Made by a program: the position numbers and the translations under genes
The notes under the pieces: generated by a model
The model's input: only the letters and a program-made list of their open reading frames with translations
What the model was told of the DNA's origin: nothing
The model's database searches: none
Source of the DNA: a virus
Lineage: Duplodnaviria; Heunggongvirae; Uroviricota; Caudoviricetes
Virus record (IMG/VR): IMGVR_UViG_2698536622_000004
Length of the DNA stretch: 23,161 nucleotides
Reading direction: 5' to 3' (one strand)
Shown here: positions 1 through 23,161 of the stretch, piece after piece
Layout: each line of letters begins with the position of its first letter
How positions within the stretch are numbered: position 1 is the first letter of the stretch

Positions 1-1053
1 TTACGGGGTAATGCCAACCGCTGCCGCCACTTTGTCGCCACTTGGCAGCGTTGCCAGAGGATTGAAACGGAGCGCCGTTTCCAGATGATCCGGTGCCAGA
101 TGTGCGTAACGCATAGTCATTTTTATATCGTGGTGTCCGAGAATTTTTTGTAAGGCCAGAATGTTTCCACCCGACATCATGAAGTGCGCCGCAAACGTAT
201 GGCGCAGAACGTGTGTGAGTTGACCGCGAGGGAGCACGATAGACGTTTTTTCCATCACGGATAAAAATTGAAAATAGCAGTCTGTGAAGAAATTGAACCC
301 ATCAAGCGCCATGATCTCTTCATAAAGCTCTTTACTGATAGGGATGCTTCTGTTTTTCTTCCCCTTCGTTCTTACAAAGGTAATTCGGTATTTGGTCACC
401 TGTGAGCGGGTAAGATTTACGGCTTCACGCCAGCGTGCGCCTGTGCTTAAGCATATCTTAACTACTAGTGCCAGAATTGGGTCCTGACGTTTGCAATCAG
501 CCAGCAATTCAACAATCTGCTCATGAGTAAGCCATGCCATCTCTTTTTCTGCGATGGTGAATTTTCGCATGTTCTCCAGTGGATTCGGATACGACCATTC
601 GCCCAGGCGGGATAGTTCGCTAAAAACACTACTTAGATAGCTTTGCTCCAGGTTAATGGTGACCGGGCTTGCTCCTTTCTTCCATTTCTCGCTGAAGTAG
701 ATCTCACCTGTCAGGCGTTTATCTCGATAGTGGGCAAACATTTTAGAGGTTAGATCAGTTGCAAGGGGATTGCCCAGAGCGTCAACCATCAGCAGCAATT
801 TGTCATAGACATGCTGCCCGGCAGTCAGAGATTTACCATGTAGTTTGAACCATAGCTCAACCACGTCTTTCAGAGTTCGACGATCCACGGATTCACCCAG
901 CCAGGGCTTTGCTTCGGTTTCTTCCATCGTGTGACGCTCAAAAGCCAGAGCTTCGCCTTTGGTGGTGAATTGTTTACGCACACGACGTCCACTACGTCCG
1001 GCAGGGTAACATTCGCAAAGCCATTTTCCTGTGGTGAGTTTTCGTACTGCCAT
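1..1053 (-). CDS. int: Tyrosine recombinase / phage integrase (P2 Int-like), 350 aa
   Basis: Translation carries the conserved C-terminal catalytic region (LRHTFAAHFMMSGGNILALQKILGHHDIKMTMRYAHL, i.e. R-H-x-x...H...Y). Start placed at ATG 1051-1053 (MAVRKL...) with GGAGGG 9 nt upstream, not at the track's upstream ATG at 1131. Stop codon is bases 1-3. Confidence 0.9.
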   Translation of the reverse strand: MAVRKLTTGKWLCECYPAGRSGRRVRKQFTTKGEALAFERHTMEETEAKPWLGESVDRRTLKDVVELWFKLHGKSLTAGQHVYDKLLLMVDALGNPLATDLTSKMFAHYRDKRLTGEIYFSEKWKKGASPVTINLEQSYLSSVFSELSRLGEWSYPNPLENMRKFTIAEKEMAWLTHEQIVELLADCKRQDPILALVVKICLSTGARWREAVNLTRSQVTKYRITFVRTKGKKNRSIPISKELYEEIMALDGFNFFTDCYFQFLSVMEKTSIVLPRGQLTHVLRHTFAAHFMMSGGNILALQKILGHHDIKMTMRYAHLAPDHLETALRFNPLATLPSGDKVAAAVGITP

Positions 1054-1239
1054 AAAAAATGCCCTCCAATAGAGAGCATTTTTACTGTATGTATAACCAG
1101 TGTCAATGTATGAAATCCTGCGACCATACATCTCACTGAAGCCATAATGAAGTTGGCTATTTTTTGCTATGTGAGTATGTGACTTTTGCGGTTAGCCTGC
1201 GGCTCATTGTTATATTAGGCGCAGATATAAAAGCAAAAT

Positions 1240-1431
1240 TTATCGCGAGTTTTTAGTACAGATTTTTTTTGATTTACTAATAGTTCCATCATTGCAAACG
1301 AACTTTCCATCGGAGGTACAGTGAGAGACACCTCCCTTTTTCCCAGAACAAGGATAATTTTTAGCATAGGTAGTTAGTGGGTTTAATAACAAAGAGCATG
1401 ATAAAACCACAAAAAATACCTTACCAAGCAT
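1240..1431 (-). CDS. Small secreted cysteine-rich protein (63 aa precursor; predicted signal peptide, mature ~40 aa with 4 Cys)
   Basis: ATG at 1429-1431 preceded by GGGAGG at 5 nt spacing. N-terminus [23 protein letters not shown] looks like a Sec signal peptide; the mature part is K/G-rich with 4 Cys. Lies 15 nt downstream of the repressor stop on the same strand, so probably co-transcribed with cI and int. Confidence 0.55.
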
Positions 1432-1446
1432 AGTTTCCTCCCGGTA

Positions 1447-2016
1447 TTACCTAACGTACTTAATTGTTAAACTTATAATTTTCCCAATTATTTCAACATC
1501 TCCTATCTTGCACTCGAAGGCTCTGTTTCCACCTTCAACGAAGATTCTTCCACCGGGTAAACGAGTAATGTCGCGGATTGTTATTTCGCCATCAATACTT
1601 ATTACCCATTTACCGTCACGTATATCATCAAATTCTTTATCACAAATAAATTCAGAATTGTTATCTGTGATGACAAAAGGTTTTTTAAACGTAGAGGGTA
1701 GAAATCCCTTATCAAAAATATAAAAACCGTCTTCACGCAAGGCACCATCAGATAATACATATTTAGCAACTTCCATAGTATTTGTATTACCTGAAGTTTG
1801 CTTTGAACCATGTCCGGTTGTGAGCCAATTAAGCGAGGTGCCCGTTTCAAGGGCGCACTGGATTACCCATTCTGCTGGGAATGAGTCACGCATGTAGCGT
1901 GTGGCGAGTGTACTTTTAGAGATTCCTAAATGATCGCACAACGCCTGTCGAGTTTTGAATCCATAAGCTTCTACCATGCGCTCTATAGCGCCTCGTCCGC
2001 CTTTCTCCAAATTCAT
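1447..2016 (-). CDS. cI: 186-type CI immunity repressor (N-terminal HTH, C-terminal oligomerisation domain), 189 aa
   Basis: HTH-like segment TRQALCDHLGISKSTLATRY near the N-terminus; size and position (between int and the divergent early operon) match phage 186 CI rather than the ~99 aa P2 C. Start chosen at ATG 2014-2016 (GGAG 5 nt upstream); the track's 2022 start is a GTG overlapping the SD. Confidence 0.8.
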   Translation of the reverse strand: MNLEKGGRGAIERMVEAYGFKTRQALCDHLGISKSTLATRYMRDSFPAEWVIQCALETGTSLNWLTTGHGSKQTSGNTNTMEVAKYVLSDGALREDGFYIFDKGFLPSTFKKPFVITDNNSEFICDKEFDDIRDGKWVISIDGEITIRDITRLPGGRIFVEGGNRAFECKIGDVEIIGKIISLTIKYVR

Positions 2017-2040
2017 GGTCACTCCAAGTGAACTTTTATC

Positions 2041-2069
2041 TTGACGATTTCACTGTGCGATCGTATGTT
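2041..2069 (+). promoter_or_regulatory. Candidate early lytic promoter (pR-like): -35 TTGACG, 17-nt spacer, -10 TATGTT
   Basis: TTGACG at 2041-2046 and TATGTT at 2064-2069 in the cI/apl divergent intergenic region, oriented toward the early operon. Confidence 0.4.
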
Positions 2070-2141
2070 TATGGTGTTCACAAAATACAAACGATCCGTA
2101 TTCGTCCTGATTAATCATCATTAAACGAGGAATGTTGCATC

Positions 2142-2363
2142 ATGAGACCTAACATTTCAATCACTCTTACCACGCCTCATGTGACTATTGAACGCTATAG
2201 CGAGCTGACAGGGCTGTCCATCGATACCATCAATGACATGTTGGCTGACGGACGCCTTATCCGTCACCGTCTGCGCAAAGATAAAAAACGTGAAAAAGTG
2301 ATGATCAACATAGCAGCCATGACCGTTGATGCGCTTTCAGAATGCAATCTAAACCTTAATTAG
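2142..2363 (+). CDS. Apl/Cox-like small HTH DNA-binding protein (excision/repression control), 73 aa
   Basis: First gene of the rightward early operon. Small basic protein with an HTH-like segment ([22 protein letters not shown]). Assigned by position and size analogy to 186 Apl / P2 Cox. Confidence 0.6.
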
Positions 2364-2395
2364 TTCGATTCTGAAATACATCAGAGGCATTGACC

Positions 2396-2905
2396 ATGTT
2401 TGATTACCAAGTTTCCAAACATCCACATTTTGATGAAGCCTGTCGTGCATTCGCATTGCGCCACAACCTAGTGCAACTGGCAGAACGTGCAGGCATGAAT
2501 GTGCAGATTCTGCGGAACAAGCTGAACCCAGCTCAACCTCATTTATTAACCGCACCAGAAATCTGGTTGCTTACCGATCTGACTGAAGATTCAACGCTGG
2601 TAGATGGCTTTCTGGCACAGATTCAATGCCTGCCATGTGTACCGATTAATGAGGTGGCAAAAGAGAAACTGCCGCATTACGTCATGAGTGCAACTGCAGA
2701 GATAGGGCGTGTCGCGGCAGGTGCGGTTTCTGGCGATGTAAAAACCAGTGCAGGCCGTCGTGATGCGATCAGCAGCATTAACTCTGTTACACGACTGATG
2801 GCGCTGGCTGCTGTTTCATTGCAGGCCCGTTTACAGGCTAATCCTGCGATGGCGAGTGCAGTTGATACCGTGACTGGCCTCGGTGCTTCATTCGGTTTGC
2901 TGTGA
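2396..2905 (+). CDS. cII: CII-like lysogeny-establishment transcription activator (186 CII family), 169 aa
   Basis: ATG at 2396 with AGAGG 8 nt upstream (track start 2390 is TTG). N-terminus [37 protein letters not shown] and the 169-aa length match my recollection of phage 186 CII. Confidence 0.7.
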
Positions 2906-2912
2906 GGTGCTT

Positions 2913-3113
2913 ATGCTGACGAAAGAACCATCATTTGCATCGCTGCTGGTAAAACAAAGTCCGGCAATGCACTACGGTCACGGCTGGATCATGGGTGAGG
3001 ATGGTAAACGCTGGCATCCGTGCCGTTCACAAGATGAATTGCTGGCAGAACTATCAACGAAAAAACGGGGGAACCAATGGCTATTGAAGGCGCTGCGGCG
3101 ACTGTTCCATTAA
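2913..3113 (+). CDS. Hypothetical early protein, 66 aa (occupies the 186 fil position)
   Basis: ATG at 2913 with GAGGTG immediately upstream, 8 nt after the cII stop; the track's 2883 start is a GTG inside cII. No recognisable motif. Confidence 0.45.
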   Translation: MLTKEPSFASLLVKQSPAMHYGHGWIMGEDGKRWHPCRSQDELLAELSTKKRGNQWLLKALRRLFH

Positions 3114-3418
3114 GCCCCGGTGAACGCCTGAATGGACTTAATCACATTGCGGAGTTAAGGGCGAAAGTTTTTGGCCTGAATATTGAGTCAGAGCTTGAGC
3201 GGTTTATTAAAGATATGCGTGATCCACGGGATATCAATAATGAACAAAATAAACGGGCACTGGCTGCCATATTCTTTATGGCAAAAATTCCAGCTGAACG
3301 TCATAGCATCAGCATTAATGAGCTGACCACTGACGAAAAGCGGGAGCTGATTAAAGCAATGAATCATTTTCGTGCAGTGGTGAGCTTATTTCCCAGACGG
3401 CTAACCATGCCGAATTAA
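3077..3418 (+). CDS. Hypothetical early protein, 113 aa
   Basis: ATG at 3077 with GGGGGAA upstream; overlaps the preceding ORF by 37 nt in another frame. Basic C-terminus; no catalytic motif seen. Confidence 0.5.
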   Translation: MAIEGAAATVPLSPGERLNGLNHIAELRAKVFGLNIESELERFIKDMRDPRDINNEQNKRALAAIFFMAKIPAERHSISINELTTDEKRELIKAMNHFRAVVSLFPRRLTMPN

Positions 3419-3485
3419 CCAACTAATGAAATTAATGGCGTAAACCCGCCGGGCATCCCTTTATCTAAATTCAGGAGAATTGATT

Positions 3486-3719
3486 ATGCGTAATATTGAT
3501 ACCCTCACGACTAAAACCGGACCGGATGACGCAGGGCTTAATATTTTACTGACAGAGGCTCGTCTGGAAGAACGCCGGGCAAGGGCTGAAGCAATGGCAG
3601 CTCGCCTTGATCGCCTGGCATGTCATATCACATCCCGCCAGTTAAACCACGTCGAAGCGGCAGAACTGCTGCGTGTGACTGCTGAAGCAATCCAGAACGA
3701 AGCGCAGGAGATCCACTGA
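3486..3719 (+). CDS. Hypothetical early protein, 77 aa, Arg/Ala/Glu-rich (probably helical)
   Basis: ATG at 3486 with AGGAG 8 nt upstream (track start 3480 is TTG). Stop TGA overlaps the next ATG. Confidence 0.5.
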   Translation: MRNIDTLTTKTGPDDAGLNILLTEARLEERRARAEAMAARLDRLACHITSRQLNHVEAAELLRVTAEAIQNEAQEIH

Positions 3720-3946
3720 TGGCTGATGCAATGGATCTCGTCCAGCAGCGAGTTGAAGAAGAACGCCAACGTCATATCCGTGCTGCCCGTGCCAAAACGC
3801 CGGGCGTGTCCCGCGTGCTTTGCGTTGAGTGTGAAGCGCCAATTCCGCCAGCACGCCGTCGTGCCATTCCGGGTGTGCAGCTTTGCATTACCTGTCAGGA
3901 AATCGCAGAGCTGAAAGGCAAACATTACAACGGAGGTGCTGTATGA
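3719..3946 (+). CDS. TraR/DksA-family C4 zinc-finger protein, 75 aa
   Basis: CVEC...(17 aa)...CITC four-cysteine zinc-finger signature. Start overlaps the upstream stop (TGATG) and the stop overlaps the downstream start (ATGA). Confidence 0.75.
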   Translation: MADAMDLVQQRVEEERQRHIRAARAKTPGVSRVLCVECEAPIPPARRRAIPGVQLCITCQEIAELKGKHYNGGAV

Positions 3947-4800
3947 GCACCATCCTGAAATGGGCGGGAAATAAAACCGCCATAATGTCCGAACTGAAAA
4001 AGCATCTTCCTGCTGGCCCGCGACTGGTTGAACCTTTCGCGGGTTCCTGTGCTGTGATGATGGAGACGGATTACCCCAGCTATCTTGTTGCGGATATTAA
4101 TCCTGATTTAATCAACCTCTATAAAAAGGTTGCTGCTGATTGTGAGGCGTTTATATCTCGTGCCAGAGCTTTATTTGAGGAAGCAAACAGGGAGGTGGCT
4201 TATTACAACATAAGGCAGGAGTTTAATTACTCCACTGAAATTACTGATTTCATGAAAGCGGTATATTTTCTGTATCTCAATCGTCATGGTTACCGTGGGT
4301 TATGTCGCTATAACAAGAGCGGGTATTTCAACATTCCCTACGGTAATTATAAAAATCCGTATTTCCCTGAAAAAGAAATTCGCGCATTTGCAGAGAAAGC
4401 CCAGCGAGCAACGTTTATCTGCGCCAGCTTTGATGAAACGCTGGCGATGCTGCAGGTGGGGGATGTGGTGTATTGCGATCCGCCTTATGACGGTACGTTT
4501 TCCGGTTATCACACTGACGGCTTCACTGAAGATGACCAGTATCACCTGGCATCCGTTCTTGAACATCGGTCATCAGAAGGACATCCCGTCATTGTTTCTA
4601 ACAGTGACACATCCCTGATCCGTTCGCTGTATCGCAATTTTACTCACCACTACATCAAGGCAAAACGCAGCATCGGTGTGGCAGCTGGTGATAGTAAATC
4701 TGCAACAGAAATCATTGCTGTTTCCGGGGCGCGCTGCTGGGTGGGATTTGATCCATCGCGTGGCGTAGATAGTTCTGCTGTGTACGAGGTGCGTGTATGA
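3943..4800 (+). CDS. dam: DNA N6-adenine methyltransferase, Dam (GATC) family, 285 aa
   Basis: AdoMet-binding motif [11 protein letters not shown] and catalytic DPPY; alignable by eye over most of its length with E. coli Dam (KWAG..K, FLYLNR.GY.GLCRYN, VYCDPPY). ATG at 3943 with GGAGGTG upstream; track start 3883 is upstream of this. Confidence 0.85.
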
Positions 4801-7211
4801 GTCATGACGATATGAGCAACTCTAGCGGCTTTAACGAGGCCGCTGCATCATTTTCATGGAACGGCCCGAAAAAGGCCATTAACCCTTATCTGGACCCGGC
4901 GGAAGTTGCGCCGGAGTCTGCACTTTCAAACCTGATCACTCTGTATGTTGCCGATAACGAGCAGGAACAACTGCGCCGCGAGGCACTGAGTGAGCAGGTC
5001 TGGGAGCGTTATTTCTTTAATGAATCCCGTGATCCTGTCCAGCGCGAAATGGAGCAGGATAAGCTCATTAGCCGGGCAAAGCTGGCGCATGAGCAGCAGC
5101 GTTTTAATCCAGACATGGTCATTCTGGCTGACGTCAACGCCCAGCCTTCCCATATCAGCAAGCCGCTGATGCAACGTATTGAATACTTCAGCAGCTTGGG
5201 CAGGCCAAAGGCTTATTCCCGCTATTTGCGTGAGACGATTAAGCCATGTCTGGAACGACTGGAGCATGTACGCGACAGTCAGCTATCCACTTCTTTTCGC
5301 TTTATGGCAAGCCATGAAGGGCTGGACGGCCTGCTGATCCTGCCTGAAATGAGTCAGGATCAGGTAAAACGCCTGTCCACCCTGGTAGCTGCGCATATGA
5401 GCATGTGCCTTGATGCCGCTTGTGGCGATTTATATGCCACCGATGACGTTAAGCCAGAAGAAATCCGCAAGACATGGGAAAAGGTGGCAGCGGAAACCCT
5501 GCGACTGGATGTTATCCCGCCTGCGTTTGAGCAACTCCGCCGGAAAAGAAACCGCCGTAAACCAGTGCCCTATGAACTCATTCCGGGCTCGCTGGCGCGT
5601 ATGCTGTGCGCCGACTGGTGGTATCGGAAATTGTGGAAGATGCGTTGCGAATGGCGGGAAGAGCAGTTGCGTGCTGTCTGCCTGGTCAGCAAAAAAGCAT
5701 CTCCCTATGTCAGCTATGAAGCTGTGATGCATAAACGTGAGCAGCGCCGTAAGTCGCTGGAGTTTTTCCGTTCTCATGAACTGGTGAACGAAGACGGAGA
5801 CGCGCTGGATATGGAAGATGTGGTAAACGCCAGCTGCAGCAACCCGGCGCATCGCCGCAATGAGATGATGGCCTGTGTTAAAGGTCTGGAGCTTATCGCG
5901 GAAATGCGCGGTGACTGCGCCGTTTTCTACACTATTACCTGTCCGTCACGTTTCCATTCCACGCTCAATAACGGCAGACCCAACCCGACCTGGCAAAACG
6001 CGACGGTAAGACAAAGCAGCGATTATCTGGTCGGTATGTTTGCTGCATTTCGTAAGGCGATGCACAAAGCCGGGTTGCGCTGGTATGGCGTGCGGGTGGC
6101 TGAGCCGCATCACGACGGCACAGTTCACTGGCACCTGTTGTGTTTCATGCGCAAAAAAGACCGCCGCGCCATTACTGCATTGTTGCGTAAGTTTGCTATC
6201 CGTGAAGACCGCGAGGAGCTGGGCAATAACACGGGGCCGCGCTTTAAGTCTGAGCTGATTAACCCGCGCAAAGGAACGCCGACAAGCTACATAGCGAAAT
6301 ACATCAGTAAGAACATTGACGGGCGTGGTCTGGCTGGCGAGATCAGCAAGGAAACGGGTAAATCTCTTCGTGATAACGCTGAATACGTGAATGCCTGGGC
6401 GTCTTTGCATCGTGTTCAGCAATTCCGCTTCTTTGGTATTCCGGGGCGTCAGGCTTACCGTGAACTGCGATTGCTGGCTGGTCAGGCGGCAAGGCAGCAG
6501 GGTGACAAAAAAGCAGGTGTGCCGGTACTGGATAACCCGCGCCTTGATGCCATTCTGGCTGCTGCTGATGCTGGTTGTTTTGCCACCTATATCATGAAGC
6601 AGGGAGGTGTACTGGTTCCCCGTAAATATCACCTCATCAGAACCGCTTATGAAATTAACGAAGAGCCGACCGCCTATGGCGATCACGGTATTCGTATTTA
6701 TGGCATCTGGTCACCCATTGCAGAGGGCAAGATCTGCACTCATGCAGTGAAGTGGAAAATGGTTCGTAAGGCCGTTGACGTTCAGGAGGCGGCAGCCGAC
6801 CAGGGCGCTTGCGCCCCTTGGACTCGTGGCAATAACTGTCCCCTTGCTGAAAATTTGAACCAACATGAGAAAGATGAATCAGCAGATGGGGATACCAGAA
6901 CGGACATTACCTGCATGGATGACAAGGAATTGCACGATTACCTGCACAGTATGAGCAAAAAAGAGCGCCGGGAACTGGCAGCAAGATTGCGCCTGGTTAA
7001 ACCGAAACGGCGTAAAGACTACAAACAGCGAATTACAGAGTATCAGCGTCAGCAGCTCGTCTATGAACTGAAGTCCAGAGGATTTGATGGCAGCGAGAAA
7101 GAGGTCGATTTGCTCCTTTGCGGTGGCAGTATTCCGTCAGGAGCAGGCCTGCGTATCTTCTATCGGAACCAGCGTTTGCAGGAAGATGATAAGTGGCGGA
7201 ACCTGTATTAA
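4797..7211 (+). CDS. A: Rolling-circle replication initiation endonuclease (P2 gpA family), 804 aa
   Basis: HUH-type metal-binding motif ([13 protein letters not shown]) and tyrosine-containing segment ([13 protein letters not shown]) typical of gpA-like relaxases. Last gene of the early operon; ATG overlaps the dam stop (ATGA). Confidence 0.9.
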
Positions 7212-7305
7212 TCACGCGGGTTAACAATTCGTGCTCTTAATAATACCAGGCATATCAGGCTGATGAACGTAAAAAAACGTTTTACATCAGTAAGATTATT
7301 ATATA

Positions 7306-7321
7306 CTGTAAATATAAACAG
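7306..7321. promoter_or_regulatory. LexA (SOS) box: CTGT-N8-ACAG within TACTGTAAATATAAACAGTG
   Basis: Matches the enterobacterial LexA consensus TACTGTATATATATACAGTA at the CTGT/ACAG arms with an AT-only spacer. Sits ~45 nt upstream of the small ORF at 7365 and overlaps candidate -10 hexamers (TATACT at 7302-7307). Confidence 0.6.
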
Positions 7322-7364
7322 TGGTTATATGTACAGTATTGCGTATGGTGTTATAGGAGGAAAG

Positions 7365-7553
7365 ATGCAGGACTATTTTTTGGAGTCTTTGAAGCTCCAG
7401 CGCATTGATTTTTTTCTTAAGCTTGTAGCGGCTAGTGAGTGTAGTGATGAAGAGAAGGGGCTAGCTCTGCAGTGGGTTTCTGAATTGACTGATGAGTTGA
7501 TGGCGAAAATTCGAAGCCATGAATACAGTAGGTCGATGGATGTAATCAGTTGA
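7365..7553 (+). CDS. Small acidic protein, 62 aa, downstream of a LexA box; candidate SOS-inducible antirepressor (186 Tum-like position) or other SOS cargo
   Basis: ATG at 7365 with AGGAGG 4 nt upstream. The longer track ORF starting at 7263 would contain the LexA box, so the shorter start is preferred. Followed by a terminator hairpin. Confidence 0.45.
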   Translation: MQDYFLESLKLQRIDFFLKLVAASECSDEEKGLALQWVSELTDELMAKIRSHEYSRSMDVIS

Positions 7554-7585
7554 GCTTGTTTCGTTAGGACTTGATAAGGGAACCG

Positions 7586-7607
7586 AAAAGGGGCATTAAG
7601 CCCCTTT
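7586..7607. terminator. Bidirectional intrinsic terminator-like hairpin (AAAAGGGGC-ATTAA-GCCCCTTT)
   Basis: GC-rich 5-bp core stem extended by A/T pairs, flanked by A-run and T-run. Sits between the stop of the plus-strand small ORF (7553) and the stop of the minus-strand lipoprotein gene (7621). Confidence 0.5.
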
Positions 7608-7620
7608 CTCATAAGTTGAT

Positions 7621-7920
7621 TTAGTTGTTACCCAAAGAGCCGGCCATGGCTGCATATTTAATTTCTTCGCTGGGTATTTCAGGATGTAGTTGAATTTGCC
7701 TGATGATATAGCCAGGAACTTCTTCACTCCACAGTTTCGCCGCGTCCTTACAGACCTTATACGCGAAGTCTCTATTCTCAAAGGCATAGGATTTTCCGTA
7801 TGCATATTGCTGACAGGCATGAACATAAGCTCCGAAGTCGCCGTCTTTATCTGGCAAAGCACATCCAGCTAAGGCTATGATGATTGCTACTAACGTAAAG
7901 GAGAAAGTTATACGTTTCAT
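7621..7920 (-). CDS. Small lipoprotein, 99 aa (lipobox LAGC)
   Basis: N-terminus MKRITFSFTLVAIIIALAGC is a typical lipoprotein signal peptide with lipobox cysteine. AT-rich codon usage unlike the phage core. Confidence 0.6.
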   Translation of the reverse strand: MKRITFSFTLVAIIIALAGCALPDKDGDFGAYVHACQQYAYGKSYAFENRDFAYKVCKDAAKLWSEEVPGYIIRQIQLHPEIPSEEIKYAAMAGSLGNN

Positions 7921-7976
7921 GGTCTCTTTCTAAGCGTTTAGCATTATTTAACTAAGGGGTATCTGCCGTGATTTGG

Positions 7977-8005
7977 TAGTCCCTGATATATATTCTCAGG
8001 GACTA
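7977..8005. repeat. Perfect 10-bp inverted repeat TAGTCCCTGA / TCAGGGACTA with 9-nt AT loop
   Basis: Read directly at 7977-7986 and 7996-8005; lies in the 108-nt gap between the two lipoprotein genes. No clear U-tract, so it may be an operator or RNA processing/attenuator structure rather than a terminator. Confidence 0.4.
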
Positions 8006-8028
8006 TGCTGAAGTAGCTTTAATTTTGA

Positions 8029-8835
8029 TTATTTAGAAAGGTACTTATCTCTAAGTTGATTCAGTCTGTCAGCATCGCGTTCTGAAAACTCGGCGTCACC
8101 ATAGATCGATTTCCCATCTGCGTCTTCAAGGCCAATGACTGTGACGGTAAATATAGCATCAGCCGGAACTTTAAGTTTTCCCCAATCAGAGTATCTATTA
8201 GGGGCTAATTTCCAGTTGGCTTTCTCACCTGGTTCCAGACCTCCAGAAATTTTATAGTTGAAGACGTCAGAGAACCAAGGGACGCTTCTTCCTGGGCTGG
8301 CAATAACTCCTTTGAAGAATACTCTGGCAACCGCTTTGTCTGTTCCGTTTTCAACGCTAATATCCAGAATTGGCTGATCATTGCCGTAATCCTCTTTCTG
8401 GAAATAAAAACGGGAACGTTCGACCTTGAAGGCTTTCATTTTTTCCGCAGCCTGTGTTGCAGAGGTTTGTTTGGCTTCCAGTTCTTTTATTTCTTGCAGA
8501 GCCTGTTCTTTCTCTCTCTTCTCACGCTCAAGGCGAATAGTTTGTGCGTAATTTATAACCTCATCACCAGTTTTACCTTCCAGCGCTGACTTAATTTTTG
8601 TTTCGTAGACGTCCCCAGAAGACGTTCCAGCCTGCATTAGCTCTCTCATGTTGATTTGGCTAAAGGCAACGACTTTAACTGCATCATCAAACTGAGCTTT
8701 TTTATCTGCAGGTAAGGACTCTCTTACTTTTTGAATGGACTCTTTCATCGACTGATCGCTTGATGCATCGATCTTCGGTTTGTCACAAGCAGTAAGCAGC
8801 AGAGCAAAAGCAATTACGCCAGTTAATTTCTTCAT
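8029..8835 (-). CDS. Lipoprotein, 268 aa (lipobox LLTAC), with a Lys/Glu-rich coiled-coil-like segment and a C-terminal domain of unknown function
   Basis: Start placed at the internal ATG (8833-8835) giving MKKLTGVIAFALLLTAC; the track start at 8907 adds 24 residues with no SD. Periplasmic-type composition. Same strand as the 99-aa lipoprotein gene downstream. Confidence 0.6.
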   Translation of the reverse strand: MKKLTGVIAFALLLTACDKPKIDASSDQSMKESIQKVRESLPADKKAQFDDAVKVVAFSQINMRELMQAGTSSGDVYETKIKSALEGKTGDEVINYAQTIRLEREKREKEQALQEIKELEAKQTSATQAAEKMKAFKVERSRFYFQKEDYGNDQPILDISVENGTDKAVARVFFKGVIASPGRSVPWFSDVFNYKISGGLEPGEKANWKLAPNRYSDWGKLKVPADAIFTVTVIGLEDADGKSIYGDAEFSERDADRLNQLRDKYLSK

Positions 8836-9357
8836 ATCCCTATCCCAATCGTAAAAAAACAAGGCTAATCCTAACAGGATTAGCGGGCATGACAAACTCA
8901 TAGCCATATAGGTGTGCTGTATAAATTAGCGGGATGAGAAAGCCTGCACAGACCCTCATGTTGAAACTTGATTTTAGCTCAAAAGAGCTGACACTAAATA
9001 ACTGCGCGGAATAATGCTCCACTTTCGGTTAGCCCTTGGCCCTTGCTGGGTAAGGCGTGGGGCCGTTTTCTTCGCCTGATCCTGCTGTATCTGGCCTACA
9101 GTATGTTGTCCTTACGCGACATGCCACATGTCAGTAAACGGCAGGTGTAGCAGTATTAGACGCAGCTATTTAGTGTGTATTAAGCTGGCTCATATTTATG
9201 ACTGGTTTCAAGGTTTGACCGATTTTCATGTCATGCATGTCTATGCTGCATGAGTTCGCATGATCGTTTGAGGATCGGTTTGGCTAAGACATGCCAGAAC
9301 TGGCGAGCTTTTGCTCATGTCATGCAGGTGCATGAAAACTACTACATAAAGCGGGCA

Positions 9358-9376
9358 GGCGTGGCGGGGATACGAG
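9358..9376. other. Candidate cos (cohesive-end/packaging) site: GGCGTGGCGGGGATACGAG
   Basis: The first 13 nt (GGCGTGGCGGGGA) match my recollection of the 19-nt cohesive ends of 186 (GGCGTGGCGGGGAAAGCAT) and P2 (GGCGAGGCGGGGAAAGCAC). Located in a 590-bp non-coding region between the A-side cargo and the portal gene, where cos lies in P2-like genomes. Confidence 0.4.
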
Positions 9377-9436
9377 CGCGCGCTGTGCTGTGTGGTATAG
9401 GCCTTAATTTAGTATGATTCAATAGTGTCGGGAGCT

Positions 9437-9465
9437 TTGCGCTGATCAGTCCTAAGTTATATGAT
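9437..9465 (+). promoter_or_regulatory. Candidate sigma70 promoter for the GHKL ATPase gene (-35 TTGCGC, 17-nt spacer, -10 TATGAT)
   Basis: Hexamers read directly; about 30 nt upstream of the ATG at 9495. Weak -35. Confidence 0.3.
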
Positions 9466-9494
9466 AAGAAAAATGCATAAAAAAGGTTCGGTTC

Positions 9495-10469
9495 ATGGGG
9501 TTAGGATTAAAAGACGCTATTGTGCATACCGCTGCGTTTCATCAAAAGGAAACTAATGAATTGCAATTGCCAAACAATCATTGGCATCCTGGTTTTATCA
9601 CTGTCTTAGCAGCTTACGTGAATCATCACAAAATTACCGAAGATAACTGTGTTTTGTCATGCCCTGGCTATATGCGAGCTATCAATTTACATGGTGCTTT
9701 ATGGGGAGAGGATCAGTATCAACAGGAACGTGTAAATGTTGGAAGAAATTACAGTTTGGTTACAGCATTAACCAATGTTGAAGCTGTTGACGTTGCCACT
9801 GGTAGTATTAACAGTTGTGTAAGGCAGTTAACATTCCCTGATCGTGATCCGAGAGATTGTCCCAAGGGACTTACAGATCTAACCCATGTTATAGGTGAGC
9901 TTCACGATAACGTTTGGTCGCATGGAAAATCAACGGGTTTTTCTTTTGCACAACGTTCGGCTGTACCCCACACTCAAAAAAAAGAGCACTATTTAGAATT
10001 TTCTTTGGCGGACTGTGGGTTAGGATTTCTCCGAGAATTGCGGCGAGCTGGTATACCCGGAATTGAGACTCACCAGGATGCGATCGCATGGTGTATTCAA
10101 GAGGGACATTCATCTAAGCATGCTGATTTGCAGGATGATTGGGCACAGCAGCTTCCCCAGGACTTTATTGGGGGTAGTGTGTTTGGCCACGGGGTTTCGG
10201 TCAAAGAAAAAGATAATAATCATCAAGGGCTTGGGTTGTATCACTTGATGAAATTGATAAAAACATATAATGGGGAATTGCAACTGGCTTCAGGAAATGT
10301 ATGCTTAGAAGCAATAGGTGATGAAGTGAGCTATACTGAATTACGTACTGAATGGCCGGGTGTAGCAATTTCTTGCCGTTTTAAGATTCATGAACTGGCA
10401 GTCGATAAAGATAGCGAAGAAAATGACCCTCAGCTTATGGAAATAATGCGGGCGTTAGGAGGAGAGTAA
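9495..10469 (+). CDS. Histidine-kinase-like (GHKL/Bergerat-fold) ATPase, 324 aa, with a ~130-aa N-terminal region of unknown function and no DHp/phospho-acceptor domain
   Basis: N-box-like ELHDNVWSH, D/G1-box-like DCGLGF and G2-box-like QGLGLYHL in the expected order. AT-rich. Stop TAA overlaps the next gene's ATG by 1 nt. Confidence 0.7.
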   Translation: MGLGLKDAIVHTAAFHQKETNELQLPNNHWHPGFITVLAAYVNHHKITEDNCVLSCPGYMRAINLHGALWGEDQYQQERVNVGRNYSLVTALTNVEAVDVATGSINSCVRQLTFPDRDPRDCPKGLTDLTHVIGELHDNVWSHGKSTGFSFAQRSAVPHTQKKEHYLEFSLADCGLGFLRELRRAGIPGIETHQDAIAWCIQEGHSSKHADLQDDWAQQLPQDFIGGSVFGHGVSVKEKDNNHQGLGLYHLMKLIKTYNGELQLASGNVCLEAIGDEVSYTELRTEWPGVAISCRFKIHELAVDKDSEENDPQLMEIMRALGGE

Positions 10470-10807
10470 TGAACAAAATCGCATACAAGTTACCCGAGGG
10501 TGACCTGGCTTCGCGCAATCAGGCTATCCCCCAACGACACAAGATTGAAGGGTTCATTAAAGAAGGGTATACCGTAGATTTAGATCTGAGCGGTGTTTAT
10601 TCAATTTCAGAATCATACTCTGATGAAATCTTTGGTGTTTTGGTAGTGAAATTCGGTGTAACCAAAGTTTTGAGTCAAGTTAAGGTTCGCAATGCACCCC
10701 CTTCAATTTTAAAAAGTATTGCAAAAGTGATCCAACGCCGTAGTAATGAAGTAGCATCAAAAAAGGTTCATTCCGTTGGATTTGATGGTTTATACGCCGT
10801 TTGTTAA
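10469..10807 (+). CDS. Small STAS-like protein, 112 aa (DUF4325-like; anti-sigma-factor-antagonist-like fold predicted)
   Basis: Core segment YTVDLDLSGVYSISESYSDEIFGVLVVKFG resembles the DUF4325/STAS-like pattern (hydrophobic-LDF-x-GV...S-x-DE-x-FG). AGGAGGAG SD lies inside the end of the upstream gene, indicating translational coupling. Confidence 0.55.
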   Translation: MNKIAYKLPEGDLASRNQAIPQRHKIEGFIKEGYTVDLDLSGVYSISESYSDEIFGVLVVKFGVTKVLSQVKVRNAPPSILKSIAKVIQRRSNEVASKKVHSVGFDGLYAVC

Positions 10808-10824
10808 TATATGGTTAGTTAGAT

Positions 10825-10850
10825 AAAAGGCGCTGAGATTAGCGCCTTTT
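10825..10850. terminator. Bidirectional intrinsic terminator (AAAAGGCGCT-GAGATT-AGCGCCTTTT)
   Basis: Hairpin with flanking A and T runs, lying between the STAS-like gene stop (10807) and the portal gene stop (10854), which converge on it. Confidence 0.6.
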
Positions 10851-10853
10851 CTT

Positions 10854-11891
10854 TTATTCCTGAACACCTAAAACATAGTCATCAAAACGTATTACTTCTG
10901 CACCCACCCATTCGTTTAGTTCATGTAGTCGCTTCTGTAGTGGCATCAATTCATTGCGAACAAATACAAGACTAGCCTTCTCCACATCCCCAAAACCCCC
11001 AACATTATTTGGCATAATCCCCATCATCTGTGGCGGAACGCGATGTGCTGCCATCATGTCATCGCGGCTGACATTTTTGATATTCAGAAACTCATCCTTC
11101 GCCGCAACTTCTGACAAAGGGATGATCTGAAGGCCGTCCTTTTTGCCGTTAGGCGAGTACATAAACAGGTTGCGGAAGTTGCCTGGACCTTTGGCGCTTT
11201 TCATCGCGTTGCGGAGATTGTTCACATCCTCCTGATTCTGCGCGGCGTCGGTCATGTACATGATGAAGCCTGCATGGCTGCCGTTGATGTAATACTTACG
11301 GCGGAACAGCGTGGCGGACTCATTGAGCAGGGCTGACGGAATGGCAGAAAGATAGCCGGGCAGGCCGTAGATCTCCTGGTTAATGTCCGGTTCCATCAGA
11401 TGAAAGATGCTGCCTTTCGTGAACTGATACGGCTGTGTTGTCATACCGTATTGCACAAACCAGTAGGTATCCAGGTCTAACCCGCGTCGGGTGTATTTTG
11501 CCAGGGCCGGTTCAAGGGCGATAACTTCACCGAAGCGGTTCGTGCGTTTCTCCAGGTAGGCGTTACCAAATACCAGATAGTCCTGCACAAAACGTGAAAA
11601 AGCCTGCTGGCTGAGCAGCGGGTGAGGGATGTAGGTACTGGTCAGAATGTTGCACTTTACTGCAATCGGGGAACTGTGATGCACAGCAGCGCGGAAGGTG
11701 CGCGCCAGTCCGTCAAAGCTGACAGGAGGCTCATACCAGCGATCTGTCTGTACGCATTCCACATAGTCCAGCAGTTCGCGGCGGTCAAGTACTGGAATGG
11801 GATCACCGAAGCTGAATGCTTCGGCTGTAGTCTGGCTTTTAAGCTGGCTCTGTTTCGTCGCCGCAGCGCGGTTCTTCTTACTCTTTCCCAT
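10854..11891 (-). CDS. Q: Capsid portal protein (P2 gpQ family), 345 aa
   Basis: Length and position next to the terminase ATPase gene. ATG start overlaps the P stop (TGATG); the track start at 11894 is TTG. Confidence 0.9.
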   Translation of the reverse strand: MGKSKKNRAAATKQSQLKSQTTAEAFSFGDPIPVLDRRELLDYVECVQTDRWYEPPVSFDGLARTFRAAVHHSSPIAVKCNILTSTYIPHPLLSQQAFSRFVQDYLVFGNAYLEKRTNRFGEVIALEPALAKYTRRGLDLDTYWFVQYGMTTQPYQFTKGSIFHLMEPDINQEIYGLPGYLSAIPSALLNESATLFRRKYYINGSHAGFIMYMTDAAQNQEDVNNLRNAMKSAKGPGNFRNLFMYSPNGKKDGLQIIPLSEVAAKDEFLNIKNVSRDDMMAAHRVPPQMMGIMPNNVGGFGDVEKASLVFVRNELMPLQKRLHELNEWVGAEVIRFDDYVLGVQE

Positions 11892-13657
11892 CAAAAAATC
11901 TCCACAATATTGCTGGTATTGGCGGACTCGCCCTGCAGCGGTTCGTTAAAGAGTGCGTGCATTGTTGCCCAGGCCAGATCGGCATGGCTGGCTTCTTCGC
12001 TGCGGCTGGCTTCATAGGTCGGGCGGTTGCCGCTGGCGGTGGTGGCGCGACGGATTGCCATGAATGACTGCGCAATGTCGGTGTGTCCGGCGTCAAATTC
12101 TAGGCGGCGGTGACTGATAATGTCGTAGGCCTTGAGTACCAGGGCGTTTTTAACGTTGGGGTTGTAGACAAACTCCCGGACGGCAGGAAAGAATGCTTTC
12201 ACGTTCTCGTAAACCCCGTGGCCGACGCCAGTTGAGTCGATGCCGATGTATGTCACGTTGTACTGTTCGGTCAGTTTTTTGATGGCGTCAGCCTGGGCGC
12301 GGAAGTCCATCCCGCGCCACTGGTGACGCTCAAGAATGCGGAACTTACCGCCCGGCACGGCTGGCGGTGCCACCACTACGCATCCGGCGCTGTCGCCGTT
12401 TTGCGTACCTTTTGCCGGGTCATAACCGATCCACACTTCGCGCCAGCCAAAGGGGCGCAGAGCCAGTGCATGAAAGTCGGTCCAGACTTCCCAGCTGTCC
12501 ACCATGCACGCCTGCAGCTCGCTGAGCGGGAACACGGACGCGAGATCGTCCACGAACTCGCACATCAGCAGGTTCTGGTATTCGTCCGGGCTGTACTCCA
12601 TGCGCAACTGGTCAAGGTCGAACAGGTTACAGCCGCCGCGCACCGCATCTTCCACGGTGACTATCTGGCGGTATTGCCCGTCTGCGCACAGCAGGCCGGG
12701 GGCCAGATTGCTGTGGGACAGGTCGATGTCCACCTTATCGGCTTTGTTGCGCCCACGGTTGAACAGCGCACCGGACCAGAACGGATAAGCACTGTGTGTC
12801 AGGCTGGATGGCGTGGAAAAATAGGTTTGTCGCCATTTTTTGTGAATAGCCATACCGGAAGCCACTTTGCGCAGCTCCTGGAATTTTGGTATCCAGAAAT
12901 ATTCATCCAGATACAGGTTGCCGTGATAACTCTGGGCAGTGCGGGCATTGGTGCCGAGGAAGTAAAGCGTGGCCCCGTTGGGAAGCACCATCGGATCGCC
13001 TTTCAGCTCCACCTCCACTTCTTTGGCGAAGTCGATGATGTACTGTTTAAAGACGTGGGCCTGTGCCTTACTGGCGGAAAGGAAAATCTGGTTACGTCCG
13101 GTAAGCAGGGCGTCAATCAGGGCTTCACGGGCAAAGTAAAAGGTCGCGCCGATCTGGCGTGACTTCAGCAGGTTGCGGATGCGGTTGGTTTTTCCGGCTT
13201 CCCACCAGTGGCGCTGGTAGTTGAACATGGAGGAATGGAAAATTTCTTCCAGCTTCTCAATCTGTTCATCGGTGAAAACGTTCTTTTCCGGCTGACGGCG
13301 CGGGCTTTTGTTGCGGTTGGCGACGTTAGGGTTTAAGTCGGCTTCGTTGCCGCCATTGTTAAACTTGCCGATCCGCGCGTGGCGTTCCGACTGGCGCGCC
13401 AGCAGGTCAATCTCTTTGAAATCTTTCCCTTCTTTGTGCTCCTTCATGATGAGCTGGCAGTAGCGTGCGGCGGTGGTGAGCTGCATCTGATCCAGCGGCC
13501 CATAATCACCCCACTTGTCGCGTTTTTTCCAGCTGTGAACGGTTGCAACTTTCTCGCCCAGCATTTCAGCAATGCGGGCTACGCGGTATCCCTGAAAGTA
13601 CAGCAGCATGGCCTGCCGACGGGGATCGAGATCTGCGGGTGTCAGTGTGGTGTTCAT
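11891..13657 (-). CDS. P: Terminase large (ATPase) subunit (P2 gpP family), 588 aa
   Basis: Large ORF divergent from the O-N-M-L capsid operon, as in P2. Coordinates taken from the ORF track; my own base count near the start codon was off by one against the track and I could not resolve it by eye. Confidence 0.85.
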   Translation of the reverse strand: MNTTLTPADLDPRRQAMLLYFQGYRVARIAEMLGEKVATVHSWKKRDKWGDYGPLDQMQLTTAARYCQLIMKEHKEGKDFKEIDLLARQSERHARIGKFNNGGNEADLNPNVANRNKSPRRQPEKNVFTDEQIEKLEEIFHSSMFNYQRHWWEAGKTNRIRNLLKSRQIGATFYFAREALIDALLTGRNQIFLSASKAQAHVFKQYIIDFAKEVEVELKGDPMVLPNGATLYFLGTNARTAQSYHGNLYLDEYFWIPKFQELRKVASGMAIHKKWRQTYFSTPSSLTHSAYPFWSGALFNRGRNKADKVDIDLSHSNLAPGLLCADGQYRQIVTVEDAVRGGCNLFDLDQLRMEYSPDEYQNLLMCEFVDDLASVFPLSELQACMVDSWEVWTDFHALALRPFGWREVWIGYDPAKGTQNGDSAGCVVVAPPAVPGGKFRILERHQWRGMDFRAQADAIKKLTEQYNVTYIGIDSTGVGHGVYENVKAFFPAVREFVYNPNVKNALVLKAYDIISHRRLEFDAGHTDIAQSFMAIRRATTASGNRPTYEASRSEEASHADLAWATMHALFNEPLQGESANTSNIVEIF

Positions 13658-13703
13658 GGCACAAACCTACAGCCTTGAATGAAGGCTTTCCCCGCCTGCG
13701 GTT

Positions 13704-13721
13704 TGTGTGGTTGTCGGTACA
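13704..13721. promoter_or_regulatory. TGT-N12-ACA dyad in the divergent P/O promoter region (candidate Ogr/B late-activator site)
   Basis: TGTGTGGTTGTCGGTACA read directly. P2-family late promoters are known to carry a TGT-N12-ACA activator site upstream of the -35 region. Confidence 0.45.
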
Positions 13722-13799
13722 AATACCGCGCATTGTTTCACTGCCCCCATCACCGCAACCATAAGGCTCCAGTAAGTTTTTTCTAACGGAGCACGGCTC

Positions 13800-14633
13800 A
13801 TGACAGTGAAAGCAAAGCGTTTTCGCATCGGGGTGGAAGGTGCCACCACCGACGGACGCGAAATCCAGCGTGAATGGCTGGAACAGATGGCAGCCAGCTA
13901 CAACCCGGCGGTGTATACCGCGCTGATTAACCTTGAGCACATCAAGTCTTATCTGCCGGACAGCACCTTTAACCGCTACGGCAAGGTGACGGCGCTGTTT
14001 GCTGAAGAAATCACGGAAGGCCCGCTGGCAGGCAAGATGGCGCTGTATGCCGACGTTGAGCCAACGGAGTCCCTGGTGGAACTGGTGAAAAAAGGACAGA
14101 AATTATTCACCTCTATGGAAGTCAGCCCGAAGTTTGCTGATACGGGCAAAGCCTACCTGGTCGGCCTGGCTGCCACTGATGATCCCGCCAGTCTGGGTAC
14201 GGAAATGCTGACATTCAGCGCCAGTGCAGCCCATAACCCGCTGGCAAACCGCAAGCAGAATCCTGCCAATCTCTTTACCGCTGCAGAGGAAACGGTGATC
14301 GAACTGGAAGAAATCCAGGACGACAAACCGTCCCTGTTTGCCCGCGTCACGGCGCTGTTTACCAAAAAAGAGCAGTCCGATGACGCCCGGTTCTCTGATG
14401 TGCATAAGGCCGTGGAGCTGGTCGCCACTGAGCAGCAGAACCTGAGCGCACGCACCGAAAAATCCCTGTCTGAGCAGGAAGAACGCCTGTCTGAGCTGGA
14501 GACTGCCCTGCAGGCACAGCAAACCGCCTTTAACGAACTGGTGGACAAGCTGAGTCATGAAGACAGCCGCCAGGACTACCGCCAGCGTGCAACAGGCGGT
14601 AACGCCCCCGCTGACACTCTGACCAATTGCTGA
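13800..14633 (+). CDS. O: Capsid scaffolding protein (P2 gpO family), 277 aa
   Basis: First gene of the rightward capsid operon; N-terminus (KRFRIGVEGATTDGREI..., LINLEH) resembles gpO. Confidence 0.85.
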   Translation: MTVKAKRFRIGVEGATTDGREIQREWLEQMAASYNPAVYTALINLEHIKSYLPDSTFNRYGKVTALFAEEITEGPLAGKMALYADVEPTESLVELVKKGQKLFTSMEVSPKFADTGKAYLVGLAATDDPASLGTEMLTFSASAAHNPLANRKQNPANLFTAAEETVIELEEIQDDKPSLFARVTALFTKKEQSDDARFSDVHKAVELVATEQQNLSARTEKSLSEQEERLSELETALQAQQTAFNELVDKLSHEDSRQDYRQRATGGNAPADTLTNC

Positions 14634-14649
14634 TGGAGCACAAAACCCG

Positions 14650-15708
14650 ATGAAGAAGAATACCCGCTTTGCTTTTAACGCTTACCTGCAGCAGCTGGCG
14701 CGTCTGAACGGTGTGGCAGTTGAAGAACTGTCCAGCAAGTTCACCGTAGAGCCGTCTGTGCAGCAGACGCTGGAAGACCAGATCCAGCAGTCCGCCGCTT
14801 TCCTGACGCTGATTAACGTCACGCCAGTGACTGAGCAGTCCGGTCAGCTGCTGGGGCTGGGTGTTGGCAGCACCATTGCCGGAACCACTGACACCACCGC
14901 GAAAGAGCGTGAACCTGTCGATCCGACGCTGATGGTCGATGTGGAATACAAATGCGAACAGACCAACTTTGACACCGTGCTGACCTACGCGAAGCTGGAC
15001 CTGTGGGCGAAGTTTCAGGATTTCCAGGTGCGTATCCGTAACGCCATCGTGAAACGTCAGGCACTGGACCGCATCATGATCGGCTTTAACGGCGTGAAGC
15101 GTGCGAAAACCTCCAACCGTAGCGAAAACCCGCTACTGCAGGATGTGAATAAAGGCTGGCTGCAGAAAATCCGTGAGGATGCACCGGATCACGTCATGGG
15201 CAGCACCACCACGGGCGGTGAAACCACACCGGGTGCGGTGAAAGTCGGGAAAGGTGGCGAATATGCCAACCTGGACGCCGTGGTGATGGATGCCGTTAAC
15301 GAGCTTATCGACGTGGTCTATCAGGACGATGACGATCTGGTTGTGATTTGCGGTCGTGAACTGCTGTCTGACAAGTATTTCCCGCTGGTCAACAAAGAGC
15401 AGGAAAACAGTGAAAAACTGGCTGCCGATATGATCATCAGTCAGAAACGCATGGGTGGCCTGCAGGCCGTGCGTGCGCCGTTCTTCCCGCCGAATGCGCT
15501 GCTGATCACCCGTCTGGATAACCTGTCCATCTACTGGCAGGAAGACACCCGCCGTCGTTCGGTTATCGACAACCCGAAACGTGACCGGATTGAAAACTTT
15601 GAATCCGTTAATGAAGCCTATGTGGTTGAGGACTACCGCTGCGCCGCACTGGTGGAAAACATCCAGATTGGTGATTTCAGCGCCGCCGCAGCCGAAACCG
15701 GAGCGTAA
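14650..15708 (+). CDS. N: Major capsid protein (P2 gpN family), 352 aa
   Basis: Strong resemblance to gpN along its length (FAFNAYL, KFTVEPSV, GFNGVKRA, VVEDY). Confidence 0.9.
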   Translation: MKKNTRFAFNAYLQQLARLNGVAVEELSSKFTVEPSVQQTLEDQIQQSAAFLTLINVTPVTEQSGQLLGLGVGSTIAGTTDTTAKEREPVDPTLMVDVEYKCEQTNFDTVLTYAKLDLWAKFQDFQVRIRNAIVKRQALDRIMIGFNGVKRAKTSNRSENPLLQDVNKGWLQKIREDAPDHVMGSTTTGGETTPGAVKVGKGGEYANLDAVVMDAVNELIDVVYQDDDDLVVICGRELLSDKYFPLVNKEQENSEKLAADMIISQKRMGGLQAVRAPFFPPNALLITRLDNLSIYWQEDTRRRSVIDNPKRDRIENFESVNEAYVVEDYRCAALVENIQIGDFSAAAAETGA

Positions 15709-15711
15709 TCC

Positions 15712-16362
15712 ATGAGCCTGAGTCCCGCACGGCAGCATCGCCTGCGCGTTCAGGCTGAACAGGCCGCCCGCGAGGGCGGCAGTGTTCGCCACGCATCGGG
15801 CTATGACCTGATGCTGCTGCAACTGGCGGAAGACCGCCGCCGTCTCAAGGGCGTTCAGTCCACGGTCAAAAAAGCGGAAATCAAGGTGGAGCTGCTGCCG
15901 AAGTACGCCGCCTGGGCAGAGGGTGTCCTGGCTGCCGGAGGCGCTCAACAGGATGACGTGCTGATGTACGTGATGCTGTGGCGCATTGATGCCGGAGATT
16001 ATGCCGGAGCGCTGGAGATCGGGCGTCATGCCCTGCGTCATGGCTGGGTGATGCCGCTGGGTAACCGCAACGTGCAGACCGTGCTGGCAGAGGAAATGGC
16101 AGACGCCGCGCAGAGCGCAATGCTTGCCACCACCGGCTTTGATGCCGATCTGTTGCTGCAGACGCTGGAGCTGACAGACGGTCTGGATATGCCGGACCAG
16201 TCACGGGCGCGTCTGCATAAAGCGATTGGCGCGGTCCTGAGTGAAAGCAATCCGGCGTCTGCCCTTAATCATCTCAACCATGCGTTACAGCTCGATCCCC
16301 GCTGTGGCGTGAAAAAAGACAAACAGCAGCTGGAGCGCAGACTGCGCAATGACAGCCGCTGA
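15712..16362 (+). CDS. M: Terminase small (DNA-recognition/endonuclease) subunit (P2 gpM family), 216 aa
   Basis: Position after N and gpM-like segments (ELLPKYAAWAEGVL, GAQQDDVLMYVMLWRID, AGALEIGRHAL, QLDPRCGVKK). Confidence 0.85.
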   Translation: MSLSPARQHRLRVQAEQAAREGGSVRHASGYDLMLLQLAEDRRRLKGVQSTVKKAEIKVELLPKYAAWAEGVLAAGGAQQDDVLMYVMLWRIDAGDYAGALEIGRHALRHGWVMPLGNRNVQTVLAEEMADAAQSAMLATTGFDADLLLQTLELTDGLDMPDQSRARLHKAIGAVLSESNPASALNHLNHALQLDPRCGVKKDKQQLERRLRNDSR

Positions 16363-16457
16363 CAGAACGTGCCCCCGCGCACGGGCGGCACGGGGTGGCG
16401 AAAGGCACTGCCACATCAAAACCCCGTCCACCGCCCTCTATTTCAGGAGAAAGCAGC

Positions 16458-16922
16458 ATGAAGTTTGTTGCGCCAGAACAGGCACCGGAACAGGCGGAAA
16501 TCATCAGAAATACGCCGTTCTGGCCTGATGTGGACCTGTCGGAGTTTCGCAGTGTCATGCGCACTGACGGCACGGTGACGCAGCCGCGTTTAAAGCAGGT
16601 TGCGCTGTCGGCAATTTCGGAGGTCAACGCAGAGCTGTATGAGTTTCGCAGACGCCAGCAGATGCTGGGGTATGCCTCGCTGGCAGAGGTTCCGGCGGAA
16701 CAGCTGGACGGCAAAAGTGAGCGCATTCAGCACTATTTCAACGCGGTTTACTGCTGGGCACGCGCCATGCTCAACGAACGTTACCAGGACTATGACGCCA
16801 CGGCATCCGGTGTGAAGCGGGGCGAGGAACTGGCGGAAGCCAGCGGTGATTTATGGCGTGACGCCCGCTGGGCCATCAGCCGGGTACAGGACGCGCCGCA
16901 CTGCACAGTGGAGCTTATCTGA
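16458..16922 (+). CDS. L: Capsid completion / head stabilisation protein (P2 gpL family), 154 aa
   Basis: ATG at 16458 with GGAG 8 nt upstream (the track start at 16395 lies upstream). gpL-like segments (NTPFWPDVDL, NAELYEFRRRQ, LWRDARWAISR). Confidence 0.85.
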   Translation: MKFVAPEQAPEQAEIIRNTPFWPDVDLSEFRSVMRTDGTVTQPRLKQVALSAISEVNAELYEFRRRQQMLGYASLAEVPAEQLDGKSERIQHYFNAVYCWARAMLNERYQDYDATASGVKRGEELAEASGDLWRDARWAISRVQDAPHCTVELI

Positions 16923-17125
16923 TGAAAGTGCGTGCGCATCAGTATGACACGGTGGACGCGCTTTGCTGGCGTCATTACGGGCGCACGCAGGGTGTCACGG
17001 AGCAGGTACTGAAGGCAAATCCGGGGCTTGCCGAATATGGCCCCTTTTTACCTCACGGGCTGCAGGTGGAGCTGCCGGACATTCCGACAACCACCACCGT
17101 GCAGACCGTCCAGCTATGGGACTGA
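16922..17125 (+). CDS. X: Tail protein X (P2 gpX family), 67 aa
   Basis: 67-aa ORF overlapping the L stop (TGATG), in the conserved position between L and the lysis genes. Confidence 0.8.
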   Translation: MKVRAHQYDTVDALCWRHYGRTQGVTEQVLKANPGLAEYGPFLPHGLQVELPDIPTTTTVQTVQLWD

Positions 17126-17128
17126 ATT

Positions 17129-17344
17129 ATGACGCTTGAGCGAATCAGCGCCTTTATCACGTACTGCATCGCCGTTGTGCTGGCCTGGCTGGGCGATTTG
17201 TCCATCAAGGATGCCTCAACGCTGGGCGGCCTGATGATTGGTGTGCTGATGCTGGCTATCAACTGGTACTACAAACACAAAGCCTACCAGCTTCTGCGCG
17301 ACGGGCAGATCTCGCGGGAGGACTATGAATCCATCAATCGTTAA
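17129..17344 (+). CDS. Holin, 71 aa, two predicted transmembrane segments (class II / pinholin-like)
   Basis: Two hydrophobic stretches (AFITYCIAVVLAWLG and LGGLMIGVLMLAINWYY) followed by a charged C-terminus, immediately upstream of the endolysin gene. Confidence 0.7.
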   Translation: MTLERISAFITYCIAVVLAWLGDLSIKDASTLGGLMIGVLMLAINWYYKHKAYQLLRDGQISREDYESINR

Positions 17345-17837
17345 ACGCTGCCTTGTCGGGACCGTGCTGGCTATTGCTGCCACGCTGCCGGGTTTTCAGC
17401 AGCTTCACACCTCCGTGGAGGGACTGAAACTGATTGCCGATTACGAAGGCTGTCGTCTGCAGCCGTATCAGTGCAGCGCGGGTGTATGGACTGACGGCAT
17501 TGGTAATACGTCGGGCGTCATTCCCGGCAAAACCATTACGGAACGACAGGCAGCAGAAGGGCTTATCTCCAACGTGCTGCGTGTGGAGCGGGCGCTGGAA
17601 AGATGTGTGAAGCAACAGCCGCCACAAAAGGTGTATGACTCGGTGGTGTCGTTTGCCTTCAACGTGGGGACAGGCAATGCCTGCAGCTCCACGCTGGTGA
17701 AATTGCTCAATCAGCGGCGCTGGGCGGATGCGTGCCGACAGTTGCCGCGCTGGGTTTATGTAAAAGGTGTGTTTAATCAGGGGCTGGATAACCGCCGTGC
17801 GCGGGAGATGGCCTGGTGTTTACAGGGAGCAAACTGA
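17325..17837 (+). CDS. SAR-type endolysin, GH24 lysozyme family (phage P21 R-like), 170 aa
   Basis: N-terminal Gly/Ala-rich hydrophobic segment (CLVGTVLAIAATLPGF), then a lysozyme catalytic motif E-x8-C-x5-T (EGCRLQPYQCSAGVWT) and conserved FNVGTGN and RR.W segments. Confidence 0.85.
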   Translation: MNPSIVKRCLVGTVLAIAATLPGFQQLHTSVEGLKLIADYEGCRLQPYQCSAGVWTDGIGNTSGVIPGKTITERQAAEGLISNVLRVERALERCVKQQPPQKVYDSVVSFAFNVGTGNACSSTLVKLLNQRRWADACRQLPRWVYVKGVFNQGLDNRRAREMAWCLQGAN

Positions 17838-17838
17838 A

Positions 17839-18216
17839 ATGAAAAAGAAATTAATCAGCGGACTGTTTCTGATGTTATGGATGGCGCTGTTAATCGCAGC
17901 AATGGTGTATCCGCAGGGGATCTTTCCGGTACTGGCAGCGTCCGGCGTTTGGGTAGCCTGTTTGCTGACATGGGCGGTAATTCCGGTAGCACTGGCTGCG
18001 TTAATTCAGAATGGCCCGCTCTGGCAGGAGTTAAGGGCATCTTTGCTGAAGACAATTACCCGAAAAGAAAACGTATTTATCAGTTGGGTGATGCGATTGC
18101 TGATTGTTGTAAGTCTCGCATGGACGGGGTGGGCTATTACCCTGGTCTTTTATCTACTGACCGTTATTGCCTTCTGGATCACCCGTAATCAGATGGCGCA
18201 ACAGGTAGCAGCATGA
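17839..18216 (+). CDS. Polytopic membrane protein, 125 aa (LysA-like lysis accessory protein)
   Basis: ATG at 17839 (track start 17767 lies upstream and would overlap the endolysin). About four hydrophobic helices; position between endolysin and spanin genes. Confidence 0.6.
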   Translation: MKKKLISGLFLMLWMALLIAAMVYPQGIFPVLAASGVWVACLLTWAVIPVALAALIQNGPLWQELRASLLKTITRKENVFISWVMRLLIVVSLAWTGWAITLVFYLLTVIAFWITRNQMAQQVAA

Positions 18217-18641
18217 ACCGGTTGCTGCTGGTTGTGCTGGCGTTATTACTGGCGGCTCTGGGCTGGCAGACGTGGCGGCTGGCTGATGCCAGCCAGACCA
18301 TTAGCACGCAGGCAGACGAGCTGCAGAGCAAAAGCCAGGCACTGGCAAAGAGCAACAGCCAGCTTATCAGCCTGTCCATTCTGACTGAAACCAATAACCG
18401 GGAGCAGGCGCGGCTCTATGCCGAAGCAGAACAGACCAGCGCACTGCTGAGACAACGACAACGCCGGATTGAGAAACTGAAACGTGAGAACGAGGATTTA
18501 CGCCGCTGGGCTGATACTCCTTTGCCTGCTGACATTATCCGGCTGCGGGAACGTCCGACGCTCACCGGAGGTGCAGCTTACCGTCAGTGGTTGTCCGCGA
18601 GTGACGCCGTGTCGGCTGGAGCAGGCAGCACCGCGCACTAA
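18213..18641 (+). CDS. lysB: i-spanin (Rz-like / P2 LysB-like), 142 aa
   Basis: N-terminal transmembrane segment (LLLVVLALLLAALGW) followed by a Gln/Arg/Glu-rich coiled-coil-like periplasmic region. Confidence 0.7.
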   Translation: MNRLLLVVLALLLAALGWQTWRLADASQTISTQADELQSKSQALAKSNSQLISLSILTETNNREQARLYAEAEQTSALLRQRQRRIEKLKRENEDLRRWADTPLPADIIRLRERPTLTGGAAYRQWLSASDAVSAGAGSTAH

Positions 18642-18774
18642 CGGTGATCTGAATGCGTTGCTGGATGAAACGGAGGCCGCCTGGGCGGTCTGTGCAGACA
18701 AAGTGGACATGATTATTGCGTGTCAGGAGCGAAACAGTGAACAAACCACAATCCCTGCGCCACGCCCTCAATAA
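18484..18774 (+). CDS. lysC: o-spanin lipoprotein (Rz1-like / P2 LysC-like), 96 aa, in an alternative frame overlapping the 3' end of lysB
   Basis: Lipoprotein signal with lipobox LSGC, several Cys and a Pro-rich C-terminus. Starts at a GTG inside lysB, so the exact start is uncertain. Confidence 0.5.
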   Translation: MRTRIYAAGLILLCLLTLSGCGNVRRSPEVQLTVSGCPRVTPCRLEQAAPRTNGDLNALLDETEAAWAVCADKVDMIIACQERNSEQTTIPAPRPQ

Positions 18775-19168
18775 AGCGGTGCCTTATGTTCGCAATAACC
18801 CGGACAAACTGCATCTGTTTGTGGATAACGGTTCGCTGGTTGCCACGGGGGCCAGCTCCATGTCATGGGAGTACCGCTACACCCTGAACGTGGTGATTGA
18901 GGATTTCAGCGGCGACCAGAATCTGCTGATGGCCCCGGTTTTGCTGTGGCTGCGTGATAACCAGCCCGATGCCATCAATAACCCGGCGTTACGGGAAAAG
19001 CTATTCACCTTTGAGGTGGATATTCTGCGCAACGATGTCTGTGATATCAGCCTCAACCTGCAACTGACGGAGCGTGTGCTGGTCAGCACTGACGGCAGTG
19101 TGTCGAGCGTTGAAGCTATAGCGGAACCTGATGAACCTGAAGAAATGTGGACGGTGAAACGTGGCTGA
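18737..19168 (+). CDS. R: Tail completion protein (P2 gpR family), ~143 aa
   Basis: gpR-like segments (SLRHALNKAV, NPDKLHLFVDNGS, RYTLNVVIEDFSGD, LQLTERVLVS). Start uncertain: GTG 18737 (GGAG 6 nt upstream) or the upstream ATG at 18716. Confidence 0.8.
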   Translation: MNKPQSLRHALNKAVPYVRNNPDKLHLFVDNGSLVATGASSMSWEYRYTLNVVIEDFSGDQNLLMAPVLLWLRDNQPDAINNPALREKLFTFEVDILRNDVCDISLNLQLTERVLVSTDGSVSSVEAIAEPDEPEEMWTVKRG

Positions 19169-19607
19169 ACTGCAGAAAGTGGACGACTGGCTGAGTGCCT
19201 TGCTGGCGAATCTGGAGCCAGCCGCAAGAAGCCACATGATGCGCCAGCTGGCGCAGGAACTACGCCGGACACAGCAGCAAAATATCAGAATGCAGCGCAA
19301 TCCAGATGGCAGCAGTTATGAACCGCGACGGGTAACAGCACGCAGTAAAAAAGGCCGTATCAAACGTCAGATGTTTGCAAAGCTGCGCACCACAAAATAC
19401 CTGAAAACTTCCGCCAGCGCCGACTCTGCCAGCGTGCAGTTTGAAGGCAAGGTGCAGCGCATTGCCCGCGTTCACCATTACGGCCTGCGAGATCGCGTCA
19501 GTCGTAAGGGACCGGAGGTGCGTTACGCAGAGCGTCGCCTTCTGGGTGTAAATGATGATGTTGAGGCAATGACCCGCGACATGATTCTGCAATGGCTGGC
19601 GGGGTGA
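19161..19607 (+). CDS. S: Tail completion protein (P2 gpS family), 148 aa
   Basis: GTG start at 19161 overlapping the R stop; gpS-like N-terminus (ELQKVDDWLSALLANLE, RRTQQQNIR). Confidence 0.8.
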   Translation: MAELQKVDDWLSALLANLEPAARSHMMRQLAQELRRTQQQNIRMQRNPDGSSYEPRRVTARSKKGRIKRQMFAKLRTTKYLKTSASADSASVQFEGKVQRIARVHHYGLRDRVSRKGPEVRYAERRLLGVNDDVEAMTRDMILQWLAG

Positions 19608-19611
19608 TCTT

Positions 19612-19629
19612 TGTATCAGCACTGATACA
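19612..19629. promoter_or_regulatory. TGT-N12-ACA dyad (TGTATCAGCACTGATACA) between S and V: candidate late-activator site and/or S-V hairpin
   Basis: Perfect palindrome read directly, 5 nt after the S stop and ~47 nt before the V ATG. It fits the P2-family late-promoter dyad but could also fold as a 9-bp AT-rich hairpin. Confidence 0.4.
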
Positions 19630-19675
19630 AGTTGCAGCACTGCCGCCTTTCTTCCCCTGATGGCAACCTTTCCCT

Positions 19676-20254
19676 ATGAACGCACAATTAACCGAAATCA
19701 TGCGCCTTATCACCAACCTGATCCGCACAGGGGTAGTCACCGAAGTGGACAGGGAAAACTGGCTTTGCCGGGTGAAAACGGGCGAGCTTGAAACCAACTG
19801 GATCAGCTGGCTGACGCTGCGTGCCGGGAATGCCCGTACATGGTGGCGACCATCGGAAGGTGAGCAGGTGGTGCTGCTGAGTCTGGGCGGCAATCTGGAA
19901 ACCGCCTTTGCGCTGCCCGCTGTCTATTCGAATCAGTTCGCACCACCGTCGACGTCGGCGGACGCCTGCGTGACAGAACATCCTGACGGTGGCTGGTTTG
20001 AATACGAACCCGCCACCGGGCGCTGGTATGTCAGGGGCATCAAATCAATGGTCATTGAGGCTGCTGACAACATCACCATGAAAACCAGTGAGTTTGTACT
20101 GGAGGCTGACCGCACGCGCATTAACAGCGAAGTGGTGATCAATGGTGGCGTTACCCAGGGCGGCGGAGCGATGAGTTCTAACGGGATCGTGGTTGATGCG
20201 CATCAGCATACTGGCGTCCTGAAAGGCGGCGATACAACCGGAGGCCCGGTATGA
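19676..20254 (+). CDS. V: Baseplate spike / assembly protein (P2 gpV family), 192 aa
   Basis: gpV-like segments (WLTLRAG, RTWW.PS.GEQV, HTG); position downstream of S. Confidence 0.85.
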   Translation: MNAQLTEIMRLITNLIRTGVVTEVDRENWLCRVKTGELETNWISWLTLRAGNARTWWRPSEGEQVVLLSLGGNLETAFALPAVYSNQFAPPSTSADACVTEHPDGGWFEYEPATGRWYVRGIKSMVIEAADNITMKTSEFVLEADRTRINSEVVINGGVTQGGGAMSSNGIVVDAHQHTGVLKGGDTTGGPV

Positions 20255-20610
20255 CGCTTTATAGCGGGATGAACAATACCAGCGGCAAAGTCATTACTGA
20301 TATTGATCATCTGCGCCAGTCGGTGCGGGACATTCTGCTGACACCGCAGGGTAGCCGTATTGCCCGCCGGGAATATGGTTCCCTGCTGTCGGCACTGATA
20401 GATCAGCCACAAAATCCGGCATTACGCCTGCAGGTCATGTCGGCAGTGTATGTGGCGCTGAGTCGCTGGGAGCCACGGTTGACGCTGGATTCCATCACCA
20501 TCAACAGCAATTTTGACGGTTCAATGGTGGTGGAGCTGACCGGGCGGCGGAATAACGGTGTGCCTGTGTCCCTTTCCGTATCAACAGGAGCAGAGAATGG
20601 CAGTGATTGA
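20251..20610 (+). CDS. W: Baseplate wedge protein (P2 gpW / gp25-like), 119 aa
   Basis: Position and size; ATG overlaps the V stop (ATGA) with GGAGG upstream. Confidence 0.85.
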   Translation: MTLYSGMNNTSGKVITDIDHLRQSVRDILLTPQGSRIARREYGSLLSALIDQPQNPALRLQVMSAVYVALSRWEPRLTLDSITINSNFDGSMVVELTGRRNNGVPVSLSVSTGAENGSD

Positions 20611-21505
20611 CCTTTCGCAGTTGCCTGCACCGCAGATTGTGGATGTGCCGGACTTTGAGACGCTGCTTGCCGAACGCAAGGCAGAATTTGTGGCGCTTCA
20701 TCCGAAAGATGAGCAGGAAGCAGTGATCCGCACGCTGGAACTGGAATCTGAACCCGTCACTAAATTGTTGCAGGAGAACGCTTACCGTGAGTTGCTTCTG
20801 CGCCAGCGCATTAACGAAGCCGCGCAGGCGGTGATGGTGGCTTACGCGATGGGCGGCGATCTTGACCAGCTCGCTGCCAACTACAACGTGACACGCCTGA
20901 CGGTGACGCCTGCTGATAATGATGCTGTGCCGCCCGTTGCAGCTGTGATGGAAAGCGATGAAGCGTTGCGCCTGCGTGTGCCTGCAGCCTTTGAAGGGCT
21001 TTCTGTTGCGGGGCCAACTGCAGCTTATGAATTTCATGCCCGAAGCGCCGACGGTCGGGTGGCGGATGCCAGTGCAACCAGCCCGGCACCTGCAGAGGTG
21101 GTGCTGACTGTCCTTAGCCGCGAAGGCGATGGAACTGCAGAAAAAGACCTGCTGGACGTGGTGGAAAAAGCTCTGAACAGTGAGAACGTCCGCCCGGTGG
21201 CTGACCGTCTTACGGTTCGCAGCGCAGAAATCATCCCGTATCGCGTGGAAGCCACCATTTTTCTCTATCCTGGACCGGAAGCAGAGCCGGTAATGGCAGC
21301 GGCAAAAGCCAGCCTGCAGAAGTACATCGCCAGTCAGACGCGTCTTGGTCGGGATATTCGCCGTAGCGCCATCTTTGCCGCACTGCATGTTGAGGGGGTG
21401 CAGCGTGTGGAGCTGGCTTCTCCTCTGGCGGATGTGGTCCTGAACAAAACACAGGCGGCATCATGTACGCAGTGGAGCGTAACCAACGGAGGAACGGATG
21501 AATAG
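20597..21505 (+). CDS. J: Baseplate protein (P2 gpJ family), 302 aa
   Basis: ATG at 20597 with GGAG upstream (the track start at 20558 lies upstream). Size and position in the W-J-I-H block. Confidence 0.85.
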   Translation: MAVIDLSQLPAPQIVDVPDFETLLAERKAEFVALHPKDEQEAVIRTLELESEPVTKLLQENAYRELLLRQRINEAAQAVMVAYAMGGDLDQLAANYNVTRLTVTPADNDAVPPVAAVMESDEALRLRVPAAFEGLSVAGPTAAYEFHARSADGRVADASATSPAPAEVVLTVLSREGDGTAEKDLLDVVEKALNSENVRPVADRLTVRSAEIIPYRVEATIFLYPGPEAEPVMAAAKASLQKYIASQTRLGRDIRRSAIFAALHVEGVQRVELASPLADVVLNKTQAASCTQWSVTNGGTDE

Positions 21506-22103
21506 TCTGCTGCCACCGGGTTCAACACCACTGGAGCGCCGACTGGCGCAAACCTGCAGCGGGATTTCTGATCTGCAGGTGCCGCTTCGTGATTTGTTGA
21601 ATCCGGCAACCTGTCCGGTCAGTTTCCTGCCTTATCTCGCCTGGGCGTTCTCTGTGGATCGCTGGGACGAGGGCTGGACAGAAAGCGTCAAGCGCCAGGT
21701 GGTGAAGGATGCTTTTTATATTCATCAGCATAAAGGGACCACCAGTGCCGTGCGGCGGGTGGTGGAGCCGTTCGGATTCCTGATCCGCATTATTGAGTGG
21801 TGGCAGACCGGAGAAACACCGGGCACGTTTCGCCTGGATATCGGCGTGCAGGACCAGGGCATCACTGAAGATACCTATCTGGAACTTGAGCGACTGATAA
21901 GCGATGCCAAACCATGTAGCCGCCACATGATCGGCATGTCCATCAATCTGCAGACCAGCGGCCCGCATTGGGTGGGAGCCGCCAGCTATCTTGGCGAAGA
22001 AATCACGATCTATCCGTATATCAACGAAACGATTATTTCCGGTGGCACCGCGCATGAAGGCGGGGCGGTCCATGTTATTGACACAATGAGAGTGAATCCA
22101 TGA
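21498..22103 (+). CDS. I: Baseplate protein (P2 gpI family), 201 aa
   Basis: Overlaps the J stop; position immediately before the tail fibre gene. Confidence 0.85.
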   Translation: MNSLLPPGSTPLERRLAQTCSGISDLQVPLRDLLNPATCPVSFLPYLAWAFSVDRWDEGWTESVKRQVVKDAFYIHQHKGTTSAVRRVVEPFGFLIRIIEWWQTGETPGTFRLDIGVQDQGITEDTYLELERLISDAKPCSRHMIGMSINLQTSGPHWVGAASYLGEEITIYPYINETIISGGTAHEGGAVHVIDTMRVNP

Positions 22104-23161
22104 GCACAAAATTTTATACCCTGCTGACGGATATTGGCGCGGCGAAACTTGCCAGCGCCGCCGCGCTCGGTGTGCCGCTAAAAATTACCCATATGGCGGT
22201 GGGCGATGGCGGTGGAGTATTGCCAACGCCGGACGCAAAGCAGACGGCACTGGTAAATGAGAAACGCCGGGCTGCGCTGAATATGCTTTATATCGACCCG
22301 CAGAACAGCAGCCAGATTATTGCCGAACAGGTGATCCCTGAAAACGAGGGCGGTTGGTGGATACGTGAAGTGGGCCTGTTTGATGAGTCAGGGGCATTGA
22401 TTGCCGTGGGCAACTGCCCGGAAAGCTATAAGCCGCAACTGGCTGAAGGTAGCGGGCGCACTCAGACCGTGCGCATGGTGCTGATTACCAGCAGCACGGA
22501 CAATATCACCCTGAAAATCGACCCTGCTGTAGTGCTGGCAACCCGCAAGTATGTGGATGACAAGGCACTGGAGCTGAAGGTGTACGCGGATGATCAGATG
22601 GCAAAACATCTTGCCGCACCGGACCCGCATTCACAGTACGCGCCAAAAGCCAGCCCGACATTTACCGGAACCCCCAAAGCGCCAACGCCAGCGGCGGGGA
22701 ATAATACCACGCAGGTTGCGACCACTGCGTTTGTACAGGCGGCACTGACGGCCCTTATTAATGGTGCGCCAGCCACGCTGGACACGCTGAAAGAAATAGC
22801 CGCAGCCATTAACAATGATCCGAATTTCAGTACCACCATTAACAATGCGCTGGCACTAAAAGCACCGTTGTCGAGTCCGGCACTCACCGGAACGCCAACA
22901 GCCCCCACGGCGGCGCAGTCGGTCAACAATACACAGATTGCCACTACGGCTTTTGTGAAATCGGCGATTGCAGGAATGGTGGGTTCTGCACCTGCTGCAC
23001 TGGATACACTGAACGAACTGGCGGCGGCACTGGGGAATGATCCGAACTTTGCCACGACAATGCTTAATGCGCTGGCAGGTAAACAACCGCTGGACAATAC
23101 GCTTACCAATTTGAGTGGAAAGGATGTAGCTGGTCTTCTCACATACCTTGGTTTGGGAGAA
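22100..23161 (+). CDS. H: Tail fibre protein (P2 gpH family), 3'-truncated by the window edge (354 codons present)
   Basis: ATG at 22100 overlapping the I stop (ATGA); open to the window end in frame. Conserved gpH-like N-terminus (MSTKFYTLLTDIGAAKLA...MAVGDGGG...) followed by fibre repeats. Not in the ORF track because no stop codon is reached. Confidence 0.85.
   Translation, partial: MSTKFYTLLTDIGAAKLASAAALGVPLKITHMAVGDGGGVLPTPDAKQTALVNEKRRAALNMLYIDPQNSSQIIAEQVIPENEGGWWIREVGLFDESGALIAVGNCPESYKPQLAEGSGRTQTVRMVLITSSTDNITLKIDPAVVLATRKYVDDKALELKVYADDQMAKHLAAPDPHSQYAPKASPTFTGTPKAPTPAAGNNTTQVATTAFVQAALTALINGAPATLDTLKEIAAAINNDPNFSTTINNALALKAPLSSPALTGTPTAPTAAQSVNNTQIATTAFVKSAIAGMVGSAPAALDTLNELAAALGNDPNFATTMLNALAGKQPLDNTLTNLSGKDVAGLLTYLGLGE
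22652..23089 (+). repeat. Tandem duplication (~72-aa repeat unit, two copies) inside the tail fibre gene
   Basis: Protein segments SPTFTGTPKAPTPAAGNNTTQVATTAFVQAALTALINGAPATLDTLKEIAAAINNDPNFSTTINNALALKAP and SSPALTGTPTAPTAAQSVNNTQIATTAFVKSAIAGMVGSAPAALDTLNELAAALGNDPNFATTMLNALAGKQP are clearly homologous and adjacent. Confidence 0.6.

What the first reader, a model, noticed from the sequence alone, without database searches (positions are those of the whole stretch)
1240..1431. Small secreted 4-cysteine peptide encoded inside the lysogenic cI-int transcription unit
A 63-codon gene with a strong SD sits 15 nt after the repressor stop and upstream of int on the same strand, so it should be expressed in the lysogen. 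The product has a Sec-type signal peptide and a ~40-residue Lys/Gly-rich mature region with four cysteines (probably two disulfides). Small secreted cysteine-stabilised peptides in this position could be lysogenic-conversion factors, toxins, bacteriocin-like peptides or periplasmic decoys. It is not part of the canonical P2 or 186 gene set as far as I recall.
Basis: partly seen in the sequence, partly recalled or inferred. Interest (0 to 1): 0.5.

Follow-up and report, generated by a model that had tools for sequence, protein, structure and literature searches.

The report
Prophage-borne secreted YdcA-family mini-protein
The small gene is real and encodes an exported, disulfide-stabilised 40-residue basic peptide of the widespread but uncharacterised YdcA family, carried as swappable cargo just after the repressor gene of a P2/186-like prophage, where it most plausibly protects the lysogen from the periplasm, although its function is untested.

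Summary
A 63-codon ORF (1431→1240, minus strand) has a GGGAGG ribosome-binding site, lies 15 nt after the cI stop, and encodes a signal peptide plus a 40-aa, +7, four-cysteine mature part.

It is not an orphan. It passes the curated cutoff of NCBIfam NF007463 (YdcA family, PRK10040), matches phrog_6000, and RefSeq already annotates it (WP_001321204.1, also in BL21(DE3)).

The mature core is under strong purifying selection (pN≈0.15, pS saturated). It stays 76–83% identical where the adjacent cI has fallen to 37–39%.

It is AT-rich cargo in a variable cI–int slot. Sister phages carry PD-Lambda-1 or other genes there. HP2 has an unannotated homologue in the same position, and HP1 has different ORFs.

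Two clues appear to be new:
- The domain is fused to three unrelated secreted nuclease families.
- It is a remote homologue of the lobes of Legionella Dot/Icm Dis2, an outer-membrane-proximal protein with a solved structure.

Best guess, at low to moderate confidence: a periplasmic binder of polyanions, probably DNA, that gives superinfection exclusion, analogous in position to Glo of phage K139. A bacteriocin or toxin role is not supported. The function is untested.

The parts
1240..1431 (-). YdcA-family gene (63 codons plus stop). Signal-peptide codons are 1363-1431 and the mature 40-aa peptide is 1243-1362.
   Evidence: ORF listing. NF007463 116 bits against cutoff 93. phrog_6000 E=5e-34. 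RefSeq WP_001321204.1, named 'YdcA family protein' or 'hypothetical protein'. Purifying selection.
1437..1442 (-). Shine-Dalgarno GGGAGG, 5 nt upstream of the ATG, inside the 15-nt cI-peptide intergenic region (1432-1446).
   Evidence: Read directly from the sequence.
1447..2022 (-). 186-type CI repressor gene, immediately upstream and presumably co-transcribed.
   Evidence: Pfam Phage_CI_repr E=3e-33 and Phage_CI_C E=3e-28. This allele is present in 648 of 5,426 complete E. coli genomes, against about 640 for the peptide gene.
1132..1446 (-). Variable cargo slot between the cI stop and the conserved int-proximal module. In this window it holds only the peptide gene and a 108-nt 3' region.
   Evidence: Alignment with 813R9, 4LV2017 and BL21 shows conservation across different cargoes starting at about 1131. 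GC is 35% for the gene against 52% for the window.
1054..1083 (-). 13-bp hairpin followed by a U-run that ends at the int AUG. The int SD (GGAGGG) lies in the 3' arm. Possible terminator, attenuator or translational operator separating cI+peptide from int.
   Evidence: RNA fold of 1040-1250 has z=-3.75. The stem is kept through compensatory changes in 813R9. The consensus terminator scan did not flag it.
1078..1106 (-). Promoter-like site TTGACA-17-AAAAAT upstream of int, overlapping the 5' arm of the hairpin.
   Evidence: Consensus scan, 10 of 12 matches. Conserved in relatives. Function not tested.
1..1053 (-). P2-type tyrosine integrase, downstream on the same strand.
   Evidence: Pfam Int_N and Phage_integrase. 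99% identical to int of phages 813R9 and 4LV2017-like phages.

Best explanation
Shown here: the ORF is a genuine, selected gene of the YdcA family (NCBIfam NF007463, Pfam PF27300, phrog_6000). It is AT-rich, horizontally exchanged cargo (a 'moron') in the variable slot directly downstream of cI in a P2/186-like prophage. It travels almost 1:1 with this cI allele in about 12% of complete E. coli genomes, including BL21(DE3). Inferred: it is transcribed from the lysogenic promoter together with cI and translated from its own strong SD. It is then exported by Sec, cleaved after TYA, and oxidised to a two-disulfide, +7 mini-domain of 40 residues that stays in the periplasm near the outer membrane. 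Proposed mechanism (inference): the domain is a small binding module for a phosphate-rich polymer, most likely DNA. In the lysogen it would act as a periplasmic superinfection-exclusion or DNA-entry barrier, either by binding incoming nucleic acid or by binding the envelope site through which it enters. This would be functionally analogous to, but not homologous with, Glo of Vibrio phage K139. My confidence that it is a real, exported, lysogen-expressed cargo protein of this family is about 0.9. The figure given below is for the full mechanistic proposal.
For: Family membership and coding reality. The signal peptides diverge freely while the 33-aa core is nearly invariant from Gamma- to Alphaproteobacteria. 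Position: the gene lies 15 nt after cI with a strong SD and no terminator. The same position immediately after cI is seen in Haemophilus HP2/S2 (ATG overlapping the cI stop), in Yersinia and Buttiauxella prophages, and, after XRE-type repressors, in P2-like prophages of Comamonas, Iodobacter and others (13 of 80 species loci). The mature peptide is 76-83% identical where the neighbouring CI is 37-39%. Slot logic: sister phages with 97-99% identical int carry the validated defence gene PD-Lambda-1 in the same slot (E=3e-120). K139 encodes periplasmic Glo, annotated as involved in phage exclusion, between cI and int (PMC4870250 citing Nesper 1999). Ligand clue: the domain is the N-terminal module of secreted SNase (E=5e-24), Endonuclease_NS (E=8e-33) and PLD/NucT-type nuclease (E=5e-19) proteins. 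These are three unrelated nuclease superfamilies and the only enzymatic partners found. It also occurs in 2-3 tandem copies, as expected for binding a polymer. The invariant K32/GG and S-x-S-K-K motifs and the net charge of +7 fit phosphate binding. Localisation clue: the domain is a remote homologue of the lobes of Legionella Dis2, a disulfide-pinned protein resolved next to the outer membrane (PMC8486379).
Against: No experiment addresses expression, export, ligand or phenotype for this protein. PADLOC has no model matching it. The nuclease fusions represent only three or four independent events among the 150 best representatives. They would be equally explained by an envelope-anchoring module. 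Dis2, the only relative with a structure, binds proteins (DotK, DotC, DotD), not DNA, and is not basic (PMC12716638). A conserved 133-aa paralogue sits in T6SS clusters, which points to an envelope-machine role. The only reported phenotype for chromosomal ydcA is sensitivity to 3-hydroxypropionate and induction at pH 5 (PMC7642389), which is not phage-related. Most family members are chromosomal and not obviously prophage-borne. Phage DNA is normally shielded while crossing the periplasm.
Confidence: 0.3

Rival explanations
1. Envelope-adaptor reading. [quoted passage not shown] It tethers partner domains or machines there. The prophage copy would alter envelope properties, for example stress or acid tolerance, receptor accessibility, or the activity of T4SS, T6SS or pili. 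It would not bind nucleic acid.
For: Dis2 is a structural subunit of the Dot/Icm outer-membrane cap and contacts DotK, DotC and DotD (PMC8486379, PMC12716638). The homology is supported. A long-form paralogue is conserved inside T6SS clusters of 14 enterobacterial species. Deletion of chromosomal ydcA sensitises E. coli W to 3-HP, and the gene is reported as induced at pH 5 (PMC7642389). Secreted nucleases often carry anchoring modules.
Against: No fusion to peptidoglycan hydrolases, proteases or other typical envelope enzymes was seen. Every identifiable enzymatic partner is a nuclease. The YdcA subfamily is strongly basic with invariant Lys and Ser residues, unlike Dis2. No partner gene is co-conserved with the short form.
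Confidence: 0.3
2. Antimicrobial reading. The product is a cationic, disulfide-stabilised bacteriocin- or toxin-like peptide released by lysogens to kill competitors.
For: Its size, charge (+7) and four cysteines resemble defensin-like or class II peptides. It is prophage cargo expressed in the lysogen.
Against: The 315-bp slot has no room for an immunity or export gene. There are no bacteriocin family hits. Sec export alone ends in the periplasm of a Gram-negative cell. A paralogue is a core K-12 gene without an immunity partner (PMC11340327). The same domain is a building block of nucleases and of a T4SS subunit.
Confidence: 0.05
3. Natural-transformation reading, a variant of the DNA-binding idea. 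The peptide sequesters DNA in the periplasm to block transformation, and so protects the prophage from being deleted by recombination.
For: The phage-record hits are concentrated in naturally competent genera: Moraxella (20 records), Acinetobacter, and Haemophilus HP2/S2. There are further chromosomal copies in Neisseria and Pasteurellaceae. The next gene in HP2 encodes a secreted OB-fold (tRNA_anti-like) protein. The PLD fusion is closest to NucT, a transformation-associated nuclease.
Against: The most abundant carriers are E. coli, Yersinia and other Enterobacterales that are not naturally transformable under usual conditions. The enrichment was not tested statistically.
Confidence: 0.1
4. 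Non-functional reading. The ORF is a chance or decaying open frame with no product.
For: It is short and AT-rich. Several database entries are frameshifted (P0037, P0053, P0058).
Against: pN/pS is about 0.2 or less with saturated pS. Four Cys and 10 other positions are invariant. It passes a curated HMM cutoff. It is retained intact in the decayed BL21 prophage. It has a strong SD.
Confidence: 0.02

Closest known systems
YdcA of E. coli K-12 (b1419) and the YdcA family (NCBIfam PRK10040: NF007462/NF007463/NF007464; Pfam PF27300; PHROG 6000)
   Same: Same architecture: a signal peptide plus one roughly 35-aa domain with four invariant Cys and the motif PCSGxKGG[VI]xxC...F[VI]CxDGxxSxSKKxC. The mature part is about 68-70% identical to K-12 YdcA. 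The window protein passes the NF007463 cutoff. The function of the family is unknown (PMC11340327).
   Different: It belongs to the NF007463 subgroup, not the K-12 NF007462 subgroup (68 bits against a cutoff of 118). It is prophage-borne, directly downstream of cI, rather than at the chromosomal rydC-ydcA-hokB locus.
Glo of Vibrio cholerae phage K139 (P2/HP1-like)
   Same: A small signal-peptide-bearing periplasmic protein encoded between cI and int in the lysogenic (PL) operon of a P2-like phage, annotated as involved in phage exclusion (PMC4870250).
   Different: No sequence similarity (BLASTP E=0.17 in a pairwise comparison). Glo is 137 aa with a different Cys pattern. An exclusion phenotype has not been tested for the window protein.
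Dis2 (Lpg0823) of the Legionella pneumophila Dot/Icm T4SS (PDB 7MUC/7MUD)
   Same: Each of its two lobes carries the family motif CCSKMGGINYC...LVCNNGFYS / CCLWRGGV...LVLCNDGSIS directly after a signal peptide. It is disulfide-pinned and periplasmic, next to the outer membrane. It is the top PDB hit by profile HMM (E=0.03), by phmmer with P0066 (E=0.04) and by Foldseek (prob 0.82). hhalign gives E=1.6e-5. The orthologue P0306 is labelled PF27300 and hits NF007462 at E=3e-4.
   Different: Dis2 has two lobes with five disulfides, is not basic, is a stoichiometric subunit of a T4BSS, and is encoded away from prophages. The similarity is remote and each single score is borderline. The papers describe Dis2 as having no homologues.
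Cargo ('moron') genes of P2-like prophages, e.g. old, tin and fun(Z) of P2 (from established knowledge), and PD-Lambda-1 in phage vB_EcoM-813R9
   Same: AT-rich accessory genes in fixed variable slots of an otherwise conserved P2-like genome, expressed from the prophage. The very same cI-int slot holds PD-Lambda-1 in 813R9.
   Different: Those are cytoplasmic defence proteins with known phenotypes. This is an exported 40-aa peptide with no known phenotype and no PADLOC model.

Membership tests
YdcA family (NCBIfam NF007463 / PRK10040.1-2) | Whole-protein HMM score above the curated cutoff | tested here: met
   116.1 bits against a cutoff of 93, E=4e-34, covering model positions 1-58 of 58.
YdcA family (Pfam PF27300) | Match to the Pfam model | tested here: inconclusive
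   The local Pfam copy lacks PF27300, so there was no hit. The 97%-identical cluster representative P0001 and nearly all homologues carry the precomputed PF27300 label.
YdcA family | N-terminal signal peptide followed by a single small domain with four invariant cysteines and the KGG / SxSKK motifs | tested here: met
   Alignments A1-A4: C28, C38, C46, C58, P27, S29, K32, G33, G34, F44, G49, S52, S54 and K55 are invariant.
PHROG 6000 (phage protein family of unknown function) | Profile match over the full length | tested here: met
   E=4.6e-34, model positions 1-56 of 56.
Periplasmic superinfection-exclusion proteins of P2/HP1-like phages (K139 Glo type) | Encoded between cI and int on the lysogenic strand | tested here: met
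   Window gene order compared with the K139 annotation.
Periplasmic superinfection-exclusion proteins of P2/HP1-like phages (K139 Glo type) | Sequence homology to Glo | tested here: not met
   Pairwise BLASTP E=0.17.
Periplasmic superinfection-exclusion proteins of P2/HP1-like phages (K139 Glo type) | Periplasmic localisation and an exclusion phenotype | not testable with these tools
   Only a predicted signal peptide is available. Fractionation and phage-challenge experiments are needed.
Dis2 (Dot/Icm T4SS outer-membrane-cap subunit) | Sequence or fold similarity of the lobe | tested here: inconclusive
   Dis2 is the consistent top hit by four methods, but each is borderline: E=0.03, E=0.04, Foldseek prob 0.82, hhalign E=1.6e-5 at 79% probability, NCBIfam E=3e-4.
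Dis2 (Dot/Icm T4SS outer-membrane-cap subunit) | Two-lobe architecture with five disulfides and association with a T4BSS | tested here: not met
   The window protein has a single domain with four Cys. The window holds no T4SS genes and is a P2-like prophage.
Sec-dependent bacteriocins / peptide toxins | Adjacent immunity or export gene, and homology to known bacteriocin families | tested here: not met
   The cargo slot is 315 bp and holds only this gene. There are no bacteriocin hits in Pfam, NCBIfam or PHROGs.
Known anti-phage defence systems (PADLOC-DB v2) | Match to a defence-system model | tested here: not met
   0 families at E<=0.01.
Bacterial lipoproteins | Lipobox [LVI][ASTVI][GAS]C at the end of a 15-25-aa signal peptide | tested here: not met
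   VLSC at residues 9-12 has Leu at -2 and is preceded by only a 7-residue hydrophobic stretch. Cys12 is not conserved, whereas Ala at -1 of the TYA|K site is conserved in at least 90% of homologues.

The most novel reading that the evidence does not exclude
The YdcA/PF27300 module is a previously unrecognised extracytoplasmic nucleic-acid-binding mini-domain, about 33 aa with two disulfides. Bacteria attach it to secreted nucleases and, in Dis2, to a DNA-transfer-related T4SS. Temperate phages of many Proteobacteria deploy it alone from the repressor operon as a periplasmic 'DNA trap' that excludes superinfecting phage genomes or blocks transforming DNA.
Probability: 0.2. Interest if true: 0.7.

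Novelty: new member of a known kind. Interest (0 to 1): 0.42.

Why it matters
The gene sits in about 12% of complete E. coli genomes, including the workhorse strains BL21(DE3), NEBExpress and ATCC 8739. It belongs to a family of at least 1,758 sequence clusters with no assigned function, which includes the K-12 y-gene ydcA.

Two leads turn an anonymous small ORF into a hypothesis that simple assays can test. The first is the recurrent placement in the lysogeny operon of P2-like prophages across three proteobacterial classes. The second is the exclusive fusion of the domain to nucleases, together with its kinship to the structurally solved but functionally obscure Dis2. The assays would be DNA binding, phage challenge and transformation.

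If the peptide is an exclusion factor, it would add a very small, exported class to the prophage defence repertoire, which current defence-finder tools do not detect. If instead it is an envelope adaptor, it would inform the role of Dis2 and of a conserved T6SS-cluster gene.

Tried and rejected
- The AFDB50 Foldseek library was unavailable.
- The first viral-contig scan returned only near-identical E. coli prophages and was uninformative for diversity, although at least 535 contigs were positive.
The rerun with A4 listed only single-domain top hits, so a systematic census of domain architectures could not be obtained.
- PADLOC gave no hit.
- Pfam's local copy gave only a meaningless sub-threshold GULLO2 hit. 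A weak lpg1681 hit (E=0.11) was disregarded.
- Low-complexity-like matches to LDL-receptor class A repeats and lysozyme in the PDB search were rejected as cysteine-pattern noise.
- Homology to K139 Glo was rejected.
- The Nesper 1999 paper is not held. A literature search for accession numbers and locus tags found nothing.
- Rfam found nothing in 1-3000.
- The consensus terminator scan found no minus-strand terminator between the gene and int, although folding reveals a conserved hairpin plus U-run.
- The overlapping 50-aa ORF 1215..1367 is the alternative frame seen only in frameshifted database entries, and I regard it as spurious.
- A lipoprotein reading was considered and rejected.
- A zinc-binding reading of the four Cys is unlikely for an exported protein, because its relative Dis2 shows disulfides (PMC8486379).

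Full report
**1. Observation**

The finding's coordinates hold. On the minus strand an ORF runs from ATG 1431 to TAA 1240 and is 63 aa. The 186-type repressor gene cI (1447-2022, minus strand; Pfam Phage_CI_repr E=3e-33 and Phage_CI_C E=3e-28) stops 15 nt upstream. Those 15 nt contain GGGAGG, 5 nt before the ATG.

The P2-type integrase gene (1-1053, minus strand) follows 186 nt downstream. The product has a normal Sec signal peptide: MLGK, then a 12-residue hydrophobic core, then NPLTTYA|K. The mature part is 40 aa, 4.26 kDa, pI 9.6 and about +7, with 8 Lys, 5 Gly and 4 Cys.

**2. It is a real gene of a catalogued family**

The protein scores 116 bits against NCBIfam NF007463 (PRK10040.1-2; cutoff 93). 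It matches phrog_6000 end to end at E=5e-34. RefSeq annotates the identical protein (WP_001321204.1) as 'YdcA family protein' or 'hypothetical protein'. Near-identical database entries carry Pfam PF27300.

The family is large. A profile search found 461 clusters at 50% identity and 1,758 clusters at 90% identity. Members occur in Gamma-, Beta- and Alphaproteobacteria.

In alignments the signal peptides are unalignable. The core PCSGKKGG[VI]SHC..GKF[VI]CNDG[ST]xSKSKKxC is nearly invariant, including all four Cys. On the 31-32-codon core, synonymous sites are saturated (pS 0.82-0.90) while pN is 0.15-0.18. That settles the gene's reality.

The E. coli K-12 paralogue YdcA (57 aa) is described only as a predicted periplasmic protein of unknown function (PMC11340327). 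Its deletion sensitised E. coli W to 3-hydroxypropionate, and it is reported as induced at pH 5 via YdcI (PMC7642389). No functional study of the family was found.

**3. Genomic status: cargo in a variable slot, tightly linked to cI**

The gene is 35% GC (GC3 30%) against 52% for the window and 56% for the late genes. This cI allele occurs in 648 of 5,426 complete E. coli genomes. The peptide gene occurs in about 640, so the two are almost perfectly linked while cI diverges to 87%. Carriers include BL21(DE3), where a decayed prophage next to rcdA still keeps int, the peptide gene and cI.

No Escherichia, Salmonella or Klebsiella phage record contains the gene. At least 535 IMG/VR contigs do.

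Phages whose int is 97-99% identical carry other genes between cI and int:
- vB_EcoM-813R9 carries a 558-aa PD-Lambda-1 defence protein (PADLOC E=3e-120).
- 4LV2017 carries a 349-aa hypothetical protein.

Alignment shows that conservation among these phages resumes about 80 nt upstream of int. The slot is therefore roughly 1132-1446.

The same logic holds in Haemophilus phages. HP2 and S2 have an unannotated 60-aa homologue whose ATG overlaps the cI stop, followed by a secreted OB-fold protein. HP1 has four unrelated small ORFs there.

Among 80 species-level loci, 13 have the gene downstream of, and co-oriented with, a CI- or XRE-type repressor. These are Escherichia, Yersinia, Buttiauxella, Comamonas, Iodobacter, Deefgea, Oceanisphaera and Hydrogenophilales, and six of them have P2 gpD nearby. 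Where the neighbouring CI is only 37-39% identical, the mature peptide is still 76-83% identical.

In Moraxella and Acinetobacter phages the gene sits among late genes. This fits a moron that is captured repeatedly.

**4. Transcription context**

No terminator separates cI from the gene, so co-transcription from pL is the natural inference.

Downstream, the RNA folds more stably than shuffled sequence (z=-3.75). The main feature is a 13-bp hairpin followed by a U-run that ends at the int AUG and contains the int SD. The stem is preserved by compensatory changes in 813R9. A promoter-like TTGACA-17-AAAAAT site overlaps its 5' arm.

The operon may therefore effectively be cI plus peptide, with int attenuated. 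This is an inference. The consensus terminator scan did not flag the hairpin.

**5. Clues to what the domain does**

(a) *Fusions.* Among the 150 best family representatives, the YdcA module follows a signal peptide and precedes a linker plus one of these domains:
- SNase (P0097, E=5e-24; nearest to EcnA/NucI).
- Endonuclease_NS (P0169 E=8e-33, P0164, P0177, and the full-length ORF in L131).
- PLD-type nuclease (P0162, E=5e-19; nearest to NucT).
- A sub-threshold HNH match (P0190).

No other enzyme class was found. Two- and three-fold tandem repeats also occur.

- Profile HMM, E=0.03.
- phmmer with the tandem member P0066, E=0.04.
- Foldseek, top two of 350,542 chains, prob 0.82.
- hhalign, E=1.6e-5.

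In addition, a Dis2 orthologue is labelled PF27300, and its second lobe hits NF007462 at E=3e-4. Dis2 consists of two similar lobes pinned by five disulfides. It lies next to the outer membrane, contacts DotK, DotC and DotD, and is dispensable. It is described as lacking homologues (PMC8486379, PMC12716638). I regard the homology as probable but remote.

(c) *A paralogue in T6SS clusters.* A 133-aa long form lies after tssE in 14 enterobacterial species.

(d) *Positional precedent.* K139 encodes the periplasmic exclusion protein Glo between cI and int (PMC4870250). Glo is not homologous to this peptide.

**6. Interpretation**

Shown: this is a selected, exported-type YdcA-family gene carried as swappable cargo immediately after cI.

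Inferred: it is expressed in the lysogen and resides in the periplasm as a two-disulfide basic mini-domain.

Proposed: it is a binding module for a phosphate-rich polymer, most likely DNA, given three independent fusions to unrelated nucleases, the tandem repeats, and the invariant Lys, Ser and Gly motifs. In the lysogen it would provide exclusion of incoming DNA. I put this at about 0.3.

An equally serious rival (about 0.3) is an outer-membrane-proximal adaptor or anchor, as suggested by Dis2 and the T6SS paralogue. A transformation-blocking variant gets about 0.1, a bacteriocin or toxin role about 0.05, and a spurious ORF less than 0.02.

**7. Novelty and score**

The entity itself is already annotated and belongs to a known family, although an uncharacterised one. 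To my knowledge from the searchable literature, three points are new:
- The recurrent position in the lysogeny operon.
- The nuclease-only fusion pattern.
- The link to Dis2.

That makes it a useful, testable lead rather than a surprise. Interest is 0.42.

Noticed in passing
window 1054-1106 (minus strand): A 13-bp hairpin plus U-run ends exactly at the int start codon and sequesters the int SD. It is overlapped by a TTGACA-17-AAAAAT promoter-like site. The stem is kept by compensatory changes in phage 813R9. It could terminate or attenuate pL read-through, while a local promoter yields hairpin-free, translatable int mRNA.
   Followed up: partly
window 7212-10853: A second AT-richer cargo region (42.5% GC) lies between the replication gene A and the portal gene, at the P2 tin/old position. 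It holds a 292-aa DUF6694 protein (8029-8907, minus strand) and a two-gene cassette: 324 aa with no Pfam hit (9495-10469) plus a 112-aa DUF4325/STAS-like protein (10469-10807) with a weak hit to part of DrmA. This is a candidate defence cassette.
   Followed up: partly
L001 2920-3102 (Haemophilus phage HP2, NC_003315.1, complement of about 2487-2669): An unannotated 60-aa YdcA-family ORF whose ATG overlaps the cI stop codon. The published annotation shows a gap there. It is also present in phage S2 but absent from HP1.
   Followed up: yes
L106, L122-L130, L135-L138, L148, L153, L155-L158, L166 (genome loci around position 6000): A roughly 133-aa long form of the YdcA domain, with a conserved C-terminal CAPLYMxxKPGYTHLPICSGNQY tail, is embedded in T6SS clusters after tssE in 14 enterobacterial species. 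In 12 of them a PD-Lambda-1-like gene (DUF4041 + T5orf172) lies immediately downstream.
   Followed up: partly
PDB 7MUC/7MUD chain AN; P0306, P0307: Legionella Dot/Icm Dis2 (Lpg0823) is published as Legionella-specific with no homologues. It appears to consist of two tandem YdcA/PF27300-like lobes.
   Followed up: partly
P0056, P0057, P0060-P0062, P0107, P0121, P0127, L140, L142, L146: Many betaproteobacterial members carry a second Cys-rich module, CxCxxxxxC[TA]GPRGGxYCxxxxGxKxY, after the YdcA domain (the NF007464 type). It is only weakly similar to Pfam PBCV_basic_adap (E=0.006) and is otherwise unassigned.
   Followed up: no
L004 (E. coli CFSAN061772, NZ_CP042893.1): In this genome ogr/gpD late genes lie directly next to int. 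The cI-peptide module occurs at two places in the record, which suggests tandem or duplicated P2-like prophages.
   Followed up: no
window 1215-1367 (minus strand, alternative frame): A 50-aa ORF overlaps the peptide gene. Its sequence appears only as the tail of frameshifted database entries (e.g. P0037, P0053, P0058), so it is probably not a gene.
   Followed up: partly

Follow-up and report, generated by a model that had tools for sequence, protein, structure and literature searches.

A putative SOS-induction module with a tumA-type gene behind replication gene A of a Fels-2/186-type Escherichia coli prophage

Within a stretch of 23,161 nucleotides of viral DNA, the whole of which we refer to as the window, we observed a gene of 62 codons lying directly behind replication gene A and downstream of a predicted LexA operator. 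This arrangement is very probably the SOS-induction module of a Fels-2/186-type (P2-family) E. coli prophage, in which a LexA-repressed promoter drives production of TumA, an antirepressor of the immunity repressor CI. In an undamaged lysogen, LexA bound at 7304-7323 would cover the -10 hexamer and the likely transcription start and thereby keep the promoter shut; upon DNA damage, RecA-stimulated self-cleavage of LexA would allow the promoter to fire, and a one-gene transcript would give rise to a TumA protein of 62 residues folded as a helical hairpin. TumA would then bind the 186-type CI and stop it from binding its operators, the loss of CI from the operators would release the early lytic promoter and induce the prophage, and resynthesis of LexA would bring TumA production to an end. 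For this copy of the module we infer transcription and binding to CI and, from the literature on 186, PsP3 and Fels-2, LexA binding to the operator, SOS induction and antirepressor activity. The module has already been described for Fels-2 and PsP3, and the gene itself is not novel.

Operator, promoter and limits of the transcription unit

Replication gene A (4797-7211, plus strand) encodes 804 residues (Pfam Phage_GPA, 2.8e-127), and its product is 88-97% identical to the gpA proteins of Fels-2, Kp4860-7 and the MS 115-1 prophage. The small open reading frame begins at 7365 on the same strand. A small gene or tum likewise lies directly 3' of gene A in 186, PsP3 and Fels-2, which bears out the Tum-like position that a first-pass annotation of this DNA had assigned to it.

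The predicted LexA operator, TACTGTAAATATAAACAGTG (7304-7323, plus strand), matches the consensus at 17 of 20 positions, and its left half (TACTGT, 7304-7309) doubles as the -10 hexamer. Together with a -35 hexamer read from the sequence (TTTACA, 7281-7286, plus strand) and a spacer of 17 nt, it forms a predicted sigma-70 promoter of the p95 type with the LexA box placed over the -10. An operator close to consensus and overlapping promoter hexamers had been proposed before, and our coordinates agree with that proposal to the base. The layout is that of phage 186 p95, which reads TTCACA-18-TACTGT in record NC_001317 and is annotated there as SOS-dependent, with a putative LexA binding site over the -10 as the counterpart of the box described here. 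Hexamers resembling the -35 of the window are found at equal distance in ESSI-2, ESSI2_ev015 and 186. A generic promoter scan of positions 7000-8200 called no promoter, because TACTGT agrees with TATAAT in only 3 of the 6 positions; neither this miss nor that of the terminator scanner described below was counted as evidence against the element concerned.

The core motif CTGT-N8-ACAG occurs at 7306-7321 and nowhere else in the window. The bare core is weak evidence for a LexA site, with 0.31 copies expected per window by chance and at least one copy present in 25 of 100 shuffles. When the whole operator is considered, one 20-mer with at most three mismatches from TACTGTATATATATACAGTA is found in the window and none in any of 100 shuffles of it. 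We also observed a perfect CTGT-N8-ACAG just 5' of the small gene that follows gene A in all 11 P2-family loci examined. An alignment of ten diverged loci of this family contains 12 invariant columns, 11 of which are those of TACTGT and ACAGT, while the flanks of the box are otherwise unalignable. The operator sequence is identical in Fels-2, 813R9, Kp4860-7, 500465-1 and the MS 115-1 prophage. In one relative, ST13-OXA48phi12.1, CCAG stands where ACAG is expected. A second LexA box downstream of the first was considered and rejected, the only candidate being a lone ACAGTA half-site (7333-7338) that has no CTGT partner.

At the other end of the gene, RNA folding gives a G+C-rich hairpin, AAAGGGGC-AUUAA-GCCCCUUU followed by CUCAU (7587-7607), so that the terminator which the first-pass annotation had placed after the reading frame is indeed present as a structure; the whole 72-nt stretch folds modestly better than its shuffles (z = -1.86). 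A terminator scanner run over 7000-8200 did not call the hairpin, because the U-run lies partly inside the stem. Since both an A-run and a T-run flank it, the hairpin is probably a two-way terminator, which would be shared with the convergent gene at 7621-7920 and would end a one-gene SOS operon. An Rfam scan of 7150-8000 found no RNA family.

The 62-residue product and its relationship to Tum

The small gene (7365-7553, plus strand) starts with the ATG at 7365, ends with a stop codon at 7551-7553 and is preceded, 4 nt 5' of the ATG, by the Shine-Dalgarno sequence AGGAGG (7355-7360), which was read from the sequence and is conserved in Fels-2-type relatives. A manual count gives 12 acidic and 7 basic residues in the product, and the earlier description of a strong Shine-Dalgarno sequence followed by an acidic 62-codon frame thus stands. 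Two longer readings are not supported: for the one of 96 residues, the start codon (ATG 7263) lies 5' of the -35 hexamer, and for the one of 74 residues, the codon at 7329 is GCG in phage 813R9. Compared with its relatives, the 62-codon frame has a dN/dS of 0.04-0.06, and the differences fall mostly at third codon positions of the plus-strand frame. Such strong purifying selection (dN/dS about 0.05) marks it as a real gene. Nothing supports an antisense reading frame of 79 residues at 7373-7612, the purifying selection falling on the plus-strand frame.

The protein belongs to phrog_698 (1.2e-37), and its family comprises 89 clusters at 50% identity among 1.84 billion proteins, nearly all of them 50-100 residues long. 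Searches of Pfam, NCBIfam and PADLOC returned no family for it; no NCBIfam (NF007893) or Pfam match places it in the DinI family, and a profile search of PDB sequences returned no relative of solved structure. The AlphaFold2 model is a hairpin of two helices (residues 2-23 and 28-61, pLDDT 90), for which Foldseek found only generic helical hairpins in the PDB (best E 0.6). Covered by no Pfam or NCBIfam model, the gene is labelled 'hypothetical protein' almost everywhere; the label 'levan regulatory protein', attached to it in a few records, is backed by no family match from any scan we ran.

Profile comparison links the protein to that part of 186 Tum which lies N-terminal of the DinI-like half, and the relationship is remote. 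In hhalign, the 186-type Tum N-terminus is matched at 96.5% (E 7e-10) when the profile is narrow and at 98.3% (E 2.5e-14) when it is broad; the match to PsP3 TumA is weaker (73.6%, E 2.9e-5). The PHROG matches are reciprocal, 186 Tum finding phrog_698, the family of the window protein, at 2.4e-5 and the window protein finding phrog_1993, the family of PsP3 TumA and the 186 Tum N-terminus, at 2e-3. Pairwise BLASTP of the 62-residue protein against 186 Tum and PsP3 TumA gave no alignment, so the homology rests on profiles and intermediates. One such intermediate is the 60-residue 'Tum' of Yersinia phage vB_YenM_06.16-2, which connects the two groups, its tblastn matches being at E 7e-3 with 186 Tum and at E 4 with the window protein. 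Over its residues 1-45, the window protein can be aligned with residues 1-42 of 186 Tum, and the two share the pattern (Q/E)R(I/V)..........C...(D/E)(K/R)..AL....(S/A)E. These comparisons make the protein a homologue of the antirepressor part at the N-terminus of 186 Tum; its gene is the tumA half of a split tum.

186 Tum, which is made from the LexA-repressed promoter p95, binds CI and blocks its binding to operators (PMC3121763; PMC7708051). It is a single polypeptide of 146 residues with a DinI-like C-terminal half (residues 72-142 match DinI), whereas the window protein has 62 residues and no DinI part; the two are only about 23% identical over the core. The 186 operon runs on past a partial terminator into orf97, whereas the operon described here would consist of one gene. 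The presumed target is of the same family in both phages, a 186-type CI. The tum frame of Fels-2 and PsP3 is split, with one gene upstream and a DinI homologue behind it (Lemire et al. 2011, PMC3121763), and the upstream gene of PsP3 has been reported to encode antirepressor activity (PMC3121763, where Bunny et al. 2002 and a personal communication of G. E. Christie are given as sources). The PsP3 record annotates both tumA and tumB and labels tumA 'UV induction of prophage'; its tumA, of 60 residues, stands behind a perfect LexA box, as does the small gene of the window, but it belongs to the other subfamily (phrog_1993 rather than phrog_698) and PsP3 retains tumB.

Fels-2 is far closer. Between the end of gene A and the small gene's stop codon, its DNA is 93% identical to that of the window; the -35 hexamer, the LexA box and the Shine-Dalgarno sequence are identical, and STM2728 matches the window protein at 59 of 62 residues (95%). 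The small gene follows dam and gene A in each genome, and each encodes a 186-type CI, although identity between the two CI proteins is only about 37-42% over the full length, with 69% for the N-terminal domain and 24% for the C-terminal one. STM2726-STM2727-STM2728, a predicted operon of Fels-2, is among those singled out in a study of cells exposed to the mutagen MX (PMC2225428), and Bunny et al. 2002 ascribe, in their title, the lethal effect of lexA-null mutations in Salmonella to the Fels-2 prophage.

These comparisons bear on how the first-pass annotation had read the gene. Its central proposal, a LexA-controlled Tum-like switch gene, gains support from the profile homology to the 186 Tum N-terminus. 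The product is, as had been remarked, much shorter than 186 Tum, and this shortness is that of the known split form of tum. The suggestion of a truncated or novel antirepressor falls away, since a protein 95% identical to STM2728 is neither a truncation accident nor new, and the further alternative of an unrelated SOS-induced cargo gene finds no support.

What sets the window apart from Fels-2 is the absence of the second gene. A DinI-family gene of tumB type (STM2726.1) begins 10 nt past the stop codon in Fels-2, its normal distance, whereas in the window the stop codon is followed by the terminator and convergent cargo. We found a DinI-like domain neither fused to the small gene, as in 186, nor encoded by the next gene, as in PsP3 and Fels-2, and tblastn of tumB and of the 186 Tum C-terminus against the window gave nothing below E 0.2. 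Similarity to the Fels-2-type phages stops at 7554, directly after the stop codon, and hotspot cargo stands in for tumB from that point on. The interval between gpA and gpQ is an accessory-gene and defence hotspot with the tumA-type gene at its edge (PMC9122126).

The LexA-box-tumA module is present in 1125 of 5426 complete E. coli genomes (about one in five), as well as in many Klebsiella and Salmonella prophages. The DinI-like partner is present in about 96% of the E. coli carriers, so that at most 42 of the 1125 are in the tumB-less state; 20 E. coli genomes share the tumB-less arrangement with the window at 99.3-99.9% identity, and E. coli MS 115-1 carries an identical module. Five phages whose hosts belong to different genera (ENT90, ESSI-2, ESSI2_ev015, vB_YenM_324 and vB_YenM_06.16-2) resemble the window in having a LexA box and a solo gene of the Tum N-terminal type behind gene A, and the interval from gene A to their portal gene contains no annotated DinI gene; their products are 19-51% identical to the window protein over the core, and the literature searched gives no characterization of these solo genes. 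The report on PsP3 suggests that the DinI-like feature is unnecessary for antirepressor activity (PMC3121763). Induction behaviour may nevertheless differ without the partner.

The logic of the proposed module is also that of Gifsy GfoA and GftA, Fels-1 FsoA and N15 AntC, in which a small LexA-repressed antirepressor binds a non-cleavable repressor (PMC3121763). We found no sequence relationship between these proteins and the window protein, and they belong to other genome contexts and act on repressors of other families. The antirepressor gene of the Gifsy phages is preceded by a dinI homologue (PMC3121763).

The CI repressor and its covariation with TumA

The presumed target of the antirepressor is encoded on the minus strand at 1447-2022, where a gene for a 186-type CI immunity repressor of 191 residues combines a helix-turn-helix domain (PF07022, 2.8e-33) with a C-terminal domain (PF16452, 2.9e-28). 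The N-terminal domain spans roughly residues 1-75 and the C-terminal one roughly 85-191. The protein is 32% identical to 186 CI (E 2e-37). A domain scan gave no match to Peptidase_S24, the self-cleavage domain, and SOS induction would therefore require some antirepressor. A 186-type CI is also present in all 15 phages that we examined. P2 itself has a short C repressor and is not known to be inducible.

If TumA and CI formed cognate pairs, their identities might be expected to rise and fall together. For CI as a whole this is ruled out in the Fels-2-type clade, where TumA proteins are 86-100% identical and whole CI proteins only 37-48%. The N-terminal domains of these CI proteins are 58-87% identical, which resolves the mismatch only partly. 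Across the 15 phages, a small and phylogenetically non-independent sample, TumA identity rises and falls with that of the CI N-terminal domain (Mantel rho 0.67, p 0.0005; partial Mantel given gpA 0.50, p 0.0015) and not that of the C-terminal domain (rho 0.10, p 0.19), and the covariation with the N-terminal domain persists after near-duplicates are removed. In two discordant pairs, Yen_06.16-2 with Yen_31.17 (gpA 96%, Tum 35%, CI N-terminal domain 36%) and PsP3 with 186 (gpA 90%, Tum 38%, CI N-terminal domain 36%), the linkage with gpA is broken.

On the basis of this covariation, we infer that TumA contacts the N-terminal DNA-binding domain of CI. The literature searched contained nothing on the site at which Tum binds CI, and we regard the covariation of TumA type with the N-terminal rather than the C-terminal domain as a new lead. 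A bolder and more doubtful suggestion, which we offer tentatively, is that the Fels-2-type TumA is a broad-range antirepressor, which would recognize a conserved surface of the CI N-terminal domain, proposed to be the segment around RD.FPA(E/D)W(V/I)I.C after the helix-turn-helix, and could thereby inactivate CI proteins of about 40% identity and cross-induce co-resident P2-family prophages with differing CI repressors, all without the DinI-like partner.

Alternative explanations and significance

It is unlikely that the gene, although SOS-induced, encodes something other than an antirepressor, with another role in the damage response (modulation of RecA or LexA, cell division, replication or phage exclusion) and with prophage induction independent of it. 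Such a role would accord with the failure of Pfam, NCBIfam and PADLOC to match the protein and of sequence and fold searches to find a relative of solved structure, with the location of the gene on the margin of the accessory-gene hotspot between gpA and gpQ (PMC9122126) and with the near-invariance of TumA across CI proteins only 37-48% identical, which is odd for a specific binder. It sits poorly, however, with the profile homology to the 186 Tum N-terminus, with a PsP3 counterpart annotated for UV induction and reported to be an antirepressor (PMC3121763), with the presence of a 186-type CI in 15 of 15 phages, with the covariation of TumA type and the CI N-terminal domain even at constant gpA, and with a window CI that has no matched self-cleavage domain and would need an antirepressor. 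We give still less credence to a decaying remnant, in which loss of tumB and insertion of cargo have left tumA insufficient or the prophage non-inducible, the gene being kept without consequence. The two halves form one polypeptide in 186, tumB is absent from the whole window and lacking in at most 42 of 1125 E. coli carriers, and the Salmonella prophage BTP5 expresses a tum homologue with no detectable infectious phage (PMC7067206). Yet the promoter, operator, Shine-Dalgarno sequence and reading frame are intact and identical to those of other genomes, the tumB-less arrangement is nearly unchanged in the 20 E. coli genomes, solo tumA-type genes behind a LexA box recur in the five phages named above, the upstream gene of PsP3 alone is reported as an antirepressor (PMC3121763), and the window also contains integrase, CI, CII, gpA, portal and terminase reading frames.

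Least probable of all, and very improbable in our estimation, is that the LexA-like sequence is a mere A+T-rich promoter palindrome to which LexA does not bind, the gene being constitutive or otherwise regulated. The chance frequency of the bare core, the three positions at which the box departs from consensus and the CCAG of ST13-OXA48phi12.1 are what such a palindrome would lead one to expect; the lack of any 20-mer so near consensus in the 100 shuffles and the half-sites as the only invariant blocks in ten diverged phages are not. Moreover, the 186 counterpart p95 is described as LexA-regulated and derepressed in the SOS response (PMC7708051), the title of Bunny et al. 2002 implies LexA control of Fels-2, and a constitutive antirepressor would be incompatible with stable lysogeny.

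If the main reading holds, the module would determine whether prophages of a very common class are roused by DNA damage, that caused by quinolones and other SOS-inducing drugs included, and correct naming of tumA would improve the prediction of which P2-family prophages are SOS-inducible. On the side of gene A, the gpA-gpQ defence hotspot is bounded by the tumA-type gene, and surveys of the genes between gpA and gpQ would include both tumA and tumB in their counts. The covariation leads to a concrete and cheap experiment on how antirepressors of the Tum type recognize CI. Should the broad-range suggestion prove true, it would identify the CI domain contacted by Tum and carry the antirepressor 'crosstalk' known from the Gifsy and Fels-1 phages over to P2-family prophages, which are very common in E. 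coli, Klebsiella and Salmonella.

The LexA box and promoter downstream of gene A

The window, a P2-family E. coli prophage, opens with an integrase-sized ORF (1-1131, minus strand) and a 186-type CI repressor (1447-2022, minus), in which we detected PF07022 (the 186 CI helix-turn-helix) and PF16452 (the 186 CI C-terminal domain). CII (2390-2905), a Dam methylase and replication gene A (4797-7211, plus) follow in that order; the portal and terminase genes lie further along, to the right of gene A, on the minus strand. Twenty complete E. coli chromosomes, that of MS 115-1 among them, match the window over 6800-9383 at 99.3-99.9% identity.

Directly after gene A, the plus strand reads as a -35 hexamer TTTACA (7281-7286), a 17-nt spacer, the LexA box TACTGTAAATATAAACAGTG (7304-7323), a Shine-Dalgarno sequence AGGAGG (7355-7360) and a frame of 62 codons from ATG 7365 to 7553, here called tumA; a hairpin, AAAGGGGC-AUUAA-GCCCCUUU, is predicted by folding at 7587-7607. 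The first-pass annotation had proposed a LexA box over a promoter, a ribosome-binding site, a 62-codon frame and a terminator, and the sequence reads exactly so, with every element in its place. The geometry is that of p95, the LexA-controlled tum promoter of phage 186, where the TACTGT of the box is the -10 element and TTCACA, 18 nt upstream, the -35; the 186 genome annotation marks the equivalent position as a putative LexA site. A generic promoter scanner did not call the TTTACA-17-TACTGT promoter of the window, because TACTGT agrees with TATAAT at only three positions.

By itself the CTGT-N8-ACAG core counts for little, with 0.31 occurrences expected per window and a match in 25 of 100 shuffles. 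At up to three mismatches from the LexA consensus, one 20-mer was found in the window and none in 100 shuffles. We gathered the sequences that follow gene A at ten further P2-family loci, namely nine phage records (Fels-2, vB_EcoM-813R9, 186, PsP3, ESSI2_ev015, ESSI-2, ENT90, Yersinia 06.16-2 and Yersinia 324) and a third Yersinia phage, 31.17. All ten carry a perfect CTGT-N8-ACAG closely 5' of the small gene, and in an alignment of ten upstream regions from the loci compared TACTGT and ACAGT supply 11 of the 12 invariant columns, at a mean column identity of 47%. We regard this conservation as stronger support for the putative operator than the shuffle counts.

Of the relatives examined, Klebsiella phage ST13-OXA48phi12.1 alone has an imperfect core; upstream of its position 7129 the box reads TACTGTATGGATATCCAGTG, with a right half-site of CCAG for ACAG. 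The 5' UTR of the window also holds a lone ACAGTA half-site (7333-7338), 15 bp beyond the right half-site of the box and with no CTGT partner; Fels-2, 813R9, Kp4860-7, 500465-1 and ST13-OXA48phi12.1 all retain its ACAG core, while the adjoining bases vary.

The tumA frame and its kinship with Tum

Comparative evidence indicates that tumA is a real gene and that it starts at 7365. In comparisons with six relatives, the nucleotide sequences differ chiefly at third codon positions (dN/dS 0.04-0.06). A HMMER scan of 1.84 billion representative proteins returned 89 clusters with E no higher than 1e-3, almost all of 50-100 residues, and most alignments begin at an M-Q/R-D start. AlphaFold2 models the product as a two-helix hairpin (helices 2-23 and 28-61, mean pLDDT 90). 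Many database entries are instead called at 96, 92 or 87 aa, from start codons that precede the promoter and LexA box or fall within them. The position of the promoter speaks against all these extended starts, the 96-aa reading, from ATG 7263, beginning upstream of the -35 hexamer. A further in-frame ATG, at 7329, is replaced by GCG in phage 813R9. The name 'levan regulatory protein', which a few records give to 7263-7553, found no support in any scan made. In Escherichia phage 500465-1, tumA (4483-4668) carries an apparent compensated double frameshift that replaces KGLALQW with RGWLCSG at residues 31-37 and so breaks up the most conserved segment, AL..W; dN/dS rises to 0.16.

No Pfam or NCBIfam model matches the tumA product, and PGAP annotates it as 'hypothetical protein' throughout the E. 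coli genome collection. Its closest relatives are plain at the nucleotide level: over 7200-7554 the window shares 92-94% identity with Fels-2, 813R9 and dozens of Klebsiella prophages, and 59 of the 62 residues of the product are the same in Fels-2 STM2728. Although pairwise BLASTP gave no alignment with 186 Tum or PsP3 TumA, kinship with Tum emerges from profiles, reciprocal PHROG matches, intermediates and tblastn. Compared with a profile built from the N-termini of 186-type Tum proteins (those of 186, ENT90 and two Yersinia phages), the window family scored 96.5% probability (E 7e-10), and a more diverse query profile 98.3% (E 2.5e-14), aligning window residues 1-45 with Tum 1-42; the PsP3 subfamily is more loosely connected (73.6%, E 2.9e-5). 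The window protein matches phrog_698 (1e-37), phrog_8554 (1.6e-8) and phrog_1993 (2e-3), and 186 Tum matches the same three, as phrog_1993 (1e-22), phrog_8554 (1.4e-11) and phrog_698 (2.4e-5, residues 7-44); PsP3 TumA is itself phrog_1993. A chain of intermediates leads from the window through ESSI-2 and Yen_324 / Yen_06.16-2 to ENT90 and 186, its members sharing the pattern (Q/E)R(I/V)..........C...(D/E)(K/R)..AL....(S/A)E, and by tblastn a 60-aa Yersinia protein annotated 'tum protein' links the two sides. On these comparisons the window protein clearly groups with the Tum N-terminal family. The proposal of a Tum-like gene after gene A is upheld by profile and PHROG homology to the N-terminal part of 186 Tum, together with the 186-type CI of the same phage.

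A split tum lacking tumB

186 Tum has 146 aa, its N-terminal part being fused to a DinI-like half (residues 72-142 match the DinI model), whereas the window has the N-terminal type only. The PsP3 record describes tumA as 'similar to 5' end 186 tum; UV induction of prophage' and tumB as 'similar to dinI and 3' end of 186 tum'. A passage in Lemire et al. 2011 (PMC3121763), citing Bunny et al. 2002 and a personal communication from G. E. Christie, states that tum is split in Fels-2 and PsP3 and attributes antirepressor activity to the upstream gene of PsP3, which suggests that the DinI-like part is dispensable for antirepression. By homology we identify the window gene as the tumA half of this known split. 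Its shortness (62 against 146 aa), noted in the first-pass annotation, is explained by the split; the novel antirepressor considered there is the known tumA half.

Fels-2 and 813R9 each have a DinI-family gene whose start lies 10 nt past the tumA stop codon. The window lacks such a gene: similarity to Fels-2-type phages stops at 7554, directly past the stop codon, and we found no DinI-like frame anywhere in the 23-kb window. The module of LexA box, tumA and, where present, tumB occurs in 1125 of 5426 complete E. coli genomes (about 20%), among them C2566 and ATCC 11303 (E. coli B derivatives), a laboratory stock designated LAM_HS, and CFT073. Both genes are present in 1083 of the 1125 carriers, at most 42 have only part of the module, and the exact tumB-less arrangement of the window is found in 20. 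A solo tumA-type gene with a LexA box, as in the window, also occurs in ENT90, ESSI-2, ESSI2_ev015 and two Yersinia phages. Given these solo genes and the low E. coli counts, the tumB-less state is a minority variant, not a new design.

The hairpin is followed by two lipoprotein-like genes convergent with tumA, which occupy the place of tumB, then by a two-gene cassette and the portal gene. The first lipoprotein-like gene (7621-7920, minus) encodes 99 aa (phrog_7666, lipobox LAGC). The second, a DUF6694 lipoprotein (8029-8907, minus), probably starts at the internal Met 25, since its PHROG alignment begins at residue 25 and given its lipobox, LTAC. Twenty E. coli genomes have the same pair after tumA; the cargo beyond it differs in MS 115-1. 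The cassette (9495-10807, plus), directly before the portal gene, encodes a 324-aa protein (phrog_3364, no Pfam match, a GHKL-ATPase-like GLGL motif by eye) and, with a one-base overlap, a 112-aa STAS-like DUF4325 protein (Pfam 3e-9) with a weak PADLOC match to the C-terminal part of DrmA (5e-6). The gpA-gpQ interval in which it lies is a known variable hotspot in P2-like phages (Rousset et al. 2022, PMC9122126), and because of this location we consider the cassette a candidate anti-phage pair.

The CI repressor and the proposed SOS switch

The window CI is 32% identical to 186 CI, and a scan for Peptidase_S24 gave no match; without a matched self-cleavage domain for RecA, SOS induction would need an antirepressor. 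In 186, LexA cleavage derepresses p95 and the resulting Tum inhibits or sequesters CI reversibly (PMC7708051; PMC3121763). Fels-2, whose promoter, operator and Shine-Dalgarno sequence are identical to those of the window, provides indirect pointers to SOS control: its prophage is blamed for lexA-null lethality by the title of Bunny et al. 2002 (via PMC3121763), and the predicted operon STM2726-STM2727-STM2728 is listed among operons picked out in MX mutagen-treated cells (PMC2225428). From the CI type, the 186 Tum literature and these pointers, we propose, with high confidence, that LexA bound at 7304-7323 would shut the promoter, that DNA damage would clear it and allow a one-gene transcript, and that TumA would then bind CI and stop its operator binding, setting the early lytic promoter free.

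From each of 15 phages we took a 50-residue TumA core together with CI and gpA, the gene A product, and computed pairwise identities. In the Fels-2-type clade, TumA identity runs at 86-100%, in step with gpA (84-97%). Identity over whole CI is mostly no more than 37-48%, at first sight hard to square with a specific antirepressor. Most of this discrepancy goes away once the CI domains are taken separately: identity in the clade is 58-87% for the N-terminal DNA-binding domain (CI-NTD) and mostly 22-38% for the C-terminal domain (CI-CTD). Over all 15 phages, TumA correlates with CI-NTD (Mantel rho 0.67, p 0.0005), also given gpA (rho 0.50, p 0.0015), but not with CI-CTD (rho 0.10, p 0.19); with near-duplicates removed the values are rho 0.56 (p 0.0008), 0.44 (p 0.004) and 0.05 (p 0.33), respectively. 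The linkage to gpA is broken between Yen_06.16-2 and Yen_31.17 (gpA 96%, Tum 35%, CI-NTD 36%) and between PsP3 and 186 (gpA 90%, Tum 38%, CI-NTD 36%); conversely, PsP3 and Yen_31.17 are alike in Tum (50%) and CI-NTD (52%) but not in gpA (40%) or CI-CTD (23%). These patterns support a functional coupling of TumA to the CI DNA-binding domain, as a lead rather than proof given the small, phylogenetically non-independent sample, and such a coupling fits an antirepressor that blocks operator binding. We found no statement of the Tum contact site on CI in the literature searched. Between the window and four relatives (L012, L018, L023 and ST13-OXA48phi12.1), prophages nearly identical in gpA and TumA have CI-CTDs that look unrelated and CI-NTDs that are moderately conserved; this indicates that the immunity repressor is mosaic at the domain level in this phage group.

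The window thus combines a putative LexA operator over a promoter, a position directly after gene A, homology to the Tum N-terminus and a 186-type CI in the same phage, and lacks the DinI-like part; it is a tumB-less case of the known Tum-type module, not a new antirepressor. Its practical value lies in annotation, since over a thousand E. coli genomes list tumA as 'hypothetical', and it yields a prediction for test, that Tum-type proteins would recognise CI-NTD, possibly across different CI types.

Follow-up and report, generated by a model that had tools for sequence, protein, structure and literature searches.

A predicted cos packaging site of the Fels-2/SEN8 type between two cargo modules of a P2-like prophage

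Packaging sites of P2-like phages and the locus in its gene context

The cos site of lambda consists of cosQ, cosN and cosB and is cut to leave a 12-nt overhang. The terminase of P2 uses monomeric circles as its substrate. The cohesive ends of P2, 186 and P4 have been mapped experimentally, as reported in the literature that cites the mapping work, and a 55-bp core common to the cos sites of P2 and P4 is attributed by citing papers to Ziermann and Calendar (1990). GGCGTGGCGGGGATACGAG has been published as the cos of Salmonella phage SEN8, an assignment that is based on annotation; in the literature searched, no mapped virion ends were found for any phage with a 19-mer of this kind, which has TACGAG at positions 14-19. 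It has also been published that the region beside cos is a cargo hotspot in P2-like phages and P4 satellites, with the suggestion that cos promotes exchange.

The DNA considered here, referred to as the window, is a stretch of 23,161 nucleotides whose ORF map is that of a P2-like prophage. The family is P2-like (Peduoviridae) and the prophage is resident in E. coli or a near relative. To judge from its sequence, the segment 9233-9383 is almost certainly the cos packaging site of this prophage, and is of the Fels-2/SEN8/Cartapus type. The grounds established here are sequence identity, family-wide conservation, gene context and mosaic structure, from which we infer the exact positions of the cuts and the activity of this copy. 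Both this kind of site and its sequence variant are already known, and recognizing the site is of use for annotation rather than a novelty. It lies between the replication gene A and the portal gene Q, with intact terminase genes downstream; the scaffold and major capsid genes are full-length ORFs with very strong PHROG matches. The genes that matter for what follows are these:

1-1131, minus strand: integrase-sized ORF (ORF map)
4797-7211: gene A, gpA-type replication endonuclease, 804 aa (ORF map)
8029-8835, minus strand: left cargo gene, DUF6694 family lipoprotein (Pfam PF20404, E = 3.5e-22; the RefSeq annotation in E. coli S56 agrees)
9495-10807, plus strand: right cargo, a two-gene operon for a 324-aa uncharacterised protein and a 112-aa STAS-like DUF4325 protein (Pfam, PADLOC, PHROGs; RefSeq in STEC1587)
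10854-11894, minus strand: portal gene Q (PHROGs portal, E = 1e-175)
11891-13657, minus strand: terminase large-subunit gene P (PHROGs terminase large subunit, E = 1e-160)
15712-16362, plus strand: terminase small-subunit gene, for the gpM homologue that presumably reads the left arm of cos (PHROGs, E = 1.3e-88)

The closest cos sites are those of SEN8 (KT630647.2), Fels-2, SopEPhi, RE-2010, Escherichia phage Cartapus and Klebsiella prophages (Felsduovirus/Elveevirus). The window shares with them the same 19-mer, a 150-bp block at 86-91% identity and the arrangement in which cos lies between A and Q with cargo between cos and Q. It is unlike them in the cargo on both sides, in a degraded hairpin arm and in the presence of an extra dispersed element. 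The terminase proteins divide along the same line as the cos sequences. Where cosN positions 14-19 read TACGAG or TACGAT, the locus encodes proteins at least 84% (gpP) and at least 81% (gpM) identical to those of the window, whereas for all other cos types, including the P2 and 186 types, the values are about 63% and about 49%. This co-segregation is consistent with terminase and cos being a cognate pair; common descent by itself would produce the same pattern.

Anatomy of the conserved block

Within 8700-9700, the sole part conserved in Peduoviridae phage records is a block at approximately 9233-9385, which matches at 86-91% identity (megablast and blastn) in Fels-2, SopEPhi, RE-2010, SEN8, Cartapus, a Yersinia Elveevirus and many Klebsiella prophages. 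For a wider comparison, IMG/VR was scanned with the degenerate pattern GGCG-N-GGCGGGGA-N7-GCGCGC, which gave 120 loci, and 117 unique P2-/P4-like cos sequences were profiled. Conservation of GGCG-N-GGCGGGGA and of GCGCGC in this set is imposed by the pattern; the left flank lies outside it. Although unselected, the left flanks of the 120 loci share TGCATKAAAA, AAGCGGGCR, the repeats R1-R4 and an inverted repeat. Five repeats of YGCAT(K), an inverted repeat GCCAG..CTGGC and the box AAGCGGGCA are common to the 117 distinct cos regions, where they lie within about 125 bp to the left of the cut. In the window, the elements are as follows:

9233-9383, no strand assigned: complete conserved cos packaging signal, 151 bp, comprising left arm, cosN and short right flank (117-sequence conservation profile)
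9234-9239, plus strand: R1, TGCATG, candidate recognition element of the terminase small subunit (YGCAT in 96/117)
9247-9252, plus strand: R2, TGCATG repeat (GCAT in 106/117)
9257-9262, plus strand: R3, CGCATG repeat (GCAT in 110/117)
9262-9276, no strand assigned: pair of GATC (Dam) sites with a spacing of 11 bp, 9262-9265 and 9273-9276 (conservation limited to this cos subtype)
9292-9312, plus strand: inverted repeat TGCCAG-AA-CTGGCG followed by TTTT, weakened in the window (terminator-like score)
9322-9326, plus strand: R4, ATGCA, the TGCAT motif inverted (ATGCA in 81/117)
9329-9339, plus strand: R5, TGCATGAAAAC, the most conserved left-arm element (GCAT in 115/117; information content near maximal)
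9329-9383, no strand assigned: equivalent of the 55-bp core of P2 and P4, TGCATKAAAAC ... AAGCGGGCR + cosN + YGCGCGC (alignment)
9349-9357, plus strand: AAGCGGGCA box, adjoining the predicted top-strand nick (nearly invariant in the 117 sequences and outside the search pattern)
9358-9376, plus strand: cosN, predicted 19-nt 5' cohesive end GGCGTGGCGGGGATACGAG (identical to positions 1-19 of the SEN8 record)
9377-9383, plus strand: CGCGCGC box, the sole conserved sequence to the right of cosN (in P2, 186, P4 and SEN8; pattern-imposed in the IMG/VR set)

The original prediction had proposed a P2/186-type cos on the strength of the 13-mer GGCGTGGCGGGGA at 9358-9370. This string, like every other that it quoted, is present where it was said to be, to within one base; it is unique in the window, and about 0.0007 exact matches would be expected by chance on both strands. 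The idea itself is borne out, as the 13-mer opens a stretch of 19 nt that is also, without a mismatch, the annotated cos in SEN8 and in Cartapus. Aligned base for base, the 19-mer agrees with that of SEN8 at 19/19 positions, Cartapus at 19/19, 186 at 15/19 and P2 at 14/19. The first 13 bases are those of 186 (13/13). At positions 14-19, four of the six bases depart from the mapped ends of P2 and 186, the window reading TACGAG where P2 and P4 have AAGCAC and 186 has AAGCAT. The window's variant is the commonest cosN in the IMG/VR pattern scan (35 of 120 loci).

The positions of the cuts can be predicted from the way in which the phage records begin and end. The SEN8 record opens with GGCGTGGCGGGGATACGAG, annotated as 'putative cos site', and its final base is the equivalent of window position 9357. 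Cartapus has GGCGTGGCGGGGATACGAG as a feature described as 'putative cos site, homologous to the cos of P2'. The P2 record begins with the annotated cohesive end GGCGAGGCGGGGAAAGCAC and the 186 record with GGCGTGGCGGGGAAAGCAT; both align with 9358-9376, and the right ends of the two records align with 9329-9357. On this alignment, the nicks would fall between 9357 and 9358 on the top strand and between 9376 and 9377 on the bottom strand.

Similarity to the better known sites extends beyond the 13-mer into its flanks, which align with P2, 186 and P4 as well. Over the 55-bp core (9329-9383), the window is identical to P2 at 41/55 positions, to P4 at 42/55, to 186 at 43/55 and to SEN8 at 53/55; P2 and P4 agree with one another at 52/55. 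In the 117-sequence profile, all near-invariant family columns of the core are kept in the window, and, measured against the consensus of its own subtype, just five strongly conserved columns differ, three of them in one arm of the hairpin. Further to the left, the window has the arrangement of P2, 186 and P4: three YGCAT repeats at about -125 to -95, ATGCA and TGCATKAAAAC at -36 to -19, then AAGCGGGCR, a 19-nt cosN starting GGCG(A/T)GGCGGGGA, and YGCGCGC. R1 is visible in P4, 186 and SEN8 and degenerate in P2, and alignment shows that P4 satellites share the whole cos architecture. Between R3 and the inverted repeat there is a spacer that varies among the 117 aligned sequences. The YGCAT repeats would be the binding sites of the terminase small subunit. 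Such an arrangement is like lambda cos, where a recognition arm for the small subunit carries repeats beside the nicking site and the cohesive ends are 5'; it is unlike lambda in that the predicted overhang is 19 nt rather than 12 nt and that the recognition arm is on the side that would become the mature right end.

The suggestion that repeats in this region are terminase recognition elements has to be divided. Some of them do overlap conserved cos motifs, which are candidate recognition elements, but others belong to the dispersed element described below or are at chance level. The 12-bp direct repeat TCATGTCATGCA, at 9226-9237 and 9315-9326, extends to 20 nt at 85% identity in a repeat search, and is non-random because only about 0.013 such repeats are expected in approximately 660 bp. 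This repeat belongs to cos: its two copies overlap the family motifs R1 (TGCAT) and R4 (ATGCA), and its outer bases are lineage-specific. The 9-mer repeat GACATGCCA fares less well: its copy at 9288-9296 is the product of lineage-specific substitutions in a conserved hairpin arm, and the repeat was rejected as a functional element as it occurs at chance frequency (about 0.8 repeated 9-mers expected in approximately 660 bp).

The pair GATCGTTTG (9262-9270) and GATCGGTTTGG (9273-9283), also noticed originally, does place two GATC sites within cos, but these are conserved only in this subtype. Among TACGA-type cos regions, 34 of 38 contain GATC-N7-GATC, compared with 4 of 79 regions of other types; the bases between the sites are variable, and P2, 186 and P4 lack the pair. 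The window has a Dam-type methylase gene at 3883-4800, upstream of gene A. A Dam homologue is found in the same place in 13 of the 16 adequately covered loci of the window's cos subtype, other types being too sparsely covered for a contrast. At the pac site of P1, cleavage depends on Dam methylation of GATC-containing hexamers. P1 and the window have in common conserved GATC within a packaging signal and a phage-encoded Dam-type methylase, and by analogy the pair could make packaging in phages of the Fels-2 type sensitive to Dam methylation. The window cos has merely two GATC sites, in which it is unlike P1 pac, and methylation dependence here is speculation from that analogy. Alternatively, the sites may simply belong to a GATCC-N5-GGATC inverted repeat that is bound by some protein.

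The hairpin at 9292-9312 bears on two other views of the block. Across the family, its inner GCCAG/CTGGC (9293-9304 in the window) is kept and its outer pairs covary, and a T-run follows it in 45 of the 117 sequences (38%), which suggests that the inverted repeat may double as a terminator in some lineages. The window departs from its subtype consensus at 9289, 9291 and 9292, which weakens the left arm, and has a private G-to-A change at 9306 in the opposite arm. The inverted repeat is shared with 186 and P4. P2 is fully functional without it, so the hairpin is probably not required for cos function. This weakens the proposal to which the substitutions might otherwise lead, namely that the site is a relic in a defective prophage, recognizable by its sequence and no longer cut or packaged. 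We regard such decay as improbable, given that the family-wide motifs (R1-R5, AAGCGGGCA, cosN and CGCGCGC) are all intact and that the genes for terminase, portal, scaffold and capsid are full-length ORFs with strong profile matches.

It is very unlikely that the conserved block is a small RNA or a cis-regulatory RNA, such as a terminator or leader for the flanking operons, in place of a packaging site. The hairpin and its T-run do score as terminator-like, and in relatives the stem is longer, with the covariation and the T-run described above. However, what is conserved is a set of DNA motifs, shared even by P4 satellites with unrelated flanking genes, and the block coincides with the genome termini of the P2, 186 and SEN8 records. 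Three covariance-model scans gave the original suggestion of a small RNA no Rfam support, with no match at E values up to 1 over 8700-9700 and none at the gathering score over the whole window. The hairpin may nevertheless terminate an upstream rightward operon besides lying within cos. We give hardly any credence to the further idea that the repeats are operators for a regulator of the cargo operons, even though the region lies between divergently oriented cargo genes and contains several short repeats and two GATC sites. The conserved repeats persist from one prophage to the next even where the cargo to either side is entirely different, and they recur in P2, 186 and P4, whose neighbouring genes are unrelated; the repeats that are not conserved are at chance level or part of the dispersed element. 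A packaging site is the best account of the block.

Flanking cargo, mosaic structure and a dispersed element

The non-coding region around cos was first put at 590 bp, beginning at 8908. The gap is real, but longer. For the left cargo gene, the most probable start codon is the ATG at 8835 rather than 8907: translation from 8835 yields an N-terminus of the lipoprotein type, and RefSeq calls the gene at the same length (807 nt) in identical E. coli prophages. The non-coding gap then measures 659 bp, 8836-9494. Outside cos, the gap is made up of the region upstream of the left cargo, a dispersed element and the region upstream of the right cargo:

8836-8993, minus strand: predicted leader/promoter region upstream of the DUF6694 lipoprotein gene (sequence scan)
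8840-9022, minus strand: small ORF in the gap (ORF list)
8994-9173, plus strand: dispersed imperfect palindromic element, 180 bp here, copies 172-187 bp (repeat search, copy comparison)
9250-9417, plus strand: small ORF in the gap, 55 aa (ORF list)
9341-9383, no strand assigned: crossover interval of 43 bp between two parental prophage lineages, inside the cos core (four-way alignment)
9384-9494, plus strand: 5' region of the right-hand cargo operon, which varies between prophages (100% identical to STEC1587-type prophages)

On the minus strand, the scan of 8836-8993 found promoter-like and terminator-like sites, with a hairpin at 8864-8884 followed by a T-run, and the repeat search found a direct repeat, ATTAGCGGG, and a 9-bp inverted repeat. 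The ORF at 9250-9417 was rejected as a protein gene within cos; it has no Pfam match, and its 3' part runs into variable, non-conserved sequence.

There is clear evidence of mosaicism at cos. Prophages of the S56 type in E. coli match the window over 7200-9383 at 99.9% and diverge fully beyond, whereas prophages of the STEC1587 type match over 9380-10860 at 100% and are different to the left of cos. The segment 9384-9494 is unrelated to the S56 type and to Fels-2. The window follows the S56 type up to 9383, including a T at 9340, and the STEC1587 type from 9341 rightwards, so that the two overlap in the crossover interval. To judge from these matches, the left and right cargo stem from different E. 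coli prophage lineages. The flanking cargo thus differs between prophages that are otherwise near-identical, and homology breaks at 9383/9384. This mosaic agrees with the published cos-adjacent hotspot and with the suggestion that cos is a pivot of exchange.

The element at 8994-9173 lies 60 bp to the left of the cos block. It is not part of cos, as only 1 of 120 other cos loci carries a copy. Two of the strings in the original prediction fall inside it. One, GGCGTGGGGCC (9054-9064), had been taken as a weaker look-alike of the cos 13-mer; it is not conserved among copies of the element and was rejected as a second cos. The other is the GACATG-CCA-CATGTC palindrome GACATGCCACATGTC (9118-9132), which likewise has no place among the cos elements, and such a 6-3-6 palindrome is at chance level, with an expectation of similar order to that of the 9-mer repeat.

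Copies of the element occur in at least 12 distinct contexts in five genera. In E. coli, it is found at an RHS locus and in another chromosomal island; it is also present in P1-like phage-plasmids, pSGI4, Shigella phage SfII and a lambdoid prophage remnant, and in Erwinia tracheiphila (at least five copies or sites), Pantoea and Trabulsiella. Its ends are sharp (CTAAATAGCTGCGC...GCGCAGCTATTTAG), with flanks that are unrelated between copies, and the consensus has 14-bp terminal inverted repeats. No consistent target-site duplication is visible at the ends of the copies and no clean empty site was found, the copy in P1-like plasmids sitting within a larger variable cassette; nor did a parent insertion sequence come to light.

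The arms of the element in the window pair over 40 nt, and, when folded as RNA, its two strands have z-scores of -3.0 and -3.8 relative to shuffled sequences. Several columns of the closing stem that hold G-U on the plus strand alternate with G-C or A-U, with 68 G-U cells against 12 A-C cells, a count that is biased by the structure having been predicted on the plus strand. This pairing bias suggests that the element might act as RNA or single-stranded DNA. It is possible, though doubtful, that it is a previously undescribed structured element of 172-187 nt at the junctions of cargo cassettes in P2-like prophages, P1-like phage-plasmids, SfII, pSGI4 and the chromosomes of enterobacteria, acting in one of these forms, and not a passive selfish repeat; on such a reading its roles might be, for instance, in cassette exchange or in the stabilisation or termination of transcripts.

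Several known classes of element were compared. Rfam 15 gave only sub-threshold hits over 8975-9195, the best being naRNA4, which scored 14.8 bits where the gathering score is 59.5. A retron msr/msd or an IS110 bridge RNA was rejected, as the contexts examined have neither a reverse transcriptase nor an IS110 recombinase annotated in the vicinity, and so was a TnpB guide RNA: TnpB genes are near just two copies, at inconsistent distance and orientation, and one of them is an independent insertion. The element resembles ERIC/RU-1 and YPAL/RU-2 in being a long imperfect palindrome of about 170 bp, intergenic in Enterobacterales, with sharp ends and unrelated flanks. YPAL, by its published description, has no terminal inverted repeats and is abundant in Yersinia. 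The present element has the terminal repeats CTAAATAGCTGCGC/GCGCAGCTATTTAG, and a pattern search found no copy in any Yersinia genome; on these grounds, in a comparison by published description, it was set apart from YPAL/RU-2.

Packaging and exchange at cos

On the model that we propose, terminase, formed by the gpM and gpP homologues, would recognize the left arm of cos after excision and replication of the prophage, reading R1-R3 at -124 to -96, R4-R5 at -36 to -19 and the AAGCGGGCA box. It would then nick the two strands 19 nt apart, at the predicted positions, to give 5' cohesive ends of sequence GGCGTGGCGGGGATACGAG. The left end of the virion DNA would start at 9358 and continue through the right cargo to Q, P and onward; the right end would stop at 9376, and gene A and the left cargo would lead up to it. 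On this account, the core of cos also acts as a patch of homology through which cargo modules are exchanged.

None of this will surprise a specialist. Recognizing cos nevertheless fixes the ends of the virion genome and splits the gap between A and Q into two cargo slots, a view that aids the annotation of prophage cargo and of candidate defence genes. The map of the five YGCAT repeats provides targets for dissecting how the small terminase subunit of the P2 type reads DNA, and may help in the design of cosmids for P2/P4-based delivery. Finally, the window is a clear case of cargo exchange at cos, with a switch of lineage within the 43-bp interval that holds the cut site, in keeping with the published proposal that the P2/P4 defence hotspot pivots on cos.

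A dispersed palindromic element beside cos

To the left of the DNA-packaging site cos, and not part of it, lies an imperfect palindrome that recurs in unrelated surroundings.

8994-9173, structure predicted on the + strand: dispersed imperfect palindromic element, 172-187 bp across copies, terminal repeats CTAAATAGCTGCGC/GCGCAGCTATTTAG

It is the pairing pattern that favours the + strand, and Rfam holds no family for the element. The copy in the window contains a 7-bp tandem duplication (GCCCTTG GCCCTTG, 9037-9050); elsewhere, the same insertion is found as copies of 172 nt, without the duplication, or of 187 nt, the latter presumably with three GCCCTTG units. Slippage is suggested as the source of this variation.

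The other contexts include P1-like plasmids, pSGI4, phage SfII, an RHS locus, Pantoea and Trabulsiella, and there are at least five copies in Erwinia tracheiphila. Among the copies compared, both a target-site duplication and an empty site were sought and neither was found. On plasmid pSLK172-1 (locus L163), one copy (253-361 and 3001-3069) is interrupted by an IS21-family insertion; its two halves overlap by 6 nt, which is consistent with target duplication by that insertion. In an E. tracheiphila locus (L139), two copies in the same orientation (656-809 and 7230-7402) flank a 6.4-kb sugar-catabolism cluster, the genes of which are RpiB-like, SDR, GH88, MFS transporter and zinc alcohol dehydrogenase.

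Crossover in cos and the right cargo

Within the cos core, inside 9341-9383, the window switches from one E. coli prophage lineage (S56 type, on the left) to another (STEC1587 type, on the right). No complete E. coli genome of the collection contains both cargo modules together.

9495-10807: two-gene cargo between cos and the portal gene

Its first protein (324 aa) belongs to PHROG 3364, of unknown function, and has no match in Pfam; the second (112 aa) is a STAS-like DUF4325 protein, for which PADLOC gives a weak match to part of DrmA. The cargo, which sits in a known hotspot and may serve as a defence or accessory module, is present in 25 of 5426 E. coli genomes.

GATC sites and hairpins

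Two GATC sites, spaced by one helical turn (9262-9276), are conserved within this cos subtype (Fels-2/SEN8), and a Dam-type methylase gene (3883-4800), usual in phages with this subtype, lies just upstream of replication gene A. With P1 pac as the model, it is possible, albeit speculative, that packaging here may be Dam-sensitive through the GATC pair.

8864-8893, T-run on the minus strand: perfect 9-bp hairpin GCTAATCCT/AGGATTAGC followed by the T-run

This hairpin is directly upstream of the ribosome-binding site of the DUF6694 lipoprotein gene and overlaps a promoter-like site; it could be an attenuator, terminator or operator. The conserved hairpin of the cos left arm (9289-9306) is, in the window, degraded by three substitutions in its left arm and one private G-to-A in its right. 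Should its counterpart in relatives terminate the rightward operon, this prophage would be expected to show read-through across cos.

What the first reader, a model, noticed from the sequence alone, without database searches (positions are those of the whole stretch)
9437..10850. Two-gene GHKL-ATPase + STAS-like cassette between the putative cos site and the portal gene: candidate undescribed defence or partner-switching module
A 324-aa protein with ordered N, G1 and G2 Bergerat-fold ATPase boxes but no histidine-kinase DHp domain is translationally coupled (TAATG overlap, SD inside the upstream gene) to a 112-aa protein with a STAS/DUF4325-like core. The pair resembles an anti-sigma kinase and its STAS antagonist (RsbW/RsbV, SpoIIAB/SpoIIAA), yet no sigma factor is adjacent and it sits in AT-rich cargo DNA at a P2-family accessory locus where anti-phage genes are typically carried. 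I do not recognise this as a named defence system. The ~130-aa N-terminal region of the ATPase has no motif I can assign and could be the sensor or effector part.
Basis: partly seen in the sequence, partly recalled or inferred. Interest (0 to 1): 0.85.

Follow-up and report, generated by a model that had tools for sequence, protein, structure and literature searches.

The report
Effector-less kinase–STAS pair in prophage hotspot
A P2/186-like prophage carries, in its known anti-phage cargo hotspot, a two-gene operon for an anti-sigma-type serine kinase and its small STAS-domain partner; it is a distant relative of the recently described CapK/CapS and VapK/VapS DNA-damage phospho-switches but has no attached toxin or DNA-binding output, so what it controls is unknown.

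Summary

The pair is not wholly undescribed. Chambers et al. (EMBO J 2026) characterised CapK/CapS and VapK/VapS/VapC, ssDNA-activated kinase–STAS switches. A and B are remote homologues of VapK and VapS (profile-profile E 1.7e-7; VapS is B's best PDB match). They form a separate family with no VapC toxin, no wHTH on B, an unrecognisable N-terminal domain and a 25-30-residue lid insertion. Rousset et al. 2022 catalogued this exact pair in the P2 hotspot but did not test it.

Verdict: a new variant of a known kind. Its output and its defence role remain unproven.

The parts
9495..10469 (+). Gene A: 324-aa SpoIIAB/VapK-type GHKL serine-kinase-like protein. It has a conserved N-terminal domain (~1-120), then a Bergerat ATP-binding domain with N-box E135/N139, G1 D173xGxG, a family-specific lid insertion (~207-241) and G2 G245-L-G247.
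10469..10807 (+). Gene B: 112-aa STAS-like (DUF4325) protein. It has a STAS core (1-77), a long basic C-terminal helix (78-103) and a variable tail. The candidate phospho-acceptor is Ser47 (Ser49 second); R16, R23, D52 and R91 are invariant or nearly so.
10459..10471 (+). Translational-coupling junction: SD GGAGGAG inside A, with TAATG stop/start overlap.
   Evidence: Sequence; the junction overlaps or is within 10 nt in 37 of 44 related loci.
10825..10850 (.). Intrinsic-terminator-like stem-loop (11 pairs) flanked by A- and T-runs, between B and the convergent portal gene. It ends the two-gene operon.
   Evidence: sequence.
9385..9494 (+). AT-rich upstream region that presumably holds the cassette's own promoter. 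No consensus sigma-70 site passes the scan, so the promoter is not located.
9358..9376 (.). cos-like sequence GGCGTGGCGGGGATACGAG, marking the left boundary of the cargo slot. It is context, not part of the module.
   Evidence: Sequence; block 9234-9385 conserved in P2-like phages. The comparison with the 186/P2 cohesive end is from memory.

Best explanation
The cassette is a self-contained, mobile two-gene kinase–substrate phospho-switch of the CapK/VapK–CapS/VapS superfamily, carried as accessory cargo in the cos-proximal defence hotspot of a P2/186-like prophage.

Shown by the analysis: protein A has an intact anti-sigma-type (SpoIIAB/RsbW/VapK-like) GHKL ATP-binding kinase domain. Protein B is a single STAS domain of Pfam family DUF4325, the same family as VapS. 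The two are always encoded together, are usually translationally coupled, and are occasionally fused, so they act as a complex.

Inferred by homology: A binds B and transfers the ATP gamma-phosphate to the hydroxyl at position 47, at the N-cap of helix α2 of B. This is the same mechanism by which SpoIIAB phosphorylates SpoIIAA-Ser58, CapK phosphorylates CapS-Ser54 and VapK phosphorylates VapS-Ser48. Phosphorylation then changes what B, or the released kinase, binds.

Inferred more weakly: the kinase is switched on by an infection or damage signal, most likely single-stranded DNA as for CapK. The output acts in trans on a host or phage target, because the operon carries no toxin or DNA-binding domain. 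The net effect is protection of the lysogen against other phages or a stress response. The identity of the output is not known.
Against: There is no experimental data on this family. Homology to VapK and VapS is remote (22-26% identity), and the two families are cleanly separable. The operon has no effector: no VapC homologue in any of 45 loci or anywhere in the window, no wHTH on B, and no conserved third gene. The residue strictly co-linear with VapS Ser48 is Glu48 in most B members, so the acceptor assignment to Ser47 requires a one-residue shift. A's N-terminal ~55 residues show no detectable similarity to the STAS domain of VapK that forms half of the proposed ssDNA groove, so ssDNA sensing is unsupported for this family. 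Only about a third of hotspot cassettes cloned by Rousset et al. showed defence.
Confidence: 0.6

Rival explanations
1. Classical partner-switching anti-sigma module. A sequesters a host sigma factor or RNA polymerase, as SpoIIAB and RsbW do, and unphosphorylated B displaces it. The prophage would use this to reprogramme or shut down host transcription.
For: The closest solved structures to A are anti-sigma factors, and those to B include their antagonists.
Against: No sigma-factor family is among the 25 most frequent Pfam families in the neighbouring ORFs of 23 loci, which is all the tool lists. The pair occurs in very different hosts, from Enterobacterales to Neisseria and Planctomycetes. 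No PP2C phosphatase accompanies it. The nearer sequence relatives CapK and VapK do not act through sigma factors (PMC13373217).
Confidence: 0.12
2. Kinase-toxin/antitoxin (addiction or abortive-infection) pair. A is itself the effector, phosphorylating essential host or phage proteins or burning ATP. B is a pseudo-substrate inhibitor that is inactivated by phosphorylation or proteolysis.
For: It is a two-gene, translationally coupled module on mobile elements. A has family-specific conserved features not needed merely to phosphorylate B: the lid insertion with invariant K208, D214, Q218, P221 and G226, and the conserved N-terminal domain. B has a variable C-terminal tail. No other effector is present.
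Against: There is no toxicity data, and the gene order (enzyme first) is atypical for type II TA systems. In VapKSC the kinase is the sensor, not the toxin.
Confidence: 0.18
3. Degenerate remnant of a vapKSC or capKS locus that has lost its toxin or regulated operon and has no function of its own.
For: It is homologous to VapK and VapS but lacks VapC.
Against: All 108 untruncated loci lack VapC. The family is separate from VapK: every one of 143 representatives scores higher on the A profile than on the VapK profile. Catalytic and acceptor residues are invariant across classes of bacteria. This is purifying selection on a two-gene unit, not decay.
Confidence: 0.02
4. Fragment of an ordinary two-component sensor histidine kinase, or a phage structural or packaging protein.
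For: Weak HATPase_c hit; some relatives are auto-annotated 'sensor histidine kinase'.
Confidence: 0.01

Closest known systems
VapKSC (VapK kinase / VapS STAS antitoxin / VapC PIN toxin), Chambers et al., EMBO J 2026 (PMC13373217); VapS-VapC structure PDB 9Z7O
   Same: A GHKL kinase of the anti-sigma type is followed immediately by a ~112-116-aa DUF4325 STAS protein with a conserved Ser/Thr at the start of helix α2 and a C-terminal helix. The WxCQxGN[ST][ST] lid motif and the GLGL G2 box are shared, and B and VapS are co-linear (D39, S41, V43, G56, L58, K61, F62). Both occur on mobile elements or near prophages.
   Different: There is no VapC/PIN gene in any locus. Identity is only 22-26% and the families are separable. 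A's N-terminal domain is shorter and not recognisably STAS. A has a 25-30-residue conserved ATP-lid insertion. The invariant hydroxyl is at position 47, not 48, and position 48 is mostly Glu. B's C-terminal tail is not conserved.
CapK/CapS (HTH-STAS-GHKL kinase plus STAS-wHTH repressor controlling CBASS, Bub, Thoeris and other operons), same paper
   Same: The logic is the same: a kinase phosphorylates a STAS partner, the pair is always adjacent with the kinase first, and the context is immune or mobile.
   Different: The match to CapK is very weak (hhalign E 0.005, probability 7%). A has no HTH, B has no wHTH DNA-binding domain, and there is no downstream operon to regulate; the next gene is usually convergent.
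SpoIIAB/SpoIIAA and RsbW/RsbV anti-sigma partner-switching pairs
   Same: These are the best structural matches for both proteins: a serine-kinase GHKL domain plus a single-domain STAS substrate.
   Different: There is no cognate sigma factor or PP2C phosphatase. A carries an extra ~120-residue N-terminal domain and a lid insertion. There is no significant sequence similarity: the A profile finds nothing in the PDB at E≤1.
SiaB/SiaC (Pseudomonas kinase and STAS-like DUF1987 substrate)
   Different: SiaABCD includes a PP2C phosphatase and a diguanylate cyclase output, and its STAS-like family is different.

Membership tests
GHKL / Bergerat-fold ATP-binding superfamily | N-box (ExxxN), G1 (DxGxG) and G2 (GxxGxG-like) motifs in order on a Bergerat α/β sandwich | tested here: met
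Anti-sigma-factor-type serine kinases (SpoIIAB/RsbW class) | Stand-alone GHKL kinase domain without DHp, structurally closest to SpoIIAB/RsbW | tested here: met
Anti-sigma-factor-type serine kinases (SpoIIAB/RsbW class) | Binds and inhibits a cognate sigma factor, usually encoded nearby | tested here: not met
   No sigma-factor family is among the 25 most frequent Pfam families in the neighbouring ORFs of 23 loci, the only ones the tool lists, and there is none next to the cassette in the window. Binding itself is not testable here.
STAS domain / Pfam DUF4325 | β-α STAS fold; score above the Pfam gathering threshold | tested here: met
STAS phospho-substrates (SpoIIAA/RsbV/CapS/VapS type) | Absolutely conserved Ser/Thr at the N-terminus of helix α2 | tested here: met
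   Position 47 is S in 105 and T in 1 of 106 members and is the N-cap of helix 48-62. Caveat: it lies one residue before the position co-linear with VapS Ser48.
STAS phospho-substrates (SpoIIAA/RsbV/CapS/VapS type) | Actually phosphorylated by the cognate kinase | not testable with these tools
   Needs Phos-tag, mass spectrometry or an in vitro kinase assay.
VapKSC toxin-antitoxin-like defence system | VapK-family kinase (STAS + GHKL) | tested here: inconclusive
   The kinase domain is homologous (E 1.7e-7) but belongs to a separate family.
VapKSC toxin-antitoxin-like defence system | VapS-like DUF4325 protein immediately downstream of the kinase | tested here: met
VapKSC toxin-antitoxin-like defence system | VapC-like PIN toxin as third gene of the operon | tested here: not met
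   phmmer with VapC finds nothing at E≤10 in all ORFs of 45 loci or in the six-frame window. The gene after B is the convergent portal gene.
CapK/CapS transcriptional controller | wHTH DNA-binding domain on the STAS protein, HTH on the kinase, and a regulated operon downstream | tested here: not met
   B is 112 aa with only a STAS core plus one helix. There is no HTH Pfam hit on A or B. Only 13 of 45 loci have any same-strand ORF after B, and none is conserved.
Named anti-phage defence systems (PADLOC-DB v2) | Significant match to a system's profile | tested here: not met
   A: only PDC-M65A at E 0.007, with no stretch passing on its own. B: a local match to a segment of a DrmA model at E 4.7e-6. 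NCBIfam: none.
P2-like phage cos-proximal defence hotspot cargo (Rousset et al. 2022) | Located between replication gene gpA and portal gene gpQ, next to cos | tested here: met
   gpA 4797-7211 and portal 10854-11894; definition of the hotspot; this exact pair is listed in the paper's P2 table.

The most novel reading that the evidence does not exclude
The pair is a complete, autonomous anti-phage system with no separate effector. On sensing infection, the kinase phosphorylates and releases its STAS gatekeeper and then acts itself as the effector. It would use its family-specific ATP-lid insertion and N-terminal domain to phosphorylate or sequester a universally conserved host or phage target. 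This would be a minimal 'kinase-as-effector' branch of the CapK/VapK superfamily, and its sensor may not be ssDNA.
Probability: 0.2. Interest if true: 0.75.

Novelty: new variant of a known kind. Interest (0 to 1): 0.58.

Why it matters
CapK/CapS and VapKSC showed in 2026 that anti-sigma-like kinase–STAS pairs serve as DNA-damage sensors wired to different immune outputs. This family is a third, widespread branch: about 160-250 clusters at 50% identity, found in Gammaproteobacteria, Betaproteobacteria and beyond, and in at least 64 viral contigs. Its sensor–transducer pair travels alone, with no toxin, no DNA-binding domain and no regulated operon. If it protects against phages, it would show either that the kinase can be the effector or that a mobile two-gene sensor can plug into a host-encoded output. 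Both would extend the modularity principle for bacterial immunity. It also gives a function-level annotation to phrog_3364 and to part of Pfam DUF4325, which are now 'hypothetical' in every genome. Finally, it points to a testable cassette from the P2 hotspot catalogue that has gone untested since 2022.

Tried and rejected
- **Sequence profile libraries for A.** Pfam gave only a sub-threshold HATPase_c hit, NCBIfam gave nothing, and PADLOC gave no real hit. Assignment needed structure prediction.
- **A-family profile against PDB sequences.** No hit at E≤1.
- **Is A's N-terminal domain a STAS domain?** Local hhalign of residues 1-125 against the VapK N-terminus and against the B family gave E 0.41 for both. 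This is unresolved because the fold-search jobs were exhausted.
- **Hidden third gene.** VapC searches in all loci and in the window found nothing. Pfam scans of 10 same-strand downstream ORFs found nothing except an independent DUF4041-T5orf172 neighbour in the two Billgrantia loci.
- **Conserved neighbour or sigma factor.** Pooled Pfam and PADLOC scans of 140 flanking ORFs showed only integrases, phage genes and scattered restriction-modification genes among the families listed.
- **Other candidate identities.** WonAB (ABC ATPase plus PD-(D/E)xK nuclease) and Ambrosia (histidine kinase/REC/RM) are unrelated.
- **Literature.** Searches for 'DUF4325' and for the RefSeq accessions in main texts gave nothing relevant. 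The 2026 NAR P2/P4 paper does not mention STAS, GHKL or DUF4325, and none of its supplements are held.
- **Promoter.** No sigma-70 promoter passed the scan upstream of A.
- **ssDNA-contact residue.** VapK 'F54', the ssDNA-contact residue in the paper, could not be mapped. The Table S2 sequence has Phe at positions 49 and 57 but not 54, so conservation of the ssDNA site in A was not assessed.

Full report
**1. The observation.**

The window is a P2/186-like prophage. The closest E. coli genomes show the order integrase, CI, CII, Fil, gpA replication endonuclease, DinI-like, cassette, portal, terminase, capsid.

The junction reads GGAGGAGAGTAATGAAC, so a Shine-Dalgarno sequence lies inside A, and A's TAA overlaps B's ATG by one base. 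An 11-pair stem-loop flanked by A- and T-runs (10825-10850) separates B from the convergent portal gene at 10854-11894.

GC is 42.5% for A and 39.8% for B, against 51-57% for the portal and terminase genes. Upstream, 9234-9385 is conserved in 43 P2-like phage records. That block contains GGCGTGGCGGGGA, which matches the start of the 186 cohesive end as I remember it. No sigma-70 consensus promoter passed the scan upstream of A.

The whole cassette occurs in 19 of 5,426 complete E. coli genomes, always next to a portal gene.

**2. What the proteins are.**

*Sequence libraries.* These say little about A:
- Pfam HATPase_c scores 13.6 bits, below the 26.4 cut-off.
- NCBIfam gives nothing.
- PADLOC gives no meaningful hit.
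- A belongs to an uncharacterised phage family, phrog_3364 (E 1.9e-66).

B passes Pfam's threshold for DUF4325, 'STAS-like domain of unknown function' (36.8 bits against 23).

*Conservation in A.* An alignment of 33 A homologues down to 41% identity shows several conserved features:
- the N-box GELHDNVWSHG;
- the G1 box D173xGxGF;
- the G2 box H243-QGLGL;
- a WCIxEGNSxK lid segment;
- a conserved N-terminal region (P32, G33, Y59, W70, R79, G83, Y86).

**3. The pair is an obligate unit.**

- In 46 loci from one-genome-per-species contigs, a B homologue lies immediately downstream on the same strand in 45. These span Enterobacterales, Pseudomonas, Acinetobacter, Marinobacter, Halomonadaceae, Burkholderiales, Methylococcales, Neisseria, Kuenenia and Pirellulales. 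The exception ends 31 bases after A.
- In 64 IMG/VR viral contigs the figure is 63, and the exception is again cut by the contig end.
- The A/B junction overlaps or lies within 10 nt in 37 of 44 loci.
- One representative, P0339 (397 aa), is an in-frame A-B fusion.
- phrog_5816 (441 positions) is hit by both A and B.

*Nothing else is conserved with the pair:*
- Only 13 of 45 loci have any same-strand ORF within 150 bp after B. Those ORFs are unrelated to one another and lack Pfam domains. The exception is a DUF4041-T5orf172 gene in the two Billgrantia loci, which is probably an independent neighbour.
- Pooled scans of 140 flanking ORFs show integrases (the most frequent), repressors, terminase and portal genes, resolvases, transposases, DUF3987 and scattered type I/II/III restriction-modification genes. 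No sigma-factor family is among the 25 most frequent families, which is all the tool lists.
- Individual contexts are mobile elements. In Pseudomonas it is an AlpA/DUF927/Toprim satellite-like element, in Acinetobacter an integrase plus resolvase islet, and in Vibrio a phage integrase next door.
- 39 of the 64 viral contigs have the P2 arrangement with a convergent portal gene.

**4. Relation to what is known.**

*The 2026 paper.* A full-text search found Chambers et al., EMBO J 2026 (PMC13373217). It describes two related systems:
[quoted passage not shown] It phosphorylates Ser54 of CapS (STAS-wHTH), which releases CapS from DNA and de-represses CBASS, Bub, Thoeris and other operons.
- In vapKSC, VapK (STAS-GHKL) is proposed to phosphorylate Ser48 of VapS. 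VapS is 116 aa, a STAS domain plus a C-terminal helix, and phosphorylation frees the PIN toxin VapC. The operon gives about 2 logs of protection against phage Bas42.

*Sequence comparisons*, using the sequences in the paper's Appendix Table S2:

| Comparison | Result |
|---|---|
| A family vs VapK | E 3.7e-5, 26% identity over the kinase domain; lid motif and GLGL box aligned |
| A family vs a 28-member VapK family profile | probability 93.8%, E 1.7e-7, 179 columns |
| B family vs VapS | E 3.5e-5 |
| B profile vs the whole PDB | best hit is VapS (9Z7O) |
| A family vs CapK | E 0.005, probability 7% |

VapS is itself DUF4325 (62.5 bits). An E. coli vapKSC locus reads kinase (297 aa), DUF4325 (116 aa), PIN (203 aa).

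*The hotspot catalogue.* Rousset et al. 2022 define the P2 hotspot as the cos-proximal gpA-gpQ interval. Their supplementary table lists this very pair, WP_004011553 + WP_032175284, as 'hypothetical + DUF4325'. DUF4325 does not appear in the file that lists the systems they tested.

**5. How this family differs from VapK/VapS and CapK/CapS.**

- There is no VapC. phmmer at E≤10 finds nothing in any ORF of 45 loci or in the six-frame window.
- B has no wHTH domain, and there is no downstream operon to regulate.
- The families are separable. All 143 representatives from an exhaustive search score higher on the A profile than on the VapK profile (VapK profile at most 41 bits). VapK members score at most 24.6 bits on the A profile. 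Family A comprises about 160 clusters at E≤1e-30 and 249 at E≤1e-10, out of 1.84 billion representatives.
- The G1-to-G2 spacing is 60-69 residues in most of family A against 35-44 in VapK. This is a conserved lid insertion of 25-30 residues with invariant K208, D214, Q218, P221 and G226.
- The first ~55 residues of A show no detectable similarity to the VapK STAS domain (E 0.41). Only the following GY..aiGL..aLW…R79 segment aligns with VapK's QNGF…PYR segment.
- B and VapS are strictly co-linear, yet VapS Ser48 aligns with B position 48. That position is Glu in 85 of 106 members and otherwise G, D, S, A, H, T or P. The always-hydroxylated residue is position 47 (S in 105, T in 1), with Ser49 in 103 of 106.

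Ser47 is the N-cap of helix α2 in the model, so I take it as the likely acceptor. A one-residue register shift, or a natural acidic residue at the canonical site, cannot be resolved here.

**6. Mechanism.**

*Shown:* A has an intact SpoIIAB/VapK-type ATP-binding kinase fold. B is a DUF4325 STAS protein. The two are obligately coupled and occasionally fused. They are carried on phages, satellites and islands, here in a recognised defence hotspot.

*Inferred from homology:* A phosphorylates B at Ser47, and phosphorylation toggles a protein–protein interaction.

*Weakly inferred:* the trigger is ssDNA or infection-associated damage, as for CapK. The N-terminal half of the proposed ssDNA groove is not recognisably conserved in A, so this step is the least secure.

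*Unknown:* the output. The operon carries no effector, so there are three options:
- B, or phosphorylated B, acts on a trans-encoded target.
- The released kinase is itself the effector. This would explain its family-specific conserved lid insertion and N-terminal domain.
- A sequesters a sigma factor in the SpoIIAB manner.

I give 0.6 to the general phospho-switch model and about 0.5 to an anti-phage role. A defence role has precedent in VapKSC and in the hotspot location. However, only about a third of the hotspot cassettes cloned by Rousset et al. were active on their panel.

**7. Rivals.**

- **Anti-sigma partner switching (0.12).** It is supported only by fold similarity and is contradicted by the absence of sigma factors and phosphatases and by the broad host range.
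- **Kinase-toxin/antitoxin (0.18).** It is compatible with the data and overlaps with the 'novel case'.
- **Decayed vapKSC (0.02).** It is refuted by the family-wide two-gene architecture under purifying selection.

**8. Novelty and verdict.**

This is not a categorically new system. It is a distinct, effector-less branch of the kinase–STAS phospho-switch superfamily that was first characterised in 2026. The exact cassette was catalogued but not tested in 2022. The family is unnamed, annotated 'hypothetical protein' everywhere, and absent from PADLOC and NCBIfam. I class it as a new variant of a known kind, with interest 0.58. It is a well-defined, cloneable candidate whose main open question, what a sensor–transducer pair does without an effector, is directly testable.

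Noticed in passing
window 8029-8907 (-): A second cargo gene in the same gpA-gpQ hotspot. It is a 292-aa ORF matching Pfam DUF6694 (E 4.3e-22) with a lipoprotein-like 'LLLTAC' signal after an internal Met, and its GC is 42.9%. It is absent from the closest E. coli genomes that carry the A-B cassette, so it is an independent insertion.
   Followed up: partly
window 9234-9385 (cos-like core 9358-9376): This block is conserved at 80-95% identity in 43 P2-like phage records (Klebsiella, Escherichia, Salmonella, Yersinia, Erwinia). It contains GGCGTGGCGGGGATACGAG, which resembles the 186/P2 cohesive end as recalled from memory.
   Followed up: partly
P0339 (397 aa, from the exhaustive representative search): A natural in-frame fusion of an A-type kinase (residues 1-290) with a B-type DUF4325 domain (residues 298-387, 74.5 bits).
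   Followed up: yes
L044 6166-7281 (+), Succinivibrio MAG: One ORF combines the C-terminal half of an A-like kinase, a DUF4325 domain and a SWIM zinc finger. It could be a real variant architecture or an assembly or frameshift artefact.
   Followed up: no
PADLOC model PDLC02567 (DrmA), profile positions 314-397: B matches a segment of a DISARM DrmA model (E 4.7e-6). This suggests that some DrmA proteins contain a DUF4325/STAS-like insert.
   Followed up: no
Rousset et al. 2022 supplementary tables (PMC9122126, files 2 and 6); phrog_5816: The P4-satellite hotspot catalogue lists a fused 'HATPase_c | DUF4325' protein (9 occurrences). DUF4325 appears 21 times in the P2 hotspot file. phrog_5816 (441 positions) is hit by both A and B. 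GHKL-DUF4325 combinations therefore recur as phage and satellite cargo in several architectures.
   Followed up: partly
L036 and L039 9426-10970 (+), Billgrantia: A DUF4041 + T5orf172/MUG113 (GIY-YIG-like) protein is encoded 137 bp downstream of B on the same strand. It is probably a separate defence-type gene, which hints at a defence-island context.
   Followed up: partly
B family C-termini (alignment A2, columns ~101-140): Enterobacterial B proteins end in a variable tail with a hydrophobic, often Cys- or Ala-terminal motif (…AVC, …ATC, …WASA). Pseudomonas and Acinetobacter members stop right after the conserved RR motif. The tail is therefore not part of the conserved core, unlike the functionally required C-terminus of VapS.
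   Followed up: no
PMC13373217 Appendix Table S2 compared with the main text: The paper's ssDNA-contact residue 'VapK F54' does not fall on a Phe in the tabulated VapK sequence, where Phe is at positions 49 and 57. By my count CapK 'W68' falls at position 67. These are numbering or text-extraction offsets, and they prevented mapping those residues onto A.
   Followed up: no
window 7263-7553 (+) and 7621-7920 (-): Two ~96-99-aa ORFs between gpA and the DUF6694 gene have no Pfam match. The corresponding region of related prophages carries a small hypothetical gene and a DinI-like gene.
   Followed up: no
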